Position numbers and translations under genes: made by a program
Assembly (NCBI RefSeq): GCF_000027125.1
Contig: NC_017626.1
Length of the DNA stretch: 64,000 nt
Origin: Escherichia coli 042
Lineage (GTDB): Bacteria > Pseudomonadota > Gammaproteobacteria > Enterobacterales > Enterobacteriaceae
Reading direction: 5' to 3' (one strand)
The notes under the pieces: model-generated
Seen by the model: only the letters and a program-made list of their open reading frames with translations
Told to the model about the DNA's origin: nothing
Database searches by the model: none
Part shown: piece after piece, positions 1-64,000 of the stretch
Position numbering within the stretch: the first letter of the stretch is position 1
Layout of the letters: each line of letters starts with the position of its first letter

Positions 1-443
1 GCATCGGGAAGCGATTCGGCAAAGGGGAGATACGGTTTGATATCCACCACCGGCGTCCCATCTACCAGATCCAGACTGCCGAGCTTCAGAATCACGCTGT
101 CTTTATGGCAAACAACCTCTTTCAGCTCTACCAGCGACATACCAATCGGGTTAGGGCGGAAAGTGGAGCGCGTAGCGAAAACACCCATTCTGGTATTACC
201 GCCGAGGCGCGGTGGACGCACAGTCGGACGCCAGCCGCCTTCCATCGTTTGATGAAAGACGAAAAGGATCCATAAATGGCTGAACGCTTCCAGGCCGCGA
301 ACGGCGTCGGCCTGGTTGTAGGGAGCAATGAGATGCAGTTCGCCGTTGGCGCTTTTTACCAGACCTGGCTGGCGCGGAACGGCGAATTTTTCTTTATAGG
401 GCGAGCGAATAACGCCTATTTGCTCGAATTGGAAACTGCTCAT
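1..443 (-). CDS. tsaA: tRNA threonylcarbamoyladenosine-related methyltransferase TsaA (YaeB), N-terminal part; 3' end lies beyond the window start
   Basis: Reverse-strand translation from the ATG at 443 reads MSSFQFEQIGVIRSPYKEKFAVPRQPGLVKSANGELHL..., recognised as YaeB/TsaA. Not in the ORF track because its stop is outside the window. Start overlaps the rcsF stop in an ATGA arrangement. Confidence 0.85.
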   Translation of the reverse strand, partial: MSSFQFEQIGVIRSPYKEKFAVPRQPGLVKSANGELHLIAPYNQADAVRGLEAFSHLWILFVFHQTMEGGWRPTVRPPRLGGNTRMGVFATRSTFRPNPIGMSLVELKEVVCHKDSVILKLGSLDLVDGTPVVDIKPYLPFAESLPD

Positions 444-844
444 TTCGCCGTGATGTTAAGCGCAGAACCGATACATACAGCCTGACGATAGCAACCTGGC
501 GTACCGCTGGTGACTTCGCAGCTATGCAGTAATACCGCATTGGCTTTCATTTTAGAGGCGTTGATTTGCATCCGCTTACGTGCGGTTGGAATGCTCGGCG
601 GAGAGTCCTGATTAGAGGCCTGGCAAGAGTCGCCACTGACTTCACCGAGATCGCGGAACGGTTTGCCGACTAATTCTTCTGCATTGGTATAAATTCGGAC
701 CGGCGTGGCGCGCGGCGCTTTCGGTTTTGCAGGCTCCGCTTTCGGCTGGGGTGCAGTGCTTTGAACGGGTTCGACAGGGGATCTGCTTAACATGGAACAG
801 CCGCTTAGCATGAGTGCTACTAAACAGATCGGTAAAGCACGCAT
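440..844 (-). CDS. rcsF: Outer membrane lipoprotein RcsF (Rcs phosphorelay sensor)
   Basis: 134 aa ORF with lipoprotein signal (LSGC lipobox), proline/lysine-rich linker and C-terminal Cys-containing domain, recognised as RcsF; conserved position next to metQ. Confidence 0.9.
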   Translation of the reverse strand: MRALPICLVALMLSGCSMLSRSPVEPVQSTAPQPKAEPAKPKAPRATPVRIYTNAEELVGKPFRDLGEVSGDSCQASNQDSPPSIPTARKRMQINASKMKANAVLLHSCEVTSGTPGCYRQAVCIGSALNITAK

Positions 845-890
845 AGTATTTCCTCAATGTATGATCAAAACGTCAATATTGAATCAGGAG

Positions 891-924
891 CTTGTAAAAA
901 TGACAAGACGGGCAAGCGCCCGTC
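891..924 (-). terminator. Rho-independent terminator downstream of metQ
   Basis: GC hairpin gacgggcgcttgcccgtc followed by a T-run on the minus strand, immediately after the metQ stop. Confidence 0.6.
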
Positions 925-961
925 CTGAATGATATTACAAATTGTGGAAACAGCCTAAAAA

Positions 962-1777
962 TTACCAGCCTTTAACAGCGCCGCCGTTAAACACTTTGTT
1001 TGCTGCTTCGTAAACTTCGTCAGACTGATAAGCCTGGACGAATTTCTTCACGTTCTCGGCGTCTTTGTTATCTTCACGCGTCACGATCAGGTTTACGTAC
1101 GGGGAGTCTTTATCTTCGACAAAGATACCGTCTTTCGCCGGAGTCAGGCCAATCTGGCTGGCATAGGTGGTATTGATAACTGCCAGAGCGATTTGCGCGT
1201 CGTCCAGAGAGCGAGGCAGCTGCGGTGCTTCCAGCTCAACAATTTTCAGATTTTTTGGGTTCTCAACAACATCAAGAACGGTCGGCAGCAGGCCAACGCC
1301 ATCTTTCAGTTTGATCAAGCCCACTTTTTGCAGCAGCAGCAGTGAACGACCAAGGTTAGTTGGGTCGTTTGGCACGGCAACCTGCGAACCATCCTGCAGT
1401 TCATCCAGCGATTTGATTTTCTTGGAGTAACCTGCAATCGGATAAACAAAAGTGTTGCCTACTGCGACCAGTTTGTAGCCACGATCTTTCAGTTGCTGAT
1501 CAAGGTACGGTTTATGCTGGAAGGCGTTGGCGTCGATATCGCCTTTGCTCAATGCTTCGTTTGGCAGAACATAGTCGTTGAAGGTTACCAGCTCAACGTC
1601 CAGGCCATATTTGTCTTTCGCAACTTTCTGCGCGACTTCTGCAACCTGCTGTTCGGCACCAACAATCACGCCGACTTTAATGTGGTTTGGATCTTTTTCA
1701 TCCTGACCGCAGCCTACCAGTGCCAGTGATCCAATCAGGGCTCCCACTGCCGCAAAGGTTTTGAATTTGAACGCCAT
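962..1777 (-). CDS. metQ: D-methionine ABC transporter substrate-binding lipoprotein MetQ
   Basis: 271 aa ORF with lipoprotein signal (LVGC), NlpA-family sequence; last gene of the metNIQ operon. Confidence 0.92.
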   Translation of the reverse strand: MAFKFKTFAAVGALIGSLALVGCGQDEKDPNHIKVGVIVGAEQQVAEVAQKVAKDKYGLDVELVTFNDYVLPNEALSKGDIDANAFQHKPYLDQQLKDRGYKLVAVGNTFVYPIAGYSKKIKSLDELQDGSQVAVPNDPTNLGRSLLLLQKVGLIKLKDGVGLLPTVLDVVENPKNLKIVELEAPQLPRSLDDAQIALAVINTTYASQIGLTPAKDGIFVEDKDSPYVNLIVTREDNKDAENVKKFVQAYQSDEVYEAANKVFNGGAVKGW

Positions 1778-1816
1778 ACCTTATTCCTTCTTCAATTATT
1801 TATGTTGTGTTGAACG

Positions 1817-2470
1817 TTACTTGCGAGTGACAGCCCGGACGATGCGGTCGCCTGCGAACTGAATTAAATAAACCAGAATGACCAGCAATACCAGTACCGT
1901 ATTCATCACCGTCGCGTTGTAGCCGATGTAGCCATACTGATAGCCAATCTGACCTAAACCACCGGCACCGACTGCACCACCCATCGCGGAATAACCGACC
2001 AGGGTAATCAGGGTGATAGTCGCAGCATTCACCAGACCCGGCAATGCTTCCGGTAACAGCACTTTACGGACGATCTGCATCGGCGTGGCACCCATTGCGC
2101 GGGAAGCTTCAATTAGCCCGGTTGGGATCTCCAGCAGAGCGTTCTCGACCATACGGGCAATAAACGGTGCTGCACCAACGGTTAACGGAACAATCGCTGC
2201 CTGCAAACCAATCGATGTACCGACAATAACGCGGGTAAACGGAATCATCCATACCAGCAAGATAATGAACGGGATAGAACGGAAAATGTTCACAATCGCA
2301 GAAACGGTACGATACAGCTTCGCGTTAGCAATAATTTGCCCCGGGCGCGTAACATAAAGCAGGACGCCGACCGGCAGACCAATCACAAACCCAAAAAATC
2401 CGGATACGAAGGTCATTGCCAGCGTTTCCCATACGCCACGAACCAGCAGCCACATCATCGGCTCAGACAT
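1817..2470 (-). CDS. metI: D-methionine ABC transporter permease MetI
   Basis: 217 aa polytopic membrane protein between metN and metQ. Confidence 0.92.
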
Positions 2471-3494
2471 AACCCAGTACCTCTACTTTTACATGGTGTT
2501 CCTGCAGCCAGGCAATGGCGGCTTGCGTATCTTGTTGTGTGCCGTGCATTTCAGTCAGCATGATGCCGAACTTAACGCCACCGGCGTAATCCATCTGCGC
2601 GCTAATAATGTTGTTGTTGACGTTGAAACGACGCGCGGTTTCAGAAAGCAGTGGGGCATCGACCGATTGACCGGTAAACTCCAGACGCAGCATCGGCACG
2701 CAGTCAGTGAATGGCTCCGCTTGCAGACGCTCCTGATAATCTTCCGGGATATCCAGATGCAGGGTCGACTGAATAAACTTCTGCGCCAGCGGCGTTTTCG
2801 GATGCGAGAACACTTCACTTACCGTGTCCTGCTCGATCAGTTCGCCATTACTGATGACCGCCACGCAATCACAAATGCGCTTCACAACGTCCATTTCGTG
2901 GGTGATCAACAGAATCGTCAAACCCAGACGGCGGTTAATGTCTTTCAGCAGTTCGAGAATAGAACGTGTCGTTGCCGGGTCCAGCGCGCTGGTGGCTTCA
3001 TCACACAGCAATACTTTGGGATTGCTGGCTAATGCACGGGCAATCGCCACACGTTGTTTCTGCCCACCGGAAAGATTCGACGGGTAGCTATCATGCTTAT
3101 CGCCAAGACCAACCAATGACAGCAATTCCGTCACGCGACGTTTGATCTCGTCTTTCGGTGTATTGTCCAGCTCCAGCGGCAGAGCCACGTTGCCAAAAAC
3201 AGTACGCGAAGAGAGCAGGTTAAAATGCTGGAAAATCATACCAATCTGGCGGCGAGCTTTGGTCAACTCGGATTCTGACAGCGTGGTCAGTTCCTGTCCA
3301 TCGACCAGCACGCTACCCTCGGTTGGGCGCTCCAGCAGGTTTACACAACGTATAAGCGTACTCTTACCCGCGCCTGAGGCACCGATAACGCCATAAATTT
3401 GCCCAGCTGGCACATGCAGGCTGACGTTGTTCAACGCCTGGATGGTGCGGGTGCCCTGGTGGAACACTTTGGTGATATTCGAAAGTTTTATCAT
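2463..3494 (-). CDS. metN: D-methionine ABC transporter ATP-binding protein MetN
   Basis: 343 aa; Walker [13 protein letters not shown] signature LSGGQKQR, Walker [12 protein letters not shown]; stop overlaps the metI start by 8 bp. Confidence 0.93.
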
Positions 3495-3576
3495 TGATTA
3501 TTTATTATCGTCATTAAGTTAGTCGTGGCATTTCGAATGCCTGAAACGGGCAACGCCGTCAATGAAATGGATGTTA

Positions 3577-3600
3577 AGGCATCCAGACGTCTAAATCAAT
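3577..3600 (-). promoter_or_regulatory. Candidate MetJ operator (met box) in the metN promoter region
   Basis: Perfect AGACGTCT octamer at 3585..3592 flanked by related octamers, about 90 bp upstream of the metN start. Confidence 0.45.
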
Positions 3601-3681
3601 CAGGTTTATGCGAAGAGCACTTTCTTGCAGGTCGAAACATGCGATACTAGCGTCACATGCCTTATTAAGGAGCTATAAAAG

Positions 3682-4254
3682 GTGGCGAAGAGCGTACCCG
3701 CAATTTTTCTTGACCGTGATGGCACCATTAATGTCGATCACGGCTATGTCCATGAGATCGATAACTTTGAATTTATCGACGGTGTTATTGACGCCATGCG
3801 CGAGCTAAAAAAAATGGGCTTCGCGCTGGTGGTAGTCACCAACCAGTCTGGCATTGCTCGCGGTAAATTTACTGAAGCACAGTTTGAAACGCTGACCGAG
3901 TGGATGGACTGGTCGCTGGCGGACCGCGATGTCGATCTGGATGGTATCTATTATTGCCCGCATCATCCGCAGGGTAGTGTTGAAGAGTTTCGCCAGGTCT
4001 GCGACTGCCGCAAACCACATCCGGGGATGCTTTTGTCGGCACGCGATTATTTGCATATTGATATGGCTGCTTCTTATATGGTGGGCGATAAATTAGAAGA
4101 TATGCAGGCAGCTGCTGCGGCGAACGTGGGAACAAAAGTGCTGGTGCGTACGGGTAAACCTGTTACGCCTGAAGCAGAAAACGCGGCGGATTGGGTGTTA
4201 AATAGCCTGGCAGACCTGCCGCAAGCGATAAAAAAGCAGCAAAAACCGGCGTAA
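3682..4254 (+). CDS. gmhB: D-glycero-beta-D-manno-heptose-1,7-bisphosphate 7-phosphatase GmhB (HAD family)
   Basis: 190 aa ORF with HAD motif FLDRDGTIN; sits immediately upstream of the rrnH promoters. Confidence 0.9.
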
Positions 4255-4297
4255 TGATTAAAAGATGAGCGGTTGAAATAAAAATGCATTTTTCCGC

Positions 4298-4325
4298 TTG
4301 TCTTCCTGAGCCGACTCCCTATAAT
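4298..4325 (+). promoter_or_regulatory. rrnH promoter P1
   Basis: -35 TTGTCT (4298..4303), 16 bp spacer, -10 TATAAT (4320..4325), GC-rich discriminator GCGCC; matches rrn P1 architecture. Confidence 0.75.
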
Positions 4326-4407
4326 GCGCCTCCATCGACACGGCGGATGTGAATCACTTCACACAAACAGTCGGTTCGGTTGAAGAGAAAAATCCTGAAA
4401 TTCAGGG

Positions 4408-4435
4408 TTGACTCTGAAAGAGGAAAGCGTAATAT
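4408..4435 (+). promoter_or_regulatory. rrnH promoter P2
   Basis: -35 TTGACT (4408..4413), 16 bp spacer, -10 TAATAT (4430..4435). Confidence 0.7.
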
Positions 4436-4475
4436 ACGCCACCTCGCGACAGTGAGCTGAAAGCCGCGTCGCAAC

Positions 4476-4488
4476 TGCTCTTTAACAA
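4476..4488 (+). promoter_or_regulatory. rrn leader boxA antitermination element
   Basis: Exact TGCTCTTTAACAA in the 16S leader; a second boxA-like copy (TGCTCTTTAAAAA) lies in the 16S-23S spacer at 6488..6500. Confidence 0.8.
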
Positions 4489-4619
4489 TTTATCAGACAA
4501 TCTGTGTGGGCACTCGAAGATACGGATTCTTAACGTCGCAAGACGAAAAATGAATACCAAGTCTCAAGAGTGAACACGTAATTCATTACGAAGTTTAATT
4601 CTTTGAGCATCAAACTTTT

Positions 4620-6161
<1,542 letters not shown>

Positions 6162-6229
6162 CCTTAAAGAAGCGTACTTTGCAGTGCTCACACAGATTGT
6201 CTGATGAAAATGAGCAGTAAAACCTCTAC

Positions 6230-6306
<77 letters not shown>

Positions 6307-6348
6307 AATTTGCACGGCAAATTTGAAGAGGTTTTAACTACATGTTAT

Positions 6349-6424
6349 GGGGCTATAGCTCAGCTGGGAGAGCGCCTGCTTTGCACGCAGGAGGTCTGCG
6401 GTTCGATCCCGCATAGCTCCACCA
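6349..6424 (+). tRNA. alaV: tRNA-Ala (TGC) in the 16S-23S spacer
   Basis: GGGGCTATAGCTCAGCTGGGAGAGCGCCTGCTTTGCACGCAGGAGGTCTGCGGTTCGATCCCGCATAGCTCCACCA, 76 nt. Confidence 0.97.
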
Positions 6425-6607
6425 TCTCTGTAGTGATTAAATAAAAAATACTTCAGAGTGTACCTGCAAAGGTTCACTGCGAAGTTTTGCTCTTTAAAAA
6501 TCTGGATCAAGCTGAAAATTGAAACACTGAACAACGAAAGTTGTTCGTGAGTCTCTCAAATTTTCGCAACACGATGATGAATCGAAAGAAACATCTTCGG
6601 GTTGTGA

Positions 6608-9513
<2,906 letters not shown>

Positions 9514-9606
9514 ACAACGCCGAAGATGTTTTGGCGGATAGAGAGAAGATTTTCAGCCTGATACAGATTAAATCAGAACGCAGAAGCGGTCTGATAAAAC
9601 AGAATT

Positions 9607-9726
9607 TGCCTGGCGGCCTTAGCGCGGTGGTCCCACCTGACCCCATGCCGAACTCAGAAGTGAAACGCCGTAGCGCCGATGGTAGTGTGGGGTCTCCCCA
9701 TGCGAGAGTAGGGAACTGCCAGGCAT
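9607..9726 (+). rRNA. rrfH: 5S ribosomal RNA (rrfH)
   Basis: TGCCTGGCGGCCTTAGCGCGGTGGTCCCACCTGACCCCATGCCGAACTCAGAAGTGAAACGCCGTAGCGCC...GGAACTGCCAGGCAT, 120 nt. Confidence 0.97.
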
Positions 9727-9778
9727 CAAATTAAGCAGTAAGCCGGTCATAAAACCGGTGGTTGTAAAAGAATTCGGT

Positions 9779-9855
9779 GGAGCGGTAGTTCAGTCGGTTA
9801 GAATACCTGCCTGTCACGCAGGGGGTCGCGGGTTCGAGTCCCGTCCGTTCCGCCA
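9779..9855 (+). tRNA. aspU: tRNA-Asp (GTC), distal tRNA of the rrnH operon
   Basis: GGAGCGGTAGTTCAGTCGGTTAGAATACCTGCCTGTCACGCAGGGGGTCGCGGGTTCGAGTCCCGTCCGTTCCGCCA, 77 nt. Confidence 0.97.
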
Positions 9856-9865
9856 CTTATTAAGA

Positions 9866-9896
9866 AGCCTCGAGTTAACGCTCGAGGTTTTTTTTC
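9866..9896 (+). terminator. rrnH operon Rho-independent terminator
   Basis: Hairpin GCCTCGAG..CTCGAGGT followed by an 8-nt T-run. Confidence 0.8.
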
Positions 9897-10016
9897 GTCT
9901 GGATATCTATTATTGCCAGAATCGCAAAAATCCTCTGCGTTTTACGCTCTTTTCCGCAACAGTCTGAAGCCCATAATCACCTCAGTTAACGAAAATAGCA
10001 TTAAAAGAGGTATATT

Positions 10017-10820
10017 ATGGCTATCCCTGCATTTGGTTTAGGTACTTTCCGTCTGAAAGACGACGTTGTTATTTCATCTGTGAAAACGGCGCTTGAACTT
10101 GGTTATCGCGCAATTGATACCGCACAAATCTATGATAACGAAGCCGCAGTAGGTCAGGCGATTGCAGAAAGTGGCGTGCCACGTCATGAATTCTACATCA
10201 CCACTAAAATCTGGATTGAAAATCTCAGCAAAGACAAATTGATCCCGAGTCTGAAAGAGAGCCTGCAAAAATTGCGTATCGATTATGTTGATCTGACGCT
10301 AATCCACTGGCCGTCACCAAACGATGAAGTCTCTGTTGAAGAGTTTATGCAGGCGCTGCTGGAAGCCAAAAAACAAGGGCTGACGCGTGAGATCGGTATT
10401 TCCAACTTCACGATCCCATTGATGGAAAAGGCGATTGCTGCTGTTGGCGCTGAAAACATCGCTACTAACCAGATTGAACTCTCTCCTTATCTGCAAAACC
10501 GTAAAGTGGTTGCCTGGGCTAAACAGCACGGCATCCATATTACTTCCTATATGACACTGGCGTATGGTAAGGCCCTGAAAGATGAGGTTATTGCTCGTAT
10601 CGCAGCTAAACACAATGCGACTCCGGCACAAGTGATTCTGGCATGGGCTATGGGGGAAGGTTACTCAGTAATTCCTTCTTCTACTAAACGTAAAAACCTG
10701 GAAAGTAATCTTAAGGCACAAAATTTACAGCTTGATGCCAAAGATAAAAAAGCGATCGCCGCACTGGATTGCAACGACCGCCTGGTTAGCCCGGAAGGTC
10801 TGGCTCCTGAATGGGATTAA
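10017..10820 (+). CDS. dkgB: 2,5-diketo-D-gluconate reductase B / methylglyoxal reductase (aldo-keto reductase)
   Basis: 267 aa aldo-keto reductase sequence (LIHWPSP); conserved position after rrnH. Confidence 0.9.
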
Positions 10821-11731
10821 GCCTCTCTGACAGCTCCTCCAGGAGCTGTTTTTACATGCTCGCTAAGGAAATCGATAAAAGCCCGGATGCGCGTACTTAC
10901 CGCACGGTCGCTGTAATAGACTGCACTGAATGGCATTTCCACTGGCAATACTTTATCTGCCATTAACTCCACCAATTCTCCGCGAGCGATTTCTCTGTCG
11001 ATCATGTAGTCGGACAAACACGCAATCCCGTTGCCACTTAGGCAAAGCTGTTTCAGTGTTTCCCCACTATTGGATGACAAACCGTACTTCACCTCATGTA
11101 ATTGTCCATCGCTACAGGCTATCGGCCAGGTATTGAGGGAAGCGGGTTCAGTGAATCCCAGGCAAACATGTTGCTTTAAATCGTCGAGCGTTTCAGACTT
11201 CCCATAGCGGGAAATATAATCGGGGGAGGCTATAATTTTTCGATAACTGTTAAATAACGGCCTGGCACGTAAGCTGGAATCCGTTAACGTACCGGCGCGT
11301 ATCGCGACATCCACTTTTCTTTCGATCAAATTAATAATCGTTTCGGAGGAGACTAGTGATAAAGTGACTTCCGGATAGCGTTCACGGAAAGGCTTAATCA
11401 ACGGCATCAGAAAGTGTAGCACCACTGGAGTTGCGGCATCGATGTGCAACAGTCCACGCGGTGTATTACGCGTCTCCATAATTTCTGATTCTGCCGCTGC
11501 CATCTCCTGCAAAATTGACTGTACGCGACGAAAATAACGCTCGCCTTCTTCCGTCAGGCTAAGTTGCCGCGTGGTCCGATTAAGCAGGCTAACGCCAAGT
11601 TTCATCTCCAGCTTTTTCACCGCCCGGCTTACCGCTGAGTTTGCTTGCCCTAATTGTTCCGCTGCCCGGCTAAAGCTGCCGCTTTCGACGACCGAAACAA
11701 AAATGGCGAGTTCTTCCGACGTGGCTTTCAT
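10817..11731 (-). CDS. yafC: LysR-family transcriptional regulator YafC
   Basis: 304 aa with N-terminal helix-turn-helix typical of LysR regulators; convergent with dkgB, with overlapping stop codons. Confidence 0.85.
10830..10854 (+). terminator. Candidate terminator for dkgB, embedded in the 3' end of the convergent yafC
   Basis: Hairpin ACAGCTCCT..AGGAGCTGT followed by TTTTT just after the dkgB stop. Confidence 0.45.
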
Positions 11732-11920
11732 TTTTGCTCCTGTTGCAAAATAGATGAGATATTTTGAATTTATTTGTCATTAAACCATCAGGATGCGTGA
11801 TATGTCATCCGATTTAATGTTCTCAATCATGAGCAAATTTCTGACCGGTGTAAGCACTTGCTTACATAACAATATACAATTGCTCGTTGAAAGAGTGAGC
11901 TAAAATCCCTATAACAGTAG

Positions 11921-12772
<852 letters not shown>

Positions 12773-12848
12773 GGTATGTCAGGTCTGCCACAGGGCAGAC
12801 CAACGTTTGGCGCTGCCCTTTTTAATCAAACAATAAAAGGACAGCACA

Positions 12849-13619
12849 ATGACAACACAATCCCACCATGACCACGTTGAAAAGCAGTTTAGCTCGCAGG
12901 CCAGTGAGTATTTAACCAGTACCGTACATGCATCCGGGCGAGATTTACAGCGCCTGGCGGTGCGTCTGGCTGATTATCCTGATGCAAGTGTACTTGATAT
13001 GGGCTGCGGAGCAGGGCATGCCAGCTTTGTCGCTGCGCAGAACGTGAGCGCGGTGGTGGCGTATGACTTATCTGCCCAAATGCTGGATGTCGTGGCACAA
13101 GCTGCCGAAGCCCGGCAACTGAAAAATATCACCACCCGCCAGGGTTATGCCGAAAGTCTGCCATTTGCCGATAACGCATTTGATATTGTTATCAGCCGTT
13201 ATTCTGCCCATCACTGGCATGATGTTGGTGCAGCACTGCGTGAAGTGAATCGGGTATTGAAACCCGGCGGTAGGCTGATTGTGATGGACGTAATGTCTCC
13301 GGGTCATCCAGTGCGCGACATCTGGTTACAGACGGTAGAAGCATTACGCGATACCTCTCACGTACGAAACTACACCAGCGGTGAGTGGTTGACGTTAATC
13401 AATGAAGCCAATCTGATAGTTGATAATTTAATTACAGATAAGTTACCTCTGGAATTTTCTTCATGGGTCGCGAGAATGCGTACGCCAGAAGCGTTAGTAG
13501 ACGCTATTCGCATTTACCAACAGAGCGCATCGACAGAGGTGAGAACGTATTTTGCCTTGCAGAATGACGGCTCTTTCACCAGTGATATCATCATGGTAGA
13601 AGCACATAAAGCAGCATAA
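12849..13619 (+). CDS. yafE: SAM-dependent methyltransferase YafE (UbiE/COQ5-like)
   Basis: 256 aa with methyltransferase motif I VLDMGCGAGH. The true start may be internal. Confidence 0.8.
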   Translation: MTTQSHHDHVEKQFSSQASEYLTSTVHASGRDLQRLAVRLADYPDASVLDMGCGAGHASFVAAQNVSAVVAYDLSAQMLDVVAQAAEARQLKNITTRQGYAESLPFADNAFDIVISRYSAHHWHDVGAALREVNRVLKPGGRLIVMDVMSPGHPVRDIWLQTVEALRDTSHVRNYTSGEWLTLINEANLIVDNLITDKLPLEFSSWVARMRTPEALVDAIRIYQQSASTEVRTYFALQNDGSFTSDIIMVEAHKAA

Positions 13620-13620
13620 A

Positions 13621-13656
13621 TAAAAAAGGCACCGGGGGAATCGGTGCCTTTTTATT
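13621..13656. terminator. Bidirectional Rho-independent terminator between yafE and mltD
   Basis: AAAAAA-GGCACCG..CGGTGCC-TTTTTATT; A-run and T-run flank a GC hairpin. Confidence 0.8.
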
Positions 13657-13666
13657 ATCTGGTTTG

Positions 13667-15025
13667 TCAGGAATCTGGCATGTTGTTGTTTTTCACAAAC
13701 AACGTCAGCTTATCGCCTGGTTGCAGATTCGCAGTATCGCTGTTCCAGCGCATCACATCTTTGATGTTCACGCCGTGGCGTTTAGCAATGCTTGAAAGCG
13801 AATCGCCTTTGCGCACACGATACGTAATGCTATCGCTGTTGTTTGCCAACCGCTGTGCGCTACTACCTGCGCCAATCGTCAAGCTTTGGCCTGGCTTCAG
13901 CTTAGATCCGCGCAGTTTGTTCCACTGCTGCAAATCTTTGGTGCTAACGCCGAGACGTGAAGCGATACTTGAAAGCGTGTCGCCAGAGCGTACGGTGTAA
14001 ACACGGCTGTTAAGCGGCGTATTGTCGGCAACCAGCGTCGACTGTACAGCAGCAATTTCGCCCGAAGCCAGAGATTCACGCAGTTGATCTGCATGCTTCT
14101 TTGGCACCATCACGTACTGCGGACCACTTGCGCCCAGCGTGGAGCCTTTCACGCCAGCGTTGAATGTCTTCAGCTTGCTGACGGAAATCCCCGCCATATC
14201 TGCAACCTTCGCCATTTCAACTGGGCTGCTCAGGTGCACACGCGCCAGAGCACGGCTTTCATCGGTCGTTGGCAGACGTACGCCATAACGCTTGCTGTTT
14301 TTGAGAATATCACTCAATGCCAGCATTTTAGGCACGTACTGCTTCGTTTCCTGCGGCAACGGTAACGACCAGAAGTCCGTGGATTTCCCACGCGCTTTGT
14401 TCGTTTTAATTGCCTTCATGACTCGACCTTCGCCGCTGTTATAAGCCGCTACGGTCAGAAGCCAGTCGCCGTCAAACATCTTGTTCAGACGCTGCATCAT
14501 GTTCAGCGCGGCAGTTGTTGAAGCAACAACATCGCGACGCGCGTCATAATTGCGGGTCTGTTTCAAACCATAATTGCGCCCCGTGCTCGGAATGATCTGC
14601 CAGATGCCTGCGGCATTGGCGCCAGACGTTGCGTGAGGATCAAAAGCGCTCTCCACTATGGGTAGTAGTACCAGTTCCATAGGCATGTTACGTTTTTTAA
14701 CTTGCCCGGCTATCCAGTACATATACGGCTCTGCCCGTAAAGTTACATCGTGGAGATAGCTCTTATTGCGTAAATATTTCTGTTTCTGTTCGCGAATCCG
14801 GTCATTTTCCGGAATTCCCATCTTTAGCTCGTCGCCAATGAAAGCCCACAAGTCACCATCTGGCGCGATAGACGTCCCATCGTCCATCCATCGTGCCTGA
14901 CTTGTAAACTTTGCTGCTTCCCCTTGACCAGCTGCAGAAAGGCTCTGTGCGTGCTGTTGAACGTTGCCGGTACTCTGGCAACCCACGAGCAGGACAGAGG
15001 CGAGTAATATCGCTTTTGCCTTCAT
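13667..15025 (-). CDS. mltD: Membrane-bound lytic murein transglycosylase D (lipoprotein with LysM repeats)
   Basis: 452 aa; lipoprotein signal LLVGC, transglycosylase domain, two C-terminal LysM-like repeats. Confidence 0.92.
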   Translation of the reverse strand: MKAKAILLASVLLVGCQSTGNVQQHAQSLSAAGQGEAAKFTSQARWMDDGTSIAPDGDLWAFIGDELKMGIPENDRIREQKQKYLRNKSYLHDVTLRAEPYMYWIAGQVKKRNMPMELVLLPIVESAFDPHATSGANAAGIWQIIPSTGRNYGLKQTRNYDARRDVVASTTAALNMMQRLNKMFDGDWLLTVAAYNSGEGRVMKAIKTNKARGKSTDFWSLPLPQETKQYVPKMLALSDILKNSKRYGVRLPTTDESRALARVHLSSPVEMAKVADMAGISVSKLKTFNAGVKGSTLGASGPQYVMVPKKHADQLRESLASGEIAAVQSTLVADNTPLNSRVYTVRSGDTLSSIASRLGVSTKDLQQWNKLRGSKLKPGQSLTIGAGSSAQRLANNSDSITYRVRKGDSLSSIAKRHGVNIKDVMRWNSDTANLQPGDKLTLFVKNNNMPDS

Positions 15026-15096
15026 GTGTGTGTCAATAGTTGCTTAAAAGACGACCGATCATAACGGCGAACGGAGCCGATGACAAGAAAGTTTTA

Positions 15097-15855
<759 letters not shown>

Positions 15856-15867
15856 TTACCTCTCAGT

Positions 15868-16608
15868 GTGAAACGGAAGGTTGTGATGAAACCGGCAAGA
15901 GTCCCTCAAACTGTCGTGGCTCCTGATTGCTGGGGCGATTTGCCCTGGGGAGAGCTTTATCGCAAGGCGCTGGAGCGCCAGCTCAACCCGTGGTTCACTA
16001 AAATGTATGGTTTTCATCTGCTTAAGATTGGCAATTTAAGCGCAGAAATCAATTGCGAAGCGTGCGCGGTTTCTCATCAAGTGAATGTTTCTGCGCAAGG
16101 AATGCCCGTCCAGGTGCAGGCGGACCCACTTCATCTTCCTTTTGCCGATAAATCCGTTGATGTTTGTCTACTGGCACATACATTGCCGTGGTGCACCGAT
16201 CCGCATCGTTTATTGCGTGAAGCCGATCGGGTATTGATTGATGATGGCTGGCTGGTGATTAGTGGCTTCAATCCCATCAGTTTAATGGGATTACGCAAAC
16301 TTGTGCCGGTATTGCGAAAAACCTCTCCCTATAACAGCCGGATGTTTACTCTGATGCGGCAGCTGGACTGGCTCTCTTTGTTGAATTTTGAAGTGCTACA
16401 CGCCAGCCGTTTCCACGTTCTCCCGTGGAACAAACACGGTGGAAAATTATTAAATGCGCATATTCCTGCGCTTGGTTGCTTACAACTTATTGTCGCCCGG
16501 AAACGGACTATTCCTTTAACGCTAAATCCGATGAAACAGAGTAAAAACAAGCCACGAATTCGCCAGGCGGTTGGAGCCACCCGGCAATGTCGTAAACCAC
16601 AGGCTTAA
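15868..16608 (+). CDS. yafS: Putative SAM-dependent methyltransferase YafS
   Basis: 246 aa ORF divergent from gloB; the true start is probably the internal Met at 15886. Confidence 0.8.
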
Positions 16609-17072
16609 ACTTCGACTTGATAGCCCGTATCTTCCAGTGTGGGATTCATCGCTGCGGCACGAGCCAGTTCATCGCAACGTTCGTTTTCTGGATGACCGGC
16701 ATGGCCTTTAACCCATTCCCATTTGATTTGATGCTGCCCCAGCGCAGCATCAAGACGTTGCCAGAGATCGACATTTTTTACTGGTTTTTTGTCTGCTGTT
16801 TTCCAGCCACGTTTTTTCCAGTTATGGATCCACTGGGTGATACCCTGGCGGACATACTGGCTGTCGGTACTCAAAATGACTTCGCAATGTTCTTTTAACG
16901 CCTCCAGCGCGACAATAGCGGCCATCAACTCCATACGGTTGTTGGTGGTGCGGGTGTAGCCTGCGCTAAAGGTTTTCTCGCGTCCGCGATAGCGTAAAAT
17001 AGCGCCGTAACCCCCAGGTCCTGGATTACCCAGACACGAACCGTCGGTGAAAATTTCTACCTGTTTAAGCAT
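16605..17072 (-). CDS. rnhA: Ribonuclease HI
   Basis: The ORF track gives 179 aa, but the recognised RNase HI sequence begins at the internal [23 protein letters not shown] (155 aa), so the start is placed at 17072. Confidence 0.93.
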
Positions 17073-17136
17073 CTCTGGTAGACTTCCTGTAATTGAATCG
17101 AACTGTAAAACGACAAGTCTGACATAAATGACCGCT

Positions 17137-17868
17137 ATGAGCACTGCAATTACACGCCAGATCGTTCTCGATACCGAAACTACCGGTATGAACCAGATTG
17201 GTGCGCACTATGAAGGCCACAAGATCATTGAGATTGGTGCCGTTGAAGTGGTGAACCGTCGCCTGACGGGCAATAACTTCCATGTTTATCTCAAACCCGA
17301 GCGGCTGGTGGATCCGGAAGCCTTTGGCGTACATGGTATTGCCGATGAGTTTTTGCTCGATAAGCCCACGTTTGCCGAGGTAGCCGATGAGTTCATGAAC
17401 TATATCCGCGGCGCGGAGCTGGTGATCCATAACGCAGCGTTCGATATCGGCTTTATGGACTACGAGTTTTCGTTGCTTAAGCGCGATATTCCGAAGACCA
17501 ATACCTTCTGTAAGGTCACCGATAGCCTTGCGGTGGCGAGGAAAATGTTTCCCGGTAAGCGCAACAGCCTCGATGCGTTATGTGCCCGCTACGAAATAGA
17601 TAACAGTAAACGAACGCTGCACGGGGCATTACTCGATGCCCAGATCCTTGCGGAAGTTTATCTGGCGATGACCGGTGGTCAAACGTCGATGGCTTTTGCG
17701 ATGGAAGGAGAGACACAACAGCAACAAGGTGAAGCAACAATTCAGCGCATTGTGCGTCAGGCAAGTAAGTTACGCGTTGTTTTTGCGACAGATGAAGAGC
17801 TTGCGGCACATGAAGCCCGTCTCGATCTGGTGCAGAAAAAGGGCGGAAGCTGCCTCTGGCGGGCATAA
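17137..17868 (+). CDS. dnaQ: DNA polymerase III epsilon subunit (3'-5' proofreading exonuclease)
   Basis: 243 aa from [19 protein letters not shown] (exo I motif); divergent from rnhA with a 64 bp intergenic region. Confidence 0.93.
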
Positions 17869-18000
17869 ATACCTGTAAAAGGCGCTAAAAATAGCGACTT
17901 GGGCGATTTTTGCAGCAAACGATTCAAAAGATGAGAAAAACCGTTGACGAAGGGTGAGGCAATCCGTAATATTCGCCTCGTTCCCAACGGAACACAACGC

Positions 18001-18077
18001 GGAGCGGTAGTTCAGTCGGTTAGAATACCTGCCTGTCACGCAGGGGGTCGCGGGTTCGAGTCCCGTCCGTTCCGCCA
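18001..18077 (+). tRNA. aspV: tRNA-Asp (GTC), a known genomic-island integration hotspot
   Basis: Identical 77 nt sequence to the rrnH-distal tRNA-Asp; followed by a hairpin and T-run terminator around 18106..18137. Confidence 0.97.
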
Positions 18078-18403
18078 AATTCACTCATGAAAATGAGTTC
18101 AGAGAACCGCGAGATTTTTAATTTTGCGGTTTTTTTGCATTTAAATCCCGCTATTTCTCTGTTCAATGATTTTACTCTGGCGTAAGTGCGTGATTCTCGC
18201 TTGTTGTCTCATTTATTAAAATTCAATAATGATATCGAACCATTCAGCTTAAATATATTTTCTGAGAATGATTTTATATTGATTAAATGAATGTATATTT
18301 CATATTGATTTTGTTTGTTATTATTTAAGTGGGGTATATAATTAGAGTCCGTTATCAGTACTAAATATTCTAATCATCATGACAGGCGAGGGAGTGTCCG
18401 ATT

Positions 18404-19189
18404 ATGAATTCAAAAAAGGTTTGTTGCATATGTGTGTTATTCTCGCTGCTTGCAGGATGTGCCTCTGAATCTCCTATTGATGAAAAAAAGAAAAAAGCTC
18501 AAGTTACACAAAGTAATATTAATAAAAACACTCCCCCGCAACTGACAGACAAAGATTTATTCGGTAATGAAACCACTCTGGCTGTATCCGAGGAGGATAT
18601 TCAAGCTGCGCTTGAAGGAGATGAGTTTCGTGTGCCCCTCAGTTCTCCTGTAATACTTGTTCAGTCTGGTAGTCGCGCACCGGAAACCATTATGCAGGAG
18701 GAGATGAGAAAATATTATACAGTTGCCACATTTTCTGGCATTCCTGACAGGCAAAAAACTTTAACCTGTAATAAAGACAAAAACAAAGATGAAAGCCTAG
18801 ATATTGTAGATGCCGAAAATATGAACTGGATGCAGGCATTGCGTTTTGTTGCAGCAAAAGGCCATCAGAAAGCAATTATTGTTTTCCAGGATACGTTGCA
18901 GACAGGAAAATATGACTCTGGATTAAAATCAATAGTTTGGACAGATTATAAAAATCAAAAATTGACTGACACGATGTCACTGCGTTATTTGGTTCGATTC
19001 ACGCTGGTGGATGTGGCTACAGGTGAGTGGGCTACCTGGTCGCCTGTGAATTATGAATCGAAACTGATTTTTCCGCAGATAGGGAATAAAAATTCTGACA
19101 GCCTTGATGTGGCAGAACAGCAGATTTCACAACTTAAGCAGAAAACGTACGCAGCAGTGGTTAAAGACCTGGTGAATCGATATCAGTAG
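18404..19189 (+). CDS. yafT: Lipoprotein YafT
   Basis: 261 aa; signal peptide with lipobox LLAGC; AT-rich gene in an AT-rich neighbourhood. Confidence 0.8.
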
Positions 19190-19528
19190 TGAGGTTTTAT
19201 ACCAGACGTTTTAGTGGTACTTAGCAGGAAAGAGCATTTTTCTTTTCTGTTTTACACTATGGAACAAGTCTGCTAATTAATTTTACATATATTTTTTAGG
19301 AGTAGTAAAAATTTTCCTCAAGTTATTTGTTGTCCTCTCAACATATAAGCTGTAGTTCGAGTTTTCGGTTGAACTGTCAAAAATACATCACATACATCTA
19401 TAAAACAGCAGGTACGGTTAATTAAGAATTTTTATTCGTGATTAACCGTACTTTGTCATTTTATCCTATAATGTTAAATTGCCTTTTTAAAATATAACAA
19501 TAATGCAGATGAAAGACTCCCAGGTAAC

Positions 19529-20008
19529 TTAGAAAATCCGTTCACTCCACAGACTGTACGCACTGGTTCCGGCGACGATGTGCTCCCAGTTGATGCTCTC
19601 ATAGGTAAATGACACAGACTCTTCCGGCTGCCCTGGGCTGTCGTTAATGGTATGGGGAACGGTAAGGCCGATGTTTGAGATCCGGGCATTAGTCAGTTTC
19701 AGCTTGTAGTACGGCTCATTAATACCAAAACGGTTGGTGCGATAGAAGACAAAATCACAGGTCAGACATTCATTCTCCGAAATGGCCTTGCCCAGAAGGG
19801 GGGAGGATTTGTCCACCGGTTTCGTGATAGTCAGTTCCTGGTGATTGACGTTCTGTGCGCGACTCAGCCCATGGGACAGTGACATCACCATGATCTGATC
19901 CTGATGTGCAATCTGGGCCTTGTTACCGATGGACGGCATTGACGAGCATCCGGATGAAATCAGTCCCTGGAGTTCTCCGTTTAGTGTCAGATAGACGGGA
20001 TTTGCCAT
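19529..20008 (-). CDS. hcp: Type VI secretion tube protein Hcp (TssD), second copy at the distal end of the main T6SS operon
   Basis: The ORF track's 288 aa form is an N-terminal over-extension. An Hcp-like 159 aa protein starts at MANPVYLTLNGELQG with an AGGAGA ribosome-binding site upstream of the ATG at 20008. Confidence 0.8.
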   Translation of the reverse strand: MANPVYLTLNGELQGLISSGCSSMPSIGNKAQIAHQDQIMVMSLSHGLSRAQNVNHQELTITKPVDKSSPLLGKAISENECLTCDFVFYRTNRFGINEPYYKLKLTNARISNIGLTVPHTINDSPGQPEESVSFTYESINWEHIVAGTSAYSLWSERIF

Positions 20009-20025
20009 TGTTATTCTCCTTAACC

Positions 20026-21384
20026 TCAATGAGTCGGATGGACAGGTTCGGTTCTGGTATCCGTTGCCATATCCTGTCCGGTATTTTTCAGCAGTAGCCA
20101 GCGGCTTAACAGCCCGTCCAGCCGTTCGTTGATCTCTTTTTCCAGCGCCTGTGTGTCCTGCTTCCGTGCGCGTGTCTCCTGGTACTGTGTCAGCAGGTAC
20201 TCCAGCGGTGTTTCCTGATTCAGTAACCGTTCGGCCTGCCAGGTCACCGTCTTGATATACGAGAGGGTGAAACCCTGTTTCTCCGTCTCCTTTTTCATCA
20301 TCAGATCCGCAAAGTCCCGCAAATTCTGCCGCGCCTGTTGCCAGCCCTTCATCTGCGGACTGGCTTGCGCCCGGTTTCTCAGCGTGTTGCTCCACATCCT
20401 GCTGGCTTCCTGCTGTTGCAGGCTTTCCGGCCAGAGGGTGTCTGCGGTGCGCATCATCTGCATTCCGGTTTCCAGCGGCTGTAGTGGCGGGGCATCCAGA
20501 AGCTGTTGCAGGTACTGTTCATATTCTTTCAGTACCGGGGAGGCCAACCAGGCGGTGGCGGCTCCCTGTGCGGTATCCCTGACTTGCGTAAGCTGCCGTT
20601 GTATCGGATACGCCTGCCACCACCAGAGTACTGCCGCGATAACGGCAGTACAGGCGGCACCGGCAACAAAACCTTTTACCGTGCTGCCCTGTCTAACGTT
20701 GTCGGCGTTATTTGCCACACCGCGCACCTCCACCCGCATTTCCGGCAGGTCGGGCAGGGGAGGCACGGCTTCCGCTGTGGTGGAAGCCGTGCTTTCCGGC
20801 GCATAGACCAGCGTCCGGACCGTGGTCTGTGCCGCCGTATCAGTACGGTTTCCGGGCTGCGGCTCAAACCGCTTGCGTGTGTTCTGCACAAAATAAAGCA
20901 GGTTTTCCACGCGCGGCTGGCGCTTCAGTTCCACCTGCTGGAGTTTGTCGCAAATAAGCTGTAAAGCCCGTTCCGTGCGGTAGAGCAACGGCAGATCATT
21001 TTCGGAAAAGGACACCTGCTGGCGCAGAATATTCCCGGTGCGGGTATTGAACCAGTCCAGCATCTCAGTCCGCGCCGGGCCACCCTGCGGCCAGAATTTA
21101 TCCCATTCGTGGGTGATCATCGCAGCCAGCAGTTCCGAGCCTTCGCAGAACCCTGCCAGCCCCTGATTACGGGTACGCGCCAGCGTATAGTAGGTGGCGG
21201 TATGCAAATCCACCCCGTTGGCCTTAAAAATCGACAGCGCCAGCGATTCCACCAGTTTCCAGTTCAGCTCCGGCTGTGACGGGTGGTTAGCTTTGTTAAT
21301 TTCTTCGCGGATGGCGCTGAACTCCGGCAGGGCGCGCGGATCGCTGCCGGTAACGATAGTTTGTGTCAGTGCGTAATTGCTCAT
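20026..21384 (-). CDS. T6SS-associated ImpA N-terminal-domain membrane protein (VasL-like)
   Basis: The 499 aa ORF-track form overlaps tssM; the start is placed at the internal Met (MSNYALTQTIVTGSDPRALPEF) preceded by an AAGGGGA ribosome-binding site. ImpA_N-like N-terminus plus one predicted transmembrane helix (AGAACTAVIAAVLWWW). Confidence 0.6.
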   Translation of the reverse strand: MSNYALTQTIVTGSDPRALPEFSAIREEINKANHPSQPELNWKLVESLALSIFKANGVDLHTATYYTLARTRNQGLAGFCEGSELLAAMITHEWDKFWPQGGPARTEMLDWFNTRTGNILRQQVSFSENDLPLLYRTERALQLICDKLQQVELKRQPRVENLLYFVQNTRKRFEPQPGNRTDTAAQTTVRTLVYAPESTASTTAEAVPPLPDLPEMRVEVRGVANNADNVRQGSTVKGFVAGAACTAVIAAVLWWWQAYPIQRQLTQVRDTAQGAATAWLASPVLKEYEQYLQQLLDAPPLQPLETGMQMMRTADTLWPESLQQQEASRMWSNTLRNRAQASPQMKGWQQARQNLRDFADLMMKKETEKQGFTLSYIKTVTWQAERLLNQETPLEYLLTQYQETRARKQDTQALEKEINERLDGLLSRWLLLKNTGQDMATDTRTEPVHPTH

Positions 21385-21394
21385 CACTATCCCC

Positions 21395-24300
21395 TTAATA
21401 CAACGTATCCGGTAAACGGAACAGGCTGAACAGACCGCCGGTGAACGGGTTATCTTCGGTATCCACATGCACCCGGTAAACCATTGCGCCGCCGTCCACG
21501 TTAAAGCGCACGTTAAAGGTGTCACTGGTCACATTGGTCAACTGGCCCGCGCCGAACAGGCGGAACTGCGCCCACGGTCCACTGAACGCGATACTGTGCG
21601 GTGCTCTGCCGCTGGTGCCAATCAGCGTCAGCTTGCTTTCATTGCCTTCACGCATGTTGTTCGGCCAGACCAGATGGGCGGTGTAGTTGCGTCCCTGGCT
21701 GTAGTCCACTAACTGGCCGTCCAGGTTAAGTACGCTGCGCCGCTTATTGCCGGAAAGCGATACGGTTTCCACGGCAAACTGTGCGCCCAGCCCGTTCTGC
21801 TGGCTGAAGAAGATGTCGCGGATTTTCTGCGCGGTATCCAGTTGCTGCCGGATATCTTCACGGATTAACACTCTGCCGTCGTCGCCAAAGGTCAGATCGT
21901 TTTCAAGGAACAGGCGCAGGTTGTTCTTGTAGAAATTGTCCAGAATGCCATCCGGTTTAAAGAAACGTTCAAACGAATCCAGTGAGGCATCCTGTGTGGC
22001 GCGCGGATTAAACGGATAGTTATCGGCAAGCTGCTCGTTGAAGGGTTTCACTACATTGTCGCGCCAGTCCACTTCCATGTAACGAACGGCTTCCACCATC
22101 ACCACATGCCAGGCCTGATCCGCGAGCTTACCTACCCAGCGGTTAAGCGGTGCAGGGAGAGTTTTTGCCATCTGGCGGGTAGCGAAGATTGGATCGCTGC
22201 TGTTTTGATCCAGACGTAGCTGTACTGCTTTCAGCGCCGATTTCCCCGGCACTGGCGAGTTCTGGATCGCCAGCAGGTAACGGTGCAGCTCGGTCAGTTG
22301 CTGGTACACGGCCTGTAGCGTACTCGCCTTGTCCTTTTGCTCCTCCAGTGCGCTGTTTTCCGGTGCGAACTCATGCCCCAGCCGGGATAACAGGCGGTAA
22401 TCCATCTCATTTATTGCCGCTTCCCTCGCCTTATCATCCAGTTTGCCGGAGAGCGTCAGCGCGTGGGTATTATCGCGCAGCGCCGTCAGCGCACGCTGGA
22501 ATGGCTGATCGCCGCTGATAATCTGCTCCAGCGCGTCGGTCAGCGCCGACATGGCCTCATAGTCACGGACGTTGAGGTTATCCATTCCGGCACGCCAGGT
22601 GGCGGTATAGTCACTGATGTACTGTTCGGTGATATGGCGCTGGATCTCTTCACGGTCGGCCTCGCTGTAGGCGACGCTTTGCGTCAGGTTCAGTACCCAC
22701 GAATCCAGCGCGGTCAGCTCAACGAGGCCCTCACGCTGTTTGACAAAATAGCTTTGCAGTCCATAGCGGGTGAGGAACTGCGGGATCACCAGTTTTTCAT
22801 CATTACCGGCGACGAACACGTTGTCGAAGGTGGGACCAACCTGGTCGCGCAAATTCAAATCGGCGGGCAACACGCTTAATGCTTTGGTGCGCAGGGTCTG
22901 GTAGACACGCTGGTATATGGGCAGCTTGCTCAGTTCCTGCTGCGCATTAATGACCGGTTTATCATAGGGGGTCCAGCGGCTGACAGCATCGCTGTCACCG
23001 CTCTGGCGCTGCGCGTGCCAGTCGGTGTGCTCCAGCGCATAGTCCAGATGCGCCATCAGTTGCGCCTGAATATCGCGCTGGCCGTGAAATTCATTGCTCC
23101 AGCGCCGCGCCATGTACTGTTTTACCGCCTCGTTGTTGCGCCCACTTTTGTCTTCCATCATGCGCAGTACGCGCAGCACGGCGAGCTTTTCTTCGCTCTC
23201 TGGCGGGGCATTGTTTAGATCCCGGATCAGGCCGTTCATTAACGAGGGGAGATAACGCTGCTCAAGAAGCTGAATGTAGGTTTGCTCCACATACGGCCCT
23301 ACGCGGACGCCCTGGTACAATCCCATATCCGCCAGAAAACCGCGATCGCGGTAATCGCCATAGGCCAGGGTGGCATCGCGTACCGGATTAAGCAACGACA
23401 GTTGCAGATTGCCGAATTCATCCGTTCCTTGCGGTGGTGGTACGTCCATAAAGGCTTTAGCCTGTGCCAGTACGTTAACGCCGGACTGCCAGTTCTGATT
23501 GTAATAATGGTGCCAGCTTCCGACCAGCAATGCCGCCAGCGCCGCGCCACAGGCGGAAAAGGCGGTCAGCCTGCGCCGGGAGCTGTTCAGCCAGACGCTG
23601 TTTTCACCCGCCAGGTTCGGCTCAGCCAGCAGGACTTCAGGGAAGAGGCGGCGAGTAAAATACGGCGTCGTCTCCACCAGAGGCCAGGTTGCCAGCGAGC
23701 TGTTACCCAGCCCGTACTGGCGGGCGGCGGACTGCGTGAAAATATCATCCACCTGGCCACGCTGTAGCGATGATGTGAGCCAGACGCCACGCAGCATTAC
23801 ATCCATGTTCTCACCGTCCAGCAATGCGGCGAGCAGTGCGGTGACGATTTCTCCTGTTCCCTGCATCTGACGGGAGAAGCTGAACACGGCGCTGCGGGGA
23901 GCAGCACCGGTTTGTGCGAGCATCAGATCCGACAGCGCCAGGTTCACCTGTTGTACCCACGTCTGCCAGAAAGCCCCCAGTTCGCTGCGCCAGTCGTCAC
24001 TTTCATGGGCGCGGCGGGTAAACGTGACGCCGAGGATCGCATCGCGGTCTTTTTTATCCAGTGAATGGAACAGCGCGGCAAAGCCGGTCAGCAGATCCAG
24101 CCGTGTCAGCACCACGTAAACGGGCAGACGGCAGTGCAGACTCTGGCGGATCTCCTGAAGTTGCTGGCGCAAATTTTGTACCAGTGTCTCACGGCGGGAT
24201 TTATCCGCCGTCAGCAGATCGGGAAGATCGAGCGTCAGGATCAGGCCGTTGAGCGGCTGGCGCGCGCGCGTTTGCATCAGCCAGCCCAGCCAGTGTTCGC

Positions 24301-24922
24301 GCAGGCGGCGGTGGAGCAGATCATCCCCGCCGGGCGAGGTCAGTACGCCGTCAACATCGAAAATCACCGCTTGGTTGCCCACTCGCGGTGTGATCAGCGG
24401 ATGGTATTCCGTACCCCGGATGCTTTCCGGCGTGTAAATAATGTCAGATGGAAAGCCCTCGCGCAGCAGAGCGCTTTTACCGCTACCCGCAGGACCAATG
24501 ACCATATACCACGGCAACTGCCACAGATAACGGCGGTTATCCAGATGGCGGCGCAGGCGCAGCAGCCAGTGATCCAGATATTGCTGCTGGCGGTGGAGTT
24601 CCACGGTCAACGGATCTTTTTCTTCCTCCCGCTGCTGTTTCTGCTGTTTTTCCAGCTTTTGCAGACGCTTCATTACCCGCCAGGTGAGCCAGATCAGAGC
24701 GATAAGCCCCCAGACGGCGGTCGCCAGCCAGCGGTTTGTTAGAGGAGCCAGCCAGTGCTGCTCATAGAGCGTCCATTTCGGACCTTGCCACCAGATCCAC
24801 ACCAGCAGAAAAATCCATGCCAGCGCCAGCAGCCAGGCGGCGGATACCCTGAATCGCGGCATCGCTGGCCTGAGAGCAGATCTCAGCGTGCTGAACAGTC
24901 GGGATGTCGGAAATCTGAACAC
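21395..24922 (-). CDS. tssM: T6SS membrane complex protein TssM (IcmF)
   Basis: 1175 aa; N-terminal transmembrane helices, Walker A GPAGSGKS, large periplasmic C-terminal domain; IcmF-family architecture. Confidence 0.9.
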   Translation of the reverse strand: MFRFPTSRLFSTLRSALRPAMPRFRVSAAWLLALAWIFLLVWIWWQGPKWTLYEQHWLAPLTNRWLATAVWGLIALIWLTWRVMKRLQKLEKQQKQQREEEKDPLTVELHRQQQYLDHWLLRLRRHLDNRRYLWQLPWYMVIGPAGSGKSALLREGFPSDIIYTPESIRGTEYHPLITPRVGNQAVIFDVDGVLTSPGGDDLLHRRLREHWLGWLMQTRARQPLNGLILTLDLPDLLTADKSRRETLVQNLRQQLQEIRQSLHCRLPVYVVLTRLDLLTGFAALFHSLDKKDRDAILGVTFTRRAHESDDWRSELGAFWQTWVQQVNLALSDLMLAQTGAAPRSAVFSFSRQMQGTGEIVTALLAALLDGENMDVMLRGVWLTSSLQRGQVDDIFTQSAARQYGLGNSSLATWPLVETTPYFTRRLFPEVLLAEPNLAGENSVWLNSSRRRLTAFSACGAALAALLVGSWHHYYNQNWQSGVNVLAQAKAFMDVPPPQGTDEFGNLQLSLLNPVRDATLAYGDYRDRGFLADMGLYQGVRVGPYVEQTYIQLLEQRYLPSLMNGLIRDLNNAPPESEEKLAVLRVLRMMEDKSGRNNEAVKQYMARRWSNEFHGQRDIQAQLMAHLDYALEHTDWHAQRQSGDSDAVSRWTPYDKPVINAQQELSKLPIYQRVYQTLRTKALSVLPADLNLRDQVGPTFDNVFVAGNDEKLVIPQFLTRYGLQSYFVKQREGLVELTALDSWVLNLTQSVAYSEADREEIQRHITEQYISDYTATWRAGMDNLNVRDYEAMSALTDALEQIISGDQPFQRALTALRDNTHALTLSGKLDDKAREAAINEMDYRLLSRLGHEFAPENSALEEQKDKASTLQAVYQQLTELHRYLLAIQNSPVPGKSALKAVQLRLDQNSSDPIFATRQMAKTLPAPLNRWVGKLADQAWHVVMVEAVRYMEVDWRDNVVKPFNEQLADNYPFNPRATQDASLDSFERFFKPDGILDNFYKNNLRLFLENDLTFGDDGRVLIREDIRQQLDTAQKIRDIFFSQQNGLGAQFAVETVSLSGNKRRSVLNLDGQLVDYSQGRNYTAHLVWPNNMREGNESKLTLIGTSGRAPHSIAFSGPWAQFRLFGAGQLTNVTSDTFNVRFNVDGGAMVYRVHVDTEDNPFTGGLFSLFRLPDTLY

Positions 24923-24941
24923 GGTAACTCCTTGTTATCTT

Positions 24942-26384
24942 TTACTGTTCTGCCGTGAATTTTTGTTCCAGTGCTTCCAGCAGGGACGGTTCCCATTCGG
25001 ACAGCATCATGTGTAATCCTGTTCTGAAGAGTATCCGGTACTGCTGTTGTGCAAGCTGAACCATACCGGCCTCTTCCAGTAACTGCGCGCCGAAAAACTG
25101 GCGGTGAAACTGGTGGCGGGGATCACCTTCGGGCAGGTTTTCCAGGTACCGCAGCGCGGCTTCCAGCCCGTTTTCATCGAAGCACGCCCTGGCCGCCTGT
25201 AATTCTTCATCGGTCTGTACAACCGGGGCGGTCTGGTTGACTGAGCCGGATGATGCCAGCCACTGTTTCGTCTGTTCGGACACAAACGGAGTGCGGTCGT
25301 TAAACAACAGGTTGATCAGTGCGGGCAGGCGGGCCAGAAAACCGGTAACTTCATCACGGATAGCATCCGCCACCTGTTTATAACCGAGGCGCAGCGCGGT
25401 CTGTGCTGAGAGGTAATGACCGTCCAGCCAGTACGGGGCCAGCAGCAGGCTTTTTTCCACCTGCTGCCACAGCGCCATGTCGGCATTGTTCAGCCGCGCC
25501 AGGTAATCATCCATCATATCGACAGGGAAGGCTGCCAGTGGGGTCCGGCCATCGCTTTCTGCCTGCGGGGTACTGGTGATGGTCTGCCACAGAGCATGGC
25601 GGCGCAGTCGGTAACCCTGCGGTGACTCCGGCTGGCGCTCACAGAGAATGGCGGCCACCTTCAGCAGGGTGTCGCGCCATGCTTTATCGTCGTGGCTGTC
25701 AACAGTGACCTGCGGGATTGGAGTGGCTGCAACAGGAGGCTGAGCGGCAACCGTGTGCGGTGACATATCCGGTACAGATCCGGCTGTGGCCTGCGGCGCA
25801 ATGGCGGCGGTTCGTGCAGATGATGGCATTTCAGGCGCTACATCACGAAACGCGCGCTGAAACAGGGCAAATAAATCGTCTGTCGCCTTAGCCAGCTCAG
25901 GAGCGTTGTGCGCCTGCCAGCACTGTGCCAGTTTTGCCAGCTCTCCCAGCAAAGCATCGCGCTGTATTGTCGCAGCATTCCCGGCAAAGTCCTGAACGGC
26001 AGACTCAAAGCGTTTTATCACCTGGGCGGCAAAGCGTTTTTTGTGGGCCATGTTCTGCGGTGCGGCGCATGTCCAGTAGTGTTCTGTATATTGTGCCAGC
26101 ATCCTGGAGGCCAGCAGAATATCACCGGCATGTTGCAGGGTACGCAGCAGGTGGGCCAGCAGGCGAAAATCTTTGGTTTCTGAGGCCAGAAGCATCAGGC
26201 CCCGGCGCTGAAGTTCCGGGATATCAAGCTGGCTGTGCGCCAGTGAACCGAGCTTGACGATTTCGCTGTCGACAAACTCCCAGTCTGCATTGCCATCATC
26301 AAGCGCGGCGGACAGCTTATCTTCCGGCAGGTTTTCCAGCAGGTGTGCAAGCCATACATCGGGATTACGTAAGTCCATTGCCAT
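24942..26384 (-). CDS. tssA: T6SS protein TssA (ImpA family)
   Basis: The ORF-track start at 26450 is an over-extension into the upstream gene; start taken at MAMDLRNPDVW, preceded by a GGGAGA ribosome-binding site. ImpA-like N-terminus. Confidence 0.8.
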   Translation of the reverse strand: MAMDLRNPDVWLAHLLENLPEDKLSAALDDGNADWEFVDSEIVKLGSLAHSQLDIPELQRRGLMLLASETKDFRLLAHLLRTLQHAGDILLASRMLAQYTEHYWTCAAPQNMAHKKRFAAQVIKRFESAVQDFAGNAATIQRDALLGELAKLAQCWQAHNAPELAKATDDLFALFQRAFRDVAPEMPSSARTAAIAPQATAGSVPDMSPHTVAAQPPVAATPIPQVTVDSHDDKAWRDTLLKVAAILCERQPESPQGYRLRRHALWQTITSTPQAESDGRTPLAAFPVDMMDDYLARLNNADMALWQQVEKSLLLAPYWLDGHYLSAQTALRLGYKQVADAIRDEVTGFLARLPALINLLFNDRTPFVSEQTKQWLASSGSVNQTAPVVQTDEELQAARACFDENGLEAALRYLENLPEGDPRHQFHRQFFGAQLLEEAGMVQLAQQQYRILFRTGLHMMLSEWEPSLLEALEQKFTAEQ

Positions 26385-26388
26385 ATTC

Positions 26389-27132
26389 TTATTCTCCCGC
26401 CCAGTGGCAGGCGTCGCGTAGCGGCGCAATAACCCGTGCCAGCCCGTCAATGTTAAAGGTCAGCTTTCCGGCGGCGTTGTCTGTGTCGGTATCCACCGTC
26501 AGCGTTTTTGCGCCGAACAGTTGCTTAATTTCATCGATACCGGATAACCCCCGGCTGGACTCCAGCAGGGTGCCGTTCTCGCGCACAAACCAGTGGCTGC
26601 GTAATGCCCGGCTGTCGGCATTCAGGGTGACGGCGATATCATGGACATCCAGAGGGTGCATCAGCGCCACCTGCATCCGGGTGATATTGTCCACGCAACT
26701 GAACATCAGCACCGGGCGCGGCGGAACATGGCCGATAGCCGGGGTGGTTATCACTACCGTCGGGCGTTCACCCGGCACCTGCGTCACCAGCAGCCCTGTG
26801 GTATTGCCCTGGCGGCGTTTTTCCTGCTCTGTGGCGCGGGTCCAGGCTTCGCCCTGGTAACGGGCTTTCACCAGTGCAGCCCCACCAAAGGCTGGCTGCT
26901 CTGGCGAAAGAATGCGGTCATAACAGTCAAGCCGCTCCAGCGCCGCAGGCTCCCGCCGACAGGACCGCATGGACTGTAACGTGGCTGCCGCATCCGAAGG
27001 TGTCGCTGTTGCAGCGGCTACCGCCACACCGGCCATTGACGATGTTTCTGCGGGCGCGGCACTGGCGGGTAAGCCCGCCATCAGGCCCGCGATAAACCAT
27101 CCTGTCTGCAGGAAAACGCGCAACCTGCTCAT
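26389..27132 (-). CDS. T6SS-associated secreted protein (VasI/TagO-like)
   Basis: 247 aa with N-terminal signal peptide (FIAGLMAGLPASAAPA); sits between clpV and tssA as in other T6SS clusters; 4 bp overlap with the clpV stop. Confidence 0.55.
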   Translation of the reverse strand: MSRLRVFLQTGWFIAGLMAGLPASAAPAETSSMAGVAVAAATATPSDAAATLQSMRSCRREPAALERLDCYDRILSPEQPAFGGAALVKARYQGEAWTRATEQEKRRQGNTTGLLVTQVPGERPTVVITTPAIGHVPPRPVLMFSCVDNITRMQVALMHPLDVHDIAVTLNADSRALRSHWFVRENGTLLESSRGLSGIDEIKQLFGAKTLTVDTDTDNAAGKLTFNIDGLARVIAPLRDACHWAGE

Positions 27133-29861
27133 AAAACCGTTTCATCCTCTGTGACGGACTCGTCGTTCAGAACATCTTCCACGTCTGCTGTGAATGCACC
27201 GTCTGCCACCGACAGGCGAATCCGGGCAATCGCCGTGTTAGCCGCCATTTTCTGCAACAGCAGCAGCGAGAGCGGCGGCAGCATGTCGCCGTCAATGACC
27301 GATTCGAGCATCCTCGCGCCGTTTTCCGCGCGGGTGACGCGGCTCATGATTTCGTCCGTCACTTCCGGTTCAATAATCACGTCCGCACCAAAGCGGCTGC
27401 GCAGCACGTTATCCAGGCGGGCCAGTTTCCCGGCAATAATGGTAGCGAGCGTCGCTTTCGACAGCGGCAGGTATGGCACCACTTCCATACGCGCCAGCAG
27501 GGCGGGTTTAAAGAAGTCTGCCAGCACCGGATACAGGGCTTCCTGCATGGTTTCCGGGTCATCGGCGTGTTCGACAATCACCTGATAGCCGAGGTTGGAG
27601 GTGAGGAAGAAGACGATGTTTTTACAGTCAATCAGGCGGCCCTCGCCGTCCGCCATCTCGCCCTTGTCAAACGCCTGGTAGAACAGGTTGAGCACATCCG
27701 GGTGCGCTTTTTCCACTTCATCGAGAAGTACCACCGAGTAGGGTTTCTGGCGGATGGCCTCAGTCAGCACGCCGCCTTCGCCATAGCCGACATAGCCCGG
27801 AGGGGAACCAATCAGCCGCGAGACGGTGTGCTTCTCCTGGAACTCGGACATATTGATGGTGGTCAGGTACTGGCGACCGCCGTAGAGCAGCTCTGCCAGT
27901 TGCAGGACGGTTTCGGTTTTACCCACGCCACTGGGACCAGCCAGCAGAAACGCGCCAAGCGGGCGTCCCGGACGGCGCAGGTCGGCGCGTGCGGTCAGCA
28001 GGTGTTTATGCAGGCTGGCAATCGCCAGGTCCTGGCCTTTGATGGTGTCACCAAGCCACTTCGGCAGGTCGGTGATGACCGACATTTCATTCTGCGACAG
28101 GCGGTTAAGCGGAACACCAGTCCATTCGGCAATTACCGCCGCAATCTGTTTTTTATCGACATGCGGAGAGACCAGCAACCGATCGTTATGCAGGGCGTCC
28201 AGTTCGGCAGTAAGCTGTGCCAGCCGCTGTACCGGGGAAACTGTTTCAGCGGTCTCTTCCGGCTGTACGCTGCCAGCTTCATCAGCCGGTATGGCACCAG
28301 TATTATCCTGTTCTGACTCTGGCGGCGTATCCACTACGGCATCTGTGTCCTCTGCAACGCCCAGTAACTGCTGGCGTAGCGTAATAATCTCCTGTACCAG
28401 CGCCTGTTGCTGGTGCCAGGCGGCTTCCAGTTCATCCAGCGCCGTCAGTGTTTCATCGTACTGCACCAGCACTTCCGTCATCCGGGCGGTATCGGTACGC
28501 AGCCCGATACGCCTTTCGCGCTCAAGCTGGCGGATTTCCGTCTCCTGCTGCTGGCTTAACGTGGCCAGCGCCGAAATCTGTTTCGGCGGCGAAGAAAGGT
28601 TGATTGCCACGCGGGCGCAGGCGGTGTCCAGCACATCAATCGCTTTGTCCGGCAACTGACGTCCGGAGAGATAACGCTCGCTCAGTGTTGCTGCGGCTTG
28701 TAAGGCCTCATCGTCAATCAGCACACCGTGAGACTGTTCATAGACCGCCGACAGGCCACGCAGAATAATCGTCGCTTCGGCAGCGTTAGGTTCGCTGACC
28801 TTAACTAACTGGAAGCGGCGCGATAAGGCAGCGTCTTTTTCGAAGTATTTTTTGTATTCGCTCCAGGTTGTGGCGGCGATGGTTTTCAGTTCGCCACGCG
28901 CCAGCGCCGGTTTGAGCAGGTTGGAGATATCCAGCCCGCCCTGCTGGTTGCCCGCGCCAATCAGGGTATGCGCTTCGTCGATAAACAGAATGATCGGCAC
29001 CGGGGAGGAAATGACCTCCGCCATCAGCCCTTTGAAACGTTTTTCGAATTCGCCCTTCACCGACGCTCCGGCCTGCAATGCGCCCAGGTCAAGGGTCATG
29101 ATATCGGTGTTTTTCAGCTTGTCCGGCACCTGGCCTGCCACGATGCGCAGCGCCAGCCCTTCAATCAGTGCGCTTTTGCCCACGCCCGCTTCGCCCACTA
29201 CCACCGGGTTATTTTTACGACGGCGGCAGAGAATGTCGATCATCAAATCGATTTCGTGGTCGCGGCACAGTACCGGATCGAGTTTTCCGTTACGGGCGTC
29301 TTCGGTCATATTTTTGGCATAGCGGGCAAGCAGGGTGTCGCCGGTTTCTGTTGCACGGAACGCTTGCCCACCAGCCAGATCCACGGATTCGGCGGATTCT
29401 TTTGTCCATGCGGTGAAATCCTGCTGTAACTGGTCACGGTTTATGGCCGTCAGCAGACGGGCAGCAGCGGGTGGAATATAGCGCAGCGGTGAATGCAGCA
29501 GAGTAAGCAGCAGGACGCCGCTGCGCAGTTCGCTGTGCTGCATCTGGGCTGAGGCCAGCAGCCATGACTCCTTGAGCCATTCGATCAGCATCGGGGAGAA
29601 GCTGGGATAGCCTTCGGCGGAACGTCCGCCGGGATAACTCTCCACGGTCAGCGCCTGGCGTAAATCCTCCGCACTGATGCCTGTGCGTTCGGCAATCACC
29701 CTTACGTCGCTGCGCGGGATAACCAGCATCTGCAACAGCATATGGGCAACGGTGATCTCACTGGCCTGCTGGCTCATACACTCCGAGGCAGCCATTTCCA
29801 GCGCCTGTTTTGCAAAGGGGTTAAGCCGCTTTACCAGCGTGGCTAAATCAATCTGGATCAT
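27129..29861 (-). CDS. clpV: T6SS AAA+ ATPase ClpV (TssH)
   Basis: 910 aa with two AAA+ modules (Walker A GEAGVGKSA and GPSGVGKT); ClpB-like but in T6SS context. Confidence 0.93.
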   Translation of the reverse strand: MIQIDLATLVKRLNPFAKQALEMAASECMSQQASEITVAHMLLQMLVIPRSDVRVIAERTGISAEDLRQALTVESYPGGRSAEGYPSFSPMLIEWLKESWLLASAQMQHSELRSGVLLLTLLHSPLRYIPPAAARLLTAINRDQLQQDFTAWTKESAESVDLAGGQAFRATETGDTLLARYAKNMTEDARNGKLDPVLCRDHEIDLMIDILCRRRKNNPVVVGEAGVGKSALIEGLALRIVAGQVPDKLKNTDIMTLDLGALQAGASVKGEFEKRFKGLMAEVISSPVPIILFIDEAHTLIGAGNQQGGLDISNLLKPALARGELKTIAATTWSEYKKYFEKDAALSRRFQLVKVSEPNAAEATIILRGLSAVYEQSHGVLIDDEALQAAATLSERYLSGRQLPDKAIDVLDTACARVAINLSSPPKQISALATLSQQQETEIRQLERERRIGLRTDTARMTEVLVQYDETLTALDELEAAWHQQQALVQEIITLRQQLLGVAEDTDAVVDTPPESEQDNTGAIPADEAGSVQPEETAETVSPVQRLAQLTAELDALHNDRLLVSPHVDKKQIAAVIAEWTGVPLNRLSQNEMSVITDLPKWLGDTIKGQDLAIASLHKHLLTARADLRRPGRPLGAFLLAGPSGVGKTETVLQLAELLYGGRQYLTTINMSEFQEKHTVSRLIGSPPGYVGYGEGGVLTEAIRQKPYSVVLLDEVEKAHPDVLNLFYQAFDKGEMADGEGRLIDCKNIVFFLTSNLGYQVIVEHADDPETMQEALYPVLADFFKPALLARMEVVPYLPLSKATLATIIAGKLARLDNVLRSRFGADVIIEPEVTDEIMSRVTRAENGARMLESVIDGDMLPPLSLLLLQKMAANTAIARIRLSVADGAFTADVEDVLNDESVTEDETVL

Positions 29862-29870
29862 AAGATGTCC

Positions 29871-30644
29871 TTATCGGAGTAATTTATTGAGCTGATGCAG
29901 AATATCCTGTGTCTGGCTGTCCAGACGCAGCAGATAAAACAGATAAAATACGGCCAGCACAACAAGACCGCCGCACAGTACATGCCTGATGGTCAGCCGC
30001 CGGATTAACTGATAACGCCCGCCCTGTATGTTGTTCTTCTGGTGAAGCAGCGGAAATGGCGCGTCACCGCGCAGTTTGTGCAGGGCATGGTGCAGGCGCT
30101 GGTAGATCCGCTCAAATTCATCCTGTTGCTGAATGGCAACCTTGTAGCGCCCGCGAAAGCCCAGCGAAAAGCAGAGGTATAAAAATTCCAGCAGATCCTG
30201 GTAACGTACCGGCTCCCGGATCAGGCGTTCGAGCAGGATAAACACTTTCTCGCCGCCCCAGGCTTCGTTATGGAAATGAACCAGTAGCGACTGTTTTATC
30301 CATTCGTTTTTGTTGGACCAGCCGTTGCCCAGCGCCGCTTCGTCAATAAACGTGCAGAGAATGTAGCGGAACGAAACAATGACGCCCGGCTCGTAACCCT
30401 GCTCCTGGAGTAGTTGTTCCACAGCCTGGACATCGGTTACCACCTGGGCAAACAGATGTTCCGGCATGGCCTGGCTGTTCATGGTGGACAGACGCATCAC
30501 CATGCCGAGCAACGGCGTGGCGGCGTCAATCATTGGGTTCAGGCTGTTGCCGCGAAGGGCGAGACGGTACTGACGTCCTGATGTTCCGCTCTCCGGCTCC
30601 ATGGGAAAAACCGACGGTTCACCCATATCGCTGATATCGCTCAT
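29871..30644 (-). CDS. tssL: T6SS membrane protein TssL (DotU/IcmH family)
   Basis: 257 aa with cytoplasmic DotU-like domain and single C-terminal transmembrane helix (LVVLAVFYLFYLL). Confidence 0.85.
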   Translation of the reverse strand: MSDISDMGEPSVFPMEPESGTSGRQYRLALRGNSLNPMIDAATPLLGMVMRLSTMNSQAMPEHLFAQVVTDVQAVEQLLQEQGYEPGVIVSFRYILCTFIDEAALGNGWSNKNEWIKQSLLVHFHNEAWGGEKVFILLERLIREPVRYQDLLEFLYLCFSLGFRGRYKVAIQQQDEFERIYQRLHHALHKLRGDAPFPLLHQKNNIQGGRYQLIRRLTIRHVLCGGLVVLAVFYLFYLLRLDSQTQDILHQLNKLLR

Positions 30645-30648
30645 TCAC

Positions 30649-31995
30649 TTATCCCCTTATCGCCCAGAGCTGAAGGTTCAGATCGGGGAAGGTGCCGGAG
30701 ATATGCAGCGCCAGCGCGCCCGCTTTTATCACGTCCTGCCAGGCTGGGGTGCCTTTTTCCAGTTCGAAGTAAACATAACCTTCATGCCAGGGCAACTGAC
30801 GCGGCGCAGCGGTAAGAGTGTGCAGCGGAATACCCGGCACCTGCACGCTGACCACGCTGCGGATTTTGTCGGTAGCGGCCACTTTTGACTGCTGGATGAA
30901 CTGGCGTTGTACCTGGTCGTAGGGCATCCTGGCGCGCACTGCCAGTACCAGCTTGCAGGACTGCAACAGTGTGGGATCGCTGATGGTGGCGATCCAGGTC
31001 CCCTCTGAAAAGAACAGCGGCAGATTCTGCGCACGCGGCACCAGTACGGTATTGAGTGCGCGCCGCAGTTCCGGGATCACGGTTCTGGTGAAGGTCGCGG
31101 TAAGATCCCGGTGATTATACGGCTCCACGGTGCAGGGCAGGCGATTACCTTCGGTAAAGGTCATCAGTTCTCCCAGCAGCCCCACCAGATCTTGGTAGAA
31201 GGCTTCCGGATGCAGCGTGTGCAGTTGTGAACGGTGCGTGAACTGCATTTGATGGCGGTTAAGCATCTGCAACATCATAAATTCGGCCACATCGGCGATC
31301 CCGCTCTGTTCAGGCGAACCGATGCGCCCGGCCAGGTCGGCGGCGCGGGTGGCAAGCAGCCCCTGCACCTCGCCGGAGAATGCCCCGAGCAACCCGCTGA
31401 CACGGACGGCCTGAATGGTGGGAATAAAGGTGTTGTCCAGCACCAGTGCGCCGGTAGCATTTTTATTGAGGATACGGCACAGGGGGAGGGTCACCATCGC
31501 GCTGAGATCATCTGCGCCGCTGACTATCCTGGGGATCAACTGCCCCAGACCGACCGGCTGTTCGTCGCCTTCGTCAGTGTGAAAATCACGGACGCGGGTA
31601 TGGGTGAGGCGGTAACGCTCCGTACCCTGACCGGCGCTGTGCAACCCCTGGATTTCATTGATCACGTCGCTGATTACAGGCAGCGCCAGATAAATATTGT
31701 GGCTCTCTTTCGATGAAAGGGTTCCCGGCTGGAAAGGTTCCGGCAGCAGATCCTGGTCGGGAATGCTGAATACGGTGCCGTCAGGCATACAGCCCGCCGC
31801 ACGGTCAATCATGATTTTGCCCTGGGCAAGCAGTTCGGTATTGATGGAGAGTTCCGTAAAGCCCCAGAAAAAATCACCCAGTGCATCCAGACGACGGTTC
31901 AGCAGGTACTCGCAATGACGCTGCTGTTGCTGAAAATGCTGCGGCAGGGCAAACAGCCCTTCCTGCCAGATCACCTTGTTTTTCATTGTTGCCAT
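30649..31995 (-). CDS. tssK: T6SS baseplate protein TssK
   Basis: 448 aa; N-terminal VIWQEGLFALPQHFQQ motif typical of TssK. Confidence 0.9.
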   Translation of the reverse strand: MATMKNKVIWQEGLFALPQHFQQQQRHCEYLLNRRLDALGDFFWGFTELSINTELLAQGKIMIDRAAGCMPDGTVFSIPDQDLLPEPFQPGTLSSKESHNIYLALPVISDVINEIQGLHSAGQGTERYRLTHTRVRDFHTDEGDEQPVGLGQLIPRIVSGADDLSAMVTLPLCRILNKNATGALVLDNTFIPTIQAVRVSGLLGAFSGEVQGLLATRAADLAGRIGSPEQSGIADVAEFMMLQMLNRHQMQFTHRSQLHTLHPEAFYQDLVGLLGELMTFTEGNRLPCTVEPYNHRDLTATFTRTVIPELRRALNTVLVPRAQNLPLFFSEGTWIATISDPTLLQSCKLVLAVRARMPYDQVQRQFIQQSKVAATDKIRSVVSVQVPGIPLHTLTAAPRQLPWHEGYVYFELEKGTPAWQDVIKAGALALHISGTFPDLNLQLWAIRG

Positions 31996-31997
31996 CG

Positions 31998-32522
31998 TCA
32001 GTTTTCCTCTTTTTTCATCTCAATCGCACTGGCGCGGATATGCACCAGCAGGCGATAGTGGTGGCCGATACTTTCTACCGGCTCAATTTGTTTCCATTCT
32101 GTGGCCTGGTCGTCTGAAAAATAGGCAATGACACCGATATAACCGGTTTTCTCATCCAGCTTGATCGGCGGCAGTGTTTTTACGGTGTCCGGCAACAGGT
32201 TGAAGTCCTGGTGATCGATATAGTTCTTCCCCAGCACGTCGGGCAGCGCGGTGGTGGCAATCTGATCGTAATCGGCGGCCTGGAATTTGGAGTCGTCGCT
32301 CAGATACACCAACTGGACATCCACCGGCGCGGCTTCACCGTCCGCCGTCAGGTTGCTGTCCGGCTCGGTCAGCAGCGTGACGGTCAGCTCGGTTGACTGA
32401 TCCATCAGCTTTCCGACCTGAATATCCGGATTGCGGATCACCTGGCTGATTTTTTTCGCTGTTTCACAGCCAGTTAACACAACGCTCATCAGAACGCAGG
32501 CCAGAAACGCTTTGCCGTTCAT
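31998..32522 (-). CDS. tssJ: T6SS outer-membrane lipoprotein TssJ (SciN)
   Basis: 174 aa, lipobox LTGC, size and position typical of TssJ. Confidence 0.85.
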   Translation of the reverse strand: MNGKAFLACVLMSVVLTGCETAKKISQVIRNPDIQVGKLMDQSTELTVTLLTEPDSNLTADGEAAPVDVQLVYLSDDSKFQAADYDQIATTALPDVLGKNYIDHQDFNLLPDTVKTLPPIKLDEKTGYIGVIAYFSDDQATEWKQIEPVESIGHHYRLLVHIRASAIEMKKEEN

Positions 32523-33811
32523 GCTTCCGGCTCCCGCTGTTTTTCGCGCAGCACCCGGTCATAGACCTGGGCATAAACTTCATTGAACAGCATTTCAAAT
32601 CCCTGCTGTCGGCTGGAGGCCAGTTCATCGTAATAGTTGCTGTACATCTGCCATGCCCAGGCGTTGTCCATTTTCTGGCGCAGCTCATGGCTGCGGCGGT
32701 ATTGCGCAAAGCGGCGCATCAGGTTGCCCGGCGAGAAGGCGTCCAGCATGACACGCAACGCTTCCACAATCGCCGCCCGGTTGGCCTCTTCATGATGCCG
32801 GATGTTGCGCAGGCTTTCGGCGATGGCCGCAGGTGCGGCGAGATGTACCGGGCTTTTACCCTCGGCGAACATGACGTTCAGCGCGGTGGGATAGTCCATA
32901 TCAAGGCGCAACGGGTTGTCTTCCAGTGGACGCAGGTGTTTATCCGACAGGCTGTTCTGTTGTTGTTGCAGACTCAGCAATCCCTTAATGGCGGCCTGCA
33001 ACGCCCGTCCGGCCTCTTCGAGAAACTCATCCGCATCCTGAGAATTGTGCAGCGTCAGCGGACACTCCATACCGCGCAGCAGCGGGGTTACGGCCAGGTG
33101 GTACTGCGCCATGGCAGAAAATTCATCGCCGTCCTCATGACGGGCATTGCCGGGCGGCAGATCCATAAACGGCGTGTTGATCCCGTTTGCACCTGTCAGA
33201 TCGGAGGCGGGGGCAACGGGCCGGGAAACGCGTGGGGCGATCGGATCATCTGCCACCATCAGGCTTTCCGTCTGGAGTGCCTGGAGCGGATCGCTGGAAA
33301 AACCGTGCGCAACCGTGGGGGCAAGCTGATGCTGGAACGGCATTCCCGGATACGCCGGTTGTCCCTCGGTGGTCAACAGGGTGTCCGCCAGACTGTCGCG
33401 GTTCATTACAATCGTTTCCGGGGTCGCCATCCGCTCGTCATAGGTAACAGCTACACCGTCATGCAGAAACACTTTCAGCGCCAGTGCGCCGAGCTGGATC
33501 TCATCCCCCTGGCGCAGGCGGATGAGCGCATCGGAAGAGACCGGGGCCAGATTAATCATCAGTCCCGGCGTCAGGCACCGCAGGCAATAGGCTCCGTCGT
33601 GCCGGATAACGGTACAGGCACGCGCAGCAATGCTTCCCGCCCGGTCCTGTACCTGCCAGTGACATTCCGGCGTATGGCCAATATCACCGCCGTTTTCGCT
33701 GAACAGGCATTTTGCGGCGCGTCCGCTTTCCAGTTCGTTGCCATTCATCACCTGTAAAGTCAGTGAGGCCTGGCGGGATTGCTGTTTTTCCTCAGCCATA
33801 AGTGGTTCCAT
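32519..33811 (-). CDS. tagH: T6SS FHA-domain protein TagH (Fha)
   Basis: FHA-like N-terminal domain, proline-rich linker, C-terminal helical domain. The ORF-track start at 33907 overlaps tssG, so the start is placed at the internal Met near 33811; the exact start is uncertain. Confidence 0.8.
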   Translation of the reverse strand: MEPLMAEEKQQSRQASLTLQVMNGNELESGRAAKCLFSENGGDIGHTPECHWQVQDRAGSIAARACTVIRHDGAYCLRCLTPGLMINLAPVSSDALIRLRQGDEIQLGALALKVFLHDGVAVTYDERMATPETIVMNRDSLADTLLTTEGQPAYPGMPFQHQLAPTVAHGFSSDPLQALQTESLMVADDPIAPRVSRPVAPASDLTGANGINTPFMDLPPGNARHEDGDEFSAMAQYHLAVTPLLRGMECPLTLHNSQDADEFLEEAGRALQAAIKGLLSLQQQQNSLSDKHLRPLEDNPLRLDMDYPTALNVMFAEGKSPVHLAAPAAIAESLRNIRHHEEANRAAIVEALRVMLDAFSPGNLMRRFAQYRRSHELRQKMDNAWAWQMYSNYYDELASSRQQGFEMLFNEVYAQVYDRVLREKQREPEA

Positions 33812-33815
33812 AGAA

Positions 33816-34865
33816 TTATTCCCTGATTCGGATTGTGATGGCGGGCGGTACTTTCGGCTGACCAATAAAGCTGGTTCTGCCGAGGCGGGAGCTGGCAGGA
33901 TCGCCAAGGCGCATCCCTTTAGCCTGCTGTGGTGCTAGGCACAGCCGTAAATCCCAGGCAAACTGGTCGCGCAGAATAAAGGAAAGGAACATGGTCAGCG
34001 GCAGGTGATTTTCGCCATCGGGTAAAAATGAGAGATAACGCTCCCGCGACAGGCCGCCAATCTGCAACAGGAATTTTCCGCTGCGATCCGGCACCCGTGC
34101 GCCGAGGGTAAAATTAACGCCGAGTATGGAGCGTCCCGGAATATGTCCAGCCGTTTTTCCTTTCGGATTACGTACACCCAGCCGGTTCTGGTGTGCCGGA
34201 TCAATGGCGACTTTACGCAGTTGCCAGCGTTCAATGGTGACATCCGGCAAATCAAAACAGTGCGACACCAGATTACAGATAACCTCCGGCGCGCGGCCTG
34301 GTGTTGCCAGAATTCCGGCGTAGGCCAGCATTTTGCTGTGGTTAATGGCAAGCCTGTCACGCACGCTCTGATTACCCAGCCCGACCAGTGCGTACATGCG
34401 CTGTGAAAAGGTGTCAGTACCGCCGTTACGAAAGCAGATGTAGTAGCGGTATTTGCGCCAGGCATGATAGGCAAACTGTGTCCAGCGGTGGCTGAATAGA
34501 TCGAGAAATTCTTTCAGGCCGTCTTCGTTCTGTGCGGACTCCTGCGCCATCTGATCCAGATAATAGCCCGGTAGCGGCGACTGGCTGCCGGAAAAGCCCA
34601 GGAAACGGGTTTGCAGTACATACTGTCCGTTCTGGCTACGGGAAAGCACACTCAGGTCCGTACCCGGAAAACCGATATTGGCGTCAGAGCTGAAACGCAC
34701 GATCTCTTGGGCTGGCTCGGTACGCAGGGAAATATCCTGGCCCGGAGCGCCATACCGACGGTACAGCGCCTCCATCAGCACATAGAAATTGCAGTTGCGC
34801 ACATCCGCCGATAACGGCGGTTTTGTCGCTATATAAGGGCGTGCTGACCCATTTTCTCCTGCCAT
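33816..34865 (-). CDS. tssG: T6SS baseplate protein TssG
   Basis: 349 aa; position between tssF and tagH; TssG-like sequence. Confidence 0.85.
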   Translation of the reverse strand: MAGENGSARPYIATKPPLSADVRNCNFYVLMEALYRRYGAPGQDISLRTEPAQEIVRFSSDANIGFPGTDLSVLSRSQNGQYVLQTRFLGFSGSQSPLPGYYLDQMAQESAQNEDGLKEFLDLFSHRWTQFAYHAWRKYRYYICFRNGGTDTFSQRMYALVGLGNQSVRDRLAINHSKMLAYAGILATPGRAPEVICNLVSHCFDLPDVTIERWQLRKVAIDPAHQNRLGVRNPKGKTAGHIPGRSILGVNFTLGARVPDRSGKFLLQIGGLSRERYLSFLPDGENHLPLTMFLSFILRDQFAWDLRLCLAPQQAKGMRLGDPASSRLGRTSFIGQPKVPPAITIRIRE

Positions 34866-36688
34866 TCCCAGGCCTCCTGACTTTCCGTGTTGATGATTTT
34901 CAGACAGTGGTACGAATTGATGCTGGCGTAGAGAGCAAAAAAGTGCGAGAGCACTGTACCAAGAAGATAAATTTCACCTTCGCAGATAAATGGATCGGGA
35001 CGTATCCACAGCGTGGTCGCCAGCCCGCGAACCGGCACGCCTTTAAACAACCTGTCAACAGGTTTGGTTTCGAGTTTTTCTATGGCATCCAGTTTCTGGC
35101 GCGACAGTCTGGCCCGCTGCGGATGGTGAGCGCCTGGCAGGTCGAAGGTCCGCAGGATCTGGATCAGTGTCTCCCTGTCCAGCAGGGATAGGTAGTTCAG
35201 GTTCATCGCGGAAATCAGCGACCAGTGCATGTCGCCGTCCGTGACTGGCCAGAGCGGCTGCGTCGGGCGTGTGACATTATGAAATGAGGCCACCGCCGGG
35301 TTTTTGTTGACGGCCACGCAGATATCGCCGATATGCAGCCGAGCAGGGATCATACGGTTGGTACAGATTAATGACGTGGTGATCACATCATCATTAAACC
35401 GTGAGCTGTCCGGAATGCTGCCGTCCGCATGGACAAAGGCGATACTATGTTCAAGCCCGCGGTGAAACAGGGATGTTTTAGTCCGGTGATGCCAGTAGAC
35501 GACTTCCCGCTGGCGGCTGTACTCCATCTGGTGCTGGAAACTTTCAAATTCGGGCCAGACACGCGCCTGGCTGCCAGGGTTGGATTCAGTACCTGAAACT
35601 TTGACTTTGCTGGTGACTGTGCTTATCTGAAAAATGTCATAAGCGTCGGGATGCCGGTGGCTGGCGCGCAGCGGGTATTCCGCTATCCGCCCATCAGGCC
35701 TGACGGGTTCCGCATAATGCGTAAACAGGTTAATGGCTGGCGTACAGTGCAGACGCAGTGAGTCCCGGCGTAGCTTGATGTCGGCAGGTAACGGGCGGTT
35801 AAAGTGCAGGCGCAGCGTAAACGCGCTGGCCGGGAAATCGTCCGGTAGTGGCGCAACATCGCGCAGATGGAAAAAAAAGAAGGCTTCGGGATAGCAGAAA
35901 TACTCCTGGAGTACCCGATAGCCGCTGTGGACATTTTTCGGCCACGGCAGCAGTGCGTCCTGGTTTTCAAATCCGGCGGCCTCCAGCCACAGATCCGGCA
36001 GCGGCAGGCGGTACTCTCCGGCAATCAGTTCCGCATCCATCAGGCATTCGCAAAACCACAGATAAAGTTGGTGTCGGGTATAATCGTCTTCATTACCCAG
36101 CCAGAACGTTATTTTGTTCAGGTCAAGCATGGCGGGGGAGACATTGTTATCTGCGGTAAAACTGATATCTATGATGCCTTCTTTCAGGCTGCTGGCGTTG
36201 TGGGTGTCGAGAATGCGCAGTGGTTGCAGCCAGATATCGCGCGCCAGCGTGAAATGACAGGCTACGGAAGAAACGATTTTATCATGATTGTCAGACAGCA
36301 CCTTCTGAGCAGCCAGGGCGGACTTTTCTGAGCGGCTTCTGATCAGTTCATTACGGCAGACTTGAACAGGGACTTTTAACTGATCGGTTTTGGGTTCATA
36401 GGCAATAACCGTCATGGCCGGAACTGGGCGTAAATAGTTTGCCCACAGCATACGGATTAGCCCATGGGTGAATTCGGGGAATTCGTCCTCAAGTTTCTGA
36501 CGCAGGCTACCGGACATAAAGGCAAAGGCTTCCATCAGACGCTCCACGTCCGGATCACCCTCTTTCTCGGCCAGAAAGTGGGCCAGATGTGGTTTTTCCT
36601 GCGCCAGCAGTTTGCCAAGCTGGCGAAGATAATCCAGCTCTTCGCGGTAGTAACGTTCTTCAAAAGCCACAGAGATCACTCCACACAA
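34829..36688 (-). CDS. tssF: T6SS baseplate protein TssF
   Basis: 619 aa; N-terminal ERYYREELDYLRQLGKLLAQEKPHLA motif typical of TssF; overlaps tssE. Confidence 0.9.
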   Translation of the reverse strand: MCGVISVAFEERYYREELDYLRQLGKLLAQEKPHLAHFLAEKEGDPDVERLMEAFAFMSGSLRQKLEDEFPEFTHGLIRMLWANYLRPVPAMTVIAYEPKTDQLKVPVQVCRNELIRSRSEKSALAAQKVLSDNHDKIVSSVACHFTLARDIWLQPLRILDTHNASSLKEGIIDISFTADNNVSPAMLDLNKITFWLGNEDDYTRHQLYLWFCECLMDAELIAGEYRLPLPDLWLEAAGFENQDALLPWPKNVHSGYRVLQEYFCYPEAFFFFHLRDVAPLPDDFPASAFTLRLHFNRPLPADIKLRRDSLRLHCTPAINLFTHYAEPVRPDGRIAEYPLRASHRHPDAYDIFQISTVTSKVKVSGTESNPGSQARVWPEFESFQHQMEYSRQREVVYWHHRTKTSLFHRGLEHSIAFVHADGSIPDSSRFNDDVITTSLICTNRMIPARLHIGDICVAVNKNPAVASFHNVTRPTQPLWPVTDGDMHWSLISAMNLNYLSLLDRETLIQILRTFDLPGAHHPQRARLSRQKLDAIEKLETKPVDRLFKGVPVRGLATTLWIRPDPFICEGEIYLLGTVLSHFFALYASINSYHCLKIINTESQEAWEWQEKMGQHALI

Positions 36689-37101
36689 TAGCGTTGATGA
36701 TTGTCCAGCAAAATGTCAAATTCAAACACTCCCCTGGTTTCGCTGACATCGACCGTAGCCACAATATGAAAACGTAGTTCCACAGGGGCGTATTCATCCG
36801 GTGCCGCAGCCGTAACAACAACATCGGTAATACGAGGTTCGTAATGTAAAATGCACTGGCTAATGGACTTACGGATTTCTCGTCTGAAATCGCTGGAGGC
36901 CAGCGATTCATCATTTAAATCAGTAATCCCCAGCTCTGGTGAGCCATAACAACTGCCGGAGCGGGTATTCAGGACCTGTCGCAGGTTACGTCTGATGGAA
37001 CGTATCAGTGCTTCTTTTGTATTCTGGTATGAAGGCGGGTTGGCCGCCTCACGAATACGTTCAAAAAGACTGCTGGTTGGCCCTGAATCCCGTCTTTGCA
37101 T
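36676..37101 (-). CDS. tssE: T6SS baseplate protein TssE (gp25-like)
   Basis: 141 aa gp25/GPW-like protein. Confidence 0.88.
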   Translation of the reverse strand: MQRRDSGPTSSLFERIREAANPPSYQNTKEALIRSIRRNLRQVLNTRSGSCYGSPELGITDLNDESLASSDFRREIRKSISQCILHYEPRITDVVVTAAAPDEYAPVELRFHIVATVDVSETRGVFEFDILLDNHQRYCVE

Positions 37102-37105
37102 CTGA

Positions 37106-38590
37106 TTATTCCTTATCCAGTCGTCCGACCAGACTCAGGTCGAAACTGGCACCCATGTATTTAAAATGCGGTCTGACAGAAATCGCGACCTGGTACCAGC
37201 CTGGCTCACCATCCACATCAAGTACCTCGATCTTCGCCTGACGTAATGGTCGGTGGCTGCGGACTTCGGCAGGCGGATTCTCCTGGTCGGCCACATACTG
37301 GCGAATCCAGGTGTTCAGCTCACGCTCCAGGTCACTGCGTTCTTTCCATGAGCCAAGCTGTTCGCGCTGAATTACCTTGATGTAATGCGCTAACCTACTG
37401 ATTACAAATAAGTATGGCAGCTGAGTGCCGAGTTTATAGTTGGTCTCCGCAGCCTTGCCTTCGGGGGTTTTGGGGAATTTTTTGGGTTTCTGCACCGAGT
37501 TGGCCGAGAAAAAGCACGCATTATCAGATCCTTTACGCATGGTCAGTGTGATAAAGCCTTCTTCCGCCAGCTCATACTCTCTCCGGTCAGTGATCAACAC
37601 TTCAGTCGGAATTTTTGCCTGCATTTGCCCCATGGATTCATACAGATGCACCGGGAGGTCTTTGACTGCGCCGCCGCTGGAAGGGCCAATGATATTGGGA
37701 CACCAGCGATATTTAGCAAAACTTTCAGCCAGGTTCGCAGCTAGTAAAAACGAGGTGTTCCCCCACAAATAAGACTCGTGACTCTGGCTGACGTCTTCAT
37801 GGTAACGGAAGGTCCTGGCTGGGTTCTCATCTGGCGAGTAAGGGTGACGCAGCAGGAACCGGGGGGCAGTCAGTCCCAGGTAGCGTGAATCTTCAGATTC
37901 ACGCAAGGCACGCCAGCGGGAATAGGCCGGGCCTTCAAAGATTGCTCCTGGTTCTTTGATCCCTGGTAACTCTGTCCATGAGTCCAGACCGAAAAATTCG
38001 GATGATACTGATGAGAGGAACGGGCTGTGCGCCATCGCACTGACCTGGCTGATATATTTCAGCAACTTCATATCCGGCGTGGTGTTCTTAAAGGCAAAGT
38101 TGCCGATTACCGCCGCCACTGGCTCACCGCCAAATTGTCCGTAACCGCTTGAATATACATGCTTGTAATACGCAGACTGCGTGATTTCAGGTGCAAATTC
38201 GAAATCATCCAGCAGTTCTTCCTGAGTGACATTCAGGAAATGGACCTTGATGTTTTCCCGTGTATCCGCGCGTTCAACCAGCAGCTTCAGCGAGCGCAGC
38301 AGGGATTCCAGTTCCTGAAACTCCGGGGCATGAATAATGGCATCCATCTGCCTGCTGGTTCGGGCATCAATATCAGCAATCATGGCGTCAACGGCCAGGA
38401 TATTGATAGGTTCAGCGCTACTGTCGCCCTGTAACATGGCGGCAATAAAGGCGCTCACGCCCTGGCGGGTGATATCGTAGCTTTCTGATTTAGGCTGGAC
38501 GCGGGTTTGCGCCATGATTTCATCAAGCAGAGATGGGGGCGCGGCGGTTTGCGACGCGCTGACGGGAGCAATATCTTCCTTTACTGACAT
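37106..38590 (-). CDS. tssC: T6SS contractile sheath large subunit TssC (VipB)
   Basis: 494 aa VipB-family sequence immediately downstream of tssB. Confidence 0.93.
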   Translation of the reverse strand: MSVKEDIAPVSASQTAAPPSLLDEIMAQTRVQPKSESYDITRQGVSAFIAAMLQGDSSAEPINILAVDAMIADIDARTSRQMDAIIHAPEFQELESLLRSLKLLVERADTRENIKVHFLNVTQEELLDDFEFAPEITQSAYYKHVYSSGYGQFGGEPVAAVIGNFAFKNTTPDMKLLKYISQVSAMAHSPFLSSVSSEFFGLDSWTELPGIKEPGAIFEGPAYSRWRALRESEDSRYLGLTAPRFLLRHPYSPDENPARTFRYHEDVSQSHESYLWGNTSFLLAANLAESFAKYRWCPNIIGPSSGGAVKDLPVHLYESMGQMQAKIPTEVLITDRREYELAEEGFITLTMRKGSDNACFFSANSVQKPKKFPKTPEGKAAETNYKLGTQLPYLFVISRLAHYIKVIQREQLGSWKERSDLERELNTWIRQYVADQENPPAEVRSHRPLRQAKIEVLDVDGEPGWYQVAISVRPHFKYMGASFDLSLVGRLDKE

Positions 38591-38612
38591 ACTGAAAATC
38601 CTTCTGTGAAAA

Positions 38613-39116
38613 TTATTTCTGAGCGGCGATACCCAGTTCTTGGATCAGCTGCTCGCGGCTGTCTTCGTTTTCCAGTAGCGCCTGAAGTTGTGCGCGGAAG
38701 GCCGGAATATTGCCTAGTGGAGACTTAAGTGCGACCAGAGCTTCACGCAATTCGAGCAGACGTTTTATTTCTGGTACCTGGCTGGCAATATGGTCCGGAG
38801 AAAGGTCATCCATAGATTTGACTTTCAGGTTGACGTACATTTGCTCATTGGGAGCGTCACTGAGTTCAGCCGGAACAACAAACTCCCGTTCAATGTCAGC
38901 TTCTGAAATGACTGCGTTGAGGTTATAGCGGTTGATAGCAATGGCAGTTCGCTCGTCCAACGGCGTGTTATCTGGTTTCCCTTTCAGATTGCCGGTGATC
39001 AATAAATTCAGCGGCAATTCGATATCAGCAGCCACCCCATCAACTTTTGGTGTATACCGAACGCTGATTCTTTCTTTCGGCGCGACACTGCCGCCATTGT
39101 TGTTCATTTTGCTCAT
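38613..39116 (-). CDS. tssB: T6SS contractile sheath small subunit TssB (VipA)
   Basis: 167 aa VipA-family sequence; first gene of the minus-strand operon. Confidence 0.93.
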   Translation of the reverse strand: MSKMNNNGGSVAPKERISVRYTPKVDGVAADIELPLNLLITGNLKGKPDNTPLDERTAIAINRYNLNAVISEADIEREFVVPAELSDAPNEQMYVNLKVKSMDDLSPDHIASQVPEIKRLLELREALVALKSPLGNIPAFRAQLQALLENEDSREQLIQELGIAAQK

Positions 39117-39818
39117 AAAAATGTTCCCGTTCAGGCCATGAGCACAGCATTTTCGTACTGCATAAAAATACCGAAGATACCGTTTCAGTGGCAGTTAGAT
39201 AATGTAACCTTCCTTCTGTTGTGATCGGTATTCTACTCATGAAATAAAATATTAAAAGAACTATTTATATTTTAGAAAGAGATGTATTCTTCCTTGCTAA
39301 TATATTATAGTGAAATAAATTTTGGTATTTATAGACTTGATGAATATGATTTTACGGTCAATAAAATGCCATAATATATTGATTTATATGTATTTATTAA
39401 ATTTATTAATAAGTTTTATGTATGGTTTTATCAATTGATTAATTGCTGGCAATACATCATAAGGAATTCCTTTAAGGAATGTCTTAATTGCGTGCTGGAA
39501 CGATGGCTGAGTAAGTGTCGTAATAATTTGTTTTTGACGCGGCTGTGGATTTTTATGGGGGGAAGGATACGTTATGGATAATTCTGCTGTTGAAGTTGAT
39601 ATATTTTTAGCTTATGTGACCGTGTTCTGAAATTGACTAAAAATATATTTAAACACCATAAAAGAGTTTTTCAGTAGGTGCTAATTACGTGTGCCTGTAA
39701 CTCGAATAAAGAAAAGGGTGTGGTTCCTGATGTGAGCCGCATCACACTCTAACCCGTCGGGGATTAACGACGGGTTGTTCGTAAAACAGCAGTTGATAAT
39801 TTCACAAGGAGTTCATAA

Positions 39819-40337
39819 ATGCCAACCCCATGTTACATTTCAATTACAGGTCAGACCCAGGGGAACATCACTGCCGGTGCTTTCACCGCAGATTCTGTCG
39901 GCAATATCTACGTGCAGGGACACGAAGATGAAATGCTGGTGCAGGAGTTTCTGCATAACGTTACTGTTCCAACCGATCCACAGTCTGGTCAACCTTCCGG
40001 GCAGCGCGCGCACAAACCGTTCATTTTCACCGTGGCGCTGAACAAAGCCGTTCCGCTGCTGTACAACGCGCTGGCCTCCGGTGAAATGCTGCCGAAAGTG
40101 GAGCTGCACTGGTGGCGTACTTCAGTTGAAGGCAAGCAGGAGCACTACTTCACCACACGTCTTACTGACGCGACGATTGTGGACATGAACCTGCACATGC
40201 CGCACTGCCAGGACCCTGCACAGCGTGAGTTTACGCAATTGCTCGCAGTATCACTGGCATACCGTAAGGTTGAGTGGGAGCACATCAAATCCGGTACTTC
40301 TGGTGCCGATGACTGGCGTGCACCGCTGGAAGCATAA
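39819..40337 (+). CDS. hcp: Type VI secretion tube protein Hcp (TssD), first gene of the divergent operon
   Basis: 172 aa starting MPTPCYISITGQTQGNITAGAF, recognised as Hcp1-family; AAGGAG ribosome-binding site upstream. Confidence 0.93.
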   Translation: MPTPCYISITGQTQGNITAGAFTADSVGNIYVQGHEDEMLVQEFLHNVTVPTDPQSGQPSGQRAHKPFIFTVALNKAVPLLYNALASGEMLPKVELHWWRTSVEGKQEHYFTTRLTDATIVDMNLHMPHCQDPAQREFTQLLAVSLAYRKVEWEHIKSGTSGADDWRAPLEA

Positions 40338-40346
40338 ATCTGAGTC

Positions 40347-40382
40347 AACAACATCCTGCCTTCGTGCAGGATGTTGTTTTTG
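40347..40382 (+). terminator. Rho-independent terminator/attenuator between hcp and vgrG
   Basis: Long perfect hairpin CAACAACATCCTGC..GCAGGATGTTGTTG followed by a T-run. Confidence 0.8.
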
Positions 40383-40557
40383 TACGTGTAAAAAATGAGT
40401 GTCAGTAAGGAGTTACGCTTTCATGAGGGAGATGGCGGATGCCGGAAACCCGGGCGGTAGCGTACCTGAAAATGTAAAGATGAGTGTAACGCTGCACTGG
40501 CACCCTTTGCTGCATGGTAAGAATCATTTGGTCCGTGAATAAATCAGGGAGGTCATT

Positions 40558-42516
40558 ATGTCCTTAAAAGGTCTGCGCTTTACGCTGGAGATTGACGGCC
40601 AGGAGCCGGACACCTTTGCAGTGGTGCATTTCAGGTTAATCCAGAACCAGTCTTATCCGTTTGTGATGAGTGTGGATGTTGCCAGCGACTCTTTTATGCA
40701 GACGGCGGAGATGCTGCTGGAGAAGAAGGCGACGCTGACCATCTGGCAGGGCGTCATCCCGCTGCGTTATGTCACCGGCGTGGTGGCGGGTTTTGGCATG
40801 CAGGAGAACAATGGCTGGCAGATGCGTTATCACCTGCGTATTGAGCCGCCGTTATGGCGGTGCGGGCTGCGGCAGAACTTCCGTATCTTCCAGCAGCAGG
40901 ATATCCGGACGATATCGGCCACGTTACTGAACGAGAACGGCGTCACGGAGTGGACACCGCTGTTTTATGAGGACCATCCGGCGCGGGAGTTCTGTGTCCA
41001 GTACGGGGAAAGCGACCTGGCGTTTCTGGCGCGGTTGTGGGCGGAGGAGGGAATTTTCTTCTTTGAGCGGTTTGCGGCGGACAGTCCGGAGCAGAAGCTG
41101 ACGCTGTGCGACGATGTGGCGGGGCTGTCACAGGCGGGAGAGCTTCCGTTTAACCCGGACACATCGGCAGGAGCGGAGACAGAGTGTGTCAGTATGTTCC
41201 GTTATGAGGCGTATGTCCGCCCGTCGTCGGTGCAGAGCCAGGATTACACGTTTAAGGTGCCGGACTGGCCGGGGATGTATGAGCAGCAGGGTGAGAACCT
41301 GAACGGACAGCTGGAGCAGTATGAGATATTTGATTATCCGGGAAGGTTCAAGGATGAACAGCACGGCAAGGATTTCACGCTGTACCAGATGGAGAGCCTG
41401 CGCAGTGATGCGGAAAAGGCCACAGGGCAGAGTAATTCACCGAAGCTGTGGCCGGGAACGCGGTTTACGCTGACGGGGCATCCGCAGAAGATGCTGAACC
41501 GTGAATGGCAGGTGGTACAGAGTATTCTGTCAGGGGACCAGCCGCAGGCGCTGCACGGCAGCCAGGGGAGAGGAACCACGCTGGGAAATCAGTTAGAGGT
41601 GATACCGGCGGACCGGACGTGGCGTCCACGGCTGCAAAGCAAACCGAAGGTGGACGGGCCACAGAGCGCCATTGTCACCGGTCCTGCGGGAGAGGAAATC
41701 TTCTGCGACGAACACGGACGTGTGCGAGTGCAGTTTCACTGGGACAGGTATAACCCGGCAACGGAGGCGAGTTCATGCTGGGTGAGGGTGTCGCAGGCGT
41801 GGGCGGGGCCGGGATTTGGTAACCTGGCGATACCGCGCATCGGCCAGGAAGTGATTGTAGACTTCCTGAACGGCGACCCGGACCAGCCGATAATCATGGG
41901 GCGGACGTACCATGAGGACAACCGTTCGCCGGGGAGTCTGCCGGGGACGAAGACGCAGATGACGATACGGTCGAAGACCTATAAAGGAAGCGGCTTTAAT
42001 GAACTGCGGTTCGAGGACGCGACGGACAAGGAAGAAATTTACCTGCACGCACAGAAAAATATGCAAGTCGTTGTGCTGAACAGCAAGGATAAGCGGGTCA
42101 ACTATGACCGGACGGTCAGCATCGGGCATGATGAATCCCTGGTGGTGGCAAATGACCGGAAAGTGACGGTTGAAGGTAAACAGGACCATAAAACCACCAA
42201 AGACCATGTCAGCCTGACAGAGGGCAATCAGGGGCTGGAGGTGAAAGGCGATCTGGCACAGAAAATAAGCGGCGCGCTGGGTATCAGCGTACAGGGCGAT
42301 ATTGTTTTACAGAGCGACAGCAAAATCAGTCTGCGGGTGGGCGGTTCATTTGTGGTGATCCATTCCGGCGGCGTGGATATTAAGGGCGCGAAAATCAATC
42401 TTAACGGCGGAGGCAGTCCGGGAGACGTGATCCTGCCGATGCGCCCGGTGATCCTGAAAGCCGCAGCCGGAAGCGGGACAATGTTTGTGGCGCACTGCCC
42501 GAAGGAGGATAAGTGA
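40558..42516 (+). CDS. vgrG: T6SS spike protein VgrG (TssI)
   Basis: 652 aa; gp27-like N-terminus, gp5-like OB fold and repeat region; no obvious C-terminal effector extension. Confidence 0.92.
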   Translation: MSLKGLRFTLEIDGQEPDTFAVVHFRLIQNQSYPFVMSVDVASDSFMQTAEMLLEKKATLTIWQGVIPLRYVTGVVAGFGMQENNGWQMRYHLRIEPPLWRCGLRQNFRIFQQQDIRTISATLLNENGVTEWTPLFYEDHPAREFCVQYGESDLAFLARLWAEEGIFFFERFAADSPEQKLTLCDDVAGLSQAGELPFNPDTSAGAETECVSMFRYEAYVRPSSVQSQDYTFKVPDWPGMYEQQGENLNGQLEQYEIFDYPGRFKDEQHGKDFTLYQMESLRSDAEKATGQSNSPKLWPGTRFTLTGHPQKMLNREWQVVQSILSGDQPQALHGSQGRGTTLGNQLEVIPADRTWRPRLQSKPKVDGPQSAIVTGPAGEEIFCDEHGRVRVQFHWDRYNPATEASSCWVRVSQAWAGPGFGNLAIPRIGQEVIVDFLNGDPDQPIIMGRTYHEDNRSPGSLPGTKTQMTIRSKTYKGSGFNELRFEDATDKEEIYLHAQKNMQVVVLNSKDKRVNYDRTVSIGHDESLVVANDRKVTVEGKQDHKTTKDHVSLTEGNQGLEVKGDLAQKISGALGISVQGDIVLQSDSKISLRVGGSFVVIHSGGVDIKGAKINLNGGGSPGDVILPMRPVILKAAAGSGTMFVAHCPKEDK

Positions 42517-43355
42517 TGGAAACGGCACCCGTGCAGTACGCCATTGTGGATGGCGCTGTGGAGGAAGGATTGCTGGATTTTCTGAACGAGGTGAATCCCC
42601 CGCACTGTTGTCTGTATGCAGAACCCATACAACTGGATCTGGTCGCGCTAGCCCCCTATCTCGTGGAAGTCGTTCCGGAGGTTGAAGCATGGCTGAGTGT
42701 TAAGGCGTCGCCATGGGGAATATATCTGACTTCTGAGTCATCCATGCGTGAGCTACAGCAACACTTCAGACGTTATCTGTGGGTTAGGATCCCCGAACAG
42801 GAGAAACCTGTTCTCATGCGATTTTATGATCCCCGGAATATATGGGTATTAGTGGAAGTTCTGACCCCCCGCCAGCGTCTTTCTTTTATCAGTCCCGTCA
42901 GACAGCTAAGTACCCGTTATGGTGAAGAATGTCGTGAGGATAATTTTTCTTCCGTCCGTCCCGCAGAAACTATGAATATAAGGGCAGAACGGCCATCACA
43001 ACTGACGCTGAGTTACAGACAATATAGCCAACTGGAACGAAAGGCACGGGATAATTATCTTGATATATTATCTGCATTTATCGAAGAAAATGTAGATAAA
43101 AACGGATGGGATGATTCATCAAAAGCTGAATCATCCCGAATTCTGGCAGAAGATTATTTCTCTTTTTGCCAGTCATTAAATATAGCAGATGATCGTTCCG
43201 TCAGAACAATGACGCTTATATTACTGAAAAAAAATATAATCGATCTCAGATATATTCCGGATGACTGGTATGAACAACTCAGCAATCAGTCATACCCGGG
43301 ACATATTCGGGTACATGAACTTGCACAACAGGAACTGGGATTTATCCCACAATAA
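42513..43355 (+). CDS. DUF4123-family T6SS effector adaptor/chaperone (Tap/Tec-like)
   Basis: 280 aa; N-terminal QYAIVDGAV motif characteristic of DUF4123; start overlaps the vgrG stop by 4 bp. Confidence 0.7.
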   Translation: MMETAPVQYAIVDGAVEEGLLDFLNEVNPPHCCLYAEPIQLDLVALAPYLVEVVPEVEAWLSVKASPWGIYLTSESSMRELQQHFRRYLWVRIPEQEKPVLMRFYDPRNIWVLVEVLTPRQRLSFISPVRQLSTRYGEECREDNFSSVRPAETMNIRAERPSQLTLSYRQYSQLERKARDNYLDILSAFIEENVDKNGWDDSSKAESSRILAEDYFSFCQSLNIADDRSVRTMTLILLKKNIIDLRYIPDDWYEQLSNQSYPGHIRVHELAQQELGFIPQ

Positions 43356-43376
43356 AAAGACAAACGGATAGATTAT

Positions 43377-44948
43377 ATGACATCTCCATCTTCGACAGCC
43401 GGAAAGCCCTGTGTGGAATGCGGCATTCCTGATCCATGTATTTTTGATGTTATTAGTGATTTTCCAGAGGCCGGCGAGAAACATTTCTGGTCAAAAGAAG
43501 GAGTGGCGCGTTTTAAGCTACTGGATGATGGTTCCGGATGTGATGGTATAATTACCATTACCTACCAGTGCGATAAAAGTGGAACACATGAGGCATGGTT
43601 AGAGGAAGAATCAGAAAATAATCATAAGATACTGCAACCTTTCGGAATACCTAATAAGGTCACTTTGGATGATAACTTGTCTGAAGGTGAAATAATTGCT
43701 ATGGGTACATTTCGAGTACCATGGGATTATTTGGGGGCAATATCCTCTCCACTTAAGAATCATTATGAACCTGCCCATTATTCAGTCAGAATTGACAGTT
43801 GTTACGAATGTGGCAATTATGTTGAAATTGATGTTTATCCTACAGTGGAAATTAGGTTTACTACAGGGTTCAGCTATGAGATTTCGTCATCAAAACAGAC
43901 GAGAACAGTAAAAGAGCGGCGTGACGAAAGAATAAAAGCCAGGGACGCAATGGAGAACACCAAGCCCAGGGATAAAAATAAACTCCGTAGCGGCTGGACA
44001 AATACCACTGCTGAGTTTGAGTGGATAAACAAGACTTCCCTGACTGTCGATTTTGGCGTAAAAATAGCTAATGTTGAACACACAAGTGAATATGAAAAAG
44101 AGATAAAAAAACTTCGACAAACAAAGCAACTGGAACAGATAGGAAGAATTGACTCTCTGGTCAAGAATGTCAATAAATATTTTGCGCCAGATCCTGACAA
44201 TAATAATGGTACGCGCAAATATGCATTGTTCAGTGCAAAAATAGAACCCGTTAAACTGGGTATATCGTATGCCTATCAATATACCGATATCCAGGATGGC
44301 CCCTGTCATTTTTATGGTTTGTTTGGTGCCCCATTTTTTGAAGCGTCGTTCAGATTCGATATTATTTCATTTATATGTGCATATTGTAAAGTCGAGTCAT
44401 TGGTCAACAGATGTCGTGAATATCTCCGTAAAAACGGAGCCAGTGTTGAATGCTATATCGAGATTTCAGCGGAGATTAATCTTGATCTTGGCGCAGTATA
44501 CGCTGAAAAGGATAAAAAATGGGAGTTTAATGTAAAGGAAAGTAACATCAAGCTCGGTTTAAAAGGTGTGGTGAGTGCGACGTTTGAGGCGAATGTTTTT
44601 GTTGTACAACTGACCGCCGAAGCGACTGCCTCTATAGAAGCGAAAGCTGGATTTGGATTTGATTCACATGATGACGGACTGGACCTAGCATTATTTCATG
44701 ACGGCATTAAAGGGAAGTTTGAATTTAAGATTGATGTGTCTCATGGTGAAGTTGATGAAAAAGGAAAGGGGAAGGAAAAGAGCGAAAAACCTGAGAAGAA
44801 AGATACCGTTGAGTGGCAGTTATGTGATCCTATGGAGGTAAAGGATTCACCATTACGGGTTAATTTATACGGTAAAGAACGCACTGTGGAGAAAAAAGTA
44901 ACACCGCCGAAGCCAGTGACAACGTGGACGATAGGTATGGATTATTAA
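43377..44948 (+). CDS. Hypothetical protein, candidate T6SS cargo effector of unknown activity
   Basis: 523 aa, no signal peptide, Cys-rich N-terminal third, Lys/Glu-rich C-terminal tail; directly downstream of vgrG and the DUF4123 adaptor. No recognisable catalytic motif seen by eye. Confidence 0.55.
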   Translation: MTSPSSTAGKPCVECGIPDPCIFDVISDFPEAGEKHFWSKEGVARFKLLDDGSGCDGIITITYQCDKSGTHEAWLEEESENNHKILQPFGIPNKVTLDDNLSEGEIIAMGTFRVPWDYLGAISSPLKNHYEPAHYSVRIDSCYECGNYVEIDVYPTVEIRFTTGFSYEISSSKQTRTVKERRDERIKARDAMENTKPRDKNKLRSGWTNTTAEFEWINKTSLTVDFGVKIANVEHTSEYEKEIKKLRQTKQLEQIGRIDSLVKNVNKYFAPDPDNNNGTRKYALFSAKIEPVKLGISYAYQYTDIQDGPCHFYGLFGAPFFEASFRFDIISFICAYCKVESLVNRCREYLRKNGASVECYIEISAEINLDLGAVYAEKDKKWEFNVKESNIKLGLKGVVSATFEANVFVVQLTAEATASIEAKAGFGFDSHDDGLDLALFHDGIKGKFEFKIDVSHGEVDEKGKGKEKSEKPEKKDTVEWQLCDPMEVKDSPLRVNLYGKERTVEKKVTPPKPVTTWTIGMDY

Positions 44949-45014
44949 GTGATATTACAGAAATTAAAAGTGAACAGTATAATGAGTATTTTCCCCTTTT
45001 GAGAGAGAATAATT

Positions 45015-46025
45015 ATGAAGGCAAAACATTTAATATCGGTTATTTTACTGTCAGGAGTTGTTATGGGAACTGGATTTTGCTCTAACGATAACCAGCAAAA
45101 AATTCGCAGTAAGTTTAATATTGAAGAGTCATATTGTGCCATTAAGACTAATGGCGTCCTCGGGTTCAGTAACCGAAGAAGTGCCTGGCGGGCAAATGGT
45201 GATTCAACCGGGGCCATATCCAGCACCAATGCCATGATGCTGATGGCGAATGGAGAAAATGAAATCAGTCTGGAGATTGGGGCATTAGGATGGTTTTCTG
45301 ACAAGCCTGCCAGTATGGAAGAACGGGGGCGTTTTTTTCCAAAAGCAGGATGCAGCCTGGATTTGGTTCGTTTTATTAAACAGGAGGAAACGCTGCTTTC
45401 TTCAATAAAAGTGACCATCAACCAGCAGGGCATACCTGAAGCCCGGCCAGACAGCGTGCATCCCGTTATCCGGAAAGAGATTTTGGCTGAGCAGGCGGAG
45501 CCAGGATTTATTGATCCAGATTATTTTGATGAAACCTATTTCCCGAAAGGGATGAAGGTGTATCAGTTCACTCAAAAAGTTACCGTGACAGGGCTTCCTG
45601 AATGGGCCTGGACGCGGGCAACCCCCTATACCGGAAGCGACGAGCAGTTACGGAAGTTAAAAGCCGCCTATACCGAAATGGCAAGCATCATCAGTAGCCG
45701 GGACAGGGCACGTCTGAAAGCTTATAACAAAGAGGCGCTGAAGGCATGGTCAGCCACAACCGGTGACTCTGAGGATGACATATTACTCTCACTCTTCTCA
45801 AAAGATAATGTGGAGGGAGGGAAAGCCAGAATGCAGCCCATCAGGTGGGACGATTATGCCGTCCGGGTTATGAATGGTGGACGTATGGTGCAGCTATATA
45901 ATAAATCGAAACCAATATATTCCCCACTGACTTACCGTTTTACAGATGAAAGTGGTGAAGAGCGTATGGGGTATTACGCTCCGGTATTTTCGCTGATTGA
46001 TGGTCAGTTTATCCCTGTTACTTGA
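45015..46025 (+). CDS. Hypothetical exported protein, candidate cognate immunity protein
   Basis: 336 aa with N-terminal signal peptide (MKAKHLISVILLSGVVMGTGFC); immediately downstream of the candidate effector. Confidence 0.5.
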   Translation: MKAKHLISVILLSGVVMGTGFCSNDNQQKIRSKFNIEESYCAIKTNGVLGFSNRRSAWRANGDSTGAISSTNAMMLMANGENEISLEIGALGWFSDKPASMEERGRFFPKAGCSLDLVRFIKQEETLLSSIKVTINQQGIPEARPDSVHPVIRKEILAEQAEPGFIDPDYFDETYFPKGMKVYQFTQKVTVTGLPEWAWTRATPYTGSDEQLRKLKAAYTEMASIISSRDRARLKAYNKEALKAWSATTGDSEDDILLSLFSKDNVEGGKARMQPIRWDDYAVRVMNGGRMVQLYNKSKPIYSPLTYRFTDESGEERMGYYAPVFSLIDGQFIPVT

Positions 46026-46337
46026 TTAACCTGTTGGGCTACAAATCAGGATGTCCGGTAAGGTGATTATTACTGAGTTAAGCACCTTACCGTTTTTTAA
46101 ATTTTTTGTCGCTGATATTCCAGACAGGAAAACAATATGCCTTTAGCTGCCAGATTAAACGACAAAGGTACCGGCACAGGGAAAGATCACGTAACGCTGC
46201 TTTTTTGTACTAAATAATTCGCATTTTATGTTTAAAATTTGAGATATTCCTCATTACCTGAGGCTGTTTTTTATTACTTATACATGATCAAATACTCCTT
46301 ACATAATTAAGGGGAACAAAATGGAACTTAAAAATTG

Positions 46338-47262
46338 ATGGAACATATTTCTGTTATTCCCGATTACAGACAAGCCTGGAAAGTGGAACATAAATTGTCG
46401 GATATTCTACTGTTGACTATTTGTGCCGTTATTTCGGGTGCAGAAGGTTGGGAAGATATAGAGGATTTTGGGGAAACACATCTCGATTTTTTAAAACAAT
46501 ACGGTGATTTTGAAAATGGTATTCCTGTTCACGATACCATCGCCAGAGTTGTATCCTGTATCAGTCCTGCAAAATTTCACGAGTGCTTTATTAACTGGAT
46601 GCGAGATTGCCATACTTCAGATGATAAAGACGTCATCGCAATTGATGGAAAAACGCTCCGGCACTCTTATGACAAGAGTCGCCGCAGGGGAGCGATTCAT
46701 GTCATTAGTGCGTTCTCAACAATGCACAGCCTGGTCATCGGACAGATCAAGACGGATGAGAAATCCAATGAGATTACAGCTATCCCAGAACTTCTTAACA
46801 TGCTGGATATTAAAGGAAAAATCATCACAACTGATGCGATGGGTTGCCAGAAAGATATTGCAGAGAAGATACAAAAACAGGGCGGTGATTATTTATTCGC
46901 TGTAAAAGGAAATCAGGGGCGGCTTAATAAAGCCTTTGAGGAAAAATTCCCACTGAAAGAATTAAATAATCCAGAGCATGACAGTTACGCAATGAGTGAA
47001 AAGAGTCACGGCAGAGAAGAAATCCGTCTTCATATTGTTTGCGATGTCCCTGATGAACTTATTGATTTCACGTTTGAATGGAAAGGACTGAAGAAATTAT
47101 GCGTGGCAGTCTCCTTTCGGTCCATAATAGCAGAACAAAAGAAAGAGCCAGAAATGACGGTCAGATATTATATCAGTTCTGCTGATTTAACCGCAGAGAA
47201 GTTCGCCACAGCAATCCGAAACCACTGGCACGTGGAGAATAAGCTGCACTGGCGTCTGGACG
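46338..47262 (+). CDS. ISAs1-family transposase (H-repeat-associated protein), exon 1 of intron-interrupted gene
   Basis: Matches the intact copy at 49523..50659 up to ...[14 protein letters not shown] 1 nt shorter A-run than in copy 2 removes the MELKKL leader, so the start shifts to the ATG at 46338. The ORF-track tail [10 protein letters not shown] is intron-encoded read-through. Confidence 0.75.
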
Positions 47263-49153
47263 GTGTGCCGCAGGAACACAAGATAGCTGCATAAGGATAC
47301 GCAGTTAGCTTTTGTATAAGCTCATAAAGAGATGGTGGAAGGCCCACCGGGATCGGCTGTCGGAAGCAGATTCCAAACCACTTCATGCTGCTGTGGTAAA
47401 GAGCCATGGTAGTGAGCGATGAAGTAAAGCGTGAGTGAAAACTCAGCAGGTAAGATACTCATGAGACGAGTGAACCCGAACCCATGTTGACGCGTCGTAA
47501 ACCAGAGACTGACATCAAAACCGAAGGGGCGTCCAGCCTTCGGGATAAGTCTGCGAGTGAATTCCGAATGCTGCGCAGACGGTGTCCGGCGTAAAGTGGG
47601 CGTGACGGAGTATCAGGCTCTTCCTGGGAACTGCGGGAACCTGTCGTTGTGATGATAAGGGAGAAATGCAAGTCACTGAATTGGCGAGCATGAAAGTACC
47701 GATGCACAGCACAGGGACGGAGCCGTTCGTAGTAGTGATGAAGCTTCTGTAATGGAGGTGGAGCGAAGGGGCGGCATCAGACAGTCTTTGGACAGTGTTC
47801 AACTGAACATGTTCAGGAGGAGACAATGACAAAGACAAAAGCGTTTAACATTGATAAGTCACTGGTGGTCAGCGCGTACAGGCGAGTGAAGACCAGTGCA
47901 GGCGCGGCGGGAATTGATAAGCAATCGCTGGCGGACTTTGATAAACGGTTAGTTGATAATCTGTACAAAATCTGGAACCGACTTTCTTCAGGAAGTTATT
48001 TCCCACCGGCAGTGAAAGCGGTGGCAATTCCGAAGAAATTGGGTGGAGAGAGAATTCTGGGTATCCCGACAGTCAGCGATCGTATCGCGCAGACGGTGGT
48101 AAAACTGGCCTTTGAGCCACAGGTTGAGCCACATTTTCTGGCAGACTCTTACGGCTACAGACCGAATAAATCGGCACTGGATGCTATAGGGGTAACGCGT
48201 AAGCGTTGCTGGTATTACGACTGGGTACTGGAATTTGACATCAAAGGGCTGTTCGATAACATCCCGCACGAACTGATAATGAAAGCCGTGGACAAACACA
48301 ATCCGGCCCGGTGGGTAAAATTGTATATACAGCGGTGGCTGACAGCGCCGATGGTGATGTCAGACGGAGAAGTCAGAGCACGAACAATGGGAACGCCGCA
48401 GGGAGGTGTCATAAGTCCGTTGCTGGCAAACCTGTTCATGCATTATGTGTTTGATAAATGGCTGGCAAAATATTATCCGAAAGTGCCGTGGTATCGATAT
48501 GCTGATGATGGCATTTTGCATTGTCACAGCGAAGCAGAAGCGACTGAAATGCGAGAAGTATTACGCAAAAGATTTAGCGAATGCGGACTGGAAATGCATC
48601 CGGAGAAAACGCGAGTTATCTACTGCAAAGATGGAAGCCGGAAGGGTGATTATGAACATACCATGTTCGACTTTCTGGGGTACACATTCAGGCGACGCGT
48701 AGTAAAGAACGTTAAGCGAAACAGTCTGTTTGTAAGTTTTACCCCCGCAGCGAGCAAATCAGCGCTAAAGGCAATGCGTCGGGAAATCAAAGCGACAGGG
48801 ATAAGGAAAAGAGTGGATTTAAGCATTGAGCAGATAGCGAAATGGATAAATCCAAAACTGAATGGCTGGATAAATTATTACGGGCGATATACCTGTTCGG
48901 AATTATACAGCGTGTTCAGATATATCAATAAAGCACTGGTGAGGTGGGGGCGTAAGAAATATAAAATGCTCAGCCGATACAAGACAAGAGCCTCAAAATT
49001 TCTGGAAGAAATGGCGAAGCGAAGTCCACAGTTGTTTGCCCACTGGCGTCTGAAGATGAGAGGCGGACTTGTTTGATGGGAGCGGTATGAGCCGAGAGGT
49101 TCACGTACCGTTCTGCGAGAGGCTGCGGGGGAGGTTCCTGCGGCCTACTCACC
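47263..49153 (+). mobile_element. Group II intron (about 1.9 kb) inserted in the transposase gene
   Basis: Insert begins GTGTG (GUGYG consensus), contains the RT/maturase ORF in the position of domain IV, has a domain V-like hairpin (GAGCGGTATGAGCCGAGAGGTTCACGTACCGTTC, about 49080..49114) and ends just before the exon 2 sequence seen in the intact copy. Boundaries are good to about 1 nt. Confidence 0.8.
47826..49076 (+). CDS. Group II intron-encoded reverse transcriptase/maturase
   Basis: 416 aa; RT motifs including YADD ([11 protein letters not shown]) and a C-terminal maturase (domain X) region. Confidence 0.88.
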
Positions 49154-49347
49154 TGGTAATGAATGAAGACGACTGCAAAATAAGAAGAGGAAATGCAGCA
49201 GAATTATTTTCAGGGATACGGCACATCGCTATTAATATTTTGACGAATGATAAGGTATTCAAGGCAGGGTTAAGACGTAAGATGCGAAAAGCAGCCATGG
49301 ACAGAAACTATCTGGCGTCAGTCCTTGCGGGGTGCGGGCTTTCGTAA
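49154..49347 (+). CDS. ISAs1-family transposase, exon 2 (C-terminal 64 codons)
   Basis: Encodes [63 protein letters not shown], nearly identical to the C-terminus of the intact copy; joins exon 1 in frame. Confidence 0.75.
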
Positions 49348-49378
49348 TCTTTCCCTGGATGTGAAAAGCAGCTGCGGA

Positions 49379-50669
49379 CAGGGAAAGATCATCAGAAGTA
49401 CACTTTTTGTACTAAACAATTCGCATTTTATGTTTAAAAATTGAGATATTCCTCATTACCTGAAGCTGTTTTTTATTGCTTATACATGATCAAATACTCC
49501 TTACATAATTAAGGAGAACAAAATGGAACTTAAAAAATTGATGGAGCATATTTCTATTATCCCCGATTACAGACAAGCCTGGAAAGTGGAACATAAATTA
49601 TCGGATATTCTACTGTTGACTATTTGTGCCGTTATTTCTGGTGCAGAAGGTTGGGAAGATATAGAGGATTTTGGGGAAACACATCTCGATTTTTTGAAGC
49701 AATATGGTGATTTTGATAATGGTATTCCTGTTCACGATACCATTGCCAGAGTTGTATCCTGTATCAGTCCTGCAAAATTTCACGAGTGCTTTATTAACTG
49801 GATGCGTGACTGCCATTCTTCAGATGATAAAGACGTCATTGCAATTGATGGAAAAACGCTCCGACACTCTTATGACAAGAGTCGCCGCAGGGGAGCGATT
49901 CATGTCATTAGTGCGTTCTCAACAATGCACAGCCTGGTCATCGGACAGATCAGGACGGATGAGAAATCTAATGAGATTACAGCTATCCCTGAACTTATTA
50001 ACATGCTGGATATTAAAGGAAAAATCATCACAACTGATGCGATGGGTTGCCAGAAAGATATTGCAGAGAAGATACAAAAACAGGGAGGTGATTATTTATT
50101 CGCTGTAAAAGGAAACCAGGGGCGGCTAAATAAAGCCTTCGAGGAAAAATTTCTGCTGAAAGAATTAAATAATCCAGAGCATGACAGTTACGCAATTAGT
50201 GAAAAGAGTCACGGCAGAGAAGAAATCCGTCTTCACATTGTTTGCGATGTCCCTGATGAACTTATTGATTTCACGTTTGAATGGAAAGGTCTGAAGAAAT
50301 TATGCGTGGCAGTCTCCTTTCGGTCAATAATAGCAGAACAAAAGAAAGAGCCCCAAATGACGGTCAGATATTATATCAGTTCTGCTGATTTAACCGCAGA
50401 GAAGTTCGCCACAGCAATCCGAAACCACTGGCACGTGGAGAATAAGCTGCACTGGCGTCTGGACGTGGTAATGAATGAAGACGACTGCAAAATAAGAAGA
50501 GGAAACGCAGCAGAATTATTTTCAGGGATACGGCACATTGCTATTAATATTTTGACGAATGATAAGGTATTCAAGGCAGGGTTAAGACGTAAGATGCGAA
50601 AAGCAGCCATGGACAGAAACTACCTGGCGTCAGTCCTTGCGGGGAGCGGGCTTTCGTAATCTTGCCCTG
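49379..50669 (+). mobile_element. ISAs1-family (H-repeat) insertion sequence, copy 2 (intact), in tandem 21 bp after copy 1
   Basis: Inverted repeats CAGGGAAAGATCATC and TTCGTAATCTTGCCCTG at the ends; 1291 bp. Confidence 0.8.
49523..50659 (+). CDS. ISAs1-family transposase (H-repeat-associated protein), intact
   Basis: 378 aa, [50 protein letters not shown]...; DDE-type H-repeat transposase. Confidence 0.88.
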
Positions 50670-50778
50670 GTACAGTAAACAAACGAAAGTTGTTATTTCA
50701 ATGGTCAGGGCAAGAGCATGAAGTGTTTACTACACACTATGCTCTTGTCCTGGAGTCAGGTCTTGTTTGGAGGGATAA

Positions 50779-51282
50779 ATGGTAGATATTGTCGAGGCCG
50801 ATAAAACGGATATTTATTTCATTCAGGAGAGTGTTTATGGCAAAATCGGGTTGCCAGCTTTTGGTAATACAATAGGACCATCCGCACAGCAAGTTGTTAA
50901 AAAGGTATTCGCTGTCGTTAAAGAACGAGATAAGACACATGCAAAACAGAGATTATTGTTGGAATATAATGGTAACAAACTCTGGATGAATGCTATTGAT
51001 GGCAGTGAAGCTATCCTACCAACAGAATTTTCTAAGCGATACGAACTTTCATTATTTAATACTACTAATTTTGGAGAAGATCCTTTTCCTGATGTTAATT
51101 TATATAATAATATGAAATCAAGTTTTTTTGTAAGGTTTGGTGGAACATCCCATCCCGAGGCTTGGGCTATTTATAATGCAAGTACGAAAGAGGTTAAATA
51201 TATAGAAACTGCAAGAGAAATTGATAAAATATTCAGTGATTTTAACTTGAGTGGTACATTGCCAATTCACATTGGTCGATGA
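50779..51282 (+). CDS. Hypothetical protein (no signal peptide), AT-rich
   Basis: 167 aa ORF just right of the IS pair; no recognisable motif; may correspond to the small ORFs that sit between yafT and yafF in E. coli K-12 (unverified). Confidence 0.4.
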   Translation: MVDIVEADKTDIYFIQESVYGKIGLPAFGNTIGPSAQQVVKKVFAVVKERDKTHAKQRLLLEYNGNKLWMNAIDGSEAILPTEFSKRYELSLFNTTNFGEDPFPDVNLYNNMKSSFFVRFGGTSHPEAWAIYNASTKEVKYIETAREIDKIFSDFNLSGTLPIHIGR

Positions 51283-51348
51283 TTTTTTAAATTGTGTGAT
51301 TAAATAATTGAACATTAATGATGATTTATAGCATTATTATTCTATAAC

Positions 51349-51861
51349 ATGAATAAACGGATTGAATGTGTTATGTTAAAAATAAGTTTATACGTAATAA
51401 TATTGTTATTTTCCTTTCAGATTAGTGCAGCCATTACTAGCAAGGAAAGTGAGGTTGTTTCACCATTATTAATGGATGTTAATTCTTCACTAACAATGGA
51501 AAATATTTCTGAATTATCCACATCATCGGAACCATCGCAACAGGGGGTATTTCCTGTAATATGTACTCGACTTCATCCTGGCTCCGTAATGAAACGCCAG
51601 TTATTAACCGGCTGGGGGCCTGTTTTTATAATTGGTGATGATCCTTTTTCTCTGCGCTGGATGAGTGAACATCTGGAGATCCTTAAATCGCTAAATGCCC
51701 TTGGTTTGGTTGTTAATGTTGAATCAGTAGAACGAATGGAGGTATTACAGCAGCGGGCTGATGGGTTATTGTTATTGCCAGTTATCTGCGATAATTTCGT
51801 GCAAACTCTGCAATTAAATGCTTATCCGGTATTAATCACAGAGATGGAAATATCACAATGA
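51349..51861 (+). CDS. Hypothetical exported/membrane protein
   Basis: 170 aa with N-terminal hydrophobic signal (MLKISLYVIILLFSFQISAA); AT-rich; identity not resolved. Confidence 0.4.
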   Translation: MNKRIECVMLKISLYVIILLFSFQISAAITSKESEVVSPLLMDVNSSLTMENISELSTSSEPSQQGVFPVICTRLHPGSVMKRQLLTGWGPVFIIGDDPFSLRWMSEHLEILKSLNALGLVVNVESVERMEVLQQRADGLLLLPVICDNFVQTLQLNAYPVLITEMEISQ

Positions 51862-51887
51862 TTAATAACATAATTACTGCAAATAAT

Positions 51888-52102
51888 ATCGTAATTTTGA
51901 AAATGGTAATCCTGTTCACGGCACCATAATTAGAGTTATGTCTTGTATCCGTTCAGTATAATTTCACGAATGCTTTATTAACTGGATGCGAGATTGCCAT
52001 TCATCAAATGATAAAGACGTCATCGCAATTGATGGAAAAGCGCTTCCACACTCCTATGATAAAAGTGGTCGCAGGGGAGCGGGCTTTCGTAGTCTTAGCC
52101 CG
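51888..52102 (+). pseudogene. yafF: Internally deleted ISAs1-family (H-repeat) remnant, yafF-like pseudogene
   Basis: Matches transposase codons roughly 55 to 118 ([35 protein letters not shown]) fused at a GGGGAGCG microhomology to the last about 20 bp of the IS right end (GGCTTTCGTAGTCTTAGCCCG). Confidence 0.75.
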
Positions 52103-52132
52103 ACTCTCCCCGGCCCTAAACACAACACCCAC

Positions 52133-52912
52133 TCACCACAACCTAAACTCATCCGCATCCCGCCATGCCGGAAACTTTTCTCTATATTCCCGCAATGCCG
52201 CCATCGACAGCTCCGCATCAATGCGCGTTGCCTGATGCGCGTCGGCGGTGGCGATAATCTCGCCCTGTGGATTAATCACCCGGCTGTCACCGCGATAATG
52301 GCAGCCGTTGCCATCGCTGCCGACGCGATTGCATCCCGCCACATACGCTTGATTCTCAATCGCGCGGGCCGTCAGCAATGCCTGCCAGTGCAGAGAGCGC
52401 GGAGCCGGCCAGTTGGCGACGTACAGGGCGAGGTCGTAATCGTTGAGATTGCGCGACCACACAGGAAAACGTAAGTCGTAGCACACCAGCGGCAAAATAC
52501 GCCAGCCGCGCCATTCCACAATCACTCGCGCATTGCCCGCTTTATAATGCAGATGCTCATCTGCCATGCGGAACAGATGACGCTTATCATAAAAATGTAC
52601 CGTGCCGCCTGGCTCAACCAGCAAAAAGCGGTTAACCGAACCAGACTCCGTTTGTAATGCAACACTGCCTGCAATCAGCGCATTGCACTGCTGCGCTTTG
52701 GCTGTCATCCAGTTCACTACGTCATCTTGTGCTAGCGACGAAGCTGCCGCTTCCATGGCAAAGCCGCTGGTAAACATCTCCGGTAGAACGATCACATCGC
52801 GTCCGGTAATATCTTCCAGTTGACGATCAAAATGACGCAGGTTGGCAGGACCATCCATCCACACCAGTGGTTGCTGCAAAAGCGTAATCTTCAAACCAGG
52901 CACGGTGTACAA
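52133..52912 (-). CDS. yafV: Omega-amidase / nitrilase-superfamily hydrolase YafV
   Basis: Carbon-nitrogen hydrolase fold (catalytic Cys in VCYDLRFP); the start may be the GTG three codons in, at 52903. Confidence 0.88.
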
Positions 52913-53056
52913 CTCCTTTATGCGAAGGGTTTTATAACTTTAACACCTTATCAGGCAGTTGCCTTAGCGCAGAATAAATTGATAACAAATGCTGATATTG
53001 GAAATATCTGATTTGCAAATTATCGTGTTATCGCCAGGCTTTAGGAGGTTAATAAC

Positions 53057-53530
53057 ATGGGCAGGATAAGCTCGGGAGGAATGATGTTTAAGGCAATAAC
53101 GACAGTCGCCGCTCTGGTCATCGCCACCAGTGCAATGGCGCAGGATGATTTAACCATTAGCAGCCTTGCAAAGGGCGAAACCACCAAAGCTGCGTTTAAT
53201 CAGATGGTGCAAGGGCATAAGCTGCCTGCATGGGTGATGAAAGGCGGTACTTATACTCCCGCACAAACCGTAACGTTGGGAGATGAGACGTATCAGGTGA
53301 TGAGCGCGTGCAAACCGCATGACTGTGGCTCGCAACGTATCGCTGTGATGTGGTCCGAGAAATCTAATCAGATGACGGGGCTGTTCTCGACTATTGATGA
53401 GAAAACGTCGCAAGAGAAACTCACCTGGTTGAATGTGAACGATGCGCTTTCGATTGATGGTAAAACGGTGCTGTTCGCGGCGTTGACCGGCAGCCTGGAA
53501 AACCATCCGGATGGTTTTAATTTTAAATAA
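53057..53530 (+). CDS. ivy: Inhibitor of vertebrate lysozyme Ivy (periplasmic)
   Basis: 157 aa with signal peptide and the CKPHDCG lysozyme-inhibitory loop. Confidence 0.93.
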   Translation: MGRISSGGMMFKAITTVAALVIATSAMAQDDLTISSLAKGETTKAAFNQMVQGHKLPAWVMKGGTYTPAQTVTLGDETYQVMSACKPHDCGSQRIAVMWSEKSNQMTGLFSTIDEKTSQEKLTWLNVNDALSIDGKTVLFAALTGSLENHPDGFNFK

Positions 53531-53540
53531 TTAGCGGATA

Positions 53541-53570
53541 AAGAAACGGAGCCTTTCGGCTCCGTTATTC
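53541..53570. terminator. Bidirectional terminator between ivy and fadE
   Basis: Hairpin AACGGAGCC-TTTC-GGCTCCGTT flanked by A and T runs. Confidence 0.75.
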
Positions 53571-53572
53571 AA

Positions 53573-56017
53573 TTACGCGGCTTCAACTTTTCGCACTTTC
53601 TCCGGCAACTTTACCGGCTTCGTCGCAAGCTCTTCCGGATCAAAGTCATCGACATTAATACTGCGCAGACGGCTTTCTTCAGCTTTCACAAGAATAGCGG
53701 CTTCATCTTTATCAATCAGCCCCTTCGCCAGCGCGTTATGCGCCAGTTCATCCAGACGGGTAAACGGCAGGTTTTTACCCAGCTCTTTACAGATCCGCTG
53801 ATGAATTGGGTCGGCGGCAATCACATCCACCAGCGCCTCTTCCAGTAAACCAACCGGGTTATGCTCGCTCGGGGTCAGGTACTGACCGCGACCAATACGT
53901 GAACGGGTGGCGTTCGGCACTTGTAAAATCTTCGCCACCTTATGATCCAGCTTGTCAGACGGTGCCAGATAATGACGTCCGGTCGGGAAGATCACCACAT
54001 TCAGCAGCCCGGCAACCACGCGGTTCGGGAAGTTTTGCAGTAAATCGTCCATCGCCTGCTCTGCCTGATACAGCGCATCCTGTACGCCCCAGTGCACCAG
54101 CGGCAGGTCGGCTTCATTACGGCCTTCGTCGTCATAACGCTTCAGAACGGCAGAGGCGAGGTAAAGCTGGCTTAAAATATCCCCCAGACGTGCCGAGATA
54201 CGCTCGCGACGTTTCAAGCTGCCGCCCAGCACAGCCATCGAGACATCAGAAAGCAGGGCGAGGTTGGCGCTCAGGCGGTTCAGGTGCTGATAGTAGCGTT
54301 TAGTGGCATCGCCGGTTGGCGTGCTGCTGGTTAAACCGCGCGTCAGGCCCAGCCAGAAGCTGCGAACTTTGTTGCTACCGACGTGACCGATATGTTTGAA
54401 CAGCAGTTTATCGAACGCGTTTACGTCATTGTTCTTCGCCGCTTCCATCTCTTCCAGCACGTACGGATGGCAACGAATCGCCCCCTGACCGAAGATCATC
54501 ATGCTACGGGTCAGAATGTTGGCCCCTTCAACGGTGATGGCAATCGGTGCGCCCTGGTAAGCACGGGCCAGGAAGTTGCTCTGCCCGAGCATAATGCCTT
54601 TGCCACCAGTGATATCCATCGCATCAATAATCGACTGCTGCCCACGGTGGGTACAGTGATACTTAACGATAGCCGACAGCACGGCAGGTTTTTCACCGAG
54701 CATAATGCCGTAGGTAATCAGCGATGCCGCAGCATCCATTACATAAGCGTTTCCGGCAATACGCGCCAGCGGCTCTTCAATCCCTTCCATCTTACCAATA
54801 GAGATTTTGAACTGACGGCGGATGTGCGCATACGCACCCGTTGCCAGCGCTACCGATTTCACGCCGCCGGTTGAGTTGGAAGGCAGGGTGATACCGCGGC
54901 CTACCGAGAGGCACTCCACCAGCATCCGCCAGCCTTGTCCGGCCATTTTCGGCCCGCCGATAATGTAATCGATCGGTACGAAGACATCTTTACCGCGCGT
55001 CGGTCCGTTCTGGAACGGCACGTTCAGCGGGAAGTGGCGACGACCAATTTCCACGCCCGGCGTGGTGGTCGGGATCAGCGCACAGGTAATACCTAAATCT
55101 TCTGCGCCACCCAGCAGTTTTTCCGGGTCGGATAGTTTAAACGCCAGACCAAGCACGGTCGCAATCGGTGCGAGCGTAATGTAACGTTTGTTCCAGGTCA
55201 GACGCATCCCCAGCACCTGCTGGCCCTGCCATTCCCCCATGCAGACAATTCCGGTATCCGGAATCGCGCCCGCATCGGAACCCGCTTCCGGGCTGGTCAG
55301 TGCAAAGCAAGGGATTTCCTGACCACGCGCCAGACGCGGCAGATAGTGATCTTTCTGCTCGTCAGTGCCGTAATGTTGCAGTAGCTCACCCGGGCCTAAT
55401 GAGTTTGGCACACCGACGGTAATCGCCAGGATCCCGCTCACGCCGGAGAGTTTTTGCAGCACGCGAGACTGGGCATAAGCCGAGAACTCCAGCCCGCCGT
55501 ACTCTTTTTTGATGATCATCGCGAAGAAACGATGCTCTTTAAGGTACGCCCACAACTCCGGCGGCAGATCCGCCAGCTCATGAGTAATCTGGAAATCATT
55601 CGCCATCCGGCAGGCTTCTTCTACCGGGCCGTCGAGAAACGCTTGCTCTTCTGCGGTCAGGCGCGGCTGCGGATAGTTATGCAGCTTTTTCCAGTCCGGC
55701 TTGCCCTGGAACAAGTCGCCCTCCCACCAGGTGGTGCCCGCATCAATCGCTTCTTTCTCAGTGCGCGACATCGGCGGCATTACCTTACGGAAACCGCGAA
55801 ATACCGGCGCGGAAATCATCGACTTACGCATAGGCGCAAAGTTAAATGGCACGAGGATAATGGCCAGAGGCACCAGTACCCACGCCGACCACAGACCAGC
55901 AACGCCGAGGGCGGCTGTCCAGGCGAGCAAAATCAGACTGCTGATAAATAAGCTCACGCGGTGATAGAACAACGCGCCGAGCAGGACAACCGTAGCGAGA
56001 ATACTCAAAATCATCAT
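53573..56017 (-). CDS. fadE: Acyl-CoA dehydrogenase FadE
   Basis: The ORF-track start at 56095 is an over-extension; FadE begins [24 protein letters not shown] (814 aa). Spacing to ivy (42 bp) and gmhA (239 bp) fits the conserved arrangement. Confidence 0.92.
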
Positions 56018-56256
56018 AACGAAAAGCCCCTTACTTGTAGGAGGTCTGACCACTTGTGATGATATGGTTGTAGTGGATGTAAAAACATTTAGCAATGTGT
56101 TTACAATATAATTACAACAAAGCTCACATTGTTGCTGTTTTTATCCGCACTTCAGGTCAAAAAGTCCTGGTCATAGCACCTGCCCGTACTTCTCGCTTTT
56201 GGCGGTATCCGGTACACTGCATTTTGTCTATTACATTTATGCTGAAGGATATCCTC

Positions 56257-56835
56257 ATGTACCAGGATCTTATTCGTAACGAACTGAACGAAGCGGCGGA
56301 AACGCTGGCTAACTTTTTAAAAGATGACGCCAATATTCACGCCATTCAGCGCGCGGCGGTCCTGTTAGCAGACAGCTTTAAAGCTGGTGGCAAAGTGCTT
56401 TCCTGCGGCAACGGCGGCTCCCATTGCGACGCTATGCACTTTGCCGAAGAGTTGACCGGTCGCTACCGTGAAAACCGTCCGGGCTACCCGGCGATTGCCA
56501 TTTCCGACGTTAGTCATATTTCCTGCGTCGGTAACGATTTTGGTTTCAATGATATTTTCTCCCGTTACGTTGAAGCGGTAGGTCGCGAAGGCGATGTACT
56601 GCTGGGGATCTCCACCTCAGGTAACTCTGCAAACGTGATCAAAGCGATCGCGGCGGCGCGTGAGAAGGGGATGAAAGTGATCACCCTGACCGGTAAAGAC
56701 GGCGGTAAAATGGCTGGCACAGCGGATATCGAAATTCGCGTACCGCACTTTGGTTATGCCGACCGCATTCAGGAGATCCACATTAAAGTGATCCATATCC
56801 TGATCCAGTTAATTGAAAAAGAGATGGTTAAGTAA
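56257..56835 (+). CDS. gmhA: Phosphoheptose isomerase GmhA (LpcA)
   Basis: The ORF-track start at 56095 is an over-extension; the protein begins [24 protein letters not shown] (192 aa) with a SIS domain. Confidence 0.92.
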
Positions 56836-56841
56836 GTCTGG

Positions 56842-56976
<135 letters not shown>

Positions 56977-57040
56977 CCTGAAAATACTTAAATCAATCTT
57001 CGCCGGGGGCCATGCGCTCCCGCTGTTGTGGAGGTTACCC

Positions 57041-57808
57041 ATGTGCGAATTGCTCGGGATGAGCGCCAACGTCCCTACCGATATCTGCTTTAGTTTCACC
57101 GGGCTTGTACAGCGTGGTGGTGGAACCGGGCCACATAAAGATGGCTGGGGCATCACCTTTTACGAAGGTAAAGGCTGTCGCACATTTAAAGATCCACAAC
57201 CCAGCTTTAATTCCCCCATCGCCAAACTTGTCCAGGACTACCCGATAAAATCCTGTTCGGTTGTGGCTCATATTCGGCAGGCCAATCGGGGCGAGGTGGC
57301 GCTGGAAAATACTCACCCGTTTACCCGCGAGTTATGGGGACGCAACTGGACTTATGCCCATAACGGGCAACTGACGGGCTACAAATCACTGGAAACCGGC
57401 AACTTCCGCCCGGTCGGTGAAACCGATAGCGAAAAAGCCTTTTGCTGGCTCCTGCATAAATTAACGCAGCGTTACCCGCGCACACCGGGCAACATGGCGG
57501 CAGTGTTTAAATATATCGCCTCACTGGCGGATGAACTGCGGCAGAAGGGCGTTTTCAACATGCTGCTTTCAGACGGGCGCTATGTAATGGCGTATTGCTC
57601 GACTAATTTACACTGGATCACCCGCCGCGCGCCGTTTGGCGTGGCAACGTTGCTGGATCAGGATGTGGAAATCGACTTCAGCTCGCAGACCACACCTAAT
57701 GATGTGGTCACGGTGATTGCGACACAGCCGCTGACGGGCAATGAAACCTGGCAAAAGATTATGCCAGGCGAATGGCGCTTATTTTGCCTCGGGGAGCGTG
57801 TAGTTTGA
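57041..57808 (+). CDS. yafJ: Class II glutamine amidotransferase-like protein YafJ
   Basis: 255 aa from [19 protein letters not shown] (N-terminal nucleophile Cys after the initiator Met); convergent 30 bp overlap with yafK. Confidence 0.88.
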
Positions 57809-58519
57809 TGCCAGCTGTGGTTGCACAACTTCGTGGCTTAACGGCTTGCTGACCACGTAACGGCCATTGACCACAGAAACGGTCGGTGGCTTACGGGTTT
57901 GCTCAAAGTAGTCGTAGCCCGGTTTCAGTTGCTCCCAGAAGTCCTTAAAGTTGGAATACTTATGGCGCTTCATATTAGCGTCGGTCATACGGAACGGGTA
58001 AATACTCACTTGCACGCTCGGCTGACCAAACACCAGCGCACCAGTAACGAACTGGAAGATCTCATCAATACCCTGATTGGTCATCGCGTAGCAGCCGATG
58101 GAAACACAATCGCCGTGGATCATCAGGTATTTCCCTTCATAACCATGCGCACGGTCATAGGCATTGGGGAATCCAATATTAATCGCTTTGTAGTAACGGC
58201 TGTCTGGTTTTAACTGATTACGCTGGACGCTATAAAACCCTTCCGGGCTTTTGAAATCGCCCTGACGCTGTTTTGGTCCTAAGCCGCCGGAATATTTACA
58301 GATTTTATAGCTGTCGAGCAGTTGATATTGCTCGCCCATTTTGACGTAGAGATCGAGCGTACGTTCTTCCTTGAAGATCTGGATGTAGACAGGGGATCCC
58401 ATCAACTGCTGCTTATACTCTTTGCTCACTGGCGTGGTCGAGCTACTGCTGCCCAGCAAACCGGCAAACGAAACGCACGGGATCAACAACATCGCAAGAA
58501 TTAATGCGATTTTACGCAT
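57779..58519 (-). CDS. yafK: L,D-transpeptidase-like periplasmic protein YafK (YkuD domain)
   Basis: 246 aa, signal peptide, catalytic motif HGDCVSIGC. Confidence 0.9.
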
Positions 58520-58810
58520 ACTGCTTATTCCTTGATAAAACGGTTACACACGCCAGGACGGCAAAATGGATCCCAAATCGGAATAGTCTGGATTTGGAAG
58601 GCTCACATTATCACCAAAAGAGTTTTACGCAAGCCTGTCGGCGCAGGGTTTACAAATTTAGCACAGGGGCAGTTTTCATTAGTCCGAAAAGCGCATGTAT
58701 CATTTATTTCCTAAGATTATGAAACCTCAATAGTAATATGCAAATAAGCAATTAATAATCCCGTTTACTCCTCCGGTCTTTTAAAATTCTCCCCTTCATT
58801 CAGCCGGTTT

Positions 58811-59569
58811 ATGTCCTTCATGTCTTCGTTCTTTCACGGCAGATTTCTGCATCCAGGCGTGTTTTCGTTATGCGTTTTGCTCCCTTTACTCGCCAGCGCC
58901 ACCACATCACATATCTCTTTCAGCTACGCCGCCCGCCAGCGGATGCAAAACCGTGCGCGTTTATTAAAACAGTACCAAACCCATCTGAAAAAACAGGCCA
59001 GCTATATTGTGGAAGGCAATGCCGAAAGCAGAAAGGCGCTGCGCCAGCACAACCGCGAACAGATAAAACAGCATCCAGAATGGTTTCCTGCGCCGCTCAA
59101 GGCGAGTGACAGACGCTGGCAGGCGCTGGCGGAGAACAACCATTTCTTAAGCAGCGACCATCTGCACAACATCACCGAAGTGGCGATTCACCGCCTGGAG
59201 CAGCAGCTTGGTAAGCCTTACGTCTGGGGCGGCACGCGGCCCGATCAAGGCTTCGACTGTAGCGGGTTGGTTTTTTATGCCTACAACAAGATCCTCGAGG
59301 CGAAGCTCCCGCGCACGGCCAATGAGATGTATCACTACCATCGGGCAACGATTGTGGCGAATAACGACCTGCGCCGGGGAGATTTGCTGTTTTTCCATAT
59401 TCACAGCCGTGAGATTGCCGATCATATGGGCGTGTATCTGGGAGACGGTCAGTTTATCGAGTCGCCGCGCACCGGGGAAACCATTCGGGTAAGTCGGTTA
59501 GCTGAACCTTTCTGGCAGGATCATTTTTTAGGCGCGCGCAGGATTTTGACGGAAGAGACGATTTTGTAG
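58811..59569 (+). CDS. yafL: NlpC/P60-family peptidase lipoprotein YafL
   Basis: 252 aa; NlpC/P60 catalytic region (DCSGLVFYAY with catalytic Cys, downstream His). Confidence 0.88.
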   Translation: MSFMSSFFHGRFLHPGVFSLCVLLPLLASATTSHISFSYAARQRMQNRARLLKQYQTHLKKQASYIVEGNAESRKALRQHNREQIKQHPEWFPAPLKASDRRWQALAENNHFLSSDHLHNITEVAIHRLEQQLGKPYVWGGTRPDQGFDCSGLVFYAYNKILEAKLPRTANEMYHYHRATIVANNDLRRGDLLFFHIHSREIADHMGVYLGDGQFIESPRTGETIRVSRLAEPFWQDHFLGARRILTEETIL

Positions 59570-59650
59570 GACGGATAAGGCGTTCACGCCGCATCCGGCA
59601 ATAGTGCACCGATGCCTGATGCGACGCTGCCGCGTCTTATCATGCCTACG
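59570..59650. repeat. REP pair (BIME) downstream of yafL
   Basis: GGACGGATAAGGCGTTCACGCCGCATCCGGCA and GATGCCTGATGCGACGCTGCCGCGTCTTATCATGCCTAC. Confidence 0.85.
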
Positions 59651-59745
59651 AGTCTGCGAATTTTTTGCGAGCTGCTTTCCCGATATAACACAACTTCATT
59701 GTCGACTTTTCCTTTTCTTCTTATCGTTGAGAAAAAGGAGTCGCC

Positions 59746-60243
59746 ATGTCTGAATATCGTCGTTATTACATCAAGGGGGGAACATGGTTTTTCACGGTAC
59801 ATTTACGGAATCGTCGAAGCCAACTTTTGACCACCCAGTACCAGACACTCCGTAACGCCATTATTAAAGTTAAGCAGGCCAGACCTTTTGAAATTAACGC
59901 CTGGGTAGTTTTGCCAGAGCATATGCACTGTATCTGGACATTACCCGAAAGTGATGATGATTTTTCCTCTCGCTGGCGGGAGATTAAAAAGCAGTTCACC
60001 CATGCTTGCGGATTGAAAAATATCTGGCAACCGCGTTTTTGGGAGCATGCCATTCGCAATACAAAAGATTATCGCCATCATGTTGATTATATTTATATAA
60101 ATCCAGTGAAACATGGCTGGGTAAAGCAGGTGAGTGATTGGCCATTCTCAACGTTCCATCGCGATGTAGCGCGAGGGTTATATCCCATTGATTGGGCGGG
60201 AGACATAACGGATTTTAGTGCCGGGGAGCGTATTATTTTATAA
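59746..60243 (+). CDS. rayT: REP-associated tyrosine transposase RayT (YafM; HUH Y1 transposase)
   Basis: 165 aa with HUH motif (HMHCIW) and C-terminal catalytic Tyr region; flanked on both sides by REP sequences. Confidence 0.9.
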   Translation: MSEYRRYYIKGGTWFFTVHLRNRRSQLLTTQYQTLRNAIIKVKQARPFEINAWVVLPEHMHCIWTLPESDDDFSSRWREIKKQFTHACGLKNIWQPRFWEHAIRNTKDYRHHVDYIYINPVKHGWVKQVSDWPFSTFHRDVARGLYPIDWAGDITDFSAGERIIL

Positions 60244-60665
60244 TTGTGCGCGGATGCCTGATGCGACGCAGGCGCGTCTTATCATGCCTACAAACTTGTG
60301 CCGGATCGGTGGGCCGGATAAGGCGTTCACACCGCATCCGGCAATTGTGCACCGGTGCCTGATGCGACGCTGGCGCGTCTTATCATGCCTACAAACCTGT
60401 GCCGGATCGGTGGGCCGGATAAGGCGTTCACACCGCATCCGGTAATTGTGCACCGGTGCCTGATGCGACGCTGGCGCGTCTTATCATGCCTACAAACCTG
60501 TGCCGGATCGGTGGGCTGGATAAGGCGTTCACACCGCATCCGGCAATTGTGCGCAGATGCCTGATGCGACGCTGACGCGTCTTATCATGCCTACAAACTT
60601 GTGCCGGATCGGTAGGCCGGATAAGGCGTTCACGCCGCATCCGGCAATTGTGCACCGATGCCGGA
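60244..60665. repeat. Tandem REP/BIME array of about four 101 bp units downstream of rayT
   Basis: TGCCTGATGCGACGC recurs at about 60255, 60357, 60458 and 60559 (101 to 102 bp period); each unit holds two REP palindromes in opposite orientation. Confidence 0.88.
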
Positions 60666-60681
60666 TTCGCCCCAAAGGCCA

Positions 60682-62775
60682 TCAACTCAACGCCCCCATA
60701 ATCTTCAACTCCAGCTCATCCGGCACTTCGTTATACGACAGCACATGCAGACCCGGCGCAAACAACCTTGCATAACGCGCCAGCAAAGGACGCAGCTGCG
60801 GCGGCACCAGCAGCACAGGGGCTTTCCCCGCTGCTTTCATCTGCTCCTTCACCTGCGGCATCGTACTCTGGAACTGGTTGAGCATATTCGGGTCAACCGG
60901 CACGCTGTCGAGCATCACTTTGCCGGCCTGTTGCGCCTGATTCACCACATTGGTCAGCAGATTTTCCAGCTCATTATTCAGCGTATACACCGTCAGCTCC
61001 TGTTTGCGAACGAACGGATGGGTAATGCTGCGCCGCAGCGCCAGGCGCACATCGGCCGCCAGCAGAATATGATCTTTGGTCAATGTGCTACTGGCGACCA
61101 GCACAGTGGCGATGGTGACGATATCGCGCAGGGAAACGCCTTCGGTCAGTAATGCACGGTACACTTTCAGCAACTGGCTGTAATTGAGCGCTGCGCTCAA
61201 ATCTTCCGCCAGTCGCGGTGCCATCGACGACAAACGATTATGCAACTGCGTAATATCGTCATAGTTAAATAAATCAGGAATATAGCTGCGCACAATCTTA
61301 TTCACATGGGTGGCAATCACGCTGGCGCTGTCGATCACCTGATACCCCATATTCAGCGCCTTCGCTTTCTGCGCGGGCTGGATCCAGGTCACCGGCATCC
61401 CGTACGCCGGGTCGTTCCCCAGCACGCCGTCAATCTCGCCGTAGGTTTCGCTGGAGGGCAGGGCCATCAGTTTATCCGCCGGAATATCCGCTTCATCAGC
61501 CTTAATGCCATTGATGAAAATGGCGTACTGGCTGGGCTTGAGGCGGAAGTTTTCCCGAATACGGATCTCCGGCAGCAGCACGCCGTTGCCGTCGGAAATC
61601 ACCTGCCGCACGCCGCGAATCCGCTGGGTGAGCGGGTTACCTTGGGCTTTATCGACTAGCGCCACCAGCTTGTAGCCGAGGCTTAAGCTGATGGGCTCGA
61701 TCAGCGGAATGGTTTCCCAACTGACCTGTTGCTCGCTGGTTTCGGTGATGGTTCGGGTCAGCGTTTCGAGGCTTTTCTCCTCCGCCTCCGCCGCCTGCGG
61801 GCGTTTGCTCATCCGCCAGCCGGTAAAGCCAAGCAGGGCGCTGAACAGCAAAAATGGCAGATGCGGCATCCCCGGCACCACCGCCAGCACAAACATGATC
61901 CCGGTGGCGGTGTAGAGCACCGACGGGCTTGCCAGCAGCTGGTGGCGCACGTCATGGGCGATATCGCCGTTGTCGCTGACGCGGGTGACGATAATTGCCG
62001 CTGCGGTGGAGAGCAGCAGGGACGGGATCTGCGCCACCAGCCCGTCGCCGATGGTCATCAGCACATACTGCTGGAAGGCGGCGTCGGCGCTCAGGTTGTA
62101 TTTGAAGATGCCGATACAGACGCCGCCGATCAGGTTGATCGCCAGAATCATCATCCCGGCGATGGCGTCCCCGCGCACAAACTTCGATGCCCCGTCCATC
62201 GCGCCGTAGAAATCGGCCTCGCTGGCAACATCTTTACGCCGGGTTTGCGCCTGCGCCTGGTTGATCAACCCAGCGTTAAGATCGGCGTCAATCGCCATCT
62301 GTTTACCGGGCATCGCGTCTAAGGTAAAGCGGGCAGAAACCTCGGAAATACGCTCGGCCCCTTTGGTGACGACGATAAAGTTGATGATCATCAGGATGAT
62401 AAACACCACAAAGCCGACGACAAAGTTGCCGCCAATCACCACCTGACCAAATGACTCAATTACCTTACCCGCCGCGCCCGCGCCGAGATGCCCGTGCAGC
62501 AACACCACGCGCGTAGAAGCAACGTTGAGCGTCAGGCGCATTAAGGTGGTGATCAGCAAAATGGTCGGGAACAGGCTGAATTCCAGCGGCCTTTTCGCTG
62601 ACACCGCCACCAGCAGTACCATCACCGCCAGCACAATGTTGAAGGTGAACAGAATATCCAGCAGCGCAGGCGGCAGCGGCAAAATAACCATCGCCAGAAT
62701 ACACAGGATCACCAGCGGCACGCCGAGATTGCCGCCGCGCAGTAGCGCGAGGAACGATTTAGTTGTTTTCGCCAT
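60682..62775 (-). CDS. lfhA: Flagellar type III export apparatus protein FlhA paralog (Flag-2 locus)
   Basis: 697 aa full-length FlhA-family protein (N-terminal transmembrane domain, FHIPEP region, cytoplasmic C-terminal domain); located next to rayT where the Flag-2 cluster begins. Confidence 0.85.
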   Translation of the reverse strand: MAKTTKSFLALLRGGNLGVPLVILCILAMVILPLPPALLDILFTFNIVLAVMVLLVAVSAKRPLEFSLFPTILLITTLMRLTLNVASTRVVLLHGHLGAGAAGKVIESFGQVVIGGNFVVGFVVFIILMIINFIVVTKGAERISEVSARFTLDAMPGKQMAIDADLNAGLINQAQAQTRRKDVASEADFYGAMDGASKFVRGDAIAGMMILAINLIGGVCIGIFKYNLSADAAFQQYVLMTIGDGLVAQIPSLLLSTAAAIIVTRVSDNGDIAHDVRHQLLASPSVLYTATGIMFVLAVVPGMPHLPFLLFSALLGFTGWRMSKRPQAAEAEEKSLETLTRTITETSEQQVSWETIPLIEPISLSLGYKLVALVDKAQGNPLTQRIRGVRQVISDGNGVLLPEIRIRENFRLKPSQYAIFINGIKADEADIPADKLMALPSSETYGEIDGVLGNDPAYGMPVTWIQPAQKAKALNMGYQVIDSASVIATHVNKIVRSYIPDLFNYDDITQLHNRLSSMAPRLAEDLSAALNYSQLLKVYRALLTEGVSLRDIVTIATVLVASSTLTKDHILLAADVRLALRRSITHPFVRKQELTVYTLNNELENLLTNVVNQAQQAGKVMLDSVPVDPNMLNQFQSTMPQVKEQMKAAGKAPVLLVPPQLRPLLARYARLFAPGLHVLSYNEVPDELELKIMGALS

Positions 62776-63898
62776 CCAGTTTAAGCACCTCTTTGGGAAT
62801 GGAAATATGTCTGTTCAGGGCCGGGCGCGGCTGTGCACCATCGCGCCAGTGTTTCATTTGCAGGACGTAGGTCAGAACGTGGGCGATAGCCCGGTAAAGC
62901 TGAAAAGGAATTTGCTGATTCACCTGAGTGGTGTAGTAAACCGAGCGCGCCAGCCGCGGGAACTCGACCACTTCCACCTGACTTTCAGCAGCGACCTGGC
63001 GAATATAGAGGGCGATTTCATCGGTGCCTTTCGCCACCACAAACGGCGCGGCGGCACGCGACTGGTCATACTGCAACGCCACGGCGTAGTGGGTCGGGTT
63101 GGTGATCACCACGTTGGCCTTTGGCACCACTTTGCGAATTTGCCCCATCGCCAGTTGCCGTTGCAGCCGCCGCACGCGCGCCTTCACTTCCGGCTTGCCT
63201 TCCTGATTTTTGTACTCTTCTTTCAGTTTTTGTTTGGTCATCTTCAGCCCTTTGGTGAACAGGGCTTTCGCCAGCGGCACGTCGAGAAGCGCAAAGAAAA
63301 TAAACAGGATGACAAAGTTGCGCATCACGCTGGCGTAGAGCGACAAACCGTCATTCATCGCCAGTTTGAACGGCAGCGCCTGCAGGCCGAGAAAGGCGGC
63401 AAAGTTATTGCGCAGGCTTACCCACAGCATCACCAGCACCACGGCAGACTTCACCGTCATCTTTCCCGTTTCCGCCAGATGTTCACTGGAAAACAGCCGC
63501 CTAATCCCTTTTAACGGACTGATTTTGCTGAAATCCGGGAGGATTTTTTTCGGCAGAAACAGCCAGCCGCCGGGCACCAGTGAGGAGAGCAGCGCGGCGG
63601 CGGGCATTGGCAGCAAGGTAAGAATAAACTTGCCGAGAATTAACAGGTGATGGCGCAGAAACTGGCCGATAGCGTCCGGGTTATTAATCTCCTGCGCGTA
63701 CTGATGCACGCTGATAAAACTCTCGCGCACAAAATCGGCATACCACGGGAAGCTGCTGGAGATCACCACAAACGCCGCAAACAGGCTCGCCGCCAGCCCC
63801 ATATCCTTCGAGCGCGGCAGTTGCCCCTCTTCACGCGCTTTACGCAGCTTTTGCGCCGAGGGTTTCTCTGTTTTTTCTTCGCTGCTGCTATCCGCCAT
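62759..63898 (-). CDS. lfhB: Flagellar export apparatus protein FlhB paralog (Flag-2 locus)
   Basis: 379 aa FlhB-family protein with NPTH autocleavage motif (VITNPTHYAVAL); overlaps lfhA by 17 bp. Confidence 0.85.
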   Translation of the reverse strand: MADSSSEEKTEKPSAQKLRKAREEGQLPRSKDMGLAASLFAAFVVISSSFPWYADFVRESFISVHQYAQEINNPDAIGQFLRHHLLILGKFILTLLPMPAAALLSSLVPGGWLFLPKKILPDFSKISPLKGIRRLFSSEHLAETGKMTVKSAVVLVMLWVSLRNNFAAFLGLQALPFKLAMNDGLSLYASVMRNFVILFIFFALLDVPLAKALFTKGLKMTKQKLKEEYKNQEGKPEVKARVRRLQRQLAMGQIRKVVPKANVVITNPTHYAVALQYDQSRAAAPFVVAKGTDEIALYIRQVAAESQVEVVEFPRLARSVYYTTQVNQQIPFQLYRAIAHVLTYVLQMKHWRDGAQPRPALNRHISIPKEVLKLDGENN

Positions 63899-64000
63899 AG
63901 TGACCTTTCAGCGCGTCGAGTTGTTGCAGGACAAAATTCGCCAGATGCAGATAGTGATCCGGCAGGTTGTAAAGCAGGGTGGCAAAGCAGACCAGCCCCA
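63888..64000 (-). CDS. lfiR: C-terminal end of the upstream export-apparatus gene, probably a FliR paralog (partial, start beyond window end)
   Basis: Open frame ...GLVCFATLLYNLPDHYLHLANFVLQQLDALKGHYGG ending in TAG and overlapping the lfhB start by 11 bp; assignment rests on synteny only. Confidence 0.45.
   Translation of the reverse strand, partial: GLVCFATLLYNLPDHYLHLANFVLQQLDALKGHYGG

What the first reader, a model, noticed from the sequence alone, without database searches (positions are those of the whole stretch)
59570..60665. rayT flanked by REP sequences, including a four-unit 101 bp tandem REP array
The HUH tyrosine transposase RayT is bracketed by REP palindromes on both sides. 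The downstream array is unusually regular: four direct 101 bp repeats, each holding an inverted REP pair. This fits RayT-mediated REP proliferation. The array could be misread as a CRISPR or as overlapping small ORFs, which the ORF track shows as MPDATLARLIMPTNL-type peptides.
Basis: partly seen in the sequence, partly recalled or inferred. Interest (0 to 1): 0.35.

Follow-up and report, generated by a model that had tools for sequence, protein, structure and literature searches.

The report
E. coli rayT with REP array
This is the well-described E. coli "REPtron": the single-copy domesticated transposase gene rayT sitting between yafL and lfhA, with one pair of REP palindromes upstream and a tandem array of four such pairs downstream. 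It is real but ordinary and already published.

Summary
TRF finds a 101-bp tandem repeat at 60242-60666 (4.2 copies, 94% matches). Each unit holds one y REP (GTAG head on the minus strand) and one z REP (plus strand) in inverted orientation. A fifth z-y pair lies at 59566-59649, upstream of the 165-aa ORF at 59746-60243.

That ORF is RayT/TnpAREP. It matches PDB 4ER8 at E = 5e-113, differs from K-12 RayT at 8 of 165 residues, passes the NCBIfam equivalog model, and keeps every published catalytic and metal-binding residue.

The window is E. coli, and the locus (yafL-rayT-lfhA) is the "REPtron" described by Nunvar 2010, Ton-Hoang 2012 and Messing 2012. Those papers already report one BIME on the left, a variable number on the right, hicAB replacement in some strains, and in vitro cleavage and recombination.

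My strain comparison shows 1-4 units at this site. The four-unit form with GTGG-headed z REPs belongs to one lineage (about 3% of complete genomes). It is stable there and is often hit by ISEc31.

Eight palindromic units is within the known range of 1-12, so the array is not "unusually regular". It is neither a CRISPR nor coding. Whether RayT drove the amplification remains unproven. Verdict: already known, low interest.

The parts
58811..59569 (+). yafL (NlpC/P60, C40 peptidase), the left flanking gene. Its TAG stop (59567-59569) lies inside the GTAG head of the upstream z REP.
   Evidence: Pfam NLPC_P60 E = 3e-33. Annotated yafL in near-identical genomes. Stop/REP overlap read from the sequence.
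59566..59600 (+). Upstream z REP (GTAGGACGGATAAGGCGTTCACGCCGCATCCGGCA). It equals the REP listed for K-12 rayt by Nunvar 2010. It matches 31 of the 32 nt of the REP co-crystallised with TnpAREP (the K-12 oligo has TTTACG where the window has TTCACG).
   Evidence: 1 mismatch to consensus. (Nunvar Table 1). (crystallised oligo GTAGGACGGATAAGGCGTTTACGCCGCATCCG).
59613..59649 (-). Upstream y REP (an iREP ending in CTAC on the + strand). With the z REP it forms the single left-hand BIME, tail-to-tail.
   Evidence: Rfam naRNA4 (RF02564) hit 59569-59646, 73.1 bits.
59746..60243 (+). rayT (tnpAREP, formerly yafM), 165 aa. H59-M60-H61, Y115, N119, H123, E161 and K82 are all present. It differs from K-12 RayT at 8 residues. 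H19 is seen only in this window among the seven rayT alleles compared.
   Evidence: PDB 4ER8 E = 4.8e-113. NCBIfam NF047646 equivalog, 176 bits against a cut-off of 80. Residue check. Residue roles from Messing 2012.
60242..60666 (.). Tandem BIME-2 array: 4.2 units of 101 bp. Unit layout: 13-nt tail-to-tail linker, 37-nt y iREP, 17-nt head-to-head linker, 34-35-nt z REP. It begins inside the rayT stop codon and ends 15 nt before the lfhA stop codon.
60255..60594 (-). The four y REPs of the array (60255-60291, 60356-60392, 60457-60493, 60558-60594). All keep the GTAG head and have invariant stems. They differ only in the loop.
60309..60646 (+). The four z REPs of the array (60309-60343, 60410-60444, 60511-60545, 60612-60646). 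The first three have a GTGG head and a G-to-A change that weakens the upper stem. The fourth is a perfect consensus copy with GTAG.
60682..62775 (-). lfhA (Flag-2 FlhA homologue), intact at 697 aa. It is the right flanking gene and converges on rayT across the array.
   Evidence: Pfam FHIPEP E = 2e-242. Annotation in relatives.

Best explanation
This is the Escherichia coli REPtron. It consists of the single-copy, vertically inherited, domesticated Y1/HUH transposase gene rayT (tnpAREP, yafM) at its fixed chromosomal site between yafL and lfhA. The gene is embedded in the same REP sequences (y and z palindromic units arranged as BIME-2) that are scattered in hundreds of copies through the genome.

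How it works, shown for the K-12 orthologue (8 of 165 residues different): RayT binds a single-stranded REP hairpin through its bulged stem and its 5' GTAG head. It cleaves at CT dinucleotides nearby and can join strands, which in vitro assembles tandem BIMEs.

Inferred: the four-unit array arose by local amplification of one variant 101-bp unit. Units 2 and 3 are the youngest copies, at 98% identity. The cause was either RayT acting through the intact y REPs, or ordinary repeat recombination or slippage.

Inferred from work on other REP clusters: once transcribed, the array probably also serves as a shared 3' element for the convergent rayT and lfhA transcripts, acting as a partial terminator and a decay block. 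The REPs that overlap or closely follow the yafL and rayT stop codons may dampen translation of those genes.
For: - Protein identity: 4ER8 E = 4.8e-113; NCBIfam REP_Tyr_transpos equivalog; catalytic residues intact.
- REP/BIME architecture.
- Synteny: yafJ-dpaA-yafL-rayT-lfhA-lfhB. Most complete E. coli genomes share the locus: 3,366 of 5,426 have a place covering at least 80% of rayT + array + lfhA end.
- Published descriptions of exactly this locus: E. coli rayt is flanked by BIME-2 on both sides; one BIME on the left and a variable number on the right, hicAB replacement, and in vitro cleavage and recombination; crystal structure with the upstream REP.
- My strain comparison reproduces that variability: 4, 2, 1 and 3 units, a 4 x 99-bp variant, hicAB, and an empty site.
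- Each z-y pair passes the Rfam gathering score for naRNA4, a model of REP325, which the literature describes as alternating Z2 and Y units.
- Unit identities point to recent duplication of U2/U3.
Against: Nothing contradicts the identification. The uncertainty is in the mechanism.

- No in vivo demonstration of RayT-driven BIME amplification exists (one search found no circular intermediates).
- Three of the four amplified z REPs carry GTGG, and E. coli TnpAREP tolerates no GTAG mutation in vitro.
- REP numbers differ little between strains with and without rayT.
- The array is unchanged across the lineage members examined, so there is no sign of ongoing activity.
- The consensus scan found no terminator in the array and no promoter for rayT.
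Confidence: 0.93

Rival explanations
1. The array grew without RayT, by unequal homologous recombination or replication slippage between 101-bp direct repeats. On this view RayT's presence next to it reflects only where the ancestral element landed.
For: - Units 1-3 carry z REPs with GTGG heads and a weakened stem, which are predicted non-substrates for E. coli TnpAREP. They were nevertheless the ones amplified.
- A different lineage amplified a 99-bp unit whose y REP is degraded, with a CGAC head.
- REP abundance differs little with or without rayT.
- No circular BIME intermediates were seen in the mobilome data.
Against: - All y REPs in the array keep GTAG and have invariant stems, so each unit still offers one canonical RayT site.
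- TnpAREP builds tandem BIMEs by strand transfer in vitro.
- O157:H7, whose rayT is a pseudogene, has only one unit. This is anecdotal.
Confidence: 0.4
2. The array is maintained mainly as a regulatory 3'-UTR element for its neighbours. It would act as a partial Rho-dependent terminator and an exonuclease block between the convergent rayT and lfhA genes. REP hairpins within 15 nt of the yafL and rayT stop codons would stall ribosomes and reduce the yield of those proteins. This does not exclude the best explanation.
For: - rayT and lfhA converge on the array.
- The upstream z REP overlaps the yafL stop codon, and a y REP starts 11 nt after the rayT stop. The reported limit for REP-mediated translational down-regulation is 15 nt.
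- REP325, which has the same Z2/Y architecture, acts as a terminator and stabiliser, and REPs between convergent genes correlate with higher expression of both.
Against: - Nothing was tested for this locus.
- Copy number varies from 0 to 4 units among strains, and hicAB replaces the whole module in many. That argues against strong selection for a particular array.
- The terminator scan found nothing in the array.
- Published REP effects are context dependent.
Confidence: 0.35
3. The repeats are a CRISPR array, or they encode repeated small proteins (the MPDATLARLIMPTNL-type ORFs).
For: There are regularly spaced palindromic repeats. ORFs of 69-85 aa run through the array on both strands. PGAP calls a 'hypothetical protein' over the equivalent array in some genomes.
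Against: - The sequences between the palindromes are the same conserved linkers in every unit, not unique spacers.
- The neighbours checked in the window are yafJ, dpaA, yafL, lfhA and lfhB, not cas genes.
- The repeats are the genome-wide y and z REPs.
- The ORFs exist on both strands and in several frames purely because the DNA is repeated.
Confidence: 0.01

Closest known systems
E. coli K-12 MG1655 REPtron (yafL - BIME - tnpAREP/rayT/yafM - BIMEs - fhiA/lfhA); Nunvar 2010, Ton-Hoang 2012, Messing 2012 (PDB 4ER8)
   Same: Same chromosomal site and the same gene (8 of 165 residues differ, catalytic residues identical). Same y and z REPs, a single BIME on the left, and tandem BIMEs on the right.
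   Different: This window has four right-hand units against two in K-12. Three z REPs have a GTGG head and a G-to-A stem change. dinJ-yafQ is absent upstream, and lfhA/lfhB are intact (Flag-2 not deleted). RayT carries H19 where the six other alleles compared carry N19.
REP325 / naRNA4 (Rfam RF02564), the 12-unit Z2/Y BIME-2 cluster between yjdM and yjdN
   Same: Alternating z and y palindromic units in tandem. Every tail-to-tail z-y pair here matches the full 77-nt model at 72-80 bits against a gathering score of 59.5.
   Different: It is a different locus with 8 rather than 12 units. It lies between convergent genes rather than within an operon. The nucleoid-condensing role once claimed for naRNA4 is disputed.
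REPIN-RAYT systems of Pseudomonas fluorescens (Bertels and Rainey 2011)
   Same: A single-copy domesticated Y1 transposase associated with inverted REP doublets of about 100 bp, which are thought to be its non-autonomous substrates.
   Different: It is a different RAYT group and a different REP sequence. E. coli BIMEs form tandem arrays with variable linkers. I did not compare these systems directly here.
IS200/IS605 family insertion sequences (for example IS608, ISDra2)
   Same: A Y1 HUH transposase flanked by subterminal imperfect hairpins with a 5' guide tetranucleotide, with single-strand cleavage and strand transfer.
   Different: RayT is a monomer with a C-terminal extension. It binds the GTAG head base-specifically and cleaves at loosely positioned CT sites. 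The gene does not move as a unit. Pfam-A returned no family at E <= 0.001 for this protein.

Membership tests
RAYT / TnpAREP (REP-associated tyrosine transposase) | Y1 HUH nuclease fold with an HUH motif, a single catalytic tyrosine and the RAYT-specific metal ligands and C-terminal extension | tested here: met
   4ER8 E = 4.8e-113 over residues 1-164. NCBIfam NF047646 equivalog, 176.4 bits against a cut-off of 80. H59, M60, H61, Y115, N119, H123, E161 and K82 are present (roles).
REPtron | The rayT gene is flanked on both sides by REPs with a GT(A/G)G head, including an inverted pair across the gene | tested here: met
   z(+) 59566 and y(-) 59613 lie upstream. y(-) 60255 and z(+) 60309 onwards lie downstream.
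REPtron | The flanking REPs are the same sequences that occur dispersed at high copy in the host genome | tested here: met
   Three further copies lie at 56843-56978 in the window. The 101-nt unit alone matches a median of 11 places. The source genome beyond the 64-kb window could not be examined.
REPtron (E. coli type) | A unique conserved chromosomal position between yafL and fhiA/lfhA, with a single BIME on the left and a variable number on the right | tested here: met
   Synteny. The left BIME is single in the six rayT-bearing loci mapped, though in L004 only its z REP passed the scan (its y REP is degenerate). The right side has 1-4 units. This matches.
REPtron | RayT binds and cleaves its flanking REPs | not testable with these tools
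   Shown in vitro for the K-12 protein. It has not been shown for this allele, nor for GTGG-headed z REPs.
BIME-2 | Tandem units of alternating y and z2 REPs in inverse orientation, separated by short linkers | tested here: met
   The alternation and the 13-nt and 17-nt linkers are shown. Full-length matches to the REP325-derived model support the Z2/Y type.
BIME-2 | The z unit is of subtype z2 rather than z1 | tested here: inconclusive
   Nunvar 2010 calls the rayT-flanking units Y and Z2. The Messing 2012 figure legend labels them y and z1. I had no z1 or z2 consensus text to score against.
CRISPR array | Identical repeats separated by unique spacers, usually with cas genes nearby | tested here: not met
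   The inter-palindrome segments are conserved linkers repeated in each unit. The neighbours checked are yafJ, dpaA, yafL, lfhA and lfhB.

The most novel reading that the evidence does not exclude
The units amplified in this lineage are those whose z REP has lost the GTAG head (now GTGG) and part of its stem. One reading is that in vivo E. coli RayT needs only the y REP of a BIME, or tolerates GTGG. That would make this natural array a ready-made test of which REP of a pair drives amplification. A second reading concerns the REP that starts 11 nt after the rayT stop codon: the array might act as a copy-number-dependent brake on RayT's own expression. Neither is excluded by my evidence, and neither is supported beyond the sequence layout.
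Probability: 0.1. Interest if true: 0.3.

Novelty: already known. Interest (0 to 1): 0.08.

Why it matters
It matters little beyond correct annotation. The locus is the type example of a REPtron and has been characterised genetically, biochemically and structurally.

Its practical value is as a caution. The array should be masked as REP/BIME, not called as CRISPR or as hypothetical proteins, which PGAP does in some genomes.

The one mildly useful detail is a natural contrast for the still-open question of how BIME arrays amplify in vivo. All four y REPs are canonical, while three of the four z REPs are GTGG-headed and were nonetheless co-amplified.

Tried and rejected
- A fuzzy-regex REP scan missed obvious copies. 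I replaced it with an ungapped Hamming scan.
- The repeat finder reported no inverted repeats for the REPs, because their bulged stems lack a 9-nt exact seed. Folding showed the hairpins instead.
- Pfam-A gave no family for RayT at E <= 0.001. NCBIfam and PDB identified it.
- The promoter and terminator consensus scan gave counts no higher than shuffles and nothing in the array, so I make no claim of an intrinsic terminator.
- ssDNA folding z-scores for a full unit (-1.4) and for the y REP (-1.2) are unremarkable. The structure argument rests on conservation and the literature, not on energy.
- The CRISPR and coding readings were considered and rejected.
- I could not measure the full distribution of array sizes over all 5,426 genomes. 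I have only ranked samples of 40 and 60 rows plus 12 fetched loci.
- In the rows where the match also pulled in the upstream BIME (H51-54, H66-67), the spans are not reliable unit counts.

Full report
**1. The observation**

- Tandem Repeats Finder reports one array at 60242-60666 with period 101, 4.2 copies, 94% matches and no indels, score 745.
- The repeat finder gives the same 101-bp spacing. It also finds a related copy upstream at 59566-59656 that is 87-90% identical over 91 nt to the three full downstream copies.
- My first fuzzy-regex scan missed obvious copies, so I used an ungapped scan with y and z REP consensus sequences.
- That scan places z(+) 59566-59600 and y(-) 59613-59649 upstream of the ORF.
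- Downstream it places y(-)/z(+) pairs at 60255/60309, 60356/60410, 60457/60511 and 60558/60612.
- The whole 64-kb window holds only 13 such sites, against none in any of 20 shuffles. Ten of the 13 are at this locus and the other three lie at 56843-56978.
- As single-stranded DNA the REPs fold into imperfect hairpins.

**2. What it is**

The ORF at 59746-60243 (165 aa) is RayT/TnpAREP.
- It matches the crystallised E. coli TnpAREP (PDB 4ER8) at E = 4.8e-113.
- It scores 176 bits against the NCBIfam equivalog 'REP-associated tyrosine transposase', whose cut-off is 80.
- Pfam-A returned nothing at E <= 0.001.
- It differs from K-12 RayT at 8 of 165 residues.
- It retains H59-M60-H61, Y115, N119, H123, E161 and K82. 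Messing et al. identify these as the HUH motif, the catalytic tyrosine, the metal ligands and a key hairpin contact.

The neighbours are yafJ, dpaA/yafK and yafL on the left, and lfhA and lfhB (the Flag-2 FlhA and FlhB homologues) on the right. Megablast against 5,426 complete E. coli genomes finds the locus annotated as yafL-rayT-flhA. The best match is strain BEC1-S17-ESBL-09 at 99.9% identity.

**3. Anatomy of the array**

Each 101-bp unit has four parts:
- a 13-nt tail-to-tail linker;
- a 37-nt y REP, read as an iREP ending in CTAC on the + strand;
- a 17-nt head-to-head linker;
- a 34-35-nt z REP.

The array starts inside the rayT TAA stop codon. It ends with a partial fifth unit 15 nt before the lfhA stop codon.

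Units 2 and 3 are 98% identical, and the other pairs are 92-95% identical. All differences fall in the linkers, the y loop, and the head, stem and loop of z. The y stems are invariant.

The z REPs of units 1-3 carry a GTGG head and a G-to-A change that removes pairs from the upper stem. The z REP of unit 4 and the upstream z REP keep GTAG.

Rfam's naRNA4 model (RF02564) matches every tail-to-tail z-y pair end to end, at 72-80 bits against a gathering score of 59.5. That model is derived from REP325, which is described as alternating Z2 and Y units. This supports assigning the array to BIME-2.

**4. Comparison across strains**

| Locus | Strain | State of the yafL-lfhA interval |
|---|---|---|
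| window, L001 | this window, BEC1-S17-ESBL-09 | four 101-bp units |
| L002 | K-12 | two units |
| L003 | O157:H7 | one unit; rayT has an internal stop |
| L005 | FXCREC180 | three units |
| L004 | GN05476 | four 99-bp units built from a different variant (degraded y REP with a CGAC head, different linker) |
| L007 | CDF6 | hicAB replaces the module; no REPs |
| L006 | MS1718 | neither rayT nor REPs; only GTAGGACGG remains at the yafL stop |

- In a ranked sample of 60 genomes, the rayT-to-lfhA spans correspond to 1-4 units, with none longer.
- The GTGG-headed unit is at least 99% identical in only 174 of 5,442 matching records. The next band falls to about 90%, so this unit marks one lineage.
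- Lineage members L008-L011 still have four y and four z REPs. They also carry ISEc31 inserted at the CTAC head of unit 2's y REP, with an ACA target duplication.
- L012 has an IS-adjacent deletion in addition.
- The four-unit array therefore predates the IS and has been stable within the lineage.

**5. How it most likely works**

Shown, for the K-12 protein:
- TnpAREP binds single-stranded REPs through the bulged stem and the GTAG head.
- It cleaves at CT dinucleotides 5' or 3' of the REP.
- It performs strand transfer that can assemble tandem BIMEs in vitro.

Inferred:
- The array here arose by diversification followed by local amplification, as in Ton-Hoang's model. U2/U3 is the most recent duplication.

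Not shown:
- It is not established that RayT did this in vivo.
- Any single change in GTAG abolishes binding and cleavage by the E. coli enzyme, so the three GTGG z REPs are predicted non-substrates. If RayT acted, it acted through the y REPs.
- Otherwise the expansion came from ordinary recombination or slippage between 101-bp repeats. The sequence cannot decide between these.

Separately, REP clusters of this type act as partial Rho-dependent terminators and mRNA stabilisers. REPs within 15 nt of a stop codon are reported to reduce translation. At this locus the yafL stop lies inside a REP head, the rayT stop is 11 nt from a REP, and rayT and lfhA converge on the array. These regulatory roles are plausible but untested here. 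The simple consensus scan found no terminator in the array.

**6. Comparison with the known, and novelty**

- Nunvar et al. 2010 state that E. coli rayt (yafM) is delimited by Y and Z2 units and flanked by BIME-2 on both sides.
- Ton-Hoang et al. 2012 describe the REPtron between yafL and fhiA in 74 of 110 genomes. They report an invariant single BIME on the left, a variable number on the right, hicAB replacement, precise excision and IS rearrangements.
- REP clusters of 1-12 palindromic units are standard in K-12.

Every defining feature I could test is met; the exceptions are enzyme activity, which cannot be tested with these tools, and the z1/z2 subtype, which stayed inconclusive. The finding is therefore already known, and the array is not unusually regular. 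It is not a CRISPR, because the 'spacers' are conserved linkers and the neighbours checked are not cas genes. The small ORFs are repeat artefacts, which PGAP occasionally annotates as hypothetical proteins.

**7. Verdict**

Novelty: already known. Interest is about 0.08. The only detail of modest value is the lineage-specific amplification of units whose z REP lacks the GTAG head, which could serve as a natural test substrate for the amplification mechanism.

Noticed in passing
window 47334-49153 (intron); 46332-47276 and 49153-49344 (exons); 49523-50659 (second copy): A group II intron interrupts an ISAs1-type (DDE_Tnp_1 plus DDE_Tnp_1_assoc) transposase gene. The intron shows Rfam D1-D4 and domain V/VI hits and has a 416-aa RT/maturase ORF at 47826-49076. 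tblastn places transposase residues 5-319 before the intron and 315-378 just after it. An intact 378-aa copy lies immediately downstream.
   Followed up: partly
window 18001-18077 and about 19500-46000: A second tRNA-Asp (aspV-like) is followed by a type VI secretion cluster. I identified TssM/IcmF, ClpV, TssK, TssF, TssC/VipB and VgrG. The cluster fills most of the 39 kb between this tRNA and yafJ.
   Followed up: partly
window 4620-9855: A complete rrn operon: 16S, tRNA-Ile, tRNA-Ala, 23S and 5S, then tRNA-Asp. Rfam also reports a StyR-44 hit just upstream of the 23S gene.
   Followed up: no
window 56843-56978: A separate small BIME cluster (z, y, then a degenerate z) lies just upstream of yafJ. 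Its first z-y pair is the best naRNA4 hit in the window, at 80 bits.
   Followed up: no
window 58520-58810, compared with L002 168-709: The dinJ-yafQ toxin-antitoxin pair lies between dpaA and yafL in K-12 and O157:H7. It is absent from this window and from its close relatives.
   Followed up: no
window 60682-63898: lfhA (697 aa) and lfhB (379 aa) are intact, so the Flag-2 lateral flagellar cluster is not truncated here. K-12 and even the closest rayT-locus match (BEC1-S17-ESBL-09) have the lfhA-lafU deletion scar.
   Followed up: no
L008-L012 (for example L009 1240-2500), equivalent to window about 60393-60396: In many relatives of this lineage, ISEc31 (IS3 family) is inserted at the CTAC head of the second y REP of the array, with a 3-bp ACA duplication. 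In one strain (JNE25-003) the IS is followed by a deletion that removes the rest of the array and lfhA.
   Followed up: yes
L006 1671-1767: This is an 'empty' yafL-lfhA interval with neither rayT nor REPs. It keeps only GTAGGACGG at the yafL stop, followed by a short GC-rich hairpin (CCCTCGCCCCAAAGGGGCGAGGGG). The form differs from the two loss types described by Ton-Hoang, which are hicAB replacement and excision that retains the BIMEs.
   Followed up: partly
window 59800-59802 (RayT codon 19): RayT here has His19, where the six other alleles compared have Asn19, including two that are otherwise identical in protein sequence. The residue lies two positions from R21, which contacts DNA near the GTAG head.
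   Followed up: no

What the first reader, a model, noticed from the sequence alone, without database searches (positions are those of the whole stretch)
60682..64000. Full-length flhA and flhB paralogs next to rayT: an intact start of the Flag-2 lateral flagellar locus
A 697 aa FlhA and a 379 aa FlhB with an intact NPTH autocleavage site lie immediately after the rayT REP array, followed by the tail of a probable FliR paralog. In E. coli K-12 this position holds only a truncated lfhA remnant next to lafU. The strain may therefore carry a second, complete flagellar gene system far from the primary flagellar regions.
Basis: partly seen in the sequence, partly recalled or inferred. Interest (0 to 1): 0.5.

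Follow-up and report, generated by a model that had tools for sequence, protein, structure and literature searches.

The report
Known E. coli Flag-2 flagellar genes

Summary
Window 60682-62775 (-) encodes a 697-aa FlhA-family protein. Window 62759-63898 (-) encodes a 379-aa FlhB-family protein with an intact NPTH site. Window 63888-64000 (-) is the 3' end of a fliR paralog. All lie 38 nt past a 4 x 101-nt REP array that follows rayT.

These are not the primary flhBA genes: they are 44.5% and 36.2% identical to K-12 FlhA and FlhB. The FlhA groups with lateral-flagellar FlhA: 890 bits to V. parahaemolyticus lateral FlhA (PDB 7AMY) against 578 bits to the best primary-type FlhA chain.

This is the Flag-2 locus (lfhA, lfhB, lfiR) described by Ren et al. 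2005. The part that K-12 lacks is present in 1290 of 5426 complete E. coli genomes (24%). The two nearest genomes, A10 and CB6837, match the last 24 kb of the window at about 99.97% or better. Both carry the whole cluster from rayT to dinB as well as the primary flagellar regions. Completeness in this particular strain cannot be read from the window, and Flag-2 flagella have never been shown to be expressed in E. coli.

Novelty: already known.

Side observation: the K-12-type deletion has one identical junction, whose left end is at window 62385|62386. It occurs on diverged allelic backgrounds and in E. albertii, yet the gene remnants are undecayed. I did not resolve this.

The parts
59566..59656 (.). 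REP/BIME copy upstream of rayT
   Evidence: Reference copy of repeat family D2; the downstream copies are 87-90% identical to it.
59746..60243 (+). rayT (yafM), REP-associated tyrosine transposase; left neighbour of the locus
   Evidence: NF047646, 176.4 bits against a cut-off of 80. Annotated rayT in A10 and K-12.
60241..60644 (.). Tandem array of four 101-nt REP/BIME units between the convergent genes rayT and lfhA
   Evidence: the repeat finder families D1 and D2, spacing 101 nt. The K-12 rayT-lfhA spacer is only 223 nt.
60682..62775 (-). lfhA: Flag-2 FlhA paralog, 697 aa, export-gate subunit
   Evidence: FHIPEP full length; TIGR01398 772.8 bits. 44.5% identical to K-12 FlhA. 889.8 bits to lateral FlhA 7AMY against 577.8 bits to the best primary-type chain. 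R142, R149, D153, K198, D203, D244, R390, D455 and T489 are conserved. dN/dS 0.027 against the YZMc3-1 allele.
62385..62386 (.). Left endpoint of the K-12-type 36.1-kb Flag-2 deletion (between lfhA codons 130 and 131)
   Evidence: K-12 and ECA64 alignments stop at 62385 and resume in lafU; junction is GTTGAT|TGTCAAC. 4086 of 5426 genomes span a 120-nt query centred on this junction.
62759..63898 (-). lfhB: Flag-2 FlhB paralog, 379 aa, with NPTH at 63089-63100
   Evidence: Bac_export_2 full length. Best NCBIfam model is FlhB, 338.2 bits, below its cut-off of 349.25. 36.2% identical to K-12 FlhB. dN/dS 0.077. Carries a private E224K change.
63888..64000 (-). 3' end of lfiR (fliR paralog), last 36 codons plus stop, overlapping the lfhB start by 11 nt
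   Evidence: Translation. Annotated fliR in A10 at the corresponding coordinates.

Best explanation
The region is the left end of the E. coli Flag-2 (lateral-type) flagellar gene cluster. It holds lfhA and lfhB, the last two genes of the lfiMNPQR-lfhBA unit, which is transcribed towards rayT, plus the end of lfiR. By homology, LfhA would form the nonameric export-gate ring. That ring uses proton-motive force and docks chaperone-substrate complexes. LfhB would sit on the FliPQR-type core and cleave itself between N267 and P268, which allows the switch from hook-type to filament-type substrates. Shown here: gene identity, intactness, paralogy to the primary genes, affinity to lateral-flagellar FlhA, and purifying selection. 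Inferred: that the rest of the cluster follows in this strain, as it does in its two nearest sequenced relatives, and that the proteins work as their homologs do. Not shown: that the system is ever expressed.
For: ORFs and NPTH site. Pfam and NCBIfam assignments. 44.5% and 36.2% identity to K-12 FlhA and FlhB. The closest solved structure is FlhA of V. parahaemolyticus lateral flagella, 7AMY, 889.8 bits, against 577.8 bits for the best primary-type FlhA chain (PMC8213127). Reciprocal pattern in Aeromonas caviae: the paralog in an lfiM..lfhBA-lafK-lfiEF context is 58.5% identical to LfhA and 47.4% to K-12 FlhA, while the other paralog is 47.1% and 57.3%. Functional residues are conserved. dN/dS is 0.027 (lfhA) and 0.077 (lfhB) at dS of about 0.16. 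Complete clusters from rayT to dinB without pseudogene flags in A10; CB6837 likewise except flgL, which is flagged partial. Separate primary flhBAE, fliE-R and fliA/C/D in A10. 1290 of 5426 complete genomes hold the segment that K-12 lacks, in line with 24 of 100 strains in PMC6993521.
Against: The window ends 113 nt into lfiR, so the state of about 35 kb of the cluster in this strain is unknown. LfhB scores below the TIGR00328 trusted cut-off. LfhB also carries K at position 224, where five other LfhB/FlhB sequences have E or D. No sigma-54-type promoter with one mismatch or fewer was found upstream of the lfiM unit in A10. In E. coli EC958 no LafA was detected and lafA played no part in motility (PMC4637896). 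Strain 042 has a frameshift in lfgC (PMC3032704).
Confidence: 0.9

Rival explanations
1. The genes are present and intact, but the Flag-2 system of this strain is cryptic. Either it is broken further downstream or it is never expressed, so these two genes do nothing at present.
For: Published tests in E. coli found no Flag-2 expression or function: EC958 (PMC4637896); 042 has an lfgC frameshift and W and Crooks lack motY and maf-5 (PMC3032704). CB6837 has flgL flagged as partial. This strain has a private E224K change in LfhB. About 75% of E. coli genomes have lost the locus.
Against: dN/dS of 0.03-0.08 across alleles about 4% apart indicates long-term selection for function. A10 shows no pseudogene flags between rayT and dinB, although PGAP flags many frameshifts elsewhere in that assembly.
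Confidence: 0.45
2. These are the primary flhB-flhA genes moved next to rayT by a genome rearrangement.
For: NCBIfam and PGAP simply name them FlhA and FlhB.
Against: They are only 44.5% and 36.2% identical to K-12 FlhA and FlhB, while the flanking housekeeping DNA is 97.9% identical to K-12. There is no flhE or che neighbour; lfiR follows instead. The near-identical genome A10 has a separate flhBAE next to cheZ and argS.
Confidence: 0.01
3. They belong to a non-flagellar type III secretion system (injectisome SctV/SctU, for example ETT2).
For: SctV and SctU models also match: 579.6 and 272.5 bits.
Against: The FlhA and FlhB models score higher: 772.8 and 338.2 bits. In A10 all downstream neighbours are flagellar: fliRQP, fliMN-like, fliE-J, flgA-N, lafA, fliD, fliS, motA, lafU.
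Confidence: 0.01

Closest known systems
Flag-2 locus of enteroaggregative E. coli 042 (Ren, Beatson, Parkhill and Pallen, J Bacteriol 2005; surveyed across Enterobacterales in PMC6993521)
   Same: Same chromosomal position: rayT side on the left and, in relatives A10 and CB6837, lafU-dinB on the right. Same gene order lfhA-lfhB-lfiR. In those relatives the same three gene clusters are present, plus the RelE/ParE-type toxin-antitoxin pair that the literature reports for 042.
   Different: The nearest relatives have an intact lfgC, whereas 042 is reported to be frameshifted. The 042 record was not in the searchable collection and the 2005 paper is not held, so no direct sequence comparison with 042 was made.
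Lateral flagellar export gate of Vibrio parahaemolyticus and Aeromonas (FlhA of lateral flagella, PDB 7AMY)
   Same: The closest solved structure by a wide margin (889.8 bits, aligned over residues 14-696). In A. caviae the closer paralog sits in the same lfiM..lfhBA arrangement.
   Different: Different genera. In A. caviae lafK follows lfhA in the same direction; in E. coli it lies divergent from lfiM. The Vibrio and Aeromonas systems are experimentally active, whereas the E. coli one is not known to be (PMC3032704).
Primary (Flag-1) flhBAE operon of E. coli K-12
   Same: Same protein families and same domain lengths. NPTH site and the key FlhA charged residues are conserved.
   Different: 44.5% and 36.2% identity. 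No flhE. Different neighbours and a locus about 1.7 Mb away in K-12 coordinates.
lfhA (fhiA) and lafU (mbhA) pseudogene scar of E. coli K-12
   Same: The 3' 1704 nt of the window's lfhA are the counterpart of the K-12 remnant (95.2% identical; 82 of 1704 differences). Both lie next to rayT.
   Different: K-12 lacks lfhA codons 1-130 and everything up to lafU codon 53, about 36.1 kb.

Membership tests
FlhA (flagellar FHIPEP / SctV family) | Full-length FHIPEP domain | tested here: met
   PF00771 covers residues 26-688 against model positions 1-656 of 657, E 2e-242.
FlhA (flagellar FHIPEP / SctV family) | Scores as flagellar FlhA rather than injectisome SctV, and at or above the curated cut-off | tested here: met
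   TIGR01398 772.8 bits against a cut-off of 772.1 (only just above); SctV model 579.6 bits against a cut-off of 692.
FlhA (flagellar FHIPEP / SctV family) | Conserved charged residues of the transmembrane and loop region, and the chaperone-binding dimple (R147, R154, D158, K203, D208, D456, F459, T490 in Salmonella numbering; the residue list is from my own knowledge) | tested here: met
   All are conserved except F459, which is Y458 (conservative), and V404, which is E403 in all Flag-2 alleles compared.
FlhB (flagellar SctU family) | Bac_export_2 domain with the NPTH autocleavage motif | tested here: met
   PF01312 covers residues 7-345. NPTH at residues 267-270.
FlhB (flagellar SctU family) | Reaches the curated equivalog cut-off of TIGR00328 | tested here: not met
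   338.2 bits against a cut-off of 349.25. FlhB is still the best-scoring model; SctU scores 272.5. The protein is a divergent FlhB paralog, as expected for Flag-2.
Flag-2 locus (Ren et al. 2005) | Position next to rayT (yafM) with gene order lfhA-lfhB-lfiR | tested here: met
Flag-2 locus (Ren et al. 2005) | Proteins closer to lateral-flagellar homologs than to the primary system | tested here: met
   7AMY 889.8 bits against 577.8 bits. Reciprocal identities in A. caviae.
Flag-2 locus (Ren et al. 2005) | Full set of three gene clusters (lfh/lfi, lfg, laf) ending at lafU-dinB | not testable with these tools
   The window ends inside lfiR. The feature is met in the nearest genomes A10 and CB6837.
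Flag-2 locus (Ren et al. 2005) | Produces a working second flagellar system | not testable with these tools
   This needs experiments. Published E. coli tests were negative (PMC4637896, PMC3032704).

The most novel reading that the evidence does not exclude
The identical 36.1-kb lfhA|lafU deletion, whose left end lies inside this finding at 62385|62386, may not be one ancient accident. It could arise repeatedly by a site-directed mechanism. The alternative is a single old presence/absence polymorphism whose flanks recombine so freely with intact alleles that the so-called pseudogenes never decay. Supporting observations: the same junction, with only GAT microhomology, is spanned by 4086 of 5426 E. 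coli genomes and is present in the E. albertii type strain. The K-12 remnant is 0 of 1704 nt different from the intact lfhA of strain 1303. ECA64 differs from A10 essentially only by the deletion. Nine remnants have no stop codon or indel and a pairwise dN/dS of about 0.04. The left site holds the palindrome TGATGATCATCA, and the right site lies in the 9-nt spacer of GACGCTGT-N9-ACAGCGTC. The probability below is for the recurrent, site-directed reading.
Probability: 0.25. Interest if true: 0.55.

Novelty: already known. Interest (0 to 1): 0.17.

Why it matters
As a gene finding it adds little. Flag-2 was described in 2005, has been surveyed across Enterobacterales, and is present in about a quarter of E. 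coli. It does identify this strain as one that keeps the locus, in a lineage whose close relatives are split between keeping it (A10, CB6837) and losing it (ECA64, 2021CK-01784). That split makes the lineage a natural pair for asking what Flag-2 costs or provides. The undecayed remnants and the single shared junction also bear on how large presence/absence polymorphisms are maintained in E. coli.

Tried and rejected
- **Primary operon hypothesis:** rejected.
- **Injectisome hypothesis:** rejected.
- **Sigma-54 promoter for the lfiM-lfhA unit:** no match with one mismatch or fewer in the lafK-lfiM spacer of A10. That spacer holds a REP element instead. The total number of matches in the locus (4) is no more than chance (4.8).
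- **Ren et al. 2005 (PMC545627):** not held, so what that paper says about the scar is known to me only through later papers and memory.
- **E. coli 042 (NC_017626.1):** not in the genome collection.
- **Genome-contig scan:** it was swamped by a universal FlhA motif (DAMPGKQM). Only four useful loci came back: two Citrobacter (both with intact loci), E. albertii, and Aeromonas. The lfhA-lafU deletions reported in Citrobacter could therefore not be examined.
- **Ancient deletion with neutrally decaying remnants:** rejected. There are no stops or indels in 9 of 9 E. coli remnants and dN/dS is about 0.04.
- **Recent sweep of one deletion haplotype:** rejected. Diversity among deletion alleles equals that among intact alleles right up to the junction, and no site separates the two classes.
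- **ECA64 deletion imported on a foreign tract:** no support. The only nearby change, a T six bases before the junction, is private to ECA64.
- **Intact twin for every remnant type:** not found. The best intact match to the O157:H7-type remnant is 96.1%.
Full report
**Observation**

The ORF list shows 60682..62775 (-) at 697 aa and 62759..63898 (-) at 379 aa, overlapping by 17 nt.
- The 379-aa protein has NPTH at residues 267-270. On the + strand, 63089-63100 reads GTGGGTCGGGTT, the reverse complement of AAC CCG ACC CAC.
- The - strand of 63888-64000 gives 36 codons and a stop. The gene annotated fliR in E. coli A10 ends at the corresponding position.
- rayT is at 59746-60243 (+).
- Between its stop and the lfhA stop lie four tandem 101-nt REP/BIME units (60241-60644). 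A fifth copy sits at 59566-59656.

**What the proteins are**

- The 697-aa protein is a full-length FHIPEP protein (PF00771, E 2e-242). It scores 772.8 bits on the FlhA equivalog TIGR01398 (cut-off 772.1) against 579.6 bits on the injectisome SctV model.
- The 379-aa protein is a full-length Bac_export_2 protein (PF01312). Its best model is FlhB (338.2 bits), slightly below that model's cut-off of 349.25. SctU scores 272.5.
- They are 44.5% and 36.2% identical to K-12 FlhA and FlhB, whereas the flanking housekeeping DNA is 97.9% identical to K-12. They are therefore old paralogs, not a relocated primary operon.
- The closest solved structure is 7AMY (889.8 bits). [quoted passage not shown] The best primary-type FlhA chain scores 577.8 bits.
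- Aeromonas caviae holds two paralogs. One sits in an lfiM..lfhB-lfhA-lafK-lfiE-lfiF context and is 58.5% identical to the window protein and 47.4% to K-12 FlhA. The other is 47.1% and 57.3%.
- The FlhA residues I know to be required in Salmonella (R147, R154, D158, K203, D208, D456, T490, and R391) are all conserved; F459 is Y.
- Against a 4%-diverged intact allele (YZMc3-1), dN/dS is 0.027 for lfhA and 0.077 for lfhB at dS of about 0.16. Both genes have therefore been under strong purifying selection.

**Context and completeness**

The window is E. coli. Its last 24 kb match E. coli A10 (wood-wren, Mexico) and CB6837 at about 99.97% or better. A10 differs at 8 of 24,501 positions.

In A10 the genes that follow the window are, in order:
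- fliR, fliQ, fliP, fliN-like and fliM-like;
- a divergent sigma-54 activator followed by fliE-J;
- a cytidylyltransferase, a glycosyltransferase and a hypothetical protein whose CB6837 counterpart is annotated lysine-N-methylase;
- flgN, flgM, flgA and flgB-L;
- a RelE/ParE toxin-antitoxin pair and a regulator;
- lafA, fliD, fliS, fliK, fliL, a FliA-like sigma factor, motA and lafU, then dinB.

None of these carries a pseudogene flag. CB6837 is the same except that flgL is flagged partial. A10 also has flhDC-motAB-che-flhBAE, fliE-R and fliA/C/D at the usual places, so it has two separate systems.

This matches the published Flag-2 layout, lfhAB-lfiRQPNM-lafK-lfiEFGHIJ followed by the lfg and laf clusters (PMC6993521). 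K-12 has only the lfhA and lafU pseudogenes between rayT and dinB.

The 1.6 kb of the window that K-12 lacks is present in 1290 of 5426 complete E. coli genomes. The retained 3' part of lfhA is present in 5383. This agrees with 24 of 100 strains in PMC6993521.

The window itself excludes the K-12 scar, but it cannot show the remaining 35 kb or so.

**Function**

By homology, LfhA and LfhB are the FlhA and FlhB subunits of a second flagellar export gate.

Whether the system is used is open.
- Strain 042 has an lfgC frameshift (PMC3032704).
- In ST131 strain EC958, LafA was not detected and lafA did not contribute to motility (PMC4637896).
- The window's LfhB has K224 where A10, CB6837, YZMc3-1, 1303 and Citrobacter have E and primary FlhB has D.
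- No complete genome matches 62386-64000 perfectly.

**Comparison with what is known**

This is the Flag-2 locus, already described and surveyed. The finding is correct and ordinary.

**Side observation, partly followed up**

The left end of the K-12-type deletion is inside the finding, at 62385|62386.

The deletion and its distribution:
- It removes about 36.1 kb and joins ...GATAAAGTTGAT to TGTCAACAGCG... in lafU codon 53. Only GAT is shared at the two ends.
- A 120-nt query centred on the junction is spanned by 4086 of 5426 genomes. That is 98.8% of the genomes that lack the deleted segment.
- Nine remnants from seven lineages, 4-6.5% apart, all have this junction. So does the E. albertii type strain, whose remnant is 92.6% identical and carries a 22-nt gap.

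The E. coli remnants are not decayed:
- There are no stop codons and no indels in 567 lfhA codons or in 233 lafU codons.
- Pairwise dN/dS has a median of 0.04, against 0.021 among intact alleles.
- No site separates deleted from intact alleles.
- Diversity within each class equals divergence between the classes at every distance from the junction.

Close pairs of deleted and intact alleles:
- The K-12 remnant is 0 of 1704 nt different from the intact lfhA of strain 1303, with 2 of 4000 differences upstream. To the right of the junction the two differ at 69 of 2939 positions, starting 66 nt from the junction.
- ECA64 matches A10 on both sides and differs essentially by the deletion alone.
- The O157:H7-type remnant has no intact twin; the best match is 96.1%.

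Three readings remain:
- (a) Recurrent site-directed deletion. The left site holds the palindrome TGATGATCATCA, and the right site lies in the spacer of GACGCTGT-N9-ACAGCGTC.
- (b) One old deletion whose flanks recombine freely with intact alleles, so that selection acting on intact copies keeps the shared pool clean. The literature already marks this region as recombination-prone in ST131 (PMC4637896).
- (c) Selection on the remnants themselves.

I favour (b) but could not exclude (a).

Noticed in passing
window 62385-62386 (also L003, L008, L011-L017, L026, L103, L104): The K-12-type Flag-2 deletion has one identical junction (GTTGAT|TGTCAAC, only GAT shared). A junction query is spanned by 4086 of 5426 E. 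coli genomes, and the junction is also in the E. albertii type strain. It sits on allelic backgrounds 4-6.5% apart. The lfhA and lafU remnants have no stops or indels and dN/dS of about 0.04. The K-12 remnant is 0 of 1704 nt different from the intact lfhA of strain 1303. Whether this is recurrent precise deletion or a single origin with free flank recombination is unresolved.
   Followed up: partly
window 63229 (lfhB codon 224): LfhB of this strain has K224 in the motif MTKQ-E-LKEE. Five other LfhB sequences have E at this position and primary FlhB has D. No complete E. coli genome matches 62386-64000 at 100%.
   Followed up: partly
window 58659-58892: The dinJ-yafQ toxin-antitoxin pair that K-12, YZMc3-1 and 1303 carry between dpaA (yafK) and yafL is absent here: 232 nt instead of 839 nt. 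It is also absent in A10, CB6837 and ECA64.
   Followed up: no
window 60241-60644 and 59566-59656: The REP/BIME array after rayT is expanded to four tandem 101-nt units, where the whole K-12 spacer is 223 nt. One more copy lies upstream of rayT. The array sits between two convergent genes and may act as their terminator or stabiliser.
   Followed up: partly
window about 18001-39116 and 39800-45000: By the A10 annotation, a complete type VI secretion cluster (tssB-tssM, two hcp genes) lies next to a tRNA-Asp gene. It is followed by hcp, a truncated vgrG, a DUF4123 gene and putative effector genes.
   Followed up: no
window about 46338-49347: By the A10 annotation, an ISAs1-family transposase gene is split by a group II intron carrying ltrA, with a further ISEc1 copy and ISAs1 fragments beside it.
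   Followed up: no
L001 40084-40098 and 27575-27665 (E. coli A10, beyond the window): A perfect sigma-54 -24/-12 match (TGGCACAGCGATTGC) lies 38 nt upstream of lfgB. No comparable site precedes the lfiM-lfhA unit, whose upstream spacer contains a REP element.
   Followed up: partly
L006 (E. coli A10, primary flagellar region): The primary-system fliT is flagged frameshifted in A10, and an IS1397 (IS3-like) element lies between fliC and fliA. Many other A10 genes are also flagged frameshifted, so assembly error is possible.
   Followed up: no
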